Positions 1-43,428 of a stretch of 43,428 nucleotides of DNA are shown here, piece by piece. Position numbers and translations under genes: made by a program. This stretch comes from a candidate division WWE3 bacterium RAAC2_WWE3_1. GTDB taxonomy: Bacteria > Patescibacteriota > WWE3 > UBA101185 > UBA10185. Every line of letters begins with the position of its first letter. Position 1 is the first letter of the stretch. The DNA lies in the NCBI GenBank assembly GCA_000503835.1, contig CP006914.1, positions 111,790 to 155,217 on the forward strand, written 5' to 3'. Below the pieces are notes generated by a model that saw only the letters and a list, made by a program, of their open reading frames with translations, was not told where the DNA came from and did no database searches.

Positions 1-2
1 GA

Positions 3-1565
3 GGAGAGTATTGGTGGTACGACTACGTAGTGAGTGCGGATACCGAGTCGCTTCTAGTATCCTCCAAAGAAGCTAGCAGATTTTCTTTTCCCGTGGAGAT
101 GGAGAAAGGTAAAAAATACGCATTGCTTGCAAAGCTGTTGTTCAGTAAATCAGGTTCGGAGGTAGAGTTTAGGTTAAACGGTTCTGCGGCAGGAAAGATT
201 ATAACAAAGGAAAATTCGTACAGAGGAGTAAAATACGTATTTGTTTCCGAAATCGTGTCGGACACAAACGAAAATACATTGAGTTTTACATCCACCGGTG
301 ACACCAATTCTTTATATGAAATAATAGTAGTACCCATTGAGGAATTATCGGCTGCATTGGAAGATGTAGATAAAATCATTTCGGAATTTCCGGTAGTTTT
401 ATCGTATACGGCCGATAGTTATGATGGTGTGGGGGAAGAAAATTCAATGTTTGACTTCTATTATTCACGCCGTTCCTCTAACGCACCGCCTTTTCAAAAA
501 TTGACCGTAGATATACCCCGTGCTGATAATTACGGTCTACGTGTTCGTCTTAAAAAAAGAAGAATTACCTTTTCCGAAAATCTCGATATGGAGTATTTCA
601 AAATAGTTCGTCCAGGAACAAGCATTACCCAAAAAATTACTAAACCCAGTGATTCTAAAAACTTAGAATTATGTGTTTCTACAACATATGTTAGCAGTGC
701 TACGAACAAGCCTTCGAACGGGATACCGGAAAAGCAACTAAATATTTCCGTTCGCTCGGAAAATACAAATCAAAGCATTCTCTCTGAAGCGTTATCTGCC
801 ACAAGATCATATTCCCCGGGGGATTGGTTCTACAACTGCTTTTCACTTGATGACGCGGTTACTAAAACTTTGGGAAACGAGAACCTTGTTTTATATTTAA
901 CGAGTGATTCCAAGGATGTTATGTGGGCAGTGCCGTATAAAAGTGAGGTAAAAAGTGAGTTAGGGTACAGTATTAAATATCGGTTGAATGGTGAGAGTAA
1001 CGATAGTTCTGTTTTTCTTAAAGTGTCGTCAGAAAATTTCAACGTGTCTAAAAGAGTAACCCTTCAGGATGACGCGTTGGTAGTACTGTCCGAAAGACAG
1101 TATTTTGAGGAAGGAACACAAACCTTTTACTTAGACTGTGGCTTAAACTGTATTGTTGATAGAGTATATATGACCAAGGGAACGAGCTTCTCCGATCTCA
1201 CTTCTACGGCAAACGAAAAAATAATCCCCAAACTTGAAAAATACAAGAACGGACGGATTGAATTTTTATTCAAAGAAAACCTCACTAAAAAAGGTATCTT
1301 ACTTTTTAAACAAAGTTACAACCCTTCTTGGCAGATATCTAAGGATGGAGATGTTGAGAGAGAGCATCTAGTATTAAACGGTTACCAGAACGGCTGGATT
1401 ATATCGGACGTTGACGGTAAGGTTCGGGGGAAAATCATTTTTCAAAAACAATCAATTTATAATGTTGCAAATATAGTATCGTTCACTGTTTTGGCTGTTC
1501 TTTCGGTCTCTACTATTTTATTGTTCGTTTGCAAAAAAAGGCCTAAAAATGAAACAAACGAGTAA
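3..1565 (+). CDS. 5'-truncated large membrane-anchored protein; C-terminal part of a YfhO/AftD-like (GT-C-associated) protein
   Basis: The frame is open from position 3, so the true start lies off-window. It has beta-rich extracellular-type domains, the C-terminal motif LFKQSYNPSW...HLVLNGYQNGWII typical of YfhO-like tails, and then one TM helix with a basic tail. Confidence 0.55.
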   Translation, partial: GEYWWYDYVVSADTESLLVSSKEASRFSFPVEMEKGKKYALLAKLLFSKSGSEVEFRLNGSAAGKIITKENSYRGVKYVFVSEIVSDTNENTLSFTSTGDTNSLYEIIVVPIEELSAALEDVDKIISEFPVVLSYTADSYDGVGEENSMFDFYYSRRSSNAPPFQKLTVDIPRADNYGLRVRLKKRRITFSENLDMEYFKIVRPGTSITQKITKPSDSKNLELCVSTTYVSSATNKPSNGIPEKQLNISVRSENTNQSILSEALSATRSYSPGDWFYNCFSLDDAVTKTLGNENLVLYLTSDSKDVMWAVPYKSEVKSELGYSIKYRLNGESNDSSVFLKVSSENFNVSKRVTLQDDALVVLSERQYFEEGTQTFYLDCGLNCIVDRVYMTKGTSFSDLTSTANEKIIPKLEKYKNGRIEFLFKENLTKKGILLFKQSYNPSWQISKDGDVEREHLVLNGYQNGWIISDVDGKVRGKIIFQKQSIYNVANIVSFTVLAVLSVSTILLFVCKKRPKNETNE

Positions 1566-1905
1566 CCTTGTAGGAAAGATACATTTTATATATTCAGTTG
1601 TTTACATTTCTTTATCGTATCTTCTGCCTTCCTTACTAATCTTTAGACACAAATATGCCACGTACTCAGCATTTATTTTGATATTCTGGTTTTTTAACCG
1701 TTCTAGAATTTCTTATAGTAGCTATGTGTTCTTCGGTGTAATTTTGTTTCCGTTCGCATACATTGCAGATTTTTTTAAAAACGACACGTTGTCTTTGTAC
1801 CTAAGCTCCATAAGTTTATTGAATTTTTTATTTTCCGTTTTCGTCATCGTTTATGACCACTTTAGGTACAATTTGACTAATTTTTCTGAGGGGCATAATA
1901 AGTAG
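1549..1905 (+). CDS. small integral membrane hypothetical protein (about 4 TM)
   Basis: 118 aa, very hydrophobic. Overlaps the upstream gene and ends 2 nt before the next gene, consistent with an operon. Confidence 0.7.
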   Translation: MKQTSNLVGKIHFIYSVVYISLSYLLPSLLIFRHKYATYSAFILIFWFFNRSRISYSSYVFFGVILFPFAYIADFFKNDTLSLYLSSISLLNFLFSVFVIVYDHFRYNLTNFSEGHNK

Positions 1906-1907
1906 GT

Positions 1908-3485
1908 ATGTTAATTGGCGGACTTGACGACCAGATAAATTTAGTTGTTTGGTCTTTAATATCAAAACCATTTTTTTCTTTTGCCCACGATTTTTTTTCT
2001 CGTTCTGAAACGTTGAATGTTACTTTTTTAGCATATTTGAGACCTTTAGACTCCAACGAGCCACTCACATGGTTTTTTATTTCATCACTCGCTTCGCTGG
2101 TTGGTTACTGGGCTAACAATATTATCGTTTTACTGACATTAGTTCTAAATTTCTATTTTAGCCACTTATTTTTCAAGAAGTTCAAATACGGTTTAGTATT
2201 TTCATTGATTTTTACTTTTAGCTCATATTTCTGGCTTCATCTTGGCAAGCACCCGGATTTAGGATTTGTATGGCTACTTCCCGTTATCGTCAAAAAACTA
2301 GATGCAGATTTTAATTACTCGCTAAAAAATGGGTTTATGCTAGCTTTTTATGCCTTCTTATTGTCGTTAATGTCTAATTATCTTGGTTTTTTTCTTGTGT
2401 TATTTGTAGGTTTATTTGTTTTGTGTGACCTGTTGTTGAAAGTGCAGAGTATAAAAAAAGTAACGAAATTTTGTGTAGTCTTTATTACGTCTTACATTTT
2501 GCTGATAGTTACAGCTTTAATGCCTTATATTAAAATTAACTATTTTAATGCACCCCCTCAGGGTTACATAAATCCGCTCAACAGATCTTACGATGATTTA
2601 GTATCGTTTAGCTCCAGACCTTGGTATCACTTTATTCCCTCGCCTAAGAACCCGGTTTATAAGGAATTATCTCAGAACCTGCTTAGCAGAATTGAGGGTA
2701 CCGGGTATTTTCTCGCTGATGATTATTTCCAGGGTGAGCATGACTCGATGTTTTTTGGATATTTTTTTCTTGTCTCTTATCTTTCGGTTGTTATCTATAA
2801 TCTGTACGAAAGAAAGAGACTCAATAACGACAAGAACACGAACATACACCGCAAATATCTATTATTAGCGTTTTTCTTATTTCTTTTCACCCTTCCGCCG
2901 TTTTTTACTGTGTTTGGTCAAACACTATATACCCCAAGCTATCTTTTATTCAAGATAGCCCCTTTTTTTAGGGTAACATCCAGGCTTTCAATATTTATAC
3001 TACTCGCATTGTTGCTGAGTTTTAGTTACGGTTTAAAAAATATAGTTTTTAAAAATACCAAAATTCTCAGTTTTCTCATGGCTGTGCTATTAGTTGTGAC
3101 ACTAGTTGAAAGCTATGTTCCGCCTAAAATTTATAAAAATGAGGGCACACCAGGTGTATATAAATATTTGGGACAGATGCCGACTTTTGATAAATTTGTA
3201 GTATATCCTTACTCTATGACGAAGGAAGCATTGTATTTTCTTCCCGAGCACAAAAAAGACCTCCTTAACATAAGGGGATTTAGTAACAGTACCTATGAGT
3301 CGCAAAGTCTTACGGAAAGGTTAGTAACAGACGAAGGTTTGTTGAGCACTAGAGATTTAGGGGTGCGTTATCTTTTGGTGTTTAAAAACGCCCCGACAGA
3401 AGATTTAGTATACTTTTCAGAGCAACGCGGTCTTATTTTGGAAAGGGAATTCGATAACTCCTATCTCTATTATTTTAAAAAATAG
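1908..3485 (+). CDS. multi-TM membrane protein, putative GT-C fold glycosyltransferase (YfhO-like)
   Basis: 525 aa with about 12 hydrophobic segments, a PFFRVTSRLSIF motif and a C-terminal soluble domain (LGVRYLLV). Sits in a glycan cluster. Confidence 0.55.
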   Translation: MLIGGLDDQINLVVWSLISKPFFSFAHDFFSRSETLNVTFLAYLRPLDSNEPLTWFFISSLASLVGYWANNIIVLLTLVLNFYFSHLFFKKFKYGLVFSLIFTFSSYFWLHLGKHPDLGFVWLLPVIVKKLDADFNYSLKNGFMLAFYAFLLSLMSNYLGFFLVLFVGLFVLCDLLLKVQSIKKVTKFCVVFITSYILLIVTALMPYIKINYFNAPPQGYINPLNRSYDDLVSFSSRPWYHFIPSPKNPVYKELSQNLLSRIEGTGYFLADDYFQGEHDSMFFGYFFLVSYLSVVIYNLYERKRLNNDKNTNIHRKYLLLAFFLFLFTLPPFFTVFGQTLYTPSYLLFKIAPFFRVTSRLSIFILLALLLSFSYGLKNIVFKNTKILSFLMAVLLVVTLVESYVPPKIYKNEGTPGVYKYLGQMPTFDKFVVYPYSMTKEALYFLPEHKKDLLNIRGFSNSTYESQSLTERLVTDEGLLSTRDLGVRYLLVFKNAPTEDLVYFSEQRGLILEREFDNSYLYYFKK

Positions 3486-4163
3486 ATGAACTCTCATACA
3501 TTCTCTCAATCTAAATATTTTGATTCAAGGTGGTTCCGTGATACGGGTTTGGAGGGTACACGTATTAGGCAAATATTGAGTCTGATAGGGACTGGATCAA
3601 AAATTTTGGATGTGGGTTCTTACAACGGTGGTATAACAAGAAGGATTAAAGAGCAAGGCAATGATGTGAAGGCTGCAGATGCATCCTCAGCATTTGCGGA
3701 CTTGTATAGGGAGTTGGGTATTCCGTTTTCTCAAGTAGATTTGGAGAGACCTCTTCCTTACGGAGATTCGGAGTTTGACGTTGTTTTTGCAGGTGAGGTT
3801 ATAGAACATCTTGCGGATACCGATACTTTCATAAGAGAGATAGGGCGTGTCCTTAAACTTGGGGGCAGGTTGGTATTAACAACACCGAATGTCGCATCTT
3901 TAGCGAGGAGAATCATGCTTTTGTTTGGTATTAATCCATTTTTCGAAGCGTCCTTTACTTTTCCCGGAGCGGGGGTAGCTGGACATCTTCGTTATTTTAC
4001 CCCATCGTTACTAAAAAGTTTTTTAACTTCGTGTAAATTCAGGGTTGAGTTTCTGGGCACCGATTCGATTACCCTGACCCCAAATTACGGAAGTGTTTTC
4101 TTAGCGAAGGTGTTCCCAACATTTGGAAGATCCATAATTGTTGTAGCCATAAACGAAAAGTAA
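3486..4163 (+). CDS. class I SAM-dependent methyltransferase (type 11-like)
   Basis: Motifs ILDVGSYNG, LPYGDSEFDVVFAGEVIEHL and RVLKLGGRLVLTTPN. Confidence 0.9.
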   Translation: MNSHTFSQSKYFDSRWFRDTGLEGTRIRQILSLIGTGSKILDVGSYNGGITRRIKEQGNDVKAADASSAFADLYRELGIPFSQVDLERPLPYGDSEFDVVFAGEVIEHLADTDTFIREIGRVLKLGGRLVLTTPNVASLARRIMLLFGINPFFEASFTFPGAGVAGHLRYFTPSLLKSFLTSCKFRVEFLGTDSITLTPNYGSVFLAKVFPTFGRSIIVVAINEK

Positions 4164-4180
4164 ACAAAAGGACCCATAGT

Positions 4181-4209
4181 TTGATACCAAACGCCCGGTA
4201 TGTTAACAT
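4181..4209 (+). promoter_or_regulatory. sigma70-type promoter of the small ORF at 4241
   Basis: TTGATA (4181-4186), a 17-nt spacer, then TAACAT (4204-4209) preceded by TGn (extended -10). Confidence 0.55.
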
Positions 4210-4240
4210 TCAGGTATCTTAGAAAGAACGGGGAGTAAAA

Positions 4241-4414
4241 ATGGCCTATTGTAAAGAGCTGACGGAGTATTGCAGTTACTGCGGAGGGCATCTTGGCCCG
4301 ATGATTACTCTAGGAGAACGTCTCAAGCACGCCAGGGGCGACTGTGTACGAAACAGCACGCACGAGAAACAGCAAAAACAGCGAAAAGCTCAATTGAGGT
4401 TTCCGGGCGTGTAG
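4241..4414 (+). CDS. 57-aa microprotein with a putative C2HC zinc-binding motif (not in ORF track)
   Basis: Hand translation: MAYCKELTEYCSYCGGHLGPMITLGERLKHARGDCVRNSTHEKQQKQRKAQLRFPGV*. SD GGGGAG at 4230-4235 lies 5 nt before the ATG. Has its own promoter and terminator. Motif C-x2-C-x15-H-x4-C. Confidence 0.7.
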   Translation: MAYCKELTEYCSYCGGHLGPMITLGERLKHARGDCVRNSTHEKQQKQRKAQLRFPGV

Positions 4415-4475
4415 TACTTAAAGAGACAACATCCGCTGTGGTAATGGTTCAACCTCCCATCCCTATCACAGCACC

Positions 4476-4518
4476 GGGGGCTAAAAAGACTGCTCAATCT
4501 TTTAGCCCCCATTTCTTT
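4476..4518 (+). terminator. intrinsic terminator
   Basis: 11-bp stem GGGGGCTAAAA/TTTTAGCCCCC followed by ATTTCTTT. Confidence 0.75.
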
Positions 4519-4548
4519 ACTCCCTTACTGCTATATAATTAATTCATA

Positions 4549-5922
4549 ATGTCCGGGATAAAAATATTTTTAATTTCCTTTGCGGTATTTTTCGTTCCTT
4601 TTTTAATCCCAGGCTTCCGTGGCATTAACTCGCTTATCATTCAAAGCGAAGATACGGTGCCTTCTATTTTCACAACTATCTCAATTATTAAAGACCGTAC
4701 ACTTTACCTTGACAAATATTACGTAATGATGCGCGGCCGCTACCCACACCCGGATGACAAGGATTTTCAAAAGAATCTGACCCCCTTTTATTTAAGAAAA
4801 GTGGGCGGTCATTATATTACTGCTTTTCCGATTATTACTTCTATTTTGTCAGTTCCGGTTTTTACGCTGCCCCTCGTCTTTGGAATGCCGATAACCTGGA
4901 ATAACCTGGCACTGTTAAATCATTTATCGGGCGCGTTAATCATGGCATTGGCCGGGCTGTTTATGTTTAAAACTCTCCGCGAAGGATTCAACCTGGAAGA
5001 AAAAAAATCTGTAATTCTTACGGCGGTTTATTTGTTCGCTACGGTAAATTTTGCGATGATATCTCAGGCGATGTGGCAGCACGGGACACTGCAACTGTTC
5101 TCGATTTTAGGTATTTACTTTTTCCTTAAACACCAAAAAGACCAATCCGCGTATATAAAAATGTTGTTGTCCGGCTTGTTTTTCGGTTTCGCTTTTTTAT
5201 CGCGTCCGACCGCGGGTCTTCCCATTTTACTAATCGAGCTTTACCTAGTGTTTACCAACTTACACAAAACCGATAACTTATTTAAATCTGCGGTGACCTT
5301 TACTTTAGGTCTGGTTGTCGCCGCGTCTTTCTTTCTCTGGTACAACTCCGTTTATTACTACGACATACAAAATCAGGGTTATTCAAATCAGCTTTTTCGT
5401 TCGTGGCTCTCGCCTTTTCCGGTAAGTTTTTTAGGAGTGTGGCTTTCCCCGAGCAAAGGTATTTTAATTTTTTCGCCGGTACTATTCTTCTCAATTTACG
5501 GATTCTACCTTGCGATCAAAGGCAAAATTGAAAAGGCCTCTCTCTATAAAGTTTTCGCGCTCATCATCCTCCTGCACACACTTGTTATTAGCTTATGGAA
5601 GCATTGGTATGGGGGCTGGTCTTTCGGGTACAGGATGTCGAGCGATGTCCTGCCTTATTTTATATTTTTGATGATTCCTTACATTAATTCCGCGGCTTTT
5701 GAAAAAACTAAAAAACTATTTTTCATTCTCCTCGGGCTGTCGGTGTTCATTGAAATCTACGGACTTTTCTTTTTTGACGGAATTTGGCACGCCGCTTATG
5801 ATCTCGGTTACGAAAATACTTCGTGGTTATGGTCGGTAAAGGACTCCCAGTTTTTATTTGACATAAGGCGGGTAATGGTAAAACTGGGCTTGTTGATTTC
5901 GGCGTGTCCAAAGTGTTTATAG
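4549..5922 (+). CDS. multi-TM GT-C type glycosyltransferase (PMT/GPI-mannosyltransferase-like)
   Basis: 457 aa with about 11 TM segments, an acidic SEDT pair after TM1, and motifs SPSKGILIFSP and WYGGWSFGYR. Confidence 0.6.
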   Translation: MSGIKIFLISFAVFFVPFLIPGFRGINSLIIQSEDTVPSIFTTISIIKDRTLYLDKYYVMMRGRYPHPDDKDFQKNLTPFYLRKVGGHYITAFPIITSILSVPVFTLPLVFGMPITWNNLALLNHLSGALIMALAGLFMFKTLREGFNLEEKKSVILTAVYLFATVNFAMISQAMWQHGTLQLFSILGIYFFLKHQKDQSAYIKMLLSGLFFGFAFLSRPTAGLPILLIELYLVFTNLHKTDNLFKSAVTFTLGLVVAASFFLWYNSVYYYDIQNQGYSNQLFRSWLSPFPVSFLGVWLSPSKGILIFSPVLFFSIYGFYLAIKGKIEKASLYKVFALIILLHTLVISLWKHWYGGWSFGYRMSSDVLPYFIFLMIPYINSAAFEKTKKLFFILLGLSVFIEIYGLFFFDGIWHAAYDLGYENTSWLWSVKDSQFLFDIRRVMVKLGLLISACPKCL

Positions 5923-6006
5923 TCGGAACAAAAGAGGATAAAATGACTTCAACGTCTGTTAGACTGAATTACCTAATAATGATAGGATACTGTGCGGACT
6001 CGGCAT

Positions 6007-7209
6007 ATGCAGCACCAAGGTGAAAAATACAACATAATCTGCCTTTCAAACCAACTCTGGGATTATCCCCTTTGGACGAACAAAAAACACGTTATGACAA
6101 GGCTCGAAAAGCTCGGACACAACGTATTGTTCGTTGACCCTCCTATTAACACCGGGCGTTTGTTTATGCGCCAGGTTCTAAAGGGTAAGTGGAGCCTGTC
6201 AAAACTGCTTACAAAAAAAGAAAAGAGCGGAAATGTTCTCGTGTACTCCCCGCTGGATTTTTCTCCCGCACATGAAAAACACGCCGAATTTCATGCCAAG
6301 TCTATTCAGAAAGCCGCAAAGGAATTTTTTAATCCGGACCGCAACACCATTCTTTGGGTGTACCACGTCGAGATAACAGGTCTTGAACAATATCTAAAAT
6401 ACATCGAGCATGATTTTCTGGTCTATGACTGCGTTGATAATTATGCGGGTTTTCCAAAGTACAGCACTCCGGAGAAAAAAGAGGCAATAAATAAAAAAGA
6501 GCAGAATTTGGCGATGAGAGCGAACGTTGTCTTTTCAACCGCTCCCGGTTTAGTAGATAAACTCAAGAAATTTAATTCGAATGTTTATTTCACCCCCAAC
6601 GTCGGTGATTACCCGAAGTTTTTTGATATTAAAAATCGGGTGAAAGAATTTCCGGAGGATATAAGTTCCATTCCACGCCCCATCATAGGTTTTTATGGAG
6701 CGGTTGATGATTATAAGTTCGACAGGGAGCTTATGAAAAAGATTGTAACCGATTACCCGACATTTTCTTTCGTAATCATCGGCCCTATTGCGCTAAAGGA
6801 TAGGGAAGGATCTTTGGAAGAATTGGGTCTCGGGGGTTTTCCGAACCTATATTTTTTGGGCACCAAACCTTTTTCCGAAATACACAAGTATGTTGCCGCG
6901 TTTGACGCTACAATAATCCCTTACAGACTTAATGACTACACTGTGGGTGGGTGTTTCCCCGTAAAATTTCATGAAGGATTAGCTGCGGGACTCCCGACAA
7001 TTGTTACGGATCTTCCGGCCTATGCTCCTTTTGCCGATGTTTGTTATGTCGCAAAAAGTTACAACGAATTTTCTCAGTTCGTGAGAAAAGCTCTGGAAGA
7101 AGACAGCGAAGAAAAAAGAACAGCAAGACAGCTGGTCGCCAAGAACAATGATTGGGACGGAAAAGTTGAACGTATGCTTAGAATCATCGGCGATTTAATA
7201 AAAAGATGA
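6007..7209 (+). CDS. GT-B glycosyltransferase (GT4 / TuaH-like)
   Basis: Motifs VYDCVDNY, PRPIIGFYGA and FPVKFHEGLAAGLP. The ATG at 6007 is preferred over the GTG at 5992. Confidence 0.85.
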   Translation: MQHQGEKYNIICLSNQLWDYPLWTNKKHVMTRLEKLGHNVLFVDPPINTGRLFMRQVLKGKWSLSKLLTKKEKSGNVLVYSPLDFSPAHEKHAEFHAKSIQKAAKEFFNPDRNTILWVYHVEITGLEQYLKYIEHDFLVYDCVDNYAGFPKYSTPEKKEAINKKEQNLAMRANVVFSTAPGLVDKLKKFNSNVYFTPNVGDYPKFFDIKNRVKEFPEDISSIPRPIIGFYGAVDDYKFDRELMKKIVTDYPTFSFVIIGPIALKDREGSLEELGLGGFPNLYFLGTKPFSEIHKYVAAFDATIIPYRLNDYTVGGCFPVKFHEGLAAGLPTIVTDLPAYAPFADVCYVAKSYNEFSQFVRKALEEDSEEKRTARQLVAKNNDWDGKVERMLRIIGDLIKR

Positions 7210-8354
7210 AAATTCTCTACACCCACAACTCATCTAAACAGGGAGGCATGGAACAGCATGTTTTGGATCTTGTTAAAGGAATGCTAAGTGTGGGGAATGA
7301 AGTCTTTGTCTGGTGTCCAGTAGGAAAACCTGCGGATATTTATGAGGGGGCAGGGGCAAAGGTTTTTAGAAAAAGCATCGAATCCGATTTTGACCGTGCG
7401 TATATCGATGAGCTGACCACTTTCTTAAAGGAAACACAGATCGAGGTTATTCACGCCCACGAACTAAAAGCCGCGGCTAACGCACTTGTTGCCGCCAGGA
7501 ACGCCCACACTCCGGTCAAAATAACGCACGTTCATACGCCAATCTCCGAATGGAAGATAAACCCCACCAAACGCAAAGTGGACACGCTCTTTTACAGTTT
7601 TATCGTAAACCGCTTTTCCGATGCTGAGATCGCTCTAACCGAGTCGAAAAAGAAGATAAAAATAAAGGAAGGCATAAATAAAGATAAAATCGTTGTGATA
7701 CCAAACGGTCTTGATATAACAAAGCTCACCGTTTCTCAGATTACAAAAACAGACTACGAAGAGGAGATAAGAAAAAAGTATGGGATAAATAAGAACGCCT
7801 TTGTGTTCGGGAATGTCGGAAGAATATCTCGGGAAAAAGGCCATGACATTTTATTGACCTCCTACAAAAAGTTTTTAAGCACCGACATGTATCATTCCAA
7901 GGATTTCGTGCTGTTCATTGCCGGGGGAGGTGAGTTGGAGAATGATATCAGACAGCTGGCAATTACGAAGGGTGTTGGTGATAAAGTTATTTTTACGGGT
8001 GAATTTCCTGCAGAAGACCTGGTAAAGATTTATTCTGCTTTTGACTTTTTTGTTTTTCCGACTTTGGCGGAGGGTTTTGGCTTAGTTCTTGTCGAAGCCA
8101 TGTACATGGGACTTCCTGTTATATGTTCCGATCTTGAAGTATTGAAAGAGGTTGCAGGAGACACGGTTACTTATTTCCGAGCCGGTGACCCTTCCGACCT
8201 TTCTGAAAAAATGATTGAAGCCTATGAAAAATACGTTAACAATGAGCAGGAGCCCCGTATGCGGGGTAAACAAAGGGTAACCGAACTCTTTACCATCGAG
8301 GCCTTTACGAACAGTTACGTTTCACTTTACGAAAGGATGTTGAACAAAAAATGA
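7206..8354 (+). CDS. glycosyltransferase family 4
   Basis: Motifs GGMEQHV, VGRISREKG and EGFGLVLVEAM (ExFG...E). ATGA overlap with the upstream gene. Confidence 0.92.
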   Translation: MKILYTHNSSKQGGMEQHVLDLVKGMLSVGNEVFVWCPVGKPADIYEGAGAKVFRKSIESDFDRAYIDELTTFLKETQIEVIHAHELKAAANALVAARNAHTPVKITHVHTPISEWKINPTKRKVDTLFYSFIVNRFSDAEIALTESKKKIKIKEGINKDKIVVIPNGLDITKLTVSQITKTDYEEEIRKKYGINKNAFVFGNVGRISREKGHDILLTSYKKFLSTDMYHSKDFVLFIAGGGELENDIRQLAITKGVGDKVIFTGEFPAEDLVKIYSAFDFFVFPTLAEGFGLVLVEAMYMGLPVICSDLEVLKEVAGDTVTYFRAGDPSDLSEKMIEAYEKYVNNEQEPRMRGKQRVTELFTIEAFTNSYVSLYERMLNKK

Positions 8355-9490
8355 AAATACTAATGTTGGGAAGATACCATTTAATGGAGCACGGCGGGGG
8401 AGATAAAGTGCAAATAGAGAACACCGCGCGGGAACTAAGGGAGCTGGGTGTCGATGTTGAAATCAAAACAGACGAAGATTTTATTCCCCAAAACTATGAT
8501 CTTATTCACATATTTCAACTGGATTGGACACCCGAGACCTATTTATACGCCAAAAAAGCTCATGAAGCCGGAAAACCGATAATTTTGTCGCCGATCCACC
8601 ACAGCATCAAGGAGGTGAAAAGGTTCGACGACGAATACGTGTTCGATTTCCGAAGACTTTCAAAGGTTATTTTTGGCAACCAGTTTCACCGCGACACATT
8701 TAAAAATGTTTACAGATCATTAGCCGACCCAAAAAAAATTAAACCCACCATTTTAAGCGTTACACACGGTTTTCAAAAAATGCAGAAAGAAGTCTTGGAG
8801 ATGTCGCAGAAAGTTTTGGTTCAGACCGACCTCGAAACGAAAGATTTGGAAGACACGTTCGGTGTGAAAATAGATGCAGTAAAAGTTCCTAATGGGGTTA
8901 GCAGAAACTTTATTGAACAGGACGCCGGGGCTGAAAAAAGAAATCCCCTCAACTTAAGTGATTACATTATTTGCGTAGGACGTATCGAACCGAGAAAAAA
9001 CCAATTGAAGATAATTGAGGCTGTCGAAAAACTTAGGAATGAAACAGGAGAAGATCTGCAGTTGGTTTTTATCGGAGTATCTGCCGGATTGAAACATTTT
9101 GAGTATGGAAGTATGTTCAATAAAAGAAAAGCCGAAAATGCCTGGATCCACCACATTGAGAAAGTTCCCTATTCGGAAATGCCCGATTACTACCGAAACG
9201 CTAAGGTAGGTGTAAGCGCGAGTTGGTTCGAGACCACCGGTCTGACAAGCCTTGAGGCCCTTTTTTGCGGTACAAACGCCGTAGCTTCAGGCGAAAGAGC
9301 CCGGGAGTATCTCAAAGATTATGCGTCATACTGCGACCCGGGTAGTATAGATTCTATAGCGGACGCAATAAAAACCCAGCTAAAGGCTCCAGGACCTCAA
9401 ATTGCCCCTGAATTGAGAGAAGAATATACTTGGGAAAAAGCCGCGGCGAAGACGCTGGCCGTTTATGAAGAGGTATTGAACAAATGGTAG
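8351..9490 (+). CDS. glycosyltransferase family 4
   Basis: Motifs GGGDKVQ, VGRIEPRKNQ and FETTGLTSLEA. ATGA overlap with the upstream gene. Confidence 0.9.
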   Translation: MKILMLGRYHLMEHGGGDKVQIENTARELRELGVDVEIKTDEDFIPQNYDLIHIFQLDWTPETYLYAKKAHEAGKPIILSPIHHSIKEVKRFDDEYVFDFRRLSKVIFGNQFHRDTFKNVYRSLADPKKIKPTILSVTHGFQKMQKEVLEMSQKVLVQTDLETKDLEDTFGVKIDAVKVPNGVSRNFIEQDAGAEKRNPLNLSDYIICVGRIEPRKNQLKIIEAVEKLRNETGEDLQLVFIGVSAGLKHFEYGSMFNKRKAENAWIHHIEKVPYSEMPDYYRNAKVGVSASWFETTGLTSLEALFCGTNAVASGERAREYLKDYASYCDPGSIDSIADAIKTQLKAPGPQIAPELREEYTWEKAAAKTLAVYEEVLNKW

Positions 9491-12354
9491 AAATTGCAGT
9501 AATAGCAACAATTTGTATTCTTTCATACGTACTAATACTGCGTAATCTGGATTTTGCAGTGTACGTTCTCATTCTGCTTTCCGTTCTTCTGCATAAAGAG
9601 CTTTTCAGTTTTTACAGATGGGATTTGATGCCGATCCGCGCTTTTATGCTGGCGCTTCTCGCCGCGGTCTTAACCAAAATTGTCATGTGGCTGATAAAAG
9701 ACAGAAACTTTTCCGTGCTTTTTTCCAAACTAAGAGATCCTGTTGTGGTATCGATAGTTCTGTTGTGGGTTGTGCGTTTGATATCAATAGTAAATTCGAA
9801 GAACATCCAGTCCTCCGTATTTTTGATGGGATTTTTCACGACATCGACCGCGATGTTCCTGCTCCTCTATTTCACGTACAAAAACCGACCTGACCGGGTA
9901 TTAAAATATCTTCGTTTTTACATTTACACGGTGTTTACACTCACTCTGTTCGGCTGGTTCCAATTTTATTTGTATCAGACGACCGGTGTGATTATAGGAG
10001 CTTTGTGGAATATTCCCGGGAACCTGCCCCGTGTGGGAGCGACTTTTTGGGATGTAAACCATTACGGCGCACTATTGTCGGCGCTTTTGCCTCTTCTTGG
10101 GGTCTTAATAATTATGGGAAAGAGTCTAAAGGGTAGGGCTGTCGATGTTTTGATGTTTATCTCCATGCTGGCCGCGCTTTTACTTACGAATAGCCGTACG
10201 GCGTGGATAATGGCAGGCGTGACCTTTTTGGTTTTTGTTTCTACCCTTATATTCCGGAAGATTGGTTCCAAAGGTGTTTTATATCTTTTTATCGCACTGG
10301 TTGTAATATCCGTACCGTTCATAAGGGAATACAGTATAAAATCCAGTCCGTTCAGGGCACAGATCAAGCAGTATTTTCATTACCGCATGGACTCTTTCGA
10401 CTCCCATTTCATGCTTATAACAGGAACCGTACAGATTTTTGAGAAATATCCTTTGATCGGGGGAGGGTATGGGTCTTTCTTCGAGCATTTTAGCAGTACA
10501 AAGATTGCACCGACCTTTTTTGGCCGCGATCCTGCCGCCCTGAACACAAGAGTTCCCGCGCACACCATATGGGGTGAACTTATAGCGGAAACGGGTATTT
10601 TAGGATTAACGACATTCAGCGTCTTTGTATTTTCCATGCTGGCCGCGCTTTTATACGGAGCTTTAAAACTCGAAAAAAAGAAAGAATTTTTAATCAGCGC
10701 GGTCTTTTTTGCAACAATTGTCGGCTGGCTCATTGCGGGAATTTTTTATTCTTACAGTTCGGAATTTTTCTGGATAATTTTTTCTTTTATAGCCGCGTGG
10801 GGTGCAGGCACAGTATATGAAAAATACGGCAGAAATATTGTCTTTTCATACTTTTTCCGATCAGAAAAGATAGTTCCGCTTGTTTTGGCAGGTCTCGCCA
10901 TTATTTTAATATTTTCCGGGCTGGGAAAGAACCACCTTATTCCTTACGACGAAGCGATATACGCTAAGATAGCTAAAAATATGGTCACTTCCGGTGAATA
11001 TTTGGTACAGGAATGGAAACCTCTGAGTGTCTGGTACGAAAAACCGCCTTTATATATGTGGCTCGTGTCGTTATTTATGTCCCTCTTTGGGGCAACTCCC
11101 TTTGCGGCCAGACTGCCGAGTGCCGTAATGGGGTTTCTTACCGTGATGATGGTTTACTTTGCCGGTAAAAAAATGTTTAACAAGACGACCGGCTTTTTAT
11201 CTGCCCTAGCCCTGCTAACAACCACTCAGTATCTGTATTATTCGCGTGCGGCCATGACGGATGTAACCGCCACCTTTTTTATATCGGCCTCTCTCTTTGC
11301 TTACATATTTATCAGAGGAAAGAAAAAGAGTTTCTTATGGCTGTTTCCCGGATTTTTCGCGGGGTTTGCAGTCATGACAAAAGGTGTGGTAGGACTTCTT
11401 CCGTTCCCGGCAATAATTTTATGTGAACTGTACCTTTTATTGACAGGTCAGTCCAAATTTTCAGCTAAAGCCATAAAACCCCTTATACTTACACTTCTGG
11501 GATGGGCTGTGGTTGCACTGCCCTGGCATATTTACACATACAAAATGTTCGGCACGGCATTTTTAGATCAGTACCTCGGATATCACGTTTGGGACAGGGC
11601 AGTTACGGCCATAGAAGATAAAGGAAGGCCGTTCTTCTGGTACGTAACCGTTCTGAAAGTAAGTATGCGGCTCTGGTTTGTAGTTCTATTAGCTGCCTTG
11701 CCCGCTGCCGTATACAAGGTTTTCAAAAAAAGACGTGTTTATGTATTTCTGCTTGTCTGGGCTCTTTTTGTCTTCTTTTTCTTTTCGTCGGCCAAATCCA
11801 AATTGGTCTGGTATGTGATGCCGATGTATCCCCCGCTCGCGTTGATTGTCGGTTCTTTTATTGATAAAACCCTAAATTATTTTATGAGACGGTTTAGGAA
11901 ATTCGATACTTTGTGGTTTAAAGCAACAACGGTTTTTTTAGTCACGGCTGTATCCCTGTCGTATCTTTTTTACTACAGGGAACTTGTTTACACTTCGGAT
12001 CTTACCGGTGCCGAAGCCGAACTATTGATTTCTAAGGACGCGCGTTTCGGAATTAAAACCAAGGTTTACATTGACCGTATGGATATTCCGCTGGCGATGT
12101 ATTACACCGACGGTTCTTTCAACATTCTGGACTTTAGAGCCGACAGGTACGATCGTGTGCCCATACCTGTGTACGATCAGCCGACCGTACTTCTTACGAA
12201 AAAAGGCAGGTTTAGTGAAAACGTTGTCGGGTTTAATTACAAACCGGTCGTCGTTGAAGAACGGGGCGACTGGGTACTTTGGTATTTTATATCTCAGAAG
12301 GAATATGATTCCCGGACAGTACCCCCGGCTGTTCCGGTAGTGGCGAACCCCTGA
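9484..12354 (+). CDS. fusion of an N-terminal O-antigen ligase/Wzy_C-like domain and a C-terminal ArnT/PMT-2 (GT83/GT39-like) domain
   Basis: N-half motifs: RVGATFWDVNHYG, LTNSRTAW, HTIWGELIAETGILG. C-half motifs: YDEAIYAKIAKNM, EKPPLYMWL, AARLPSA, MTKG. 956 aa with more than 20 hydrophobic segments. Confidence 0.8.
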   Translation: MVEIAVIATICILSYVLILRNLDFAVYVLILLSVLLHKELFSFYRWDLMPIRAFMLALLAAVLTKIVMWLIKDRNFSVLFSKLRDPVVVSIVLLWVVRLISIVNSKNIQSSVFLMGFFTTSTAMFLLLYFTYKNRPDRVLKYLRFYIYTVFTLTLFGWFQFYLYQTTGVIIGALWNIPGNLPRVGATFWDVNHYGALLSALLPLLGVLIIMGKSLKGRAVDVLMFISMLAALLLTNSRTAWIMAGVTFLVFVSTLIFRKIGSKGVLYLFIALVVISVPFIREYSIKSSPFRAQIKQYFHYRMDSFDSHFMLITGTVQIFEKYPLIGGGYGSFFEHFSSTKIAPTFFGRDPAALNTRVPAHTIWGELIAETGILGLTTFSVFVFSMLAALLYGALKLEKKKEFLISAVFFATIVGWLIAGIFYSYSSEFFWIIFSFIAAWGAGTVYEKYGRNIVFSYFFRSEKIVPLVLAGLAIILIFSGLGKNHLIPYDEAIYAKIAKNMVTSGEYLVQEWKPLSVWYEKPPLYMWLVSLFMSLFGATPFAARLPSAVMGFLTVMMVYFAGKKMFNKTTGFLSALALLTTTQYLYYSRAAMTDVTATFFISASLFAYIFIRGKKKSFLWLFPGFFAGFAVMTKGVVGLLPFPAIILCELYLLLTGQSKFSAKAIKPLILTLLGWAVVALPWHIYTYKMFGTAFLDQYLGYHVWDRAVTAIEDKGRPFFWYVTVLKVSMRLWFVVLLAALPAAVYKVFKKRRVYVFLLVWALFVFFFFSSAKSKLVWYVMPMYPPLALIVGSFIDKTLNYFMRRFRKFDTLWFKATTVFLVTAVSLSYLFYYRELVYTSDLTGAEAELLISKDARFGIKTKVYIDRMDIPLAMYYTDGSFNILDFRADRYDRVPIPVYDQPTVLLTKKGRFSENVVGFNYKPVVVEERGDWVLWYFISQKEYDSRTVPPAVPVVANP

Positions 12355-13540
12355 AACGGGAGATAAAATACACTACTGTTACTAAACCTGCTATGGCCGA
12401 GACAAGATTAGACCATGCAATTCCGTATAAGGATAAACTTGGCACAAGAATTAATGCTGTCAGACCGTACGCGGAAAGTTTCACAACAGTAGCGGCGATA
12501 ATATACCCGGTTTTACTTTCGACAAAGAAAAGATTTTCTATAAAAGTGTGAATAGCTGAAACAGCCGCGGCAAGAATTAAAATATCCAGCAGTTTTACGG
12601 ACCCGGAAAATTTTTCTCCGAAAATTGTAGTTATAAAAAGTTCCGAACCGGCGATAGCTACCACCGCCAAGGCAAGAATACCGCCGGCTATCAATGTTGT
12701 TTCTTTATAGTCGTAATTTGTTCCGGTCAATTTACGTGTGGCGTTTTTGGGCAGTAATACGGCAAAAACCGATAGCGACGCAAGCGAGAATAAGTTTGAA
12801 ATTTTGTTAGCCAGGGAAAGTATGCCCACGTCGCCGAATCCTTTTGTGATTTTTGCAATTGCGTTGTTGAGAGTTCCCCAGCTTTCGTAGACTATTTGAG
12901 AAACGCCGGCCGGTGAGGATTCTTTGAAAAGTTTGCGGACTCCCTGGAAATTGAAGATAAACTTTTTGTTCTCGGTGGGCAAAAAGAAATATAAGAATAT
13001 TCCGGCAAAGATAGTCAATGAAAAAACACCGAAAGCTAAATTTAAGCTGGGTGTAACGATTGCCGTGAAAAAAAGTAATGCGAAAACACCTTTGACCAAT
13101 TGCGGAATTGTATTTAAAAGAACCATCCCGGCATATTTTTCCGCTCTCTGGAAGTATGCATAAAAAAGGTAGTTCATCGTGTATGCAAGAATTCCGAGAA
13201 TAAATATTGTGGCGGTTGTTCCGTCAAATATATTTAATAATTTTAAGCTGATTAATGAAACGGGAACCGAAACCAAAAACTGCAAAACTTTGAGTGTAAA
13301 AAGTGTGCTGGAGAGCTCGGCGTTCTGTTCTTTTATCGATCTTGCCACATAGACCGAATTTGCCCCAAAATCCACTATTTTTGAAATGGTAAGAAGGAGC
13401 GTAGACAAAAGTGCATACTTGCCGAATGTTTCCAGATCAAGGGTGCGCGCCACTGCGGTTAGGAACAGGAAGCCAAGCCCGGCGTTAAATATATTTCCGA
13501 GACCTACAAATGAGATCTTTCTTAAGGATTTAGTCGGCAC
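12287..13540 (-). CDS. Wzx-type oligosaccharide flippase (MOP superfamily)
   Basis: N-terminal pattern VARTLDLETFGKYAL...DFG, about 12 TM segments, 417 aa. Confidence 0.85.
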   Translation of the reverse strand: MPTKSLRKISFVGLGNIFNAGLGFLFLTAVARTLDLETFGKYALLSTLLLTISKIVDFGANSVYVARSIKEQNAELSSTLFTLKVLQFLVSVPVSLISLKLLNIFDGTTATIFILGILAYTMNYLFYAYFQRAEKYAGMVLLNTIPQLVKGVFALLFFTAIVTPSLNLAFGVFSLTIFAGIFLYFFLPTENKKFIFNFQGVRKLFKESSPAGVSQIVYESWGTLNNAIAKITKGFGDVGILSLANKISNLFSLASLSVFAVLLPKNATRKLTGTNYDYKETTLIAGGILALAVVAIAGSELFITTIFGEKFSGSVKLLDILILAAAVSAIHTFIENLFFVESKTGYIIAATVVKLSAYGLTALILVPSLSLYGIAWSNLVSAIAGLVTVVYFISRFRGSPLPEQPGVLSGNHIPSEI

Positions 13541-13568
13541 AATCTTATATTATCATTTTGGTGCGGGA

Positions 13569-14459
13569 TTAGAACGAGAGCTTGGTCAGGGCGTCGTCTA
13601 TGTTTTCCTTCCAGGTGCCGAACTTAACATTAAGCGTGTTTTCCGTGTATTCTGTATTTAAATTTATGTAAAGAGGCCGGGGAATTCCTGATTTTTGTGA
13701 AAACTCTTTTAGTGAACCGGGTTTAAGTATTGAGACATCGCGCCCGGACTTTTCCAGTAAATACCCGGCGAAATCAAAATGCGAGACAGGCTTGTGTGAA
13801 GCAACGTGAAAAACTCCTGTGCGGTGTCCTTCAATAATTTTATCGAGGCTTTCGGAGAGATCATTTATGTAGGTCGGCGTTATAGTATTGTCTGCAAACA
13901 TCGGATACAAACTATTCGTATTGTACAAATGGAAGATTGTATGAAGCACGTCTTTTTTTGTGTGGGCAGGTCCGGCGAACGGATAAGCAATCCGTACTAT
14001 CGTAGAGTCACCATTCGACTTTATTAATGCCGTCTCACCCTCAAGCTTCGTTATTCCGTACCAACTTATTTTTTTATAATCAGAGCTGTAATTTTCATTT
14101 TCGTAGTACATTTCTGCGGGACTGCTTTTTCCCGGAAATATCAGGTCCGTACTTATTTGAATCAGAAAAATACCCTTCTTTTTACAGATTTTCGCAAGGT
14201 TATTTACTCCCCCGACATTTGTTTTCCAAACCGTACCGTCTTTATCATTCCTTTGGGTTTCGGCATTTTTGGTATCGGTGTAGGCGGCAAAATTTATTAT
14301 GCACTTTGGGCTTGTCTCGGAAATATAATTTTCCACCTGTACCGGATTGGTAATATCCATTTCTGTTTCGTCGGGACAGATAAAGTTGTGTGTCCTCTGT
14401 GAGTAATTTATATAGTGTGTACCGACGAGTCCGCCGGCTCCGGTGACTAAAATTCTCAT
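13569..14459 (-). CDS. rmlD: dTDP-4-dehydrorhamnose reductase
   Basis: Motifs GAGGLVG, NFAAYTD, ISTD, YGITK (YxxxK) and TPTY. Confidence 0.88.
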   Translation of the reverse strand: MRILVTGAGGLVGTHYINYSQRTHNFICPDETEMDITNPVQVENYISETSPKCIINFAAYTDTKNAETQRNDKDGTVWKTNVGGVNNLAKICKKKGIFLIQISTDLIFPGKSSPAEMYYENENYSSDYKKISWYGITKLEGETALIKSNGDSTIVRIAYPFAGPAHTKKDVLHTIFHLYNTNSLYPMFADNTITPTYINDLSESLDKIIEGHRTGVFHVASHKPVSHFDFAGYLLEKSGRDVSILKPGSLKEFSQKSGIPRPLYINLNTEYTENTLNVKFGTWKENIDDALTKLSF

Positions 14460-14511
14460 ATAATTGGAATTTTACATTAATCTGCGTGTATATACATTTC
14501 AGTTCTGATGT

Positions 14512-14545
14512 TTGAAGGATAGTTGAAACAATGGTAAACTATCCT
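14512..14545 (+). promoter_or_regulatory. rmlA promoter overlapped by a perfect 9-bp inverted repeat
   Basis: TTGAAG (14512-14517), 17 nt, then TAAACT (14535-14540) with TGn. Inverted repeat AGGATAGTT (14516-14524) / AACTATCCT (14537-14545). Confidence 0.5.
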
Positions 14546-14564
14546 GTAGTTCGCCCAAACCTAT

Positions 14565-15299
14565 ATGAAAGGCATAATTCTAGCCGGAGGATTAGGTTCA
14601 CGCCTTTACCCTCTGACCTACGCAACAAATAAGCACCTTCTCCCGATATACGATAAACCGATGATATTTTATCCCATCCGGACTTTAGTAAAGGCCGGCA
14701 TAAAGGAAATTATGATAGTTGTCGGAGGACCGCACGCCGGTCATTTTATTTCTGTCCTGAAAAACGGAATAGATTTTGGGATTAAGCATCTGGAGTTCGC
14801 GTTTCAGGATACGGTTGACCATAAAGGAAAAAAGATTGAAGGCGGGATATCCCATGCCCTATCTTTGTGTGAGGATTTTGCGGATAACTCGTCGGTAGCG
14901 GTCATACTTGGTGATAATACAACCGACGCCGACATGTCCGCCGCGGTAAAAGAGTTTACTGACGGCGCCACGATATTTCTTAAAAGAGTTTCGGATCCGA
15001 ACAGATACGGTGTTCCCGTATTTAACGGTAAAAAAATAATTTTGATTGAAGAAAAACCGCGGAAACCAAAATCAGATTACGCGGTAACAGGGTTGTATCT
15101 TTACGACAACACGGTTTTTAAAAGAATAAAAACCCTGAAACCTTCATTGAGAGGTGAGCTTGAGATTACTGATCTGAATAATTCTTATATTAAAGACGGT
15201 AAACTTAACTGGGCGAAATTGTCGGGATTTTGGACAGACGCAGGTACCTACGATAGTTTATTTATTGCCAGCGAATATTGGGCCAAAAAACATTTATGA
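14565..15299 (+). CDS. rmlA: glucose-1-phosphate thymidylyltransferase (short SpsI-like form)
   Basis: Motifs MKGIILAGGLGSRLYPLT, NKHLLPIYDKPMIFYP, LGDN, EEKP, RGELEITD and WTDAGT. Confidence 0.93.
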   Translation: MKGIILAGGLGSRLYPLTYATNKHLLPIYDKPMIFYPIRTLVKAGIKEIMIVVGGPHAGHFISVLKNGIDFGIKHLEFAFQDTVDHKGKKIEGGISHALSLCEDFADNSSVAVILGDNTTDADMSAAVKEFTDGATIFLKRVSDPNRYGVPVFNGKKIILIEEKPRKPKSDYAVTGLYLYDNTVFKRIKTLKPSLRGELEITDLNNSYIKDGKLNWAKLSGFWTDAGTYDSLFIASEYWAKKHL

Positions 15300-16321
15300 A
15301 AATACTTATAACAGGAGGATGCGGCTTTATCGGATCTAATTTTGTCAGATTTTGGAGTAAGAAGTACCCGAAAGATGAAATAGTGGTATTGGATAAACTT
15401 ACTTACGCCGGTCACAAAGAAAATCTGAAGGGCGTAGAGCATGTGTTTATTAAAGGTGACATTTGCGACGCATCTGCCGTGAAAAAAGCCATGAAAAGCG
15501 CGGACGTGGTCGTTCATTTTGCCGCCGAATCCCATGTTGATCGCAGTATTATGGAACCGGGCGTGTTCATGCAGACTAATGTGATAGGAACTCATATCTT
15601 ACTTGAAGAGGCTTTGAGACAAAAAGTGAAACTTTTTCATCATGTTTCGACAGATGAAGTTTTCGGTTCCCTTCCGGTCGATAGACCCGACCTTCGTTTT
15701 AACGAGTCAACAAATTATTCTCCCAACAGCCCGTATTCTGCCTCCAAGGCAGCTTCGGATCACCTTGTCCGTGCGTACCATAAAACTTTCGGACTTCCGG
15801 TAACAATTACGAATACCTCAAATAACTATGGACCGTATCAGGATCCTGAAAAATTGATACCGAGATTTATTACCGGTCTTATTGAAGGAAAAAAAGTTCC
15901 TCTCATGGGAAACGGAGAGAATGTTCGTGACTGGTGTTATGTAGAAGACCACTGTACCGCTATGGATGCAGTTATCGGCAGTGCCCTGAAAGATAAAAAA
16001 ATACTCGGGGAAACGTTCTGTGTGGGCGGAGATTCTGAAAAGACCAATTTAGAAACGACAAATATCCTTTTAAAGATTTTTGCCAAGGACAGTTCGTGGA
16101 TAGAAAAAATTCCCCACCGTCTGGGGCATGATGAAAGATACGCGATTGACTCCTCTAAGATTAAAAAAGTTCTTGGATGGGAACCGGCAAATAATTTTGA
16201 AAAAAGTCTTGTCGAAACCGTCAGGTGGTACAAGGACAACGAGTGGTGGTGGAAACCATTGAAAGAGGGACGTCCGCTGATCGATCCTGATGTACAATTG
16301 AAGCGTGCAAACAGTGTCTGA
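15296..16321 (+). CDS. rmlB: dTDP-glucose 4,6-dehydratase
   Basis: Motifs TGGCGFIGSN, DKLTYAG, FAAESHVDRSI, STDEV and SPYSASKA. Start at 15296 gives an ATGA overlap with rmlA. Confidence 0.95.
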   Translation: MKILITGGCGFIGSNFVRFWSKKYPKDEIVVLDKLTYAGHKENLKGVEHVFIKGDICDASAVKKAMKSADVVVHFAAESHVDRSIMEPGVFMQTNVIGTHILLEEALRQKVKLFHHVSTDEVFGSLPVDRPDLRFNESTNYSPNSPYSASKAASDHLVRAYHKTFGLPVTITNTSNNYGPYQDPEKLIPRFITGLIEGKKVPLMGNGENVRDWCYVEDHCTAMDAVIGSALKDKKILGETFCVGGDSEKTNLETTNILLKIFAKDSSWIEKIPHRLGHDERYAIDSSKIKKVLGWEPANNFEKSLVETVRWYKDNEWWWKPLKEGRPLIDPDVQLKRANSV

Positions 16322-16901
16322 AACAATCACAACACCTGCGGACATAGAAGGTCTCCTGGTTATTGAGAGACCTACGATTCCTGATGAGCGGGGTTTTTTC
16401 CGCGAGGTACTTGAGAAAAGGGATATCGAGAAAGCCACGGGAAAAAAGCTCGAAATAGTGCAGTGGAATCACTCCCGTTCCCGACCCGGCGTTATTAGGG
16501 GGATTCACGCCGAACCCTGGGATAAGATTGTTTACTGTGTTCGCGGTTCGGTGCTGTCTGTTGTTGTAGATCTGAGGACCGAATCTGTCACTTTCGGCAA
16601 GGTCTTTTCTAAAGAGCTCGGCGAAGATAGTTTGTGTGCGTTATATATTCCTCAGGGCGTAGCTAACTCATTTTGCGTAGCAGGTTCAGAACCGGCGGAT
16701 TACAGCTATTTGGTAACTGCCTACTATGAAGGCAAACCGACCCCCGCTATTTTCTGGAACGACCCTTTAGTTACAAAACAATTCGGCGGCTGGCCGGTAA
16801 AAGACCCCATTATAAGCGAAAAAGATAAGAATTACCCGACCCTGAAAGAAAAGTTCGGCGGCGAAGTTGATTTTTCCAAATACCCGTGGCTTAACTTATG
16901 A
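16305..16901 (+). CDS. rmlC: dTDP-4-dehydrorhamnose 3,5-epimerase
   Basis: Motifs DERGFFRE, GVIRGIH, VVVDLR, LYIPQGVANSF and SEKD. Confidence 0.92.
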   Translation: MQTVSETITTPADIEGLLVIERPTIPDERGFFREVLEKRDIEKATGKKLEIVQWNHSRSRPGVIRGIHAEPWDKIVYCVRGSVLSVVVDLRTESVTFGKVFSKELGEDSLCALYIPQGVANSFCVAGSEPADYSYLVTAYYEGKPTPAIFWNDPLVTKQFGGWPVKDPIISEKDKNYPTLKEKFGGEVDFSKYPWLNL

Positions 16902-17854
16902 AAAAAGTATCCGTGCTGATCGCAAATAACAACACCAGGGATGTTTTGAAATTGTGTCTGGAAAACCTGAAAGACAGTTATGAAAATTTGGAAGTTGTTG
17001 TCGCGGACACCGATTCTTCCGACGGTTCCGCTGAAATGGTCGGGAAAGAGTTCTCCTGGGTAAAATTATTAAAACTTCCCAATAACGGGCTCGCCTTTGC
17101 TTTAAATAAATGTTTTGAAGCCGCCACCGGAGACTACTATCTGTATTTAGGTACTGACGCTTTTCCAAAAGAAGGCACAATAAAGGGACTTGTTGATTAT
17201 TTTGAGGAGCTGTCTCACGCTGACGTTGGCGCGGCCACTGTAAAACTTTTGTTACGAGGCGGGGCTCAGGACATGGACGGGCACCGGGGGTTTCCCACTC
17301 CATTTGTCTCGATGTTCCACTTTTTAGGTTTGGATAAACTTTTCCCCAAATCAAAAACGTTCGCCCGTTACTTTATGACTTACGAAGATCCCGAAAAAGA
17401 ACACGAGATAGATACCTGCATAACCCACTTTTTGTTTGTCCCGGCAAAAGTGACCCGGAAGGTCGGAAGATGGGATGATAAAACGTTCTTTTTATATGGA
17501 GAAGACATCGATTATTGCTTCAGAATTAAAGAGGCAGGTTTCAAAATCATGTATCTTCCTCAATTCCGCGCAGAACATTGGAAGGGTGTGACGATCGGCA
17601 TAAGAAAGGAATCGCAGGATGTGGCGATGAGAGTGCCCATTGTAAAATTCCGTGACCGGGAGCTGACTCTGGGAAAATTTCGTGTCGAACTTCAAAGATT
17701 ATCTACCGATGCCATGGAGCTGTTCTACAGAAAACATTACAGCAATAAATACCCATTAATCGTCGGTTTGTTCGTCGTCGCCACGATAAGAATATTTAAG
17801 GCCTACCGCGTAAATAAGCAAAGATATATAAATTGGAGGAAAGGTTTGAAGTGA
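16898..17854 (+). CDS. glycosyltransferase family 2 (WbbL-like, probable rhamnosyltransferase)
   Basis: Motifs SSDGS, LGTD and FFLYGEDIDYCFR. Directly follows rmlABC. Confidence 0.85.
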   Translation: MKKVSVLIANNNTRDVLKLCLENLKDSYENLEVVVADTDSSDGSAEMVGKEFSWVKLLKLPNNGLAFALNKCFEAATGDYYLYLGTDAFPKEGTIKGLVDYFEELSHADVGAATVKLLLRGGAQDMDGHRGFPTPFVSMFHFLGLDKLFPKSKTFARYFMTYEDPEKEHEIDTCITHFLFVPAKVTRKVGRWDDKTFFLYGEDIDYCFRIKEAGFKIMYLPQFRAEHWKGVTIGIRKESQDVAMRVPIVKFRDRELTLGKFRVELQRLSTDAMELFYRKHYSNKYPLIVGLFVVATIRIFKAYRVNKQRYINWRKGLK

Positions 17855-19005
17855 GAGCTCATAAGGAACCTCTAATTGCGATAGATGCGAGATTTCTCGG
17901 CGAAGCCGGTCCCGGCAGGTACGTTAAGAACATCATCGAACAGCTTGAAAAGACCGATACAACGAACGCGTATGTTATCTATCTGAGGCCAAAAGGTTTT
18001 GAACAATACAAACCGTCCTCACCGAATTTTAAAAAGGTTTTGGCCGACTACAAGTGGTATTCGTGGCAGGAGCAGTTCGGCTTTCTATTCAGAATTTTAA
18101 AGGACAGACCGGATATTTTTTATGTTCCCCATTTCAATATTCCGGTTTTGTATCCGGGAAAACTTGTTACGGCCATACCGGACATTATCATGCATTCTTT
18201 TAGCACCGAGCGCGGTACGACTTTGCCCAAGTTTTACTTCAGGTTTAAAAAATTGGTTTATAAAACGGTAGTTTATTGGGCGGTTAAACGCTCGTTTAAA
18301 GTTATCGTTCCTTCTCGGGACGTAAAGTCGGATTTTATTAAAGCTTATCCCGGTGTTTCTCCGGAAAAGTTTATCGTTGCATACGAGGGTGTTGATCCCG
18401 TTTTTTTTGAAGAACGTTCTGCTTCCTCTGAAATTTTCAGGGAGTTTGGTATCGACCGGCCGTATTTTCTCTATATAAGCAGTATGTACGAGCACAAGAA
18501 CGTGCCTTTCCTGATTGACGCTTTTGAAGATTTCTCAAGCTCAAATAATTACCGGCTCGTTCTTATCGGGAAAAAAGACAAGTTTTCGGAGCATGTCGCC
18601 GAAATTATCAAATCCAAAGACCTTCAGAAAAAGATTTTAATGCCCGGGATGACGAGATACGTAACTGATGATGAGATTAACTTTTTGCGCAGGAATGCAT
18701 CGGCTTATGTTTTTCCGTCGCTAAAAGAAGGCTTCAGTTTGACACCTCTGGAAGCTCAGGCGGTAGGCCTGCCTTCGGTAATTTCCGACATACCCTGCCA
18801 CAGGGAAATATACAGTGATACGGTTTTGTACTTTGATCCCAAAGATAAAACTGATTTTTTGCGGAAGTTAGAGATTATAACATCTAACGACAGTGTAAGG
18901 CAGAAACTAATCGAACTTGGTTATGAAAATGTTAAAAAATACGATTGGAAAAATACCGCTGAAATAACTCTAAATGTTTTCCGCGACCTTCTGAATAATC
19001 TCTAA
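17851..19005 (+). CDS. glycosyltransferase family 4 (mannosyltransferase-like)
   Basis: Motifs IAIDAR, GPGRY, HKN and EGFSLTPLEA. The GTG at 17851 gives a GTGA overlap; the ORF track starts at 17833. Confidence 0.9.
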   Translation: MRAHKEPLIAIDARFLGEAGPGRYVKNIIEQLEKTDTTNAYVIYLRPKGFEQYKPSSPNFKKVLADYKWYSWQEQFGFLFRILKDRPDIFYVPHFNIPVLYPGKLVTAIPDIIMHSFSTERGTTLPKFYFRFKKLVYKTVVYWAVKRSFKVIVPSRDVKSDFIKAYPGVSPEKFIVAYEGVDPVFFEERSASSEIFREFGIDRPYFLYISSMYEHKNVPFLIDAFEDFSSSNNYRLVLIGKKDKFSEHVAEIIKSKDLQKKILMPGMTRYVTDDEINFLRRNASAYVFPSLKEGFSLTPLEAQAVGLPSVISDIPCHREIYSDTVLYFDPKDKTDFLRKLEIITSNDSVRQKLIELGYENVKKYDWKNTAEITLNVFRDLLNNL

Positions 19006-20112
19006 GGTTTTTTTTGCGGTCCTGTCCCACGTGAATTCCTGCGATCTTAACTTGGCTCCGTAGATCCTTTCCCGCTTGTAGCCTCCGTGGAATATTAACG
19101 CAATGGAATTTCCGATTTCCTCGTAATCCTGTGGGTTTACATATAAAGGGAACTCTCCTCCCACTTCTTTGAACGCCGGTATGTCTGATACAAGTGCGGG
19201 GGTTTCGCAGGCCATGGCCTCCAGTAAAGGTAGTCCGAAACCTTCTTCGAGGGAAATGCTAATGAATGCTTCGGCACCCGAGAATAACGCGGCCAGATCC
19301 TCGTCGGGTAAAAAGCCGGGGAACAGAACATTTTTCTCAACACCGAACTTTTTCGGTGCACCGTAGGATTCCTCGGAGCTCCAGCCGGTTTTTCCCACTA
19401 TAAGTAATTTAGTATCCGAAAGGTCCGGGTTCTTTTTCAGGGCCTCCGAGTAGCCACGCACCATTAGGGGTATGTTTTTTCTCGGTTGAATGGTGGAAAC
19501 GAACAAAAGGTATTTGTTGTCGCCCAGGTCATATTTTTTTCTGACGGCATTTATTTCTTCGGGGTCCCGTTTATAAAAATTGTCGCCGACGCCTTCGCTT
19601 ACTATAGAAATCTTCGAATCGTCTTTTTTTACCCAACCCCTTTTTATGATCTCGTTTTTTGTAGCGATGGTGGGTACTATTAGTGCATGGGATTTTTTTG
19701 CCAGGTATTCCTCGGGTCGTCCCAGCAGTATTCTTTTTATTGGATTTAAACTTGCTTTTACAAACTTGTACTCAAGACCGTGTATCATACCGACCACCAT
19801 CAGTTTTCTATTCCTGCATATCGGCATGGTGTGGACCGGAGTAAAAAAGACATCAACAGGATTTCTTTTTAATTCTTTTGCAAGCCCCGACTGAGTCCAG
19901 GAAACTTTGCTTTTTATTATTATCGGTTTAAATGAATTATTCGAGTAAGTAAGTTTCGAAAAATAATCTTTGCCGGGCTCCCCGCTAAAATATATTTTAT
20001 ATTCGTTGTCCCTGTCTAGCCTTGCCAGAGCATTTATCAAGTTGTAGGTGTATCGCTCAGGGCCGGCGGGGTCTTCGATCAAAAGCCTTTGCCCGTTTAT
20101 TCCGATTTTCAT
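18970..20112 (-). CDS. glycosyltransferase family 4 (mannosyltransferase-like)
   Basis: Motifs GPERY, STIQPRKN and EGFGLPLLEAMAC. Confidence 0.92.
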   Translation of the reverse strand: MKIGINGQRLLIEDPAGPERYTYNLINALARLDRDNEYKIYFSGEPGKDYFSKLTYSNNSFKPIIIKSKVSWTQSGLAKELKRNPVDVFFTPVHTMPICRNRKLMVVGMIHGLEYKFVKASLNPIKRILLGRPEEYLAKKSHALIVPTIATKNEIIKRGWVKKDDSKISIVSEGVGDNFYKRDPEEINAVRKKYDLGDNKYLLFVSTIQPRKNIPLMVRGYSEALKKNPDLSDTKLLIVGKTGWSSEESYGAPKKFGVEKNVLFPGFLPDEDLAALFSGAEAFISISLEEGFGLPLLEAMACETPALVSDIPAFKEVGGEFPLYVNPQDYEEIGNSIALIFHGGYKRERIYGAKLRSQEFTWDRTAKKTLEIIQKVAENI

Positions 20113-20171
20113 ATTTGTTTTGATTATATTACAAACGGAATTTACCGCTATAGTATAAAATGGAAGTTAAT

Positions 20172-21290
20172 ATGAAGGTAGCAATAGTCTGCGACGACCT
20201 GGTTCAGCACGGGGGTGCGGAAAAAATCGTTGAAGCCGTTTCCGACATTTTTCCGAATGCTCCTATTTACACAACCATAGCGTCGAAGAAATGGCGTAAA
20301 TATTTTCGGGAAAAAGGTAGAAAGATCACAACCTCTTTTTTGCAGAAATTTCCTTTTGTCGTTAAGTTCAATCGTTACTATTCGGTCTTTTATTACCATG
20401 TTCTGGCAATAGAAAGTTTTGATTTTTCTAATTATGATCTGGTGTTTTCTATTTCTTCGAGATTTGCACATTTAGTTGTTACAGGTCCATCGACTAAACA
20501 TATTTGTTATTTGAATACACCCGGGCGTATGTTTTGGGAGCCGTTCGATTATTTTGAAAAAGAAAACTTCGGCGTTCCGGGTTTTTTAAAAAGCTTAGCC
20601 ATGTTTTTTGTCAGACCTTTTATTTTTCTAATGAGACTGGTGGATTTTTCTGCCATGAAAAGAGTTGACCTTGTAGTTTCGAACTCAAAGACCACGCAGG
20701 CTCGGTTGAGAAAGTATCATGGGATCGGAAGCTCTATAATACATCCCTTTTGCGGCGAACCTTCTCATGTGCAGGGCCGGGAAAAGGAAGAATATTACTT
20801 AATACTAACGAGACTGGCTTCCTGGAAACGGGTTGACATAGCGCTCCGGGCCTGTGAAAAGCTCGGAAAAAAGCTGAAGGTTGCGGGCGAAGGACCGGAC
20901 GCTAAAAGACTTCAATCCCTTGCAGGAAAGGGCGTAGAATTTCTGGGCAGGGTTTCTGATGAAGAAAAGTGGGCCCTTTTAGCTAACTGCACCGCCCTTA
21001 TTAACACGCAAAAAGAAGATTTTGGGATAGTTCCGCTGGAAGCTATGGCGGTGGGAAGACCAGTTATCGCGTATAACTTCGGAGGAGCCCTCGAAACCGT
21101 CATAGAAGGAGAAACGGGAATTTTTTTCGAAGAGCAGACGGCCGAAGCTTTATCAAAATGTATCGAAAAATTTGAAAAAATGACGTTTGATCCGGCCGTT
21201 TGTAAAAAACAAGCCGGGAAATTCTCATACGGGAACTTTAAATGTAGTATACTTGAAAAAGTAGACGATCTGATATGTACAAAATCCTGA
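20172..21290 (+). CDS. glycosyltransferase family 4 (WbaZ-like)
   Basis: Motifs MKVAIVCDDLVQHGGAEK, KRVD and EDFGIVPLEAMA. Alternative start at 20160. Confidence 0.92.
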   Translation: MKVAIVCDDLVQHGGAEKIVEAVSDIFPNAPIYTTIASKKWRKYFREKGRKITTSFLQKFPFVVKFNRYYSVFYYHVLAIESFDFSNYDLVFSISSRFAHLVVTGPSTKHICYLNTPGRMFWEPFDYFEKENFGVPGFLKSLAMFFVRPFIFLMRLVDFSAMKRVDLVVSNSKTTQARLRKYHGIGSSIIHPFCGEPSHVQGREKEEYYLILTRLASWKRVDIALRACEKLGKKLKVAGEGPDAKRLQSLAGKGVEFLGRVSDEEKWALLANCTALINTQKEDFGIVPLEAMAVGRPVIAYNFGGALETVIEGETGIFFEEQTAEALSKCIEKFEKMTFDPAVCKKQAGKFSYGNFKCSILEKVDDLICTKS

Positions 21291-21910
21291 AAAGAATAAT
21301 GGATATAGTGGGCGCACTGATAGCTCTTGTACTGTTTTCCCCGATATTTTTGTTAACTGCTGTATGGATAAAATGTGTTTCGCCGGGCGGGCCGGTTTTT
21401 GCCGACATACCGGACCGTGTCGGAAAAGATAAAAAACCTTTCAAGTTCATGAAATTCCGTTCGATGTTCCCAAATGCCCATGAGTATCTGATAAAAAATC
21501 AGGAACTTTACCAAAAATACGTAGAGAATAACTATAAAATAAATGCCGAGGAAGACCCGAGAATTATAAAAGGCGGAATTTTCCTTAGGAAATACAGCAT
21601 AGACGAACTGCCCCAATTTATAAATGTATTAAAAGGCGAGATGAGCATCGTAGGCCCTCGCGCTTACTATTTTTTTGAGATCGAGGAGCAGGCCGTAAAA
21701 TTTCCCGATACCGCCGGTTTAATTGAAAAGGCAGTATCGATCAAACCGGGTATTACCGGACCCTGGCAGGTCACCGGAAGGTCTTCGATCGGGTTTGTCG
21801 AGAGGGTGAAACTTGATGCAAGGTATGCAGAGAACAAGTCGATATTGTATGATATATTGATTGTCTTGAAAACGCCGTATGTAGTTTTAACTAAAAAAGG
21901 AGCCGTTTAA
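21275..21910 (+). CDS. priming phosphoglycosyl transferase (bacterial sugar transferase, WbaP/WcaJ C-terminal-like)
   Basis: Motifs KRIMDI, KFRSM, DPRI and LRKYSIDELPQFINVLKGEMSIVGPR, plus KPGITG. Confidence 0.93.
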   Translation: MYKILKRIMDIVGALIALVLFSPIFLLTAVWIKCVSPGGPVFADIPDRVGKDKKPFKFMKFRSMFPNAHEYLIKNQELYQKYVENNYKINAEEDPRIIKGGIFLRKYSIDELPQFINVLKGEMSIVGPRAYYFFEIEEQAVKFPDTAGLIEKAVSIKPGITGPWQVTGRSSIGFVERVKLDARYAENKSILYDILIVLKTPYVVLTKKGAV

Positions 21911-21912
21911 AT

Positions 21913-23871
21913 ATGAATAATTCACAATTTTGGGGTTCGGAGAGTAGCGTCGCTTTCCAGCCGGGTGCATCGGGCTACAAGGCCGGTAAAAAGAAGGGCG
22001 GCAACGGTGTGGCTAAAAAGCTGGGAATAGGGTCGGTAGTTTTCTTTGTTATTTTGGCTGTTGTGGGTGTTTTAGCCTATTTCTATTTTGTTAAACCCGC
22101 GCTAGCTCTTTATTCTGCCGCGAGCATTCTACAATCCGACACTGCGAAAATAGGAGAAGCTTTACAGAACAGAGATCTGGTAGCATTGGACGCCACGCTT
22201 AATAAAACAGAAAATAACCTGAAGTCATTGAGGGAGCAGAGAGAACAAAGCTTCGGCTGGGCCAAGAATAAGACAATGTTCAAGATCAATGAGTACTACG
22301 CCGATTCCGAAAGGTTTATAAATGCAGGATTTTATGCGATCGACGCCCTGCGCGAAGCCGAAAAGGTAGTTTTACCATTTGCCGATGCCGCCGGTTTAAA
22401 AGTTTCCGCCGATCAGGAAGTTCCGGAGGAAGAGGGTTTGATGGAGGCATTTCAGGGTTGGATATCAATAATGCCTGAGGTGGCAGGAAAGATGGACGGA
22501 GTGATTGAAAAAGTCTCAAAGGTAGGTGAAGAATTGGAACCGATTAACGTTGAAAAATATCCTGAAAAATTTAGAGGTACGCCGATCAGGGAAAATATTA
22601 TCTTCGTCAAAGACACCCTGTCTAAGGCCGATGACTACGCCCCCGATCTTAAGCAGGCGCTGACCATTTTCCCAAGAGTACTGGCTGTCGGAACACCTGT
22701 GAAAAGGTACATGATAATAATGCAGAATGATAAAGAAATAAGACCGACAGGGGGATTTATGACCAACTACGCCACATTCAAGATAGCGAACGGCCTTCTT
22801 GATTCCGACTTTACTTCCAAGGATATGTATAGCGTAGACCTTACATTGGATCTGATCGATGCTACTTATGATTTCCCCGATCCTCCGGCGGCCTACACAA
22901 AATATCTGCTGGTAGAGAGGTGGTACGCAAGGGATATGAACTATTCGCCTGACTTTGTGACGTCCATGGATCAGTTCCTCCGCTTTTACAACATGGCAGG
23001 ACGTATAGATCCCGTAGAGATTAAGCCGGTTGATGGTATTTTTGCCATCGACACCCAGGTTATAAGCGAACTGCTCGAAGTTACGGGTCCGGTGACTGTC
23101 AACGGTATTACGTACACAAAAGATAATGTTGTTCTGGAGCTGGAAAGAATTGCTTCATTGGCCCTCAAAGAACAAGCGGGAAGGAAAAGAGTTTTGGGTT
23201 ACCTGATGAAAGCCATGCTGACCAACGTGTTCGAGTCTGATAAAAATCTGTGGCCAAAACTAATTGATAAAGCAGCCAGTCTTGCGGCGAGAAGACACGT
23301 GCAGGTGTATGTTTTTGATCCCGAAGCCCAGGTACTTGTAGATAAGTATGAAATGGGCGGCCGTATAAAACAGGATACGAAGGGCGATTATTCGATGGTT
23401 GTTTCGACCAACTTAGGCGGAGATAAAACGAACTGGTTCGTGAAAAAATCAGTTAATCATAAATTGGAAAAGTCAGGGGATAAATGGCTTAGGACGGTGA
23501 ACATTGTCTACAAGTACGAAAACCCCGACGGCGAGTTTGCGCCCTTTGTTAAGCAATTTAAAGACTGGGTGAGGGTTTATGCCCCGATTGGTTCGGAGTT
23601 TATCTCGGTTGATGGTAGTGAGGATGGAACTATGACTGACCAGGAGAATAATAGGGTATGGTACAGTGCCTTTATCACCGCTCAGCCCGGAGATACGAAA
23701 GAGGTTACGTTCAAGTACTATATTCCTTCTAATTTGGTAGGTGAGAAAGAATATAATCTCTATCTTCAAAAACAGGCAGGCGTGAACGGCGAGAAATATA
23801 CGGTAAGCTACGGTACAAAGACGGTTGATGTTGACCTCGTTAACTTTAAAGAAGTTACGATAAAGAACTAA
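21913..23871 (+). CDS. DUF4012 domain membrane-anchored protein
   Basis: N-terminal TM and helical stalk, then QNDKEIRPTGGF, RDMNYSPDF, DGIFAID and NLGGDK motifs. Confidence 0.8.
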   Translation: MNNSQFWGSESSVAFQPGASGYKAGKKKGGNGVAKKLGIGSVVFFVILAVVGVLAYFYFVKPALALYSAASILQSDTAKIGEALQNRDLVALDATLNKTENNLKSLREQREQSFGWAKNKTMFKINEYYADSERFINAGFYAIDALREAEKVVLPFADAAGLKVSADQEVPEEEGLMEAFQGWISIMPEVAGKMDGVIEKVSKVGEELEPINVEKYPEKFRGTPIRENIIFVKDTLSKADDYAPDLKQALTIFPRVLAVGTPVKRYMIIMQNDKEIRPTGGFMTNYATFKIANGLLDSDFTSKDMYSVDLTLDLIDATYDFPDPPAAYTKYLLVERWYARDMNYSPDFVTSMDQFLRFYNMAGRIDPVEIKPVDGIFAIDTQVISELLEVTGPVTVNGITYTKDNVVLELERIASLALKEQAGRKRVLGYLMKAMLTNVFESDKNLWPKLIDKAASLAARRHVQVYVFDPEAQVLVDKYEMGGRIKQDTKGDYSMVVSTNLGGDKTNWFVKKSVNHKLEKSGDKWLRTVNIVYKYENPDGEFAPFVKQFKDWVRVYAPIGSEFISVDGSEDGTMTDQENNRVWYSAFITAQPGDTKEVTFKYYIPSNLVGEKEYNLYLQKQAGVNGEKYTVSYGTKTVDVDLVNFKEVTIKN

Positions 23872-23929
23872 ACACAAACTGTCTCCTGCAGATTTTACGC
23901 ATAACGCCCGGCGGAATAGAATTAGCCTG

Positions 23930-24649
23930 ATGAAAAAGATTAACACTGTCGCAGTTGTATTAAAAAGTATCAATTACCGGGATTCCGACAAAATCTACAC
24001 ATTGTTATCTAAGGATCTCGGTAAAATACCTGCAATTGCCCGGGGTGTACGTAAAATTTCCTCAAGGAGGGCGGGTAACCTTGACACCCTTAATCTTGTA
24101 AAGGTCGGTTTATCTGAGGGGTTGGGCGGGATGCGTCAAATAGATGAAGTTTCGGGTCTGAACAGCTTTCGGAAATTGAAGAGTGACTACTCATTAAGTA
24201 CAAAATGCTCGTATGTTGTTGAGCTCTTGCATAAAACCACCGAAGAAAGCGGAAATTCGGAGGATGCCTTCGAACTTCTGGTTAAATTCCTCAAGATAGC
24301 GTCCCGGTTTCCTGAAAATATAGATCTGGCCGTAAGATTTTTTGAGCTCCACTACCTCGCTCTTATGGGATATGGTTTGAACACGGAGACCTGTTTGAAG
24401 TGCAAAAAGTTCCTGAAAGAAACAGGACCCCAAATATATTTAGATGCGGGACACGGAGGGTTTGTTTGCGTAGACTGTTCCCATACCGGACTTGGTTTTT
24501 CCGTTCAGGCGGTAGATACGCTGAGGGAGCTTTCAGGGAACAAGTTGTCGAAGTCAACCGAAAAGATCCTCAAAGAGTTGAATACGATTACTTCGGCTCT
24601 AATAGACGAACACTTTAGTATTAGGATAAAGAGCCGGGAACTGCTTTGA
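23930..24649 (+). CDS. recO: DNA repair protein RecO
   Basis: Motifs YRDSDKIYTLLS and GKIPAIARGVRK, plus a CxxC...CxxC zinc site. Confidence 0.92.
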   Translation: MKKINTVAVVLKSINYRDSDKIYTLLSKDLGKIPAIARGVRKISSRRAGNLDTLNLVKVGLSEGLGGMRQIDEVSGLNSFRKLKSDYSLSTKCSYVVELLHKTTEESGNSEDAFELLVKFLKIASRFPENIDLAVRFFELHYLALMGYGLNTETCLKCKKFLKETGPQIYLDAGHGGFVCVDCSHTGLGFSVQAVDTLRELSGNKLSKSTEKILKELNTITSALIDEHFSIRIKSRELL

Positions 24650-24736
24650 TTTTATTAGATCAAAGGGCGGGAACTTTTTTGATTCCGGAACCCGTTCAAT
24701 CTTGGAAATTAATGCCTTCTGCTATATACTGGCTCT

Positions 24737-26122
24737 ATGTCTGAAATTGCGGACTTACAGCAGAAGATCGTCTCACTTGGTAAAAGAAGAGGATACGTTT
24801 TCCCCGGCTCCGAAATTTATGGGGGACTGTCAAATACCTACGATTTCGGACCTTTGGGTGTTTTATTACTTAGAAACATAAAAAACTCGTGGTGGGATTT
24901 TTTTGTAACCCGTCGTGCAAATATCCACGGACTGGACACAAGCATTTTAATGAGCCCCAAAGTTTGGGAGGCTTCAGGACACACAGCCAATTTTACGGAC
25001 GTTCTGGTCGACTGTAAAAACTGTAAGATGCGCACGAGGGCTGATCATTTGATCGAAGGCTACTTTCAATCAAAGGGTGAAAAGAAAAGTGTAGAGGGGC
25101 TGTCCCCCGAAGAATTATCGGAAATAATCGAAGCCAATAAGATCCCCTGTCCTAAATGCGGGGTTCACGAGTGGACAAGACCAAGGAAGTTCAATTTACT
25201 TTTTGAAACAAACGTGGGTATTGTCACCGATTCACAATCCGCTGTTTTTTTAAGAGGAGAGATTGCTCAGGGAATGTTCGTAAACTTTAGAAATGTATTG
25301 GATACGATGAGACCTAAACTTCCGTTCGGTATCGCACAATCGGGAAAAGCTTTTAGAAATGAAATAACTTTAGGGAATTTTATTTTCAGAACTCTGGAGT
25401 TCAATTTAGCCGAATTTGAATATTTCTTTGATCCCGCAAAGACCAATTGGATGGCATTATTTGACTACTGGAAGGAAGAAATGAGAAAGTGGGCACTGAC
25501 ATTAGGATTGCCCGAAGAAAAATTATCCTGGAGAACACACACGGATGCGGAAAGAGCGCATTACTCTACAAAGACCGAAGATCTGGATTTTGAATTTCCG
25601 TTCGGTGTTAAAGAACTTTTCGGCCTAGCCTATCGAACGGATTATGACCTGAAGAATCATATAGAAAAATCCGGAGAAGACCTGAGATACACGGACCCGG
25701 AAACGGGTGAAAAAATAGTGCCGCACGTTATTGAGCCCACCTTCGGAATAAACCGCGTACTTTTAGCCGTCTTATCGGACGCGTATTCAGAAGAGGACGG
25801 CAGAACTGTTCTTAAATTACCCCGCAACCTGGCACCTTATAGGGCAGCGGTATTTCCGCTTGTCAGAAATAAAGAAGAAGTGGTTGGGAAAGCCCGCGAA
25901 ATTTTCGACATGCTTGTGTCGGAAGGTGTCTCCGTTACATGGGATGACAGAGGTAACATAGGTAAACGTTATTATTCCCAGGATGAGATAGGTACGCCTT
26001 TTTGTATCACCATCGACTACCAGACGCTGGAAGATGATACGGTTACCGTCAGAGACCGGGATTCTATGGAGCAAGTGCGTATCGCAGTAAGCGATCTGGA
26101 GTTTTATATCACAAGACAGTAA
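24737..26122 (+). CDS. glyQS: glycine--tRNA ligase (alpha2 type)
   Basis: Motifs IYGG...YDFGPLG, WEASGH, GKAFRNEI, VIEPTFG and IGKRYYSQDEIGTP. Confidence 0.96.
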   Translation: MSEIADLQQKIVSLGKRRGYVFPGSEIYGGLSNTYDFGPLGVLLLRNIKNSWWDFFVTRRANIHGLDTSILMSPKVWEASGHTANFTDVLVDCKNCKMRTRADHLIEGYFQSKGEKKSVEGLSPEELSEIIEANKIPCPKCGVHEWTRPRKFNLLFETNVGIVTDSQSAVFLRGEIAQGMFVNFRNVLDTMRPKLPFGIAQSGKAFRNEITLGNFIFRTLEFNLAEFEYFFDPAKTNWMALFDYWKEEMRKWALTLGLPEEKLSWRTHTDAERAHYSTKTEDLDFEFPFGVKELFGLAYRTDYDLKNHIEKSGEDLRYTDPETGEKIVPHVIEPTFGINRVLLAVLSDAYSEEDGRTVLKLPRNLAPYRAAVFPLVRNKEEVVGKAREIFDMLVSEGVSVTWDDRGNIGKRYYSQDEIGTPFCITIDYQTLEDDTVTVRDRDSMEQVRIAVSDLEFYITRQ

Positions 26123-26221
26123 ATTTTTTCAAATACCCACCCGACTGTAAATAGGCTGTTTATGCTATAAAAACGGTATTTTCTACTACCCCTAACCCCT
26201 CATTTTCGGGTTTCATTTGTA

Positions 26222-26272
26222 TTGACAATGGATACTCAGTGGAGCATATTGGTATAAATTGGTGATGAATGG
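26222..26272 (+). promoter_or_regulatory. mraZ promoter with a putative MraZ operator (periodic TGG repeats)
   Basis: TTGACA at 26222-26227. TGG starts at 26229, 26240, 26250, 26260 and 26270. Confidence 0.7.
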
Positions 26273-26289
26273 TGAATAGCACTATGAGA

Positions 26290-26694
26290 ATGTTTCTTGG
26301 GGAATATAAACCGAATATCACCGAAGGATCAAGAATTGCCCTGCCCAAGAAACTTCGGGATCAGATCAGAGGAGAAGAAGTGATTCTCTCCCGGGGATTT
26401 GAAATGTGCGTATTCGTTTACGACAAGGAAGATTGGGCCGCGGAAGCCCAAAAGCAAATTGAAAATCCTATAACTGACGCAAGAACGAGAGATATAAAAA
26501 GGTATATGTACTCTGGTGCCGCCGACGTGACAATAGATCCTCAGGGGAGAATTGTTATACCCGGAAACCTTAAAGAATATGCGGGATTGGGAAAGAACTT
26601 AGCGGTAGTCGGGGCAGGAGACCACATAGAGATCTGGAATCTCGACAGTTGGAAAGCCAGGCTGGAAAAAATTAGCGGAGAAGTTACTGCCTAA
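26290..26694 (+). CDS. mraZ: transcriptional regulator MraZ
   Basis: MFLGEY start (in-frame ATGs also at 26269 and 26284), RIALP, DPQGRIVIP and GAGDHIEIW. Lies upstream of rsmH. Confidence 0.95.
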   Translation: MFLGEYKPNITEGSRIALPKKLRDQIRGEEVILSRGFEMCVFVYDKEDWAAEAQKQIENPITDARTRDIKRYMYSGAADVTIDPQGRIVIPGNLKEYAGLGKNLAVVGAGDHIEIWNLDSWKARLEKISGEVTA

Positions 26695-26705
26695 CCTACT
26701 GAGAA

Positions 26706-27587
26706 ATGTACCACAAGCCGGTCTTGCTAAAAGAAGTTTTAGAACATTTAAAAGTTAATAAAGGTGCTAAATATATCGACGCTACTCTCGGCGACGGAGG
26801 ACACACGGTAGAAATCTTAAAAATGGGCGGGACGGTTCTTGGTCTGGATGTAAATCCGGCCGCAGTACAGAGAGCCGCGAACCGTATAAAAGATCTTGGA
26901 TTGAGTGAAAATTTTACCGGTGCCGCAGATAATTTCAAGCACATTAAAGAAGTTGCCGTTTCGCAAGGCTTCGAAAAAGTGTCGGGAATCCTTTTTGATC
27001 TCGGTTACAGCACGTTCGAGCTGGAAGAAGGGAACATCGGGCTGTCTTTTTTAAGCGACCAGCCTTTGGACATGAGACTGGATACCGCTTTAGGAGTAAC
27101 AGCCGCAGATCTGGTCAATGCCCTGCCCGAAGAACGTCTGACCGATATTATTTTCGGTTACTCGGACGAAAGGATGTCGAGAAGATTTGCGAAAGCAATA
27201 GTGGAAGCTCGTAAGTTGAGGAAGATACAGACTACACGCCAGCTGGCGGAAATAATCAAGTCTGCAGCTCCCCCAGACTATGAGCGCGGGAGAATTAATC
27301 CTGCCACCAGGACTTTTCAGGCTCTCAGGATTGCAGTAAACAACGAGCTTGAGAACCTTGAAGACTCACTGCCCCGGGCTGCACGTCTTCTACTGCCTGG
27401 AGGCCGAATGGTAGTGATATCGTTCCATTCATTGGAAGACGGTATTGTGAAACAATTCGGTCTTGACGTGCAGCCCATGCTGAAGAGAGTTGTGAAAAAA
27501 CCTCTGGTGCCCGTGGAGGAAGAAATAAACGAGAATCCCAGGGCAAGAAGCGCAAAAATGCGCGTATTTGAAAAATGTGCAGAATAG
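26706..27587 (+). CDS. rsmH: 16S rRNA m4C1402 methyltransferase
   Basis: Motifs HKPVLL, DATLGDGGH, LDMR, TFQALRIAVNNEL, SFHSLED and NPRARSAK. Confidence 0.97.
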   Translation: MYHKPVLLKEVLEHLKVNKGAKYIDATLGDGGHTVEILKMGGTVLGLDVNPAAVQRAANRIKDLGLSENFTGAADNFKHIKEVAVSQGFEKVSGILFDLGYSTFELEEGNIGLSFLSDQPLDMRLDTALGVTAADLVNALPEERLTDIIFGYSDERMSRRFAKAIVEARKLRKIQTTRQLAEIIKSAAPPDYERGRINPATRTFQALRIAVNNELENLEDSLPRAARLLLPGGRMVVISFHSLEDGIVKQFGLDVQPMLKRVVKKPLVPVEEEINENPRARSAKMRVFEKCAE

Positions 27588-27901
27588 ATAAACAAGAAAA
27601 AATACAAAGAACCTGCAACCTCGTCTTTTTTTCGTGCTGTGCCCTTTTTCTGTCCAGCACTGTGGCACGTATGTACTTCTATAACGACCTCGCCGTTAAA
27701 AACCGGGATCTTAAAGGTTCCTCTGACACCCAGTTGGCACTGGAGGAGGAAATTACTATGCTCAAATATGAAGACTCGGAACTGTCATCGATGAGTTATG
27801 TCGAGTCCGAGGCTGCAAAGATGGGCTTCTTACCCATGAAAGAACGTTTAATGACATTGGACCTGTCTTCAACCGGCCAAGTAGCTTCACTGGCAAGGTA
27901 A
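27575..27901 (+). CDS. putative cell division protein FtsL-like
   Basis: Lies between rsmH and ftsI. Single TM followed by a coiled coil ending in A..MGF, as in FtsL. Confidence 0.65.
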   Translation: MCRIDKQEKIQRTCNLVFFSCCALFLSSTVARMYFYNDLAVKNRDLKGSSDTQLALEEEITMLKYEDSELSSMSYVESEAAKMGFLPMKERLMTLDLSSTGQVASLAR

Positions 27902-27912
27902 AATACTCGTAG

Positions 27913-29736
27913 ATGAAAAATACAAGGACCAAAAAAAGAGCATTTCTTGAATTGCGGCTAAACTCTTTGATGGCCTTATTTTTTTTGGGTTTTTTGGCTG
28001 TAGTTTTCCGTTTGTTTCAGATTCAGGTGCTGGGACATGAAAAGTTCGGGAAAATGGGGCAGGATCAATACTGGACAGTTCAGGAAATATCCGCCGGGCG
28101 GGGAAGTATTTCCTCTTCGGACGGTTTTCTATTAGCCGGAACCGTAGATAACTATCTTATGTACGGCGAACCGAAGGTTATTGTGGACAAAACCCGGGCC
28201 GCTGTCACGTTGTCGGAATATCTGGCTTCTATCGAACCGGAACCTGCGGAGGCCGCGGAAGATAGCGAAAAAGCAATAAAGCCGGGTTTCGAATATTATT
28301 ACAAAAACATATCAGATTCATTAAATTTAGATCTTTACTGGGTTCCCCTTAAGAGAAATTTGTCCCACGAACAGATGCTTGCAATCCTGGATCTCGGGAT
28401 TGAGGGAATAGGTTTCGAAAAAGAACCGAAAAGGTATTATCCCGAAGGGACGCTGGCCAGCCATGTGTTGGGATTTGTTGCGAGCGACGAAAAAGGTGAA
28501 AAAACTGGATATTACGGTATTGAGGGTGCGTTGAACGAAGACCTGCAGGGAAAACCCGGGAGAATACTTGAAGAGAAGGATGCCACGGGAAACCCCATTT
28601 TGGCCGGAGGGTACAGAAAATCCAACCCCCTGCCCGGGAGAAGTATTGTTCTTACACTGGATCGTTCGGTTCAATACATGGTCGAAAAAATGATCAGGGA
28701 GGGAGTAGAAAAATATGACGCCGTTTCGGGAAGTGTGATAGTAATGGACCCGTACACGGGAAAAGTAATTGCTATGGCAAACTATCCTACTTACGATCCT
28801 TCCGATTTTTCTGTCGGCGATTCCGAAATGGCCGGGGACGGCGAACAGAAACGTAAAAAAGTAGAAAGAAGGAACCTTTCGATACAGCAGACTTACGAGC
28901 CCGGGTCGGTCATGAAGCCTATGACCGTGTCGACAGCAGTGGATCTTGGGCTGGTGTCGTCTACTACAACCTACGAAGATTCGGGGCCGGTGTATTACTC
29001 AGGTTACAAAGTGGACAATTGGGACTTCAAACACCACGGTGTGCTGACAGTACAGCAACTTTTGGAGTTGTCCAATAATATCGGAGCGGCGTGGGTAGGT
29101 CACAAAGTAGGTACGGAAAATCTCAGATCATATTTGGTTAATTTCGGGTACGGAAAAAAGACCGGTATTGAGCTTCAGGGCGAGGACACCGGTATTTTGC
29201 CGGAAACCTCGGACTGGTCAGATATTACCCTGGCCAATATTTCTTTCGGTCAGGGTATTTCCGCTACCCCGCTTCAGGTTCTGAACGCATTCAATGTTAT
29301 AGCTAACGGAGGAAGCTTGTACCAGCCGCTTATAATATCCCGGATAGATGACGGCAAGAAAATTTTGGAGATGAAACCGAAGAAGATAAGACAGGTCATT
29401 TCAGAGGAAACCTCGAAAGAAATGGTTACCATGCTCGAAAATGCCGCGGTAAGTGGCGAGGCAAAGTTCTACGTGCTTAAAGACTACAAGATCGCGGGCA
29501 AAACCGGGACCGCGCAAGTACCGGAAAAAGGCGGGTACTCGGTAGACAAAACTAACGCCACTTTCGTGGGTTTTCTTTCCGGAACACGCAGGTTATCAAT
29601 GATTGTCAAACTGGAAGAACCTAAAACATCTGTCTACGCATCTTTAACATCGGTGCCTTTGTGGATGGACATAATGTCTGAATTGGTAAAGTTCTACGGC
29701 ATCGCGCCCGACAGAGTCCAGCAGATTATCCAATAA
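27913..29736 (+). CDS. ftsI: class B penicillin-binding protein (FtsI/PBP2-like transpeptidase)
   Basis: Motifs RGSI, RYYP, EPGSVMK (SxxK), SNN (SxN) and GKTGTAQ. Confidence 0.9.
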   Translation: MKNTRTKKRAFLELRLNSLMALFFLGFLAVVFRLFQIQVLGHEKFGKMGQDQYWTVQEISAGRGSISSSDGFLLAGTVDNYLMYGEPKVIVDKTRAAVTLSEYLASIEPEPAEAAEDSEKAIKPGFEYYYKNISDSLNLDLYWVPLKRNLSHEQMLAILDLGIEGIGFEKEPKRYYPEGTLASHVLGFVASDEKGEKTGYYGIEGALNEDLQGKPGRILEEKDATGNPILAGGYRKSNPLPGRSIVLTLDRSVQYMVEKMIREGVEKYDAVSGSVIVMDPYTGKVIAMANYPTYDPSDFSVGDSEMAGDGEQKRKKVERRNLSIQQTYEPGSVMKPMTVSTAVDLGLVSSTTTYEDSGPVYYSGYKVDNWDFKHHGVLTVQQLLELSNNIGAAWVGHKVGTENLRSYLVNFGYGKKTGIELQGEDTGILPETSDWSDITLANISFGQGISATPLQVLNAFNVIANGGSLYQPLIISRIDDGKKILEMKPKKIRQVISEETSKEMVTMLENAAVSGEAKFYVLKDYKIAGKTGTAQVPEKGGYSVDKTNATFVGFLSGTRRLSMIVKLEEPKTSVYASLTSVPLWMDIMSELVKFYGIAPDRVQQIIQ

Positions 29737-29787
29737 CATTAGAACGCCGGCCGTTTATTTTTTACCCCGCAAATATATTGTAGACGG

Positions 29788-30150
29788 GTGTCCTGTCCTG
29801 CAAAAAAGAAAACCGGGGAGGAAGGTGAAAAGATTGCGGAGAAATACTTGATAGCCCAAGGTTACAAGATTTTAAAACGCAATTGGTTTTGTTACGCGGG
29901 AGAACTGGACATCGTTGCTTTTAAACACAAGCTGATTTTTATTGAAGTGAAAACGTTGTCACGAAGTGTGGGCGAAGACCCGTCGGCGATGCTCACACGC
30001 AGAAAAAGACTGAAGTGGTACCACACATCCAACTACTTTCTTCTTAGACATCATTTATTGGGCGCGGATTGGAGGTACGATTTTGTCGGGATAGTAAAAG
30101 ACGGCGCGAAGTATCGGCTGAGACATTATAAGAATATCCCTATTCCGTAA
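29788..30150 (+). CDS. yraN: YraN (UPF0102) family endonuclease-like protein
   Basis: Motifs GEKIAEKYL..GY.IL.RN, GELDIVA, FIEVKT and RYD. Confidence 0.9.
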   Translation: MSCPAKKKTGEEGEKIAEKYLIAQGYKILKRNWFCYAGELDIVAFKHKLIFIEVKTLSRSVGEDPSAMLTRRKRLKWYHTSNYFLLRHHLLGADWRYDFVGIVKDGAKYRLRHYKNIPIP

Positions 30151-31210
30151 TTGTCTGTCCGATATTTGTGCGGGTTTGTTCCGTTTGGATTTCCGGTCCG
30201 TCAAAAATCGGCGGTTCTATTGCCGCCAGTTTATTTTTTATCGCGTCGTGTATGTCGGAGTAGTCAGAATCCCGAGGTATGAAAACCCATGCAGTGTAAG
30301 GGCTGTCGGGGTAGATTCCGGGGTGGTAAATGAAAGTATCGTCAAGGACGAACGATCGGATATTGTAGTCCTTTCTGAAAGCGTAAAAATCCCAAAGATA
30401 GACCGCGTCTCCGATCGTCAGATTAGTTTCCATGTGCTTTGTAACGGTATTGTAGAAACCGGTTATATCCATCGGCCGGAAAATATTCCCCGGGTTTTCA
30501 AAAGAATCGACTATCCCCTGAAGGATGAGGTGCTGTCTTTTGGCTCTCATGAGGTCGCTGCCTTCTCCGTTGCTGCCTTTTCGCGAACGGGCGTAAGTCA
30601 GTGCTCTTTCTCCGGTCATCTTTTCGGTGCCTTGCTCGAAAGACACCTGTATGATGTCTGTATCCTGGCGGTTCGGGAAAGAAATATCCGTGAAAGATGT
30701 TTTTATATTTACATCTATACCGCCCATCTGAGTAATGAACCACTGAAATCCGTCAAAATCTGCGGCAATGTAACCTCCTATTTGAAGTCCGGTTATATCC
30801 TCGTAGGCTTTTTTCAGCCCTTCCCAACCGTAATTGACGAAAAGAGCATTTATCTTGTTGTTGTTCACCCACAAATCCCTCGGAACGGAGGTTAAAAGCA
30901 CGTTCTTTGAAGCAGTATCTATACTTACAAGCACGGTCGCATCTGTATTGTAGCCGTACTGTCCGTTGTTGCGCCTTTCAAGGCTTGTGTCGGTGCCTAT
31001 CAACAAAATATTTATCAGAGGATCCTTTTGAAAAACGCTCGGAAAGGAGGGAGTTTCAACCTTTTTATCTCCCGCAGGACCTTCGGTGGGGTTCGGTACC
31101 AGTTGTACTTGTTTTCTACTGTCTGCGGAGGTTTTGATATATATAAACAAAGCTCCGGAACCGAGAAAAACAACTATAAGAAATAAAAAAATGAGGGTTT
31201 TCTTGTACAT
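30140..31210 (-). CDS. LCP (LytR-CpsA-Psr) family glycopolymer transferase
   Basis: N-terminal TM, then NILLIGTD, NTD, SVPRDL, KINA, ALTYARSR and DLMRAKRQ. The ATG at 31210 is preferred over the TTG at 31225. Confidence 0.92.
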   Translation of the reverse strand: MYKKTLIFLFLIVVFLGSGALFIYIKTSADSRKQVQLVPNPTEGPAGDKKVETPSFPSVFQKDPLINILLIGTDTSLERRNNGQYGYNTDATVLVSIDTASKNVLLTSVPRDLWVNNNKINALFVNYGWEGLKKAYEDITGLQIGGYIAADFDGFQWFITQMGGIDVNIKTSFTDISFPNRQDTDIIQVSFEQGTEKMTGERALTYARSRKGSNGEGSDLMRAKRQHLILQGIVDSFENPGNIFRPMDITGFYNTVTKHMETNLTIGDAVYLWDFYAFRKDYNIRSFVLDDTFIYHPGIYPDSPYTAWVFIPRDSDYSDIHDAIKNKLAAIEPPIFDGPEIQTEQTRTNIGQTITE

Positions 31211-31318
31211 ATAGCAATTACACAAATATACCAGTTAAATTATCGAACCTCTATGGCATATTTTCCCCGGTCAAGAAAAGTATTGAACACCCTGCTATTT
31301 TTCTTGTAATATTAACCT

Positions 31319-31720
31319 ATGCCAAAGAAAGTATTGTTTGTGGAAGATGACGAAAGCTTTTTTAATATCTTCTCCGTACCTCTGAAAATGAAAGGATACG
31401 AGGTCGCGCACGTGGCCGAAGGCTCCAGAGCAATGGATTTTATCCTTCAGGAAAAGCCCGATCTGGTACTTATGGACATTATATTGCCGGGAATGAGCGG
31501 ACTCGACGTGCTGAAAGAGATGAAGGAAAACATGGACACCAAAGAAATAAAGGTGGTTATGCTCACCAATTTCGGTAATGACGAGAACATCAAGAAGGCA
31601 GTCGAATACGGTGCCGAAGATTACTACATGAAATATAACGTTGTACCTTCGGAACTGCCCGAGAAAATTGCCGTCCTTTTGGGAGAAACCCCGGATACCG
31701 GCATTGTAGTAACGGGTTAA
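31319..31720 (+). CDS. single-domain response regulator (receiver only)
   Basis: Motifs VEDD, PDLVLMDIILPGMSG and MLTN, plus the conserved Lys. No output domain. Confidence 0.92.
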   Translation: MPKKVLFVEDDESFFNIFSVPLKMKGYEVAHVAEGSRAMDFILQEKPDLVLMDIILPGMSGLDVLKEMKENMDTKEIKVVMLTNFGNDENIKKAVEYGAEDYYMKYNVVPSELPEKIAVLLGETPDTGIVVTG

Positions 31721-31727
31721 AGACAAC

Positions 31728-32561
31728 ATGGAAATTTATACTATTTGGCTCATAATAGCCGAGGCTGTTCTGTTACTGATTATTTCCACTATACTTTTCA
31801 AAAAATCGAGCGAAATTAATAAATTACTCGAACAGATAAACAAGCTGAAGACCGAGGGATACCCCCAGGGTTCACTTTTCGGCGGGAACAAAGACTATAT
31901 TCCTATGCTTGTGCATGAACTGAGAGCGCCGCTTTCGGTGATAAAGGGCGCATCTGACCTATTGTTGAAAGAAGCTGCCGAGTTGGACGCCGACCAGATT
32001 CATAGTCTACTTTCCCAGGTAAAAGAGAACTCCAACTCGATGCTTAAAATTGTTGCCGATATACTTGATGTTTCAAAGATAGGGGCGGGCAGATTTGAGA
32101 TAAATAAGGTATACGCAAATCTTAACGATACCCTGAAAGAGGAATGGAGCTATTTCAACCCTTTAGCCCAAGTTAAGGGTATAAAACTTGAGCTGGATCT
32201 TAACGAGAACTTCGGGAATTTTAGTTTTGATCCGGAACGTATTAAGCAGGTTGTGGGGAACCTTCTTTCCAATGCAATAAAGTTTACGCCCGAAGGCGGC
32301 ACGGTTAAGATGACCGCTAATAGATTTGACCATCACGCCGAGGTCATTGTGGCGGATAACGGAATGGGAGTGCCGGAGGGTGAAAAAGACCTGCTTTTTA
32401 AACCTTTTAGCCAAACCTCCAATCACTCAAAGGTAAAAGAAAAAGGTACCGGACTCGGTCTGGTAATAGTTAAAGCTATCGTAGAAGCTCATAAAGGTGA
32501 CATAAGGGTAGAAGATAACAGTCCTGCCGGAACGAAGTTCATTTTCACCCTGCCTCTTTAA
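31728..32561 (+). CDS. sensor histidine kinase (HisKA + HATPase) with a single N-terminal TM
   Basis: H box HELRAPL, N box NLLSNAIKFT, G1 DNGMG and G2 GTGLGL. Confidence 0.93.
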   Translation: MEIYTIWLIIAEAVLLLIISTILFKKSSEINKLLEQINKLKTEGYPQGSLFGGNKDYIPMLVHELRAPLSVIKGASDLLLKEAAELDADQIHSLLSQVKENSNSMLKIVADILDVSKIGAGRFEINKVYANLNDTLKEEWSYFNPLAQVKGIKLELDLNENFGNFSFDPERIKQVVGNLLSNAIKFTPEGGTVKMTANRFDHHAEVIVADNGMGVPEGEKDLLFKPFSQTSNHSKVKEKGTGLGLVIVKAIVEAHKGDIRVEDNSPAGTKFIFTLPL

Positions 32562-32562
32562 C

Positions 32563-33936
32563 ATGCAGTTAAACAAGAACATATTTAGGGAATATGATAT
32601 ACGGGGAGTATATGGCTCGGAGATTGACGAGAATCTTTTTTTTCATATCGGAAAAGCTATAGGCACGATCTACCGTCGCAAGAATTTACTCCGGGTCGTA
32701 CTGGGAATGGACAACAGGCTGAGTTCGGAGTCCCTAACAAAAAAACTATGCGAGGGAATAGTGGGAACCGGCTGTAATGTTACTTCTGTAGGAACCACTC
32801 CGTATCCTCTTATTCATTTCTTTACCTCCACTCAAAATTTCGACGGTGGTGTTTATGTTACTGCCAGTCACAACACGAGAGAATACAACGGTGTTAAAGT
32901 TGAGTTTGCCAAAGCAGAACCGGTGTTCGGCGAAGGTATCCGGGAAATTGTACAGATTATAGAAAAAGAGTCTTATATGTCCGGCACAGGTTCTTTCGCA
33001 GAAAAAGACTTGGTGGAAGAGTACATCACTTTCATTAAGAGCAAGTTCAGTTTTCACAAAAAATTCAGGATAGCGTTGAATACCGGGAATGGGGTTACAG
33101 GCGGTGTCGCAAAGGCAGTTCTCACAGCATTAGGTGTAGAAATAATTCCCGTTAACCTTGAACCTGACGGTACTTTTCCCAACGGAACTCCCGATCCCGA
33201 AGAACCCAATTTCGTGGAACAAACGGTTTTTGCGGTAAAGTCCGGTCACGCGGATGCAGGTTTTGGATTAGATGGAGACGGAGACAGATTTCTGATGGTG
33301 GACGAAAAGGGGAAAGCTTACGCTACCGATCGTGCGCTTCTGTTATTTAGTAAAAACATATTACAAAATAATCCGGGTTCCAAAATAGCCTATGATGTTA
33401 AATGTACTTCTCTGGCGGAGGATATAATAAAAAAATATGGAGGGACGCCGGAAATTATGAGGACCGGCAGATCTTACTTTATTAAAAAGGTCACTTCTAA
33501 AGAGGCCGTGTTCGGCGTGGAATTTTCCGGACACACCTATTTTGGCGACAGATACTTCGGATACGATGACGGCATTTACGCCATCTGCAGAGTGCTGGAA
33601 TTAATGGACGGGCAAGAAAACAGTATTTCGGAACTGATGTCGGAATTTCCTGGGAGAGTTAGTTCTCCTGAGATTAAGGTTTCGTGCCCGGACGAACTGA
33701 AGTTCGGAGTTGTGGAAAAAATAGTTGAGGTTGTAAAAGCATCGGATAATTACACCCGGAAGAACTTTATCGACGGGGTCCGCGCAAATGTTTCCGGGAC
33801 AGCGTGGTTTCTGATTAGAGCGAAAAATACATCGCCGTTCTTAGGTATAAGGATGGAGGCTGAAAGTGAAGAAGAGCTGAGTTCGGTAAAAGACAGGGTC
33901 AACGATCTTTTAGAGCCCCACGATATACATATTTAA
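32563..33936 (+). CDS. phosphomannomutase/phosphoglucomutase
   Basis: Motifs FREYDIRG, TASHN, DGDGDR and EFSGH. Confidence 0.93.
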   Translation: MQLNKNIFREYDIRGVYGSEIDENLFFHIGKAIGTIYRRKNLLRVVLGMDNRLSSESLTKKLCEGIVGTGCNVTSVGTTPYPLIHFFTSTQNFDGGVYVTASHNTREYNGVKVEFAKAEPVFGEGIREIVQIIEKESYMSGTGSFAEKDLVEEYITFIKSKFSFHKKFRIALNTGNGVTGGVAKAVLTALGVEIIPVNLEPDGTFPNGTPDPEEPNFVEQTVFAVKSGHADAGFGLDGDGDRFLMVDEKGKAYATDRALLLFSKNILQNNPGSKIAYDVKCTSLAEDIIKKYGGTPEIMRTGRSYFIKKVTSKEAVFGVEFSGHTYFGDRYFGYDDGIYAICRVLELMDGQENSISELMSEFPGRVSSPEIKVSCPDELKFGVVEKIVEVVKASDNYTRKNFIDGVRANVSGTAWFLIRAKNTSPFLGIRMEAESEEELSSVKDRVNDLLEPHDIHI

Positions 33937-33984
33937 TAACGGCGGCAGTTCCAAATGCCCGGAATTTGATATATCATTTCTTAT

Positions 33985-36249
33985 ATGAATAAAAATACTG
34001 CCCAAATACTGTGGTTCAAAGAAGTCGGTAAAAAAGATATTGGTCTGGTGGGAGGAAAGGGAGCTAACCTGGGAGAGATGGTTAACGCCAAGATTCCCGT
34101 ACCCGATGGATTTATTGTTACGGCCGGGGCATACTTTGATTTCATAAATTCCACGTCGCTAAAAGAAAAAATAATGCACGAGCTATCGGGGCTGGATGTT
34201 GATAATTCCAAAAAACTGCAGGAAGCATCCAAAAAAATCAAGACCGCAATTATGGCTGCAGACATGCCTGGAGATCTGGCGGCACGGATTAAAGATTATT
34301 ATCACAGGTTGTGCGGAGAGAATGACAGATACGTAGCTGTAAGAAGTTCCGCTACTGCCGAGGACTTGCCCGACGCTTCCTTTGCGGGACAGCAGGAAAC
34401 GTACTTAAATGTTAAGGGTTGGACCGATGTTGTGGCGAAAGTCCAAAAATGCTGGGCGTCCCTTTTTGAAGCGAGAGCAATTTTTTACAGGGAAACAAAT
34501 AAATACTCACACTTGAAGGTGGGTATCGCAGTACCTATACAGTTGATGGTGCAGTCCGATTTCTCCGGTATCATGTTCACGGTTAATCCTCTGACCAATA
34601 GTAAGGAGGAAGTTTCTATCGAGGCCGCGTTCGGTCTCGGTCAGCCGGTTGTTTCCGGGGAAGTCACACCCGACCAATACATTGTTAACAAAAAAACGGG
34701 GAAGATTACCTCCCGCTATCTCGCCAAACAAACATGGCAATTGACGCTGGCAGGAAACACGCCCATTTCCAAAAAATATCAACAAGTCCAGAAACTGACC
34801 AATAAACAAATTGTTGAGCTTGCACACATAGGAATAAAAATAGAGGAGCACTATAAAAGACCCCAGGATATTGAATACGGCATCGAGGACGGCAGGATAT
34901 ACATTGTTCAGTCCAGACCGGTCACAACTCTTATACAAAAAGAAACAGAGATCGGTATTGACGGTGATAAAAAGATTAAAGCGTTGCTTGAAGGTTTGGC
35001 CGCCTCTCCCGGCGTAGGTGTTGGTAAGGTAAAGATAGTTAAACGCCCGGGTGAGATTAACATAGTTAAGGAAGGAGATGTGCTCGTTGCCGAGATGACC
35101 AACCCCGATTACGTTCCCGCCATGAAAAGAGCCAGTGCCATTGTCACAGACCTCGGAGGAAGAACGAGCCATGCGGCTATCGTCAGCCGGGAACTCGGTA
35201 TCCCTGCTGTTGTAGGGACAAGTCATGCCACGAAGATGCTGAGGGTCGGAGAGCTGATAACAGTGGACGGGGCAGAGGGAAAAGTTTACGAGGGAGATAT
35301 ATCCGAAGTAAAAGATGTAAAAAAATCCAAACTTGACTTGAAAAATATTAAGACCGCAACAAAAATCTATATGAACCTGGCAGAACCCGAACTTGCAGTT
35401 GAGATGTCTCAGAGAAACGTAGACGGCGTCGGATTACTGAGAGCGGAGTTTATCATGGCGCAAATAGGCAAACACCCGATGAAATTCATTAAAGACGGCA
35501 AAAAGAAGGAATTTATCGGTCAGCTTGCCGACGGCATGGAAAAATTTGCTGAAGCTTTCTATCCCAGACCGGTCGTATATAGGTTCAACGATTTTAAGTC
35601 GAACGAGTACGCAAATCTCACCGGAGGAAAAGAATTCGAACAGGAAGAGCCGAATCCCATGATAGGTTACAGAGGAGTTTCAAGATATCTTGCCGAACCC
35701 GAAGTTTTTGAAATGGAGGTCGAGGCAATAAAAAGAGTACGTAACAAAAAGAATCTGAAAAATCTCTGGGTAATGATGCCGTTCGTTCGCACTGTCGAGC
35801 AGTTCAGAGAAGTTAAAAAGTTGTTAAGTGCCGCCGGTCTGAGAAGAAGCGGGTTGTTTAAATTATGGATGATGGTAGAAATACCCTCCAACGTTATTTT
35901 GCTGGATGAATTTCTGGATGAGGGAATCGACGGGGTTTCCATAGGGACAAACGATCTTACGATGCTGACGCTGGGTGTTGACCGCGACAACGAGAAAGTG
36001 GCCGATGCTTATAGTGAGATGAATCCTGCAGTACTTAAGTCTCTTGAAAAAATAGTGACAACCTGCCGAAAAAGAAAAGTAACGTGCTCCGTCTGCGGAC
36101 AAGCTCCTTCGGTTTTCCCCGAGCTTGTTGAGATGCTCGTTGATTGGGGTGTTACCTCCGTTTCGGTAAGTCCCGATGTGGTAGAAAAAACAAGAGAAAT
36201 AGTTTACAACTCCGAGAAAAAAGTATTGAGCGAAAAGAAGAAAAAGTAA
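33985..36249 (+). CDS. ppsA: phosphoenolpyruvate synthase (pyruvate, water dikinase)
   Basis: Motifs VGGKGANLGEM, AVRSSATAEDLPDASFAGQQET, GGRTSHAAIVSRELG and SIGTNDL. Confidence 0.96.
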   Translation: MNKNTAQILWFKEVGKKDIGLVGGKGANLGEMVNAKIPVPDGFIVTAGAYFDFINSTSLKEKIMHELSGLDVDNSKKLQEASKKIKTAIMAADMPGDLAARIKDYYHRLCGENDRYVAVRSSATAEDLPDASFAGQQETYLNVKGWTDVVAKVQKCWASLFEARAIFYRETNKYSHLKVGIAVPIQLMVQSDFSGIMFTVNPLTNSKEEVSIEAAFGLGQPVVSGEVTPDQYIVNKKTGKITSRYLAKQTWQLTLAGNTPISKKYQQVQKLTNKQIVELAHIGIKIEEHYKRPQDIEYGIEDGRIYIVQSRPVTTLIQKETEIGIDGDKKIKALLEGLAASPGVGVGKVKIVKRPGEINIVKEGDVLVAEMTNPDYVPAMKRASAIVTDLGGRTSHAAIVSRELGIPAVVGTSHATKMLRVGELITVDGAEGKVYEGDISEVKDVKKSKLDLKNIKTATKIYMNLAEPELAVEMSQRNVDGVGLLRAEFIMAQIGKHPMKFIKDGKKKEFIGQLADGMEKFAEAFYPRPVVYRFNDFKSNEYANLTGGKEFEQEEPNPMIGYRGVSRYLAEPEVFEMEVEAIKRVRNKKNLKNLWVMMPFVRTVEQFREVKKLLSAAGLRRSGLFKLWMMVEIPSNVILLDEFLDEGIDGVSIGTNDLTMLTLGVDRDNEKVADAYSEMNPAVLKSLEKIVTTCRKRKVTCSVCGQAPSVFPELVEMLVDWGVTSVSVSPDVVEKTREIVYNSEKKVLSEKKKK

Positions 36250-36275
36250 GGTAAAGACGCCCTTACTAAATAAGC

Positions 36276-37508
36276 ATGCCAAAGATAAAAAGCATAACCT
36301 GCCAAAAGATATTGAACTCAAGAGGTGAGTGGACGATAGAGACAAAGATCACTCTGGACGACGGTTCCGAAGGTGTTCAGGCGATACCCGACGGTGCCTC
36401 AAAGGGCGAGAACGAGGCCGTCTATATTCCCGTTGAAAAAGCTGTCGATATTGTAAGTACTGCCATTAACGATGTTCTTGAAGGAGAGGACCCGACTGAG
36501 CAGTTTGTGATAGACCAAATCCTGTTAGACATGGATGGTACGACGAACAAAAAACACCTTGGCGGCAACAGCATACTTTCCGTTTCTTTAGCTGCGGCTA
36601 AAGCGTCCGCAAGATCCAAAGGTTTAGAACTCTATGAGTATTTAAGCCGCCTGTATGTTCCGAAAAAAGATCCGCATGCCCGATTAAAATTTCCCGTTCC
36701 CATTTTCAACATAATTAACGGGGGTCTGCATTCGCATAATAATCTTTCGTTCCAGGAATTCATGGCTATACCCTCCCCGACACTGCCATTTGATAAAGCC
36801 CTGGAAATGGGTGTCGTGGTATATCACAATCTTAAAGAACTTCTTATTAAGGACGGTTTTGATGTGGACGTTGGGGATGAGGGAGGCTTTGCCCCGAACA
36901 ACTTCACGATTCAAAAAGCTTTGCAGTATATTTCTAAAGCCGCTTCTCAAAGTTATAAGCTCGGCGAACAGCTTTTTATGGGAATGGACGTAGCCGCGGG
37001 TTCTTTTTATATGCACAATTCCTATTTGATAAAAGAGGAAAAGAAAACGCTCGACAGCGACAAAATGTCCAAGCTGTATATTGATCTCCTTACGACTTAC
37101 CCATTAATCTATCTTGAGGATCCGTTTTATGAATCCGACTTCGAAGCTTGGGCAAAGTTTACGAAATCGGTAGGCAGCCGTTTGATGGTAGTGGGGGATG
37201 ATCTTGTCGTCACGAATCCTAAGTTCCTGAAAAGTGCGGTAGACATGAAGTTGGCCAATTCGGTTATTGTTAAGCCCAACCAGGTCGGAACACTGACCGA
37301 GACTTTTGAGTTTGTCCGCAACGCTCAGAAGGCCGGTATGAAGATAATAGTTTCCCATCGCAGTGGAGAGACAGGAGAGGACACGTTTATTGCGGATCTT
37401 TCCTTGGCTTTGGGAGCCGATTTTATTAAATCCGGCGCTCCCGTAAGAGGCGAAAGAGTTGTAAAGTACAACAGACTGCTTCAGATCTTTAACGCGCGGA
37501 ATAAATGA
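36276..37508 (+). CDS. eno: enolase
   Basis: Motifs ILNSRG, NGGLH, QEFM, GDEGG, EDP, VGDD, KPNQ, SHRSGE and KYNRLL. Confidence 0.95.
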   Translation: MPKIKSITCQKILNSRGEWTIETKITLDDGSEGVQAIPDGASKGENEAVYIPVEKAVDIVSTAINDVLEGEDPTEQFVIDQILLDMDGTTNKKHLGGNSILSVSLAAAKASARSKGLELYEYLSRLYVPKKDPHARLKFPVPIFNIINGGLHSHNNLSFQEFMAIPSPTLPFDKALEMGVVVYHNLKELLIKDGFDVDVGDEGGFAPNNFTIQKALQYISKAASQSYKLGEQLFMGMDVAAGSFYMHNSYLIKEEKKTLDSDKMSKLYIDLLTTYPLIYLEDPFYESDFEAWAKFTKSVGSRLMVVGDDLVVTNPKFLKSAVDMKLANSVIVKPNQVGTLTETFEFVRNAQKAGMKIIVSHRSGETGEDTFIADLSLALGADFIKSGAPVRGERVVKYNRLLQIFNARNK

Positions 37509-38207
37509 TCAGTTAATTGAGTATGCTGCGTAATCTTTTGCCAGTGGAGTTTCGACGGCCGCTGTTTCCTCGTCGGACAGGTTTTCAAAATATTTTCTGA
37601 ACCCCCTGATAGAATTTCCGTGGCACGAAACGGCTATATTTAGGTTGTGTTGTTTCATCAAAGGAATCATCTCATCACAAAAAGACTTTACCCTCTCACA
37701 AACCATTTTTATGCTTTCTCCCCCGTCGGGTCTGTAGTCAAAGGACCTTCTTATTTTTAACAATAACTCCGGATCTTCCAATTGAATTTCCAGCTTACTT
37801 TTGCCTTGTAATAAGCCGTAAGAACGCTCTTTAATTCTTTCGTCGGTGTTTATTTCCAGAAGTGCGGCGTCCTTATTTAATGAACGTGCGATCTTCATTG
37901 TGTCTACAGCCCTAATCTGGGGGGAGGAGACCAGCATGTGTATTTTTTTGTCCTTTATCTTTTTAGCCAGTTCCAGAGCCTGTTCTTTACCTTCTTCAGT
38001 TAGTGCGGAGTCTCTCCAGCCGCTGAAGATAAAGTTGGCATTATCCTCAGTTTGACCGTGTCTGAAAATATACATGATAGGTCTGTCCGGGGACTCTGTT
38101 TTGGGTAATTTTTCGGCGTTTTTATAACTCAGGTAGGCCAGCGCCTCATCGACCTTTGTTTTGCCGTATTTCTTATAATAACGTTCTAAAACGGCAGCAT
38201 CTATCAT
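37509..38207 (-). CDS. gpmA: histidine phosphatase family protein, probable 2,3-BPG-dependent phosphoglycerate mutase
   Basis: Motifs RHGQT..N...FSGW.D, ERSYG.LQG, RRS, GES and HGNSIR. Adjacent to eno. Confidence 0.8.
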   Translation of the reverse strand: MIDAAVLERYYKKYGKTKVDEALAYLSYKNAEKLPKTESPDRPIMYIFRHGQTEDNANFIFSGWRDSALTEEGKEQALELAKKIKDKKIHMLVSSPQIRAVDTMKIARSLNKDAALLEINTDERIKERSYGLLQGKSKLEIQLEDPELLLKIRRSFDYRPDGGESIKMVCERVKSFCDEMIPLMKQHNLNIAVSCHGNSIRGFRKYFENLSDEETAAVETPLAKDYAAYSIN

Positions 38208-38242
38208 TTTTAAATCCTAGCACAAAATGTTATCATCTTGAA

Positions 38243-38893
38243 ATGGGTATAATTTCAGATGTAATTTCGTTTATTTTACACATAGACACCCACCTGGGAG
38301 AAATAATCGTTCAGTATGGCCCGTTATCATACGCTATTTTATTCATTATCATTTTCATAGAAACCGGTTTGGTTTTTACACCTTTTCTCCCCGGGGATTC
38401 GCTTCTCTTTGCTGCCGGTGCCTTCGCTGCCCTCGGTTCTTTTAACGTAGTCCTTCTTTTTTTTCTTTTATGGTTCGCCGCTTTTCTGGGCGACACGGTA
38501 AATTATTGGATCGGACATTTCTTCGGTCAAAGAATTGTAAGCAATCCGAAACTTCCTATAAAAAAAGAACATATAGACAAAACCCAGGCCTTTTATGACA
38601 AGCACGGCGGTAAGACTATATTTTTGGCCCGATTTATACCGATTGTCAGAACATTCGCACCATTTGTGGCAGGCATAGGAAGAATGAGCTACCGGCATTT
38701 TATAATGTATAACGTTCTGGGGGGTCTGGTGTGGGTTGCCTGTTTTCTCTTTGCGGGATATTTCTTCGGAAACATACCTAAAGTAAAAGAGAATTTTTCC
38801 CTGGTAGTTTTCGTGATAATCTTTTTGTCGATATTACCTATAATACTTGAATTTTTGAAAAACAAACTTCGTTCCGGAAGCAGAAAGATTTAG
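38243..38893 (+). CDS. dedA: DedA family membrane protein
   Basis: Motifs ETGLVFTPFLPGDSLLFAAG, GDTVNYWIG and ARFIPIVRTFAPFVAG. The track's 38156 start overlaps gpmA; the ATG at 38243 follows an extended -10. Confidence 0.93.
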   Translation: MGIISDVISFILHIDTHLGEIIVQYGPLSYAILFIIIFIETGLVFTPFLPGDSLLFAAGAFAALGSFNVVLLFFLLWFAAFLGDTVNYWIGHFFGQRIVSNPKLPIKKEHIDKTQAFYDKHGGKTIFLARFIPIVRTFAPFVAGIGRMSYRHFIMYNVLGGLVWVACFLFAGYFFGNIPKVKENFSLVVFVIIFLSILPIILEFLKNKLRSGSRKI

Positions 38894-38899
38894 CTCTTT

Positions 38900-39532
38900 C
38901 TAATTTTTGAATCTTCTGATAACCCCAGTAACTACGCCTTGGATGCTCAGGCTGGCGGCTTCTACAAAAATAGGATCCATTCTTTTATTTGCAGGCTGAA
39001 GCCTTATTCTGCCGTCACTTTCATGGTAGAGGGTTTTAAGGGTGGCGAATTCGTTGTCTATTAATGCTACGATTATCTGACCGTCCCTGGCTGTGTTTTG
39101 CTGTTGGATGACCACATGATCCCCGTCGAAAATACCCATGTCTATCATTGAGTCTCCTTTTACCTGAAGAACAAAGCACCTTTTTGTCTTGGAAACTATG
39201 TCTGAACTTACTGTAACGGTAGCCAGCGGGTTTTCATTAGCTTCGATGGGTTCTCCCGCGGCTATAAAGCCCACAAGGGGAAGTTCCACGGCGGAAAGCG
39301 AGGAATTAAAAGTTTTATCGAGTATCTCTATGCCCCTGACCGAACCTTCGTATTTTTTAATGACGCCCTTCTTTTCCAAAGCCTGGATATGTTCGTGCAC
39401 AGTGGCTAAAGAAGAAAGTTCCATAGAATCGGCAATTTCCTGCAGCGTGGGCGAGTGGCCGTTTACCTGGATATATTGTGAAATAAAGTCTAAAATTTGT
39501 TTCTGTCTTTTATAAAGGGTTACCGGACTCAT
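38900..39532 (-). CDS. lexA: SOS repressor LexA
   Basis: HTH region SPTLQEIA, cleavage site IAAGEP, catalytic Ser in GDSM and Lys in ATLK. Confidence 0.96.
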   Translation of the reverse strand: MSPVTLYKRQKQILDFISQYIQVNGHSPTLQEIADSMELSSLATVHEHIQALEKKGVIKKYEGSVRGIEILDKTFNSSLSAVELPLVGFIAAGEPIEANENPLATVTVSSDIVSKTKRCFVLQVKGDSMIDMGIFDGDHVVIQQQNTARDGQIIVALIDNEFATLKTLYHESDGRIRLQPANKRMDPIFVEAASLSIQGVVTGVIRRFKN

Positions 39533-39587
39533 TAAAAATCTCCTGTTAAATATTTACGGTTTTTCTTTGGTTTTTCAAGTCACTTTT

Positions 39588-39617
39588 ATACTACCGAACA
39601 TTATACGAATATGTCAA
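39588..39617 (-). promoter_or_regulatory. lexA promoter containing a candidate direct-repeat LexA box
   Basis: Minus strand: TTGACA (39617-39612), 18 nt, TAGTAT (39593-39588). The spacer holds CGAAC-N6-CGAAT (plus strand 39595-39610). Confidence 0.65.
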
Positions 39618-39658
39618 GAAGAAAAATGCCGTGAAGCTGGTTTAGGGTTTCACGGCAT
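39616..39658 (-). terminator. intrinsic terminator of the 52-aa ORF
   Basis: Perfect 10-bp stem ATGCCGTGAA/TTCACGGCAT followed on the minus strand by TTTTCTTCTT. Confidence 0.8.
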
Positions 39659-39720
39659 GTGTCACCGGGCGCGGTTGTATCAGGTGGGGATCCCTAGAAA
39701 CGCCCGGCGGATGTGGTTGA

Positions 39721-39879
39721 CTAAAACACGGCGATCAATATCCATACTGCTGCTGCAAAAACATAAGTTTGCCAGGAGCTTAGTAGGAACCCGATAATCA
39801 TGAAGGTTTCTCCCCAAAAAACTTCTGTCTTAGCTCTGCGGACATCGGCTTCTATGTTTACCAACCGTTCTTCGCTCAT
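39721..39879 (-). CDS. 52-aa small membrane protein (not in ORF track)
   Basis: Hand translation: MSEERLVNIEADVRRAKTEVFWGETFMIIGFLLSSWQTYVFAAAVWILIAVF*. SD AAGGAG (39890-39885) lies 5 nt before the ATG. Has its own promoter and terminator. Confidence 0.75.
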   Translation of the reverse strand: MSEERLVNIEADVRRAKTEVFWGETFMIIGFLLSSWQTYVFAAAVWILIAVF

Positions 39880-39909
39880 ATTCTCTCCTTTTCATTAAGA
39901 CCGAGGCTC

Positions 39910-39938
39910 ATTATAGTATTTCCCGCCACGCCACGCAA
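39910..39938 (-). promoter_or_regulatory. sigma70 promoter of the 52-aa ORF
   Basis: TTGCGT (39938-39933), 17 nt, TATAAT (39915-39910). Confidence 0.65.
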
Positions 39939-39980
39939 ATATTACCAAACAAAACCCAAAAGTATGATAAAATTTTGAAG

Positions 39981-41978
39981 ATGTTTAAACTCGTAGCCCC
40001 TTTTAAGCCGACGGGAGACCAGCCGGGCGCAATAAATCAGCTGACAAAAAAACTTGATTCAGGAATAAAAGATCAGGTTCTGTTAGGGGTTACAGGGAGC
40101 GGAAAAACTTTTGCAGTAGCGAGTGTTATAAAAAATGTTCAAAAACCGACCTTAGTAATTTCTCACAACAAAACTTTAGCCGCCCAACTTTATCAGGAAT
40201 TCAGAGAATTCTTCCCGGAAAACGCAGTAGAATATTTTGTCAGCTACTACGACTACTACCAGCCCGAAAGCTATATACCATCAACCGATACTTACATAGA
40301 AAAAGATTCGGATATAAATGAGAAGATTGATAAGCTAAGACTTTCCGCAACCACGTCATTAATGACCAGGAAGGACGTCATAGTTGTTTCTTCGGTTTCG
40401 TGCATTTACAACTTGGGAAGTCCTGCAGAATATTCTAAGGTGGCGCTGGAATTAAGGACAGGGATGAAAATACGCAAGATAGACTTGTTGAAAAGACTTT
40501 CCCAGATTTATTACGACCGGTCCGAATACGACTTTTATAGAGGTACGTACCGCGTAACAGGGGACGTAATTGATGTTTATCTGGCTTACCAGGATCACGC
40601 GCTCAGGCTCGAGTTATCAGACGACACTTTGATGAGCATAAATTATATGGATCCTTTAACCGGGCAGTATGTGCAACAGCAGTACCAGGATATGGCAGTT
40701 GTTTATCCTGCCAAACACTACGTGGCTCCCGAGGAAACCCGCCAGGCCGCTCTGGCGCAGATAAAAGAGGACCTGGCACTGAGGTTAGATTTTTTAAGAA
40801 AAGAAGGAAAACAACTTGAGGCTTACCGTCTTGAGCAAAGAACCAATTACGATTTGGAAATGATACAGGAGATCGGGTACTGCAAGGGAATTGAGAATTA
40901 CTCGCGCTATTTCGACGGCCGGAAACCGGGTGATGCCCCGCACTCATTGTTAGAATATTTTCCTAAGGATTATTTACTGGTAATAGACGAGTCTCACATC
41001 ACAGTTCCTCAGATAAGGGGTATGTACAACGGCGACCGTTCAAGGAAACAGGTTCTTGTAGATTATGGGTTCAGACTGCCGTCGGCTCTGGACAACAGAC
41101 CCCTTAACTTTGATGAGTTTCAGCAAAGGGTAAATCAAACAATTTATGTCAGTGCGACCCCCGACGAATGGGAGTTAGAAAAGTCAAAAAGTAACATCGC
41201 CGAAATTCTTATCAGACCGACAGGTATTATCGACCCCAAAGTTACGGTATTGCCCACAAAGGGACAGATTTCCGATTTATTGGAAAAAGTTAAAGAGAGA
41301 GTCGCCCGAAAAGAAAGGGTGCTTGTTACCACGCTGACGAAACGAATGGCTGAGGAAATGGCAGAATACCTTACTGAAAAGGGTATAAAAGTAACTTATC
41401 TCCACTCCGACATAGTTACTTTGGAAAGAACCGACATTTTGGACAACTTAAGAAGCGGTAAATATGATGTGCTGGTAGGTATTAACCTGTTACGGGAGGG
41501 TCTGGACCTGCCCGAAGTTTCTTTGGTGGCTATACTTGATGCTGACAAAGAAGGATTTTTGAGATCCGAAACTTCTCTTATTCAGACAATGGGTAGGGCG
41601 GCGAGGCATATTTCCGGAGAGGTAGTAATGTACGCGGACAACATGACGGGAAGTATGAAACGGGCTATTTCGGAAGTTGACCGTAGGCGCTCTATTCAGG
41701 TTAAGTACAACGCGGAACACGGCTTAGAACCTCAAAATATTTCCAAACCCATCCGCGAGAAATTAATAGATGAAGAATTGGAAGAGGTACTGGAAGAACA
41801 AAGAGGAAAAAGACACGGACGTGAGGAAATAGATTATCGTCAACTGCCCCCCAAAGAGTTGCAAAGAGAAATCAGAAATTTAGAAAAAGAGATGGTTTAT
41901 GAAGCTGAAGTTCTGAATTTTGAAAAGGCCGCGATCCTGCGTGACAGGGTCAGGGATCTGAAGAAACTCATCAACTGA
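39981..41978 (+). CDS. uvrB: excinuclease ABC subunit B
   Basis: Motifs PTGDQP, GVTGSGKT, YFVSYYDYYQPE, IDESH and GINLLREGLDLPEV, plus a C-terminal UVR domain. The ATG at 39981 is preferred over the TTG at 39975. Confidence 0.98.
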   Translation: MFKLVAPFKPTGDQPGAINQLTKKLDSGIKDQVLLGVTGSGKTFAVASVIKNVQKPTLVISHNKTLAAQLYQEFREFFPENAVEYFVSYYDYYQPESYIPSTDTYIEKDSDINEKIDKLRLSATTSLMTRKDVIVVSSVSCIYNLGSPAEYSKVALELRTGMKIRKIDLLKRLSQIYYDRSEYDFYRGTYRVTGDVIDVYLAYQDHALRLELSDDTLMSINYMDPLTGQYVQQQYQDMAVVYPAKHYVAPEETRQAALAQIKEDLALRLDFLRKEGKQLEAYRLEQRTNYDLEMIQEIGYCKGIENYSRYFDGRKPGDAPHSLLEYFPKDYLLVIDESHITVPQIRGMYNGDRSRKQVLVDYGFRLPSALDNRPLNFDEFQQRVNQTIYVSATPDEWELEKSKSNIAEILIRPTGIIDPKVTVLPTKGQISDLLEKVKERVARKERVLVTTLTKRMAEEMAEYLTEKGIKVTYLHSDIVTLERTDILDNLRSGKYDVLVGINLLREGLDLPEVSLVAILDADKEGFLRSETSLIQTMGRAARHISGEVVMYADNMTGSMKRAISEVDRRRSIQVKYNAEHGLEPQNISKPIREKLIDEELEEVLEEQRGKRHGREEIDYRQLPPKELQREIRNLEKEMVYEAEVLNFEKAAILRDRVRDLKKLIN

Positions 41979-42017
41979 TTGTTTGTAAGCAACTTTCAAA
42001 AATAGTACAGTTTTAAT

Positions 42018-42761
42018 ATGAGTGCAAATCCTTTTATTAACGATGCTGAGTCCGGCGGACGCAAGTTTGAGTTTAGTGAGCAGACAAACGAGCTCATCGA
42101 GTCCCTGACAAAAATAAAGGATTCGGCAGAGGCTCTCAATATCGCTGACAAACGTTATCACGGGCATGTTCTTGATGCTTTAAGAGATGTGGTGGGCGTT
42201 GATAGAGAAGCGGAGGGTACGTACAGGACATTTGAAAAGATTCACGAAAATGCCGGGGTTTTGAAGTCAGGTGTTACCCGGGAACTCGATAAGATGCCTG
42301 CTGTTACCGGGAACATTTTGAATGTCGATGAGCTGCAAATTAGAAAGATACTCGGTGACATTACAGACGAAAACTCACAGGAAAGATTTGCAGAGCTTAA
42401 GAACATTCAGGACCAAATCGCTTTGTACTACCACGGATTCATGAAAGATAGGTATGAAAACCTTAATTCGAGGAATCGGATCAGAGATAGAATAGAAGAG
42501 GCAGTCTACGAAACGCCGTCTTTAAAGAATAGGGCTTTGGAAGAGGAGAGGGCGTCAAATATCAGGGACGAAAGGGTTTCGGTCGTGGTAAGAAAATATA
42601 GTAGTCGTCTCGGAGCTTTTGTCGAGATAGTGAAAGAACTTAATTCTAAAGCAAAGGTTTTTGAAGTCGAGAACCTGGAACGAGTGGAACAAAGCTTTAA
42701 AGATTTCAACAGAGTAGTTGTCTCGGTCAAAAATAACTTAGAATCTGAGAAAAAGGCCTAA
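42018..42761 (+). CDS. hypothetical protein, charged and predominantly helical/coiled-coil
   Basis: 247-aa ORF filling the gap after uvrB. Promoter TTGTAA-17-TACAGT ends 6 nt before the ATG, and a terminator follows. Confidence 0.8.
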   Translation: MSANPFINDAESGGRKFEFSEQTNELIESLTKIKDSAEALNIADKRYHGHVLDALRDVVGVDREAEGTYRTFEKIHENAGVLKSGVTRELDKMPAVTGNILNVDELQIRKILGDITDENSQERFAELKNIQDQIALYYHGFMKDRYENLNSRNRIRDRIEEAVYETPSLKNRALEEERASNIRDERVSVVVRKYSSRLGAFVEIVKELNSKAKVFEVENLERVEQSFKDFNRVVVSVKNNLESEKKA

Positions 42762-42775
42762 TTACAATATAAACA

Positions 42776-42810
42776 TGCGCTCAACTTCCCGTTGACTCGC
42801 ACTTTTTTCT
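42776..42810 (+). terminator. probable intrinsic terminator overlapping the -35 of the next gene
   Basis: Hairpin TGCG-C-TCAAC-[TTCCC]-GTTGA-CT-CGCA followed by CTTTTTTCT. Confidence 0.55.
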
Positions 42811-42820
42811 AAACTAAAAT
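42792..42820 (+). promoter_or_regulatory. sigma70 promoter of the class A PBP gene
   Basis: TTGACT (42792-42797), 17 nt, TAAAAT (42815-42820). Confidence 0.7.
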
Positions 42821-42832
42821 CCAGATAGATAG

Positions 42833-43428
42833 ATGAAGAATATTCCAATATATATTGGGTCTTTATTGATAAAACTCGTAAAAAACACAGGCTACTTTTT
42901 TCTATATTTACACGACACCGCTTACAAGAATGTTAAGAAAGCAGTTCATGGTGTGAGGAGAAAGGCAAAAAGAAAAATAATCCCCGGATTCCGCATCCCT
43001 CCGGCTATTAAAAACATCCTACAGGTACCTTTTATAATTATCACCTCTCTAAATAACACTTTTAAAAGGATTCGTTTATTTTTGTTCGGTGTTCTCATAA
43101 CGATACTATTTGTATTTATTCCCTATGTGGTTCGCTCGTGGTTTAAGGAACTGCCGAATCCCGAGATGCTGACGATGGGGCAGAAATACGGTCCGACACA
43201 AATATTGGATAGGAACGGTGTTTTACTTTATGAGATTTATGCGGATAAAAAGTATGAGCCGGCGCCGCTCGAACGAATACCGGAAACTGTTGTTAACGCG
43301 ACGATTGCGGTAGAAGACTCCCTTTTTTATATACACGGCGGTTTAAGACCGGATAGCATACTCAGAGCCTTCAGGAAAACATTTATGGACGGGGATAAGC
43401 AGGGTGGCTCAACTATCACGCAGCAGCT
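42833..43428 (+). CDS. 3'-truncated class A penicillin-binding protein / GT51 transglycosylase (not in ORF track)
   Basis: The frame is open from the ATG at 42833 to the window end. It has a TM helix, ILDRNG..LY, IAVEDSLFYIHGG (motif 1) and QGGSTITQQ (motif 2). Confidence 0.92.
   Translation, partial: MKNIPIYIGSLLIKLVKNTGYFFLYLHDTAYKNVKKAVHGVRRKAKRKIIPGFRIPPAIKNILQVPFIIITSLNNTFKRIRLFLFGVLITILFVFIPYVVRSWFKELPNPEMLTMGQKYGPTQILDRNGVLLYEIYADKKYEPAPLERIPETVVNATIAVEDSLFYIHGGLRPDSILRAFRKTFMDGDKQGGSTITQQ

Follow-up and report, generated by a model that had tools for sequence, protein, structure and literature searches.

Two genus-restricted tandem-hairpin 3′ ends in a WWE3 bacterium: a shared 8-mer that is probably coincidental and a candidate regulatory loop

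Introduction

When two unrelated microprotein genes of one genome are both followed by the same 8-mer, a hairpin and a terminator, do they share a conserved RNA module, or have two ordinary 3′ ends come to look alike? The question is raised by a stretch of 43,428 nucleotides (the window, meaning the whole stretch of DNA analysed), which covers bases 111790-155217 of the single-contig genome of candidate division WWE3 bacterium RAAC2_WWE3_1. The initial annotation proposed that two units about 35 kb apart, one on each strand, carry either an undescribed conserved RNA element or the cassette signature of a family of small-gene units.

The genome of this ultra-small CPR/Patescibacteria bacterium has 878,109 bp with 43% G+C, and its completeness is 99%. 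A profile search of the genome gives matches above cut-off for RNase III, RNase Y and RNase J, and Hfq and RNase E/G are not found in this nearly complete single contig; the ribonuclease and Hfq background resembles that of Gram-positive bacteria. For Era, the genome gives just three partial GTPase-domain matches and none above cut-off, and the 16S rRNA ends in the standard ...GGATCACCTCCTTTCT.

The reading preferred here, given a probability of roughly 0.4 as a whole package, is that the two units are independent, genus-restricted tandem-hairpin 3′ ends, the first of which acts by pairing of its loop. Its parts are not equally strong: an independent origin of the units with a coincidental 8-mer is probable, and the loop-pairing regulatory role, which would make unit 1 a candidate riboregulator, is tentative.

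Two microprotein genes and their 3′ tails

The two units comprise the following features.

4181..4209, + strand: promoter-like site of the microprotein-1 gene (TTGATA, 17 nt, TAACAT with TG); the block is also kept 5′ of the orthologous genes
4241..4414, + strand: microprotein-1 gene, 57 aa, with Cys11, Cys14, His30, Cys35 and a basic tail
4429..4436, + strand: 8-mer ACATCCGC of unit 1, the last two bases of which open the stem
4435..4472, + strand: unit 1 stem-loop, 9-bp stem plus inner 4-bp stem, apical loop with CCTCC
4476..4518, + strand: unit 1 intrinsic terminator, stem-loop 4476-4510 plus T-rich tail ATTTCTTT, conserved in orthologues
39721..39879, - strand: microprotein-2 gene, 52 aa
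39707..39714, - strand: 8-mer ACATCCGC of unit 2, at the foot of the stem
39663..39709, - strand: unit 2 stem-loop, GC-rich stem of 9-10 bp, 27-nt loop containing GGGATCCCCACC
39618..39658, - strand: unit 2 intrinsic terminator, stem-loop 39658-39626 plus T tail TTTTTCTT, after a linker of 5-6 nt

The microprotein-1 gene is flanked by a methyltransferase gene and a PMT_2-type glycosyltransferase gene. The four Cys and His residues listed above and the basic tail are invariant across four aligned genomes of the genus, and a profile of the protein matches 7 of 85 family genomes, that is, all six of the genus and one of another genus (G009). The microprotein-2 gene sits between uvrB (39975+) and lexA (38900-39532, -); in an alignment of three genomes, 23 columns are invariant and the C-terminal half is hydrophobic, and the profile matches four of the 85 family genomes, every one in the genus. 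Neither microprotein has a family in Pfam or NCBIfam. Judged by sequence conservation, both genes are real. Two ORFs that overlap the units, 4270-4542 + (90 aa) and 39567-39797 + (76 aa), were rejected as noncoding, because the loop indels among orthologues are not multiples of three.

Downstream of the microprotein-1 stop codon (TAG, 4412-4414), 14 nt precede the 8-mer. The stem pairs 4435-4443 with 4464-4472 (9 bp, one G-T) and encloses a loop of 20 nt with 9 C and 2 G (4444-4463); the linker ACC (4473-4475) leads to the terminator. In unit 2, the stop codon (TAG, 39723-39721) is followed after 6 nt by the 8-mer (39714-39707), and the stem of 9 bp with two G-T pairs (39708-39700 with 39672-39664), for which RNAfold favours 10 bp and a start one base earlier, encloses a 27-nt loop that includes 10 C and 4 G. 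The lexA promoter lies directly 3′ of the unit 2 terminator (TTGACA at 39617, TAGTAT ending at 39588). The order of stop codon, 8-mer, stem, linker and terminator, with its coordinates on both strands, had been laid out correctly in the initial annotation, as had the identity of the 8-mer and of its register and the presence of stems that differ in sequence but still pair and enclose C-rich loops; all of this can be read directly. A simple terminator scanner that allows loops of at most 8 nt overlooked both terminators, whose loops are longer.

Each whole 3′ tail folds as two independent hairpins and does so better than dinucleotide shuffles (unit 1, -35.4 kcal/mol, z -5.6; unit 2, -36.1 kcal/mol, z -5.1). 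For the first hairpin alone, the values are -14.5 kcal/mol with z -4.3 in unit 1, where none of 200 shuffles is as good, and -22.4 kcal/mol with z -3.1 in unit 2, where 3 of 200 are. Both units have the build of tandem U/V-shaped terminators, with hairpins less than 50 nt apart after the stop codon and the U trail last. They would be the 3′ ends of short monocistronic microprotein mRNAs, in each of which a stop-proximal stem-loop is followed, 3-6 nt on, by an ordinary intrinsic terminator.

The shared 8-mer

If the units belonged to one module, their common 8-mer might be expected to recur in such places. Lack of enrichment had been named beforehand as the outcome that would speak against a module, and it is what the counts give. 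ACATCCGC is present in 2 copies in the window versus 0.80 expected (15 of 100 shuffles give at least 2) and in 22 copies on both strands of the genome versus about 27 expected for a random 8-mer. Those of units 1 and 2 are the only copies that are intergenic and adjacent to a hairpin; the other 20 are without a hairpin-terminator context. The register was assessed across tandem units, defined by an upstream hairpin of at most -8 kcal/mol next to a terminator-like hairpin of at most -11 kcal/mol, mostly outside ORFs of at least 110 aa, and a pair was counted when the same 8-mer lies in both members between -10 and +4 relative to the start of the stem, at positions that differ by at most 1 nt. 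There are 50 tandem hairpin-terminator units in the genome, and one pair among them, units 1 and 2, shares an in-register 8-mer, against a null mean of 0.25 (P = 0.225). In-register sharing thus arises in 22.5% of shuffles; the initial annotation had itself allowed for chance, with two copies only.

Comparison of orthologues points the same way. At the unit 1 locus, the 8-mer reads ACATCCGC in three sequences, ATATCCGC in two, and TCATCCGC, TTTTCTGC (G005) and ATTGTCTGC (G002) in one each; at the unit 2 locus, it reads ACATCCGC, ACATCTGC (two genomes), ACATCAAC and ACAGCGGC. It is exact in both units in this genome only. Both loci retain a looser A[CT]ATC[CT]GC, in relatives too close to separate constraint from shared ancestry, and the divergent G002 has TCTGC at both. 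The common 8-mer at the two stem feet is most likely coincidental; at the most it reflects a weak preference that the two have in common. The partly kept 5′ flank in both lineages (A[CT]ATCC in six of eight unit 1 orthologues, ACATC in four of five unit 2 orthologues) is, as a separate observation, unexplained by pure coincidence.

Distribution of the two hairpins

DNA searches of 60 relatives gave matches over both elements in genus members alone; two extra matches are short, one covering only the lexA promoter (G026) and one 21 nt (G058). In G001 for both units, and in G003 for unit 1, the 3′ tail and the next promoter align at 75-87% identity while the upstream ORF fails to align at the DNA level. 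Each of the two hairpins is conserved, and not just a fold that arose by chance.

Covariance models were built from six unit 1 sequences (R1) and five unit 2 sequences (R2). R1 recovers all eight unit 1 orthologues, including two metagenome sequences outside the model (E 7e-8 and 7e-7). It finds one copy in its own genome (E 7e-13, the next matches having E > 2.8), one copy in each of the six genus genomes and none in the 79 other family genomes at E up to 0.05. R2 finds one copy in each of five of the six genus genomes, with two further weak matches (E 0.013 in another genus; E 0.021, a second one in G003), about the number that chance gives over 85 genomes. Two R2 matches outside the locus were examined and rejected as members: G003:C3, from among the two weak ones, looks coding, and G000:419107-419156 (E 0.49) is a terminator in its own right whose stem is similar in part. 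Beyond the two weak R2 matches, searches with R1 and R2 reveal no further copies of either unit in the genome itself or in the 85 family genomes.

Nor do the two models recognize each other's unit in whole-genome searches at E up to 10. The sole cross signal comes from a small search of 76 kb, in which R1 matches the G003 unit 2 hairpin in the same register with 14.3 bits and E 0.1. Apart from the 8-mer, the stems, loops, linkers and terminators of the two units are unrelated, and no homology between them is detectable. A genome scan for more units started from 2401 terminator-like hairpins, which were reduced with crude ORF masks, and just the two units had an ORF, a C-rich-loop hairpin and a terminator in succession; one more candidate, at genome position 255897, was rejected as coding, lying inside a Gly-rich gene on the opposite strand. 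C[CT]TCC occurs 28 times in intergenic hairpin loops versus 23 times for an SD-like control motif, which shows no enrichment but is uninformative, given that the scan overlooked unit 1 itself. Rfam 15 gives no match at the gathering score over the whole window and none at E up to 10 at the two loci; neither hairpin is a known Rfam element.

These results bear on the possibility of one shared 3′ module, in which the foot ACATC[CT]GC would be a processing or protein-binding site and, together with the C-rich-loop hairpin and the terminator, would define a functional class; cleavage by RNase Y at the foot could, for example, release a stable 3′-derived small RNA. Such a module would account for the identical 8-mer in an identical register, for the partly conserved flank (ATCCGC in six of eight unit 1 orthologues and ACATC in unit 2, with the TCTGC of G002 at both), for the fact that the best non-unit-1 match of R1 in the small search is a unit 2 hairpin, and for the scan in which the two units stood alone, and RNase Y and RNase J are both present. 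It is nevertheless improbable: the 8-mer is not enriched and its in-register sharing is common among shuffles, no more copies exist in the 85 genomes, neither model detects the other unit at whole-genome scale, and the units differ in everything but an 8-mer that is exact in both only here. Covariance models are poor at linking hairpins that have a loop motif alone in common, according to the available part of a study of such RNAs (PMC4615179), and their silence is therefore no argument against one functional class. A cassette family is ruled out, with one copy of each unit per genome and no cross-detection between the models.

The search for further copies that the initial annotation had envisaged thus found none in the genome itself or, with the two models, in the 85 family genomes. 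The idea of a conserved RNA element is supported for each hairpin taken by itself and not supported for one shared element. With the shared module not supported, what most likely remains is two lineage-specific tandem-hairpin mRNA tails. The main value of the analysis is in this sense negative: ordinary tandem-hairpin 3′ ends and a chance 8-mer, with no new cassette or RNA family.

Covariation in the unit 1 hairpin

For unit 1, eight distinct orthologues are available, from six genus genomes and two metagenome contigs; of six loci retrieved in a search, two pairs are identical and two repeat G001 or G003. Compensatory changes on both sides are present in five of the nine stem pairs, both in a MAFFT alignment of six sequences and in a model-fitted alignment of eight. 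In the latter, which leans towards structure by construction, 95.8% of cells are paired, and the covariation score of 0.47, as compared with 0.06-0.27 in slid controls, is reached by none of 500 shuffles. The G-U pairs are compatible with the sense strand only. The unit 1 hairpin therewith behaves as a conserved RNA structure. The stem core of unit 2, in contrast, is invariant (CCGGG/CCCGG in all five orthologues), which makes its covariation uninformative: two of nine pairs, with 41-51 of 500 shuffles as good. For the check by covariance models foreseen in the initial annotation, the outcome was accordingly divided, with covariation in unit 1, none to be read from the invariant stem of unit 2, and two models blind to the other unit.

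The same changes speak to the question of whether the elements act as DNA, for example as an operator or inverted repeat for a regulator, as a recombination site or as the boundary of a mobile cassette. The next promoter does follow the inverted repeats at a distance of about 60-110 bp, and in unit 2 both the stem core and the loop palindrome GGATCC are invariant or nearly so. Both elements are single-copy with the same neighbours in every genome that has them, however, and therefore not mobile; a spacing of 20-45 bp between the arms would be unusual for a dimeric regulator; the arms of unit 1 change with complementarity kept, and their G-T pairs work as sense-strand RNA only; and ARAGORN finds no tRNA-like att target. 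A DNA-level element is barely credible on these grounds.

A tRNA-like or minihelix reading of unit 1, suggested by a stem followed by ACC and a loop with TTC, was also tried and rejected. ARAGORN finds no tRNA gene in the window. The T-loop consensus is TTC followed by purine-A, and in three of four close orthologues the TTC is not so followed; the T-loop positions are not kept.

Resemblance to the 16S rRNA tail

Another reading addresses the foot motif and the loops together. Both elements may mimic the 3′ tail that ends the organism's 16S rRNA, a stretch that begins with the 3′ strand of helix 45 and includes the anti-SD, and so serve as a decoy or competitor for a reader of that tail. The foot motif resembles ATCTGC(GG) and the loop resembles GGATCACCTCCTTT, the tail region being ATCTGCGG...GGATCACCTCCTTT within the last ~30 bases; ATC[CT]GC with the 5′ arm would copy the helix 45 3′ strand, and GG[AT]TC...CC[TA]CC would copy the anti-SD tail. 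The readers decoyed could be SD sequences, a maturation nuclease or an assembly factor. GAUCACCUCC plus helix 45 is reported to be read by Era (Tu et al. 2011).

Alignment to the tail beats dinucleotide shuffles in several orthologues, with P = 0.001 and 0.003 for units 1 and 2 of G002, P = 0.005 for unit 1 of G003 and P = 0.017 for unit 1 of G004, and an HMM of the unit 1 5′ half ranks the 16S tail 10th genome-wide. The likeness of the loops and the shared 8-mer would then have one cause. As tests, however, the orthologues depend on one another, and P is 0.069 (unit 1) and 0.24 (unit 2) in this genome and as high as 0.94 over the 13 sequences; the nhmmer match to the 16S tail is at E = 54, and the tail is missing from the top 25 of the unit 2 HMM. 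Era, the known tail reader, has been reported to bind RNAIII in vitro, as far as the available portion of that report goes (PMC4435603), but the want of a match to it above cut-off in this genome disfavours an Era-binding mimic. The mimicry reading is very improbable; were it true, control linked to the ribosome through a 16S-tail decoy, in a CPR bacterium that lacks Era, would be of a new kind.

The unit 1 loop and its possible partners

The part of unit 1 that varies least is in its loop. CTCC (CUCC in RNA), the anti-Shine-Dalgarno core, is kept in all eight orthologues while the stems vary, and it is unpaired in the MFE and consensus folds; [TC]GGT[TC]C precedes it in six of the eight. The conservation of a 4-mer is weak evidence, since the eight unit 1 and five unit 2 orthologues are all closely related. 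Unit 1 is, on the whole, a covariation-supported structured element that is absent from Rfam and has an anti-SD core in its loop.

In the preferred reading, the large, G-poor and C-rich loop of the first hairpin would be its working part, and the stem would serve to display it, given that the loop is 20-45 nt long and constrained in sequence. Through CUCC, the unit 1 loop could pair with the G-rich ribosome-binding regions of mRNAs and block initiation without Hfq, and RNase III could cut the resulting loop-mRNA duplex; the mechanism is modelled on RsaE/RNAIII, 6C, the cuckoo RNAs and the icaR 3′UTR. That the loop pairs with RNA, that it does so in cis or in trans, and that unit 2 has any such role, we infer from these features.

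As to partners, the CTCC of unit 1 can pair with the GGAG of its own gene, and the loop is predicted to pair with its own start region at -10.8 kcal/mol, which 34.5% of 811 start regions equal or better. The start regions of the downstream genes pair no better with the loops, and inspection by eye across orthologues showed no extended or co-varying complementarity between loop and start. Complementarity alone is no proof, because any anti-SD-like loop pairs with any SD.

The absence of specific complementarity to the own or a downstream start region is consistent with a purely structural role as well. The units would then be tandem terminators of which the first hairpin aids termination, insulates the next promoter or blocks 3′-to-5′ exonucleases; the loop would have no specific partner, and its C-rich, G-poor make-up would just keep it unpaired. 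Tandem hairpins after stop codons are common, as the available parts of two surveys indicate (PMC3013805; PMC8355165), this genome has its 50 tandem units, and both units lie directly before the promoter of the next same-strand gene, where tight termination matters. A small loop would be expected of a purely structural element, however, and loops of 20-45 nt, as they are across the orthologues, weaken a hairpin and are needlessly large for such a purpose; CTCC is invariant in the eight unit 1 loops although five of nine stem pairs have changed; and a strong canonical terminator forms independently only 3-6 nt further on. A plain structural role (termination, insulation, exonuclease blocking) is doubtful on this evidence, and nearly as likely as loop pairing by unit 1.

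Should the CUCC loop of unit 1 prove to be active, the hairpin would be among the first candidate riboregulators in CPR/Patescibacteria; no description of riboregulators in CPR was found in a brief survey of the literature.

Comparison with known systems

Dual-function RNAs such as RNAIII/hld and SR1/SR1P combine a small ORF with a regulatory RNA domain. The units are like them in that a monocistronic transcript of ~300 nt holds a small ORF and a structured 3′ domain ending in a terminator, and differ in that the regulatory activity of the RNA part would here be putative.

Tandem U/V-shaped terminators provide the closest match in architecture. WebGeSTer counts 100,364 U-shaped terminators among 1,228,606, according to the portion of its report available to us (PMC3013805), and hairpin clusters less than 15 nt apart are given for two-thirds of termination sites in the corresponding portion of Gupta and Pal 2021 (PMC8355165). 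Like the terminators of this class, as far as those portions define it, the units have a U trail and two hairpins closer together than 50 nt, the spacing here being 3-6 nt; unlike it, the first hairpin has an unusually large loop of 20-45 nt and, in unit 1, the invariant CTCC, neither of which the class needs (PMC3013805, PMC8355165).

In the loop, unit 1 is closer to the C-rich-loop riboregulators. As described in the accessible parts of the respective papers, an unpaired UCCC motif of RsaE blocks initiation complexes (PMC2790875), the 6C sRNA has C-rich loops and is chaperone-independent (PMC6486639), and the cuckoo RNAs have variable stems and a common loop motif (PMC4615179). Unit 1 shares with RsaE/RNAIII (UCCC), 6C and the cuckoo/CcsR RNAs (CCUCCUCCC loops), to the extent that these parts describe them, an unpaired C-rich loop near a terminator and a loop motif kept while stems vary, in a genome without Hfq. 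In contrast to the cuckoo RNAs, for which those excerpts give 2-4 hairpins, and to 6C with several loops, there is one C-rich loop per transcript here, and the terminator loops are without the motif; in addition, the unit 1 hairpin is in the 3′UTR of a coding microprotein mRNA and has no match among Rfam families.

The icaR mRNA of Staphylococcus aureus offers a precedent for action in cis: its 3′UTR pairs with its own SD, with RNase III involved, in the part of the report at hand (PMC3868564). Unit 1 likewise has a C-rich 3′UTR motif complementary to an SD in a genome with RNase III. Within what that part of the report covers, the differences are that pairing with the own start region is here matched by a third of genes in unit 1 and is below that of most genes in unit 2, and that the 3′UTR here is ~100 nt long (PMC3868564).

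Unit 2 and its neighbour lexA

The unit 2 loop (CCCCACC) is C-rich without being an anti-SD sequence, and its predicted pairing with the start region of its own gene is -5.8 kcal/mol, a value that 91.9% of the 811 start regions equal or better. Pairing of the GGATCC of this loop with the ribosome-binding site of lexA was considered and rejected: the site is present in G004 only and is not conserved. In G002, the unit 2 hairpin and terminator are kept before lexA without a microprotein-2 homologue or a convincing ORF there, and the hairpin is therefore not a mere appendage of that ORF.

Microprotein 1 and the gene downstream of unit 1

4241-4414, + strand: apparently unannotated gene for the 57-aa microprotein 1
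4530-4551, + strand: TATAAT and start of the PMT_2 glycosyltransferase gene

The 57-aa product of unit 1 is retained in all six genomes of the genus, in one further genus, and in metagenome contigs, and no Pfam or NCBIfam family was found for it. Its invariant residues include Cys11, Cys14, His30, and Cys35, a set that, judged by eye from the sequence, is zinc-ribbon-like, and at the end of its basic tail a PG dipeptide precedes a single hydrophobic residue (PGV in this genome). Beyond unit 1, a perfect TATAAT (4534-4539) is followed, just 9 nt later, by the PMT_2 glycosyltransferase ATG at 4549, which is preceded by no Shine-Dalgarno sequence; the mRNA is probably leaderless, and orthologues keep this block.

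Microprotein 2 and the region upstream of lexA

39721-39879, - strand: gene for the 52-aa microprotein 2, flanked by uvrB and lexA
39588-39617, - strand: lexA promoter block, TTGACA ... CGTATAAT[GA]TTCGGTAGTAT
L010 1150-1560: tract preceding lexA in the genus relative G002

Microprotein 2, the C-terminal half of which is hydrophobic, turned up in four of the six genomes of the genus and in no other of the 85 searched from the family, and its gene has its own promoter-like -10 and Shine-Dalgarno sequence upstream. Its position between uvrB and lexA suggests a putative SOS-linked small membrane protein. The lexA promoter block, located 3' of unit 2, is near-identical across five genus genomes, with a similar version in G026, a genome of another genus; the block is a candidate autoregulatory operator. 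In G002, the unit 2 hairpin and terminator are retained ahead of lexA, and about 250 nt containing several small GC hairpins stand in place of the microprotein 2 gene; since no convincing ORF was found in this tract, it may represent a non-coding transcript.

A partly similar terminator and RNA-related proteins

G000:C1:419107-419156, - strand: terminator 3' of an unrelated gene

This terminator of the same genome was matched by R2, the covariance model built from five unit 2 hairpins, at an E-value of 0.49. Its stem and loop partly resemble unit 2 (GCCGGG ... AAGGATC ... CGCCCGGC), a likeness that is probably due to chance.

Searches of the whole genome found neither Hfq nor RNase E/G, and no Era above the curated cut-off, with only three partial GTPase matches. 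RNase III, RNase Y, and RNase J are encoded, and the RNase III gene is closely followed by a 97-aa ORF that gives a KH-domain-like match (424533-424718, G000:C1).
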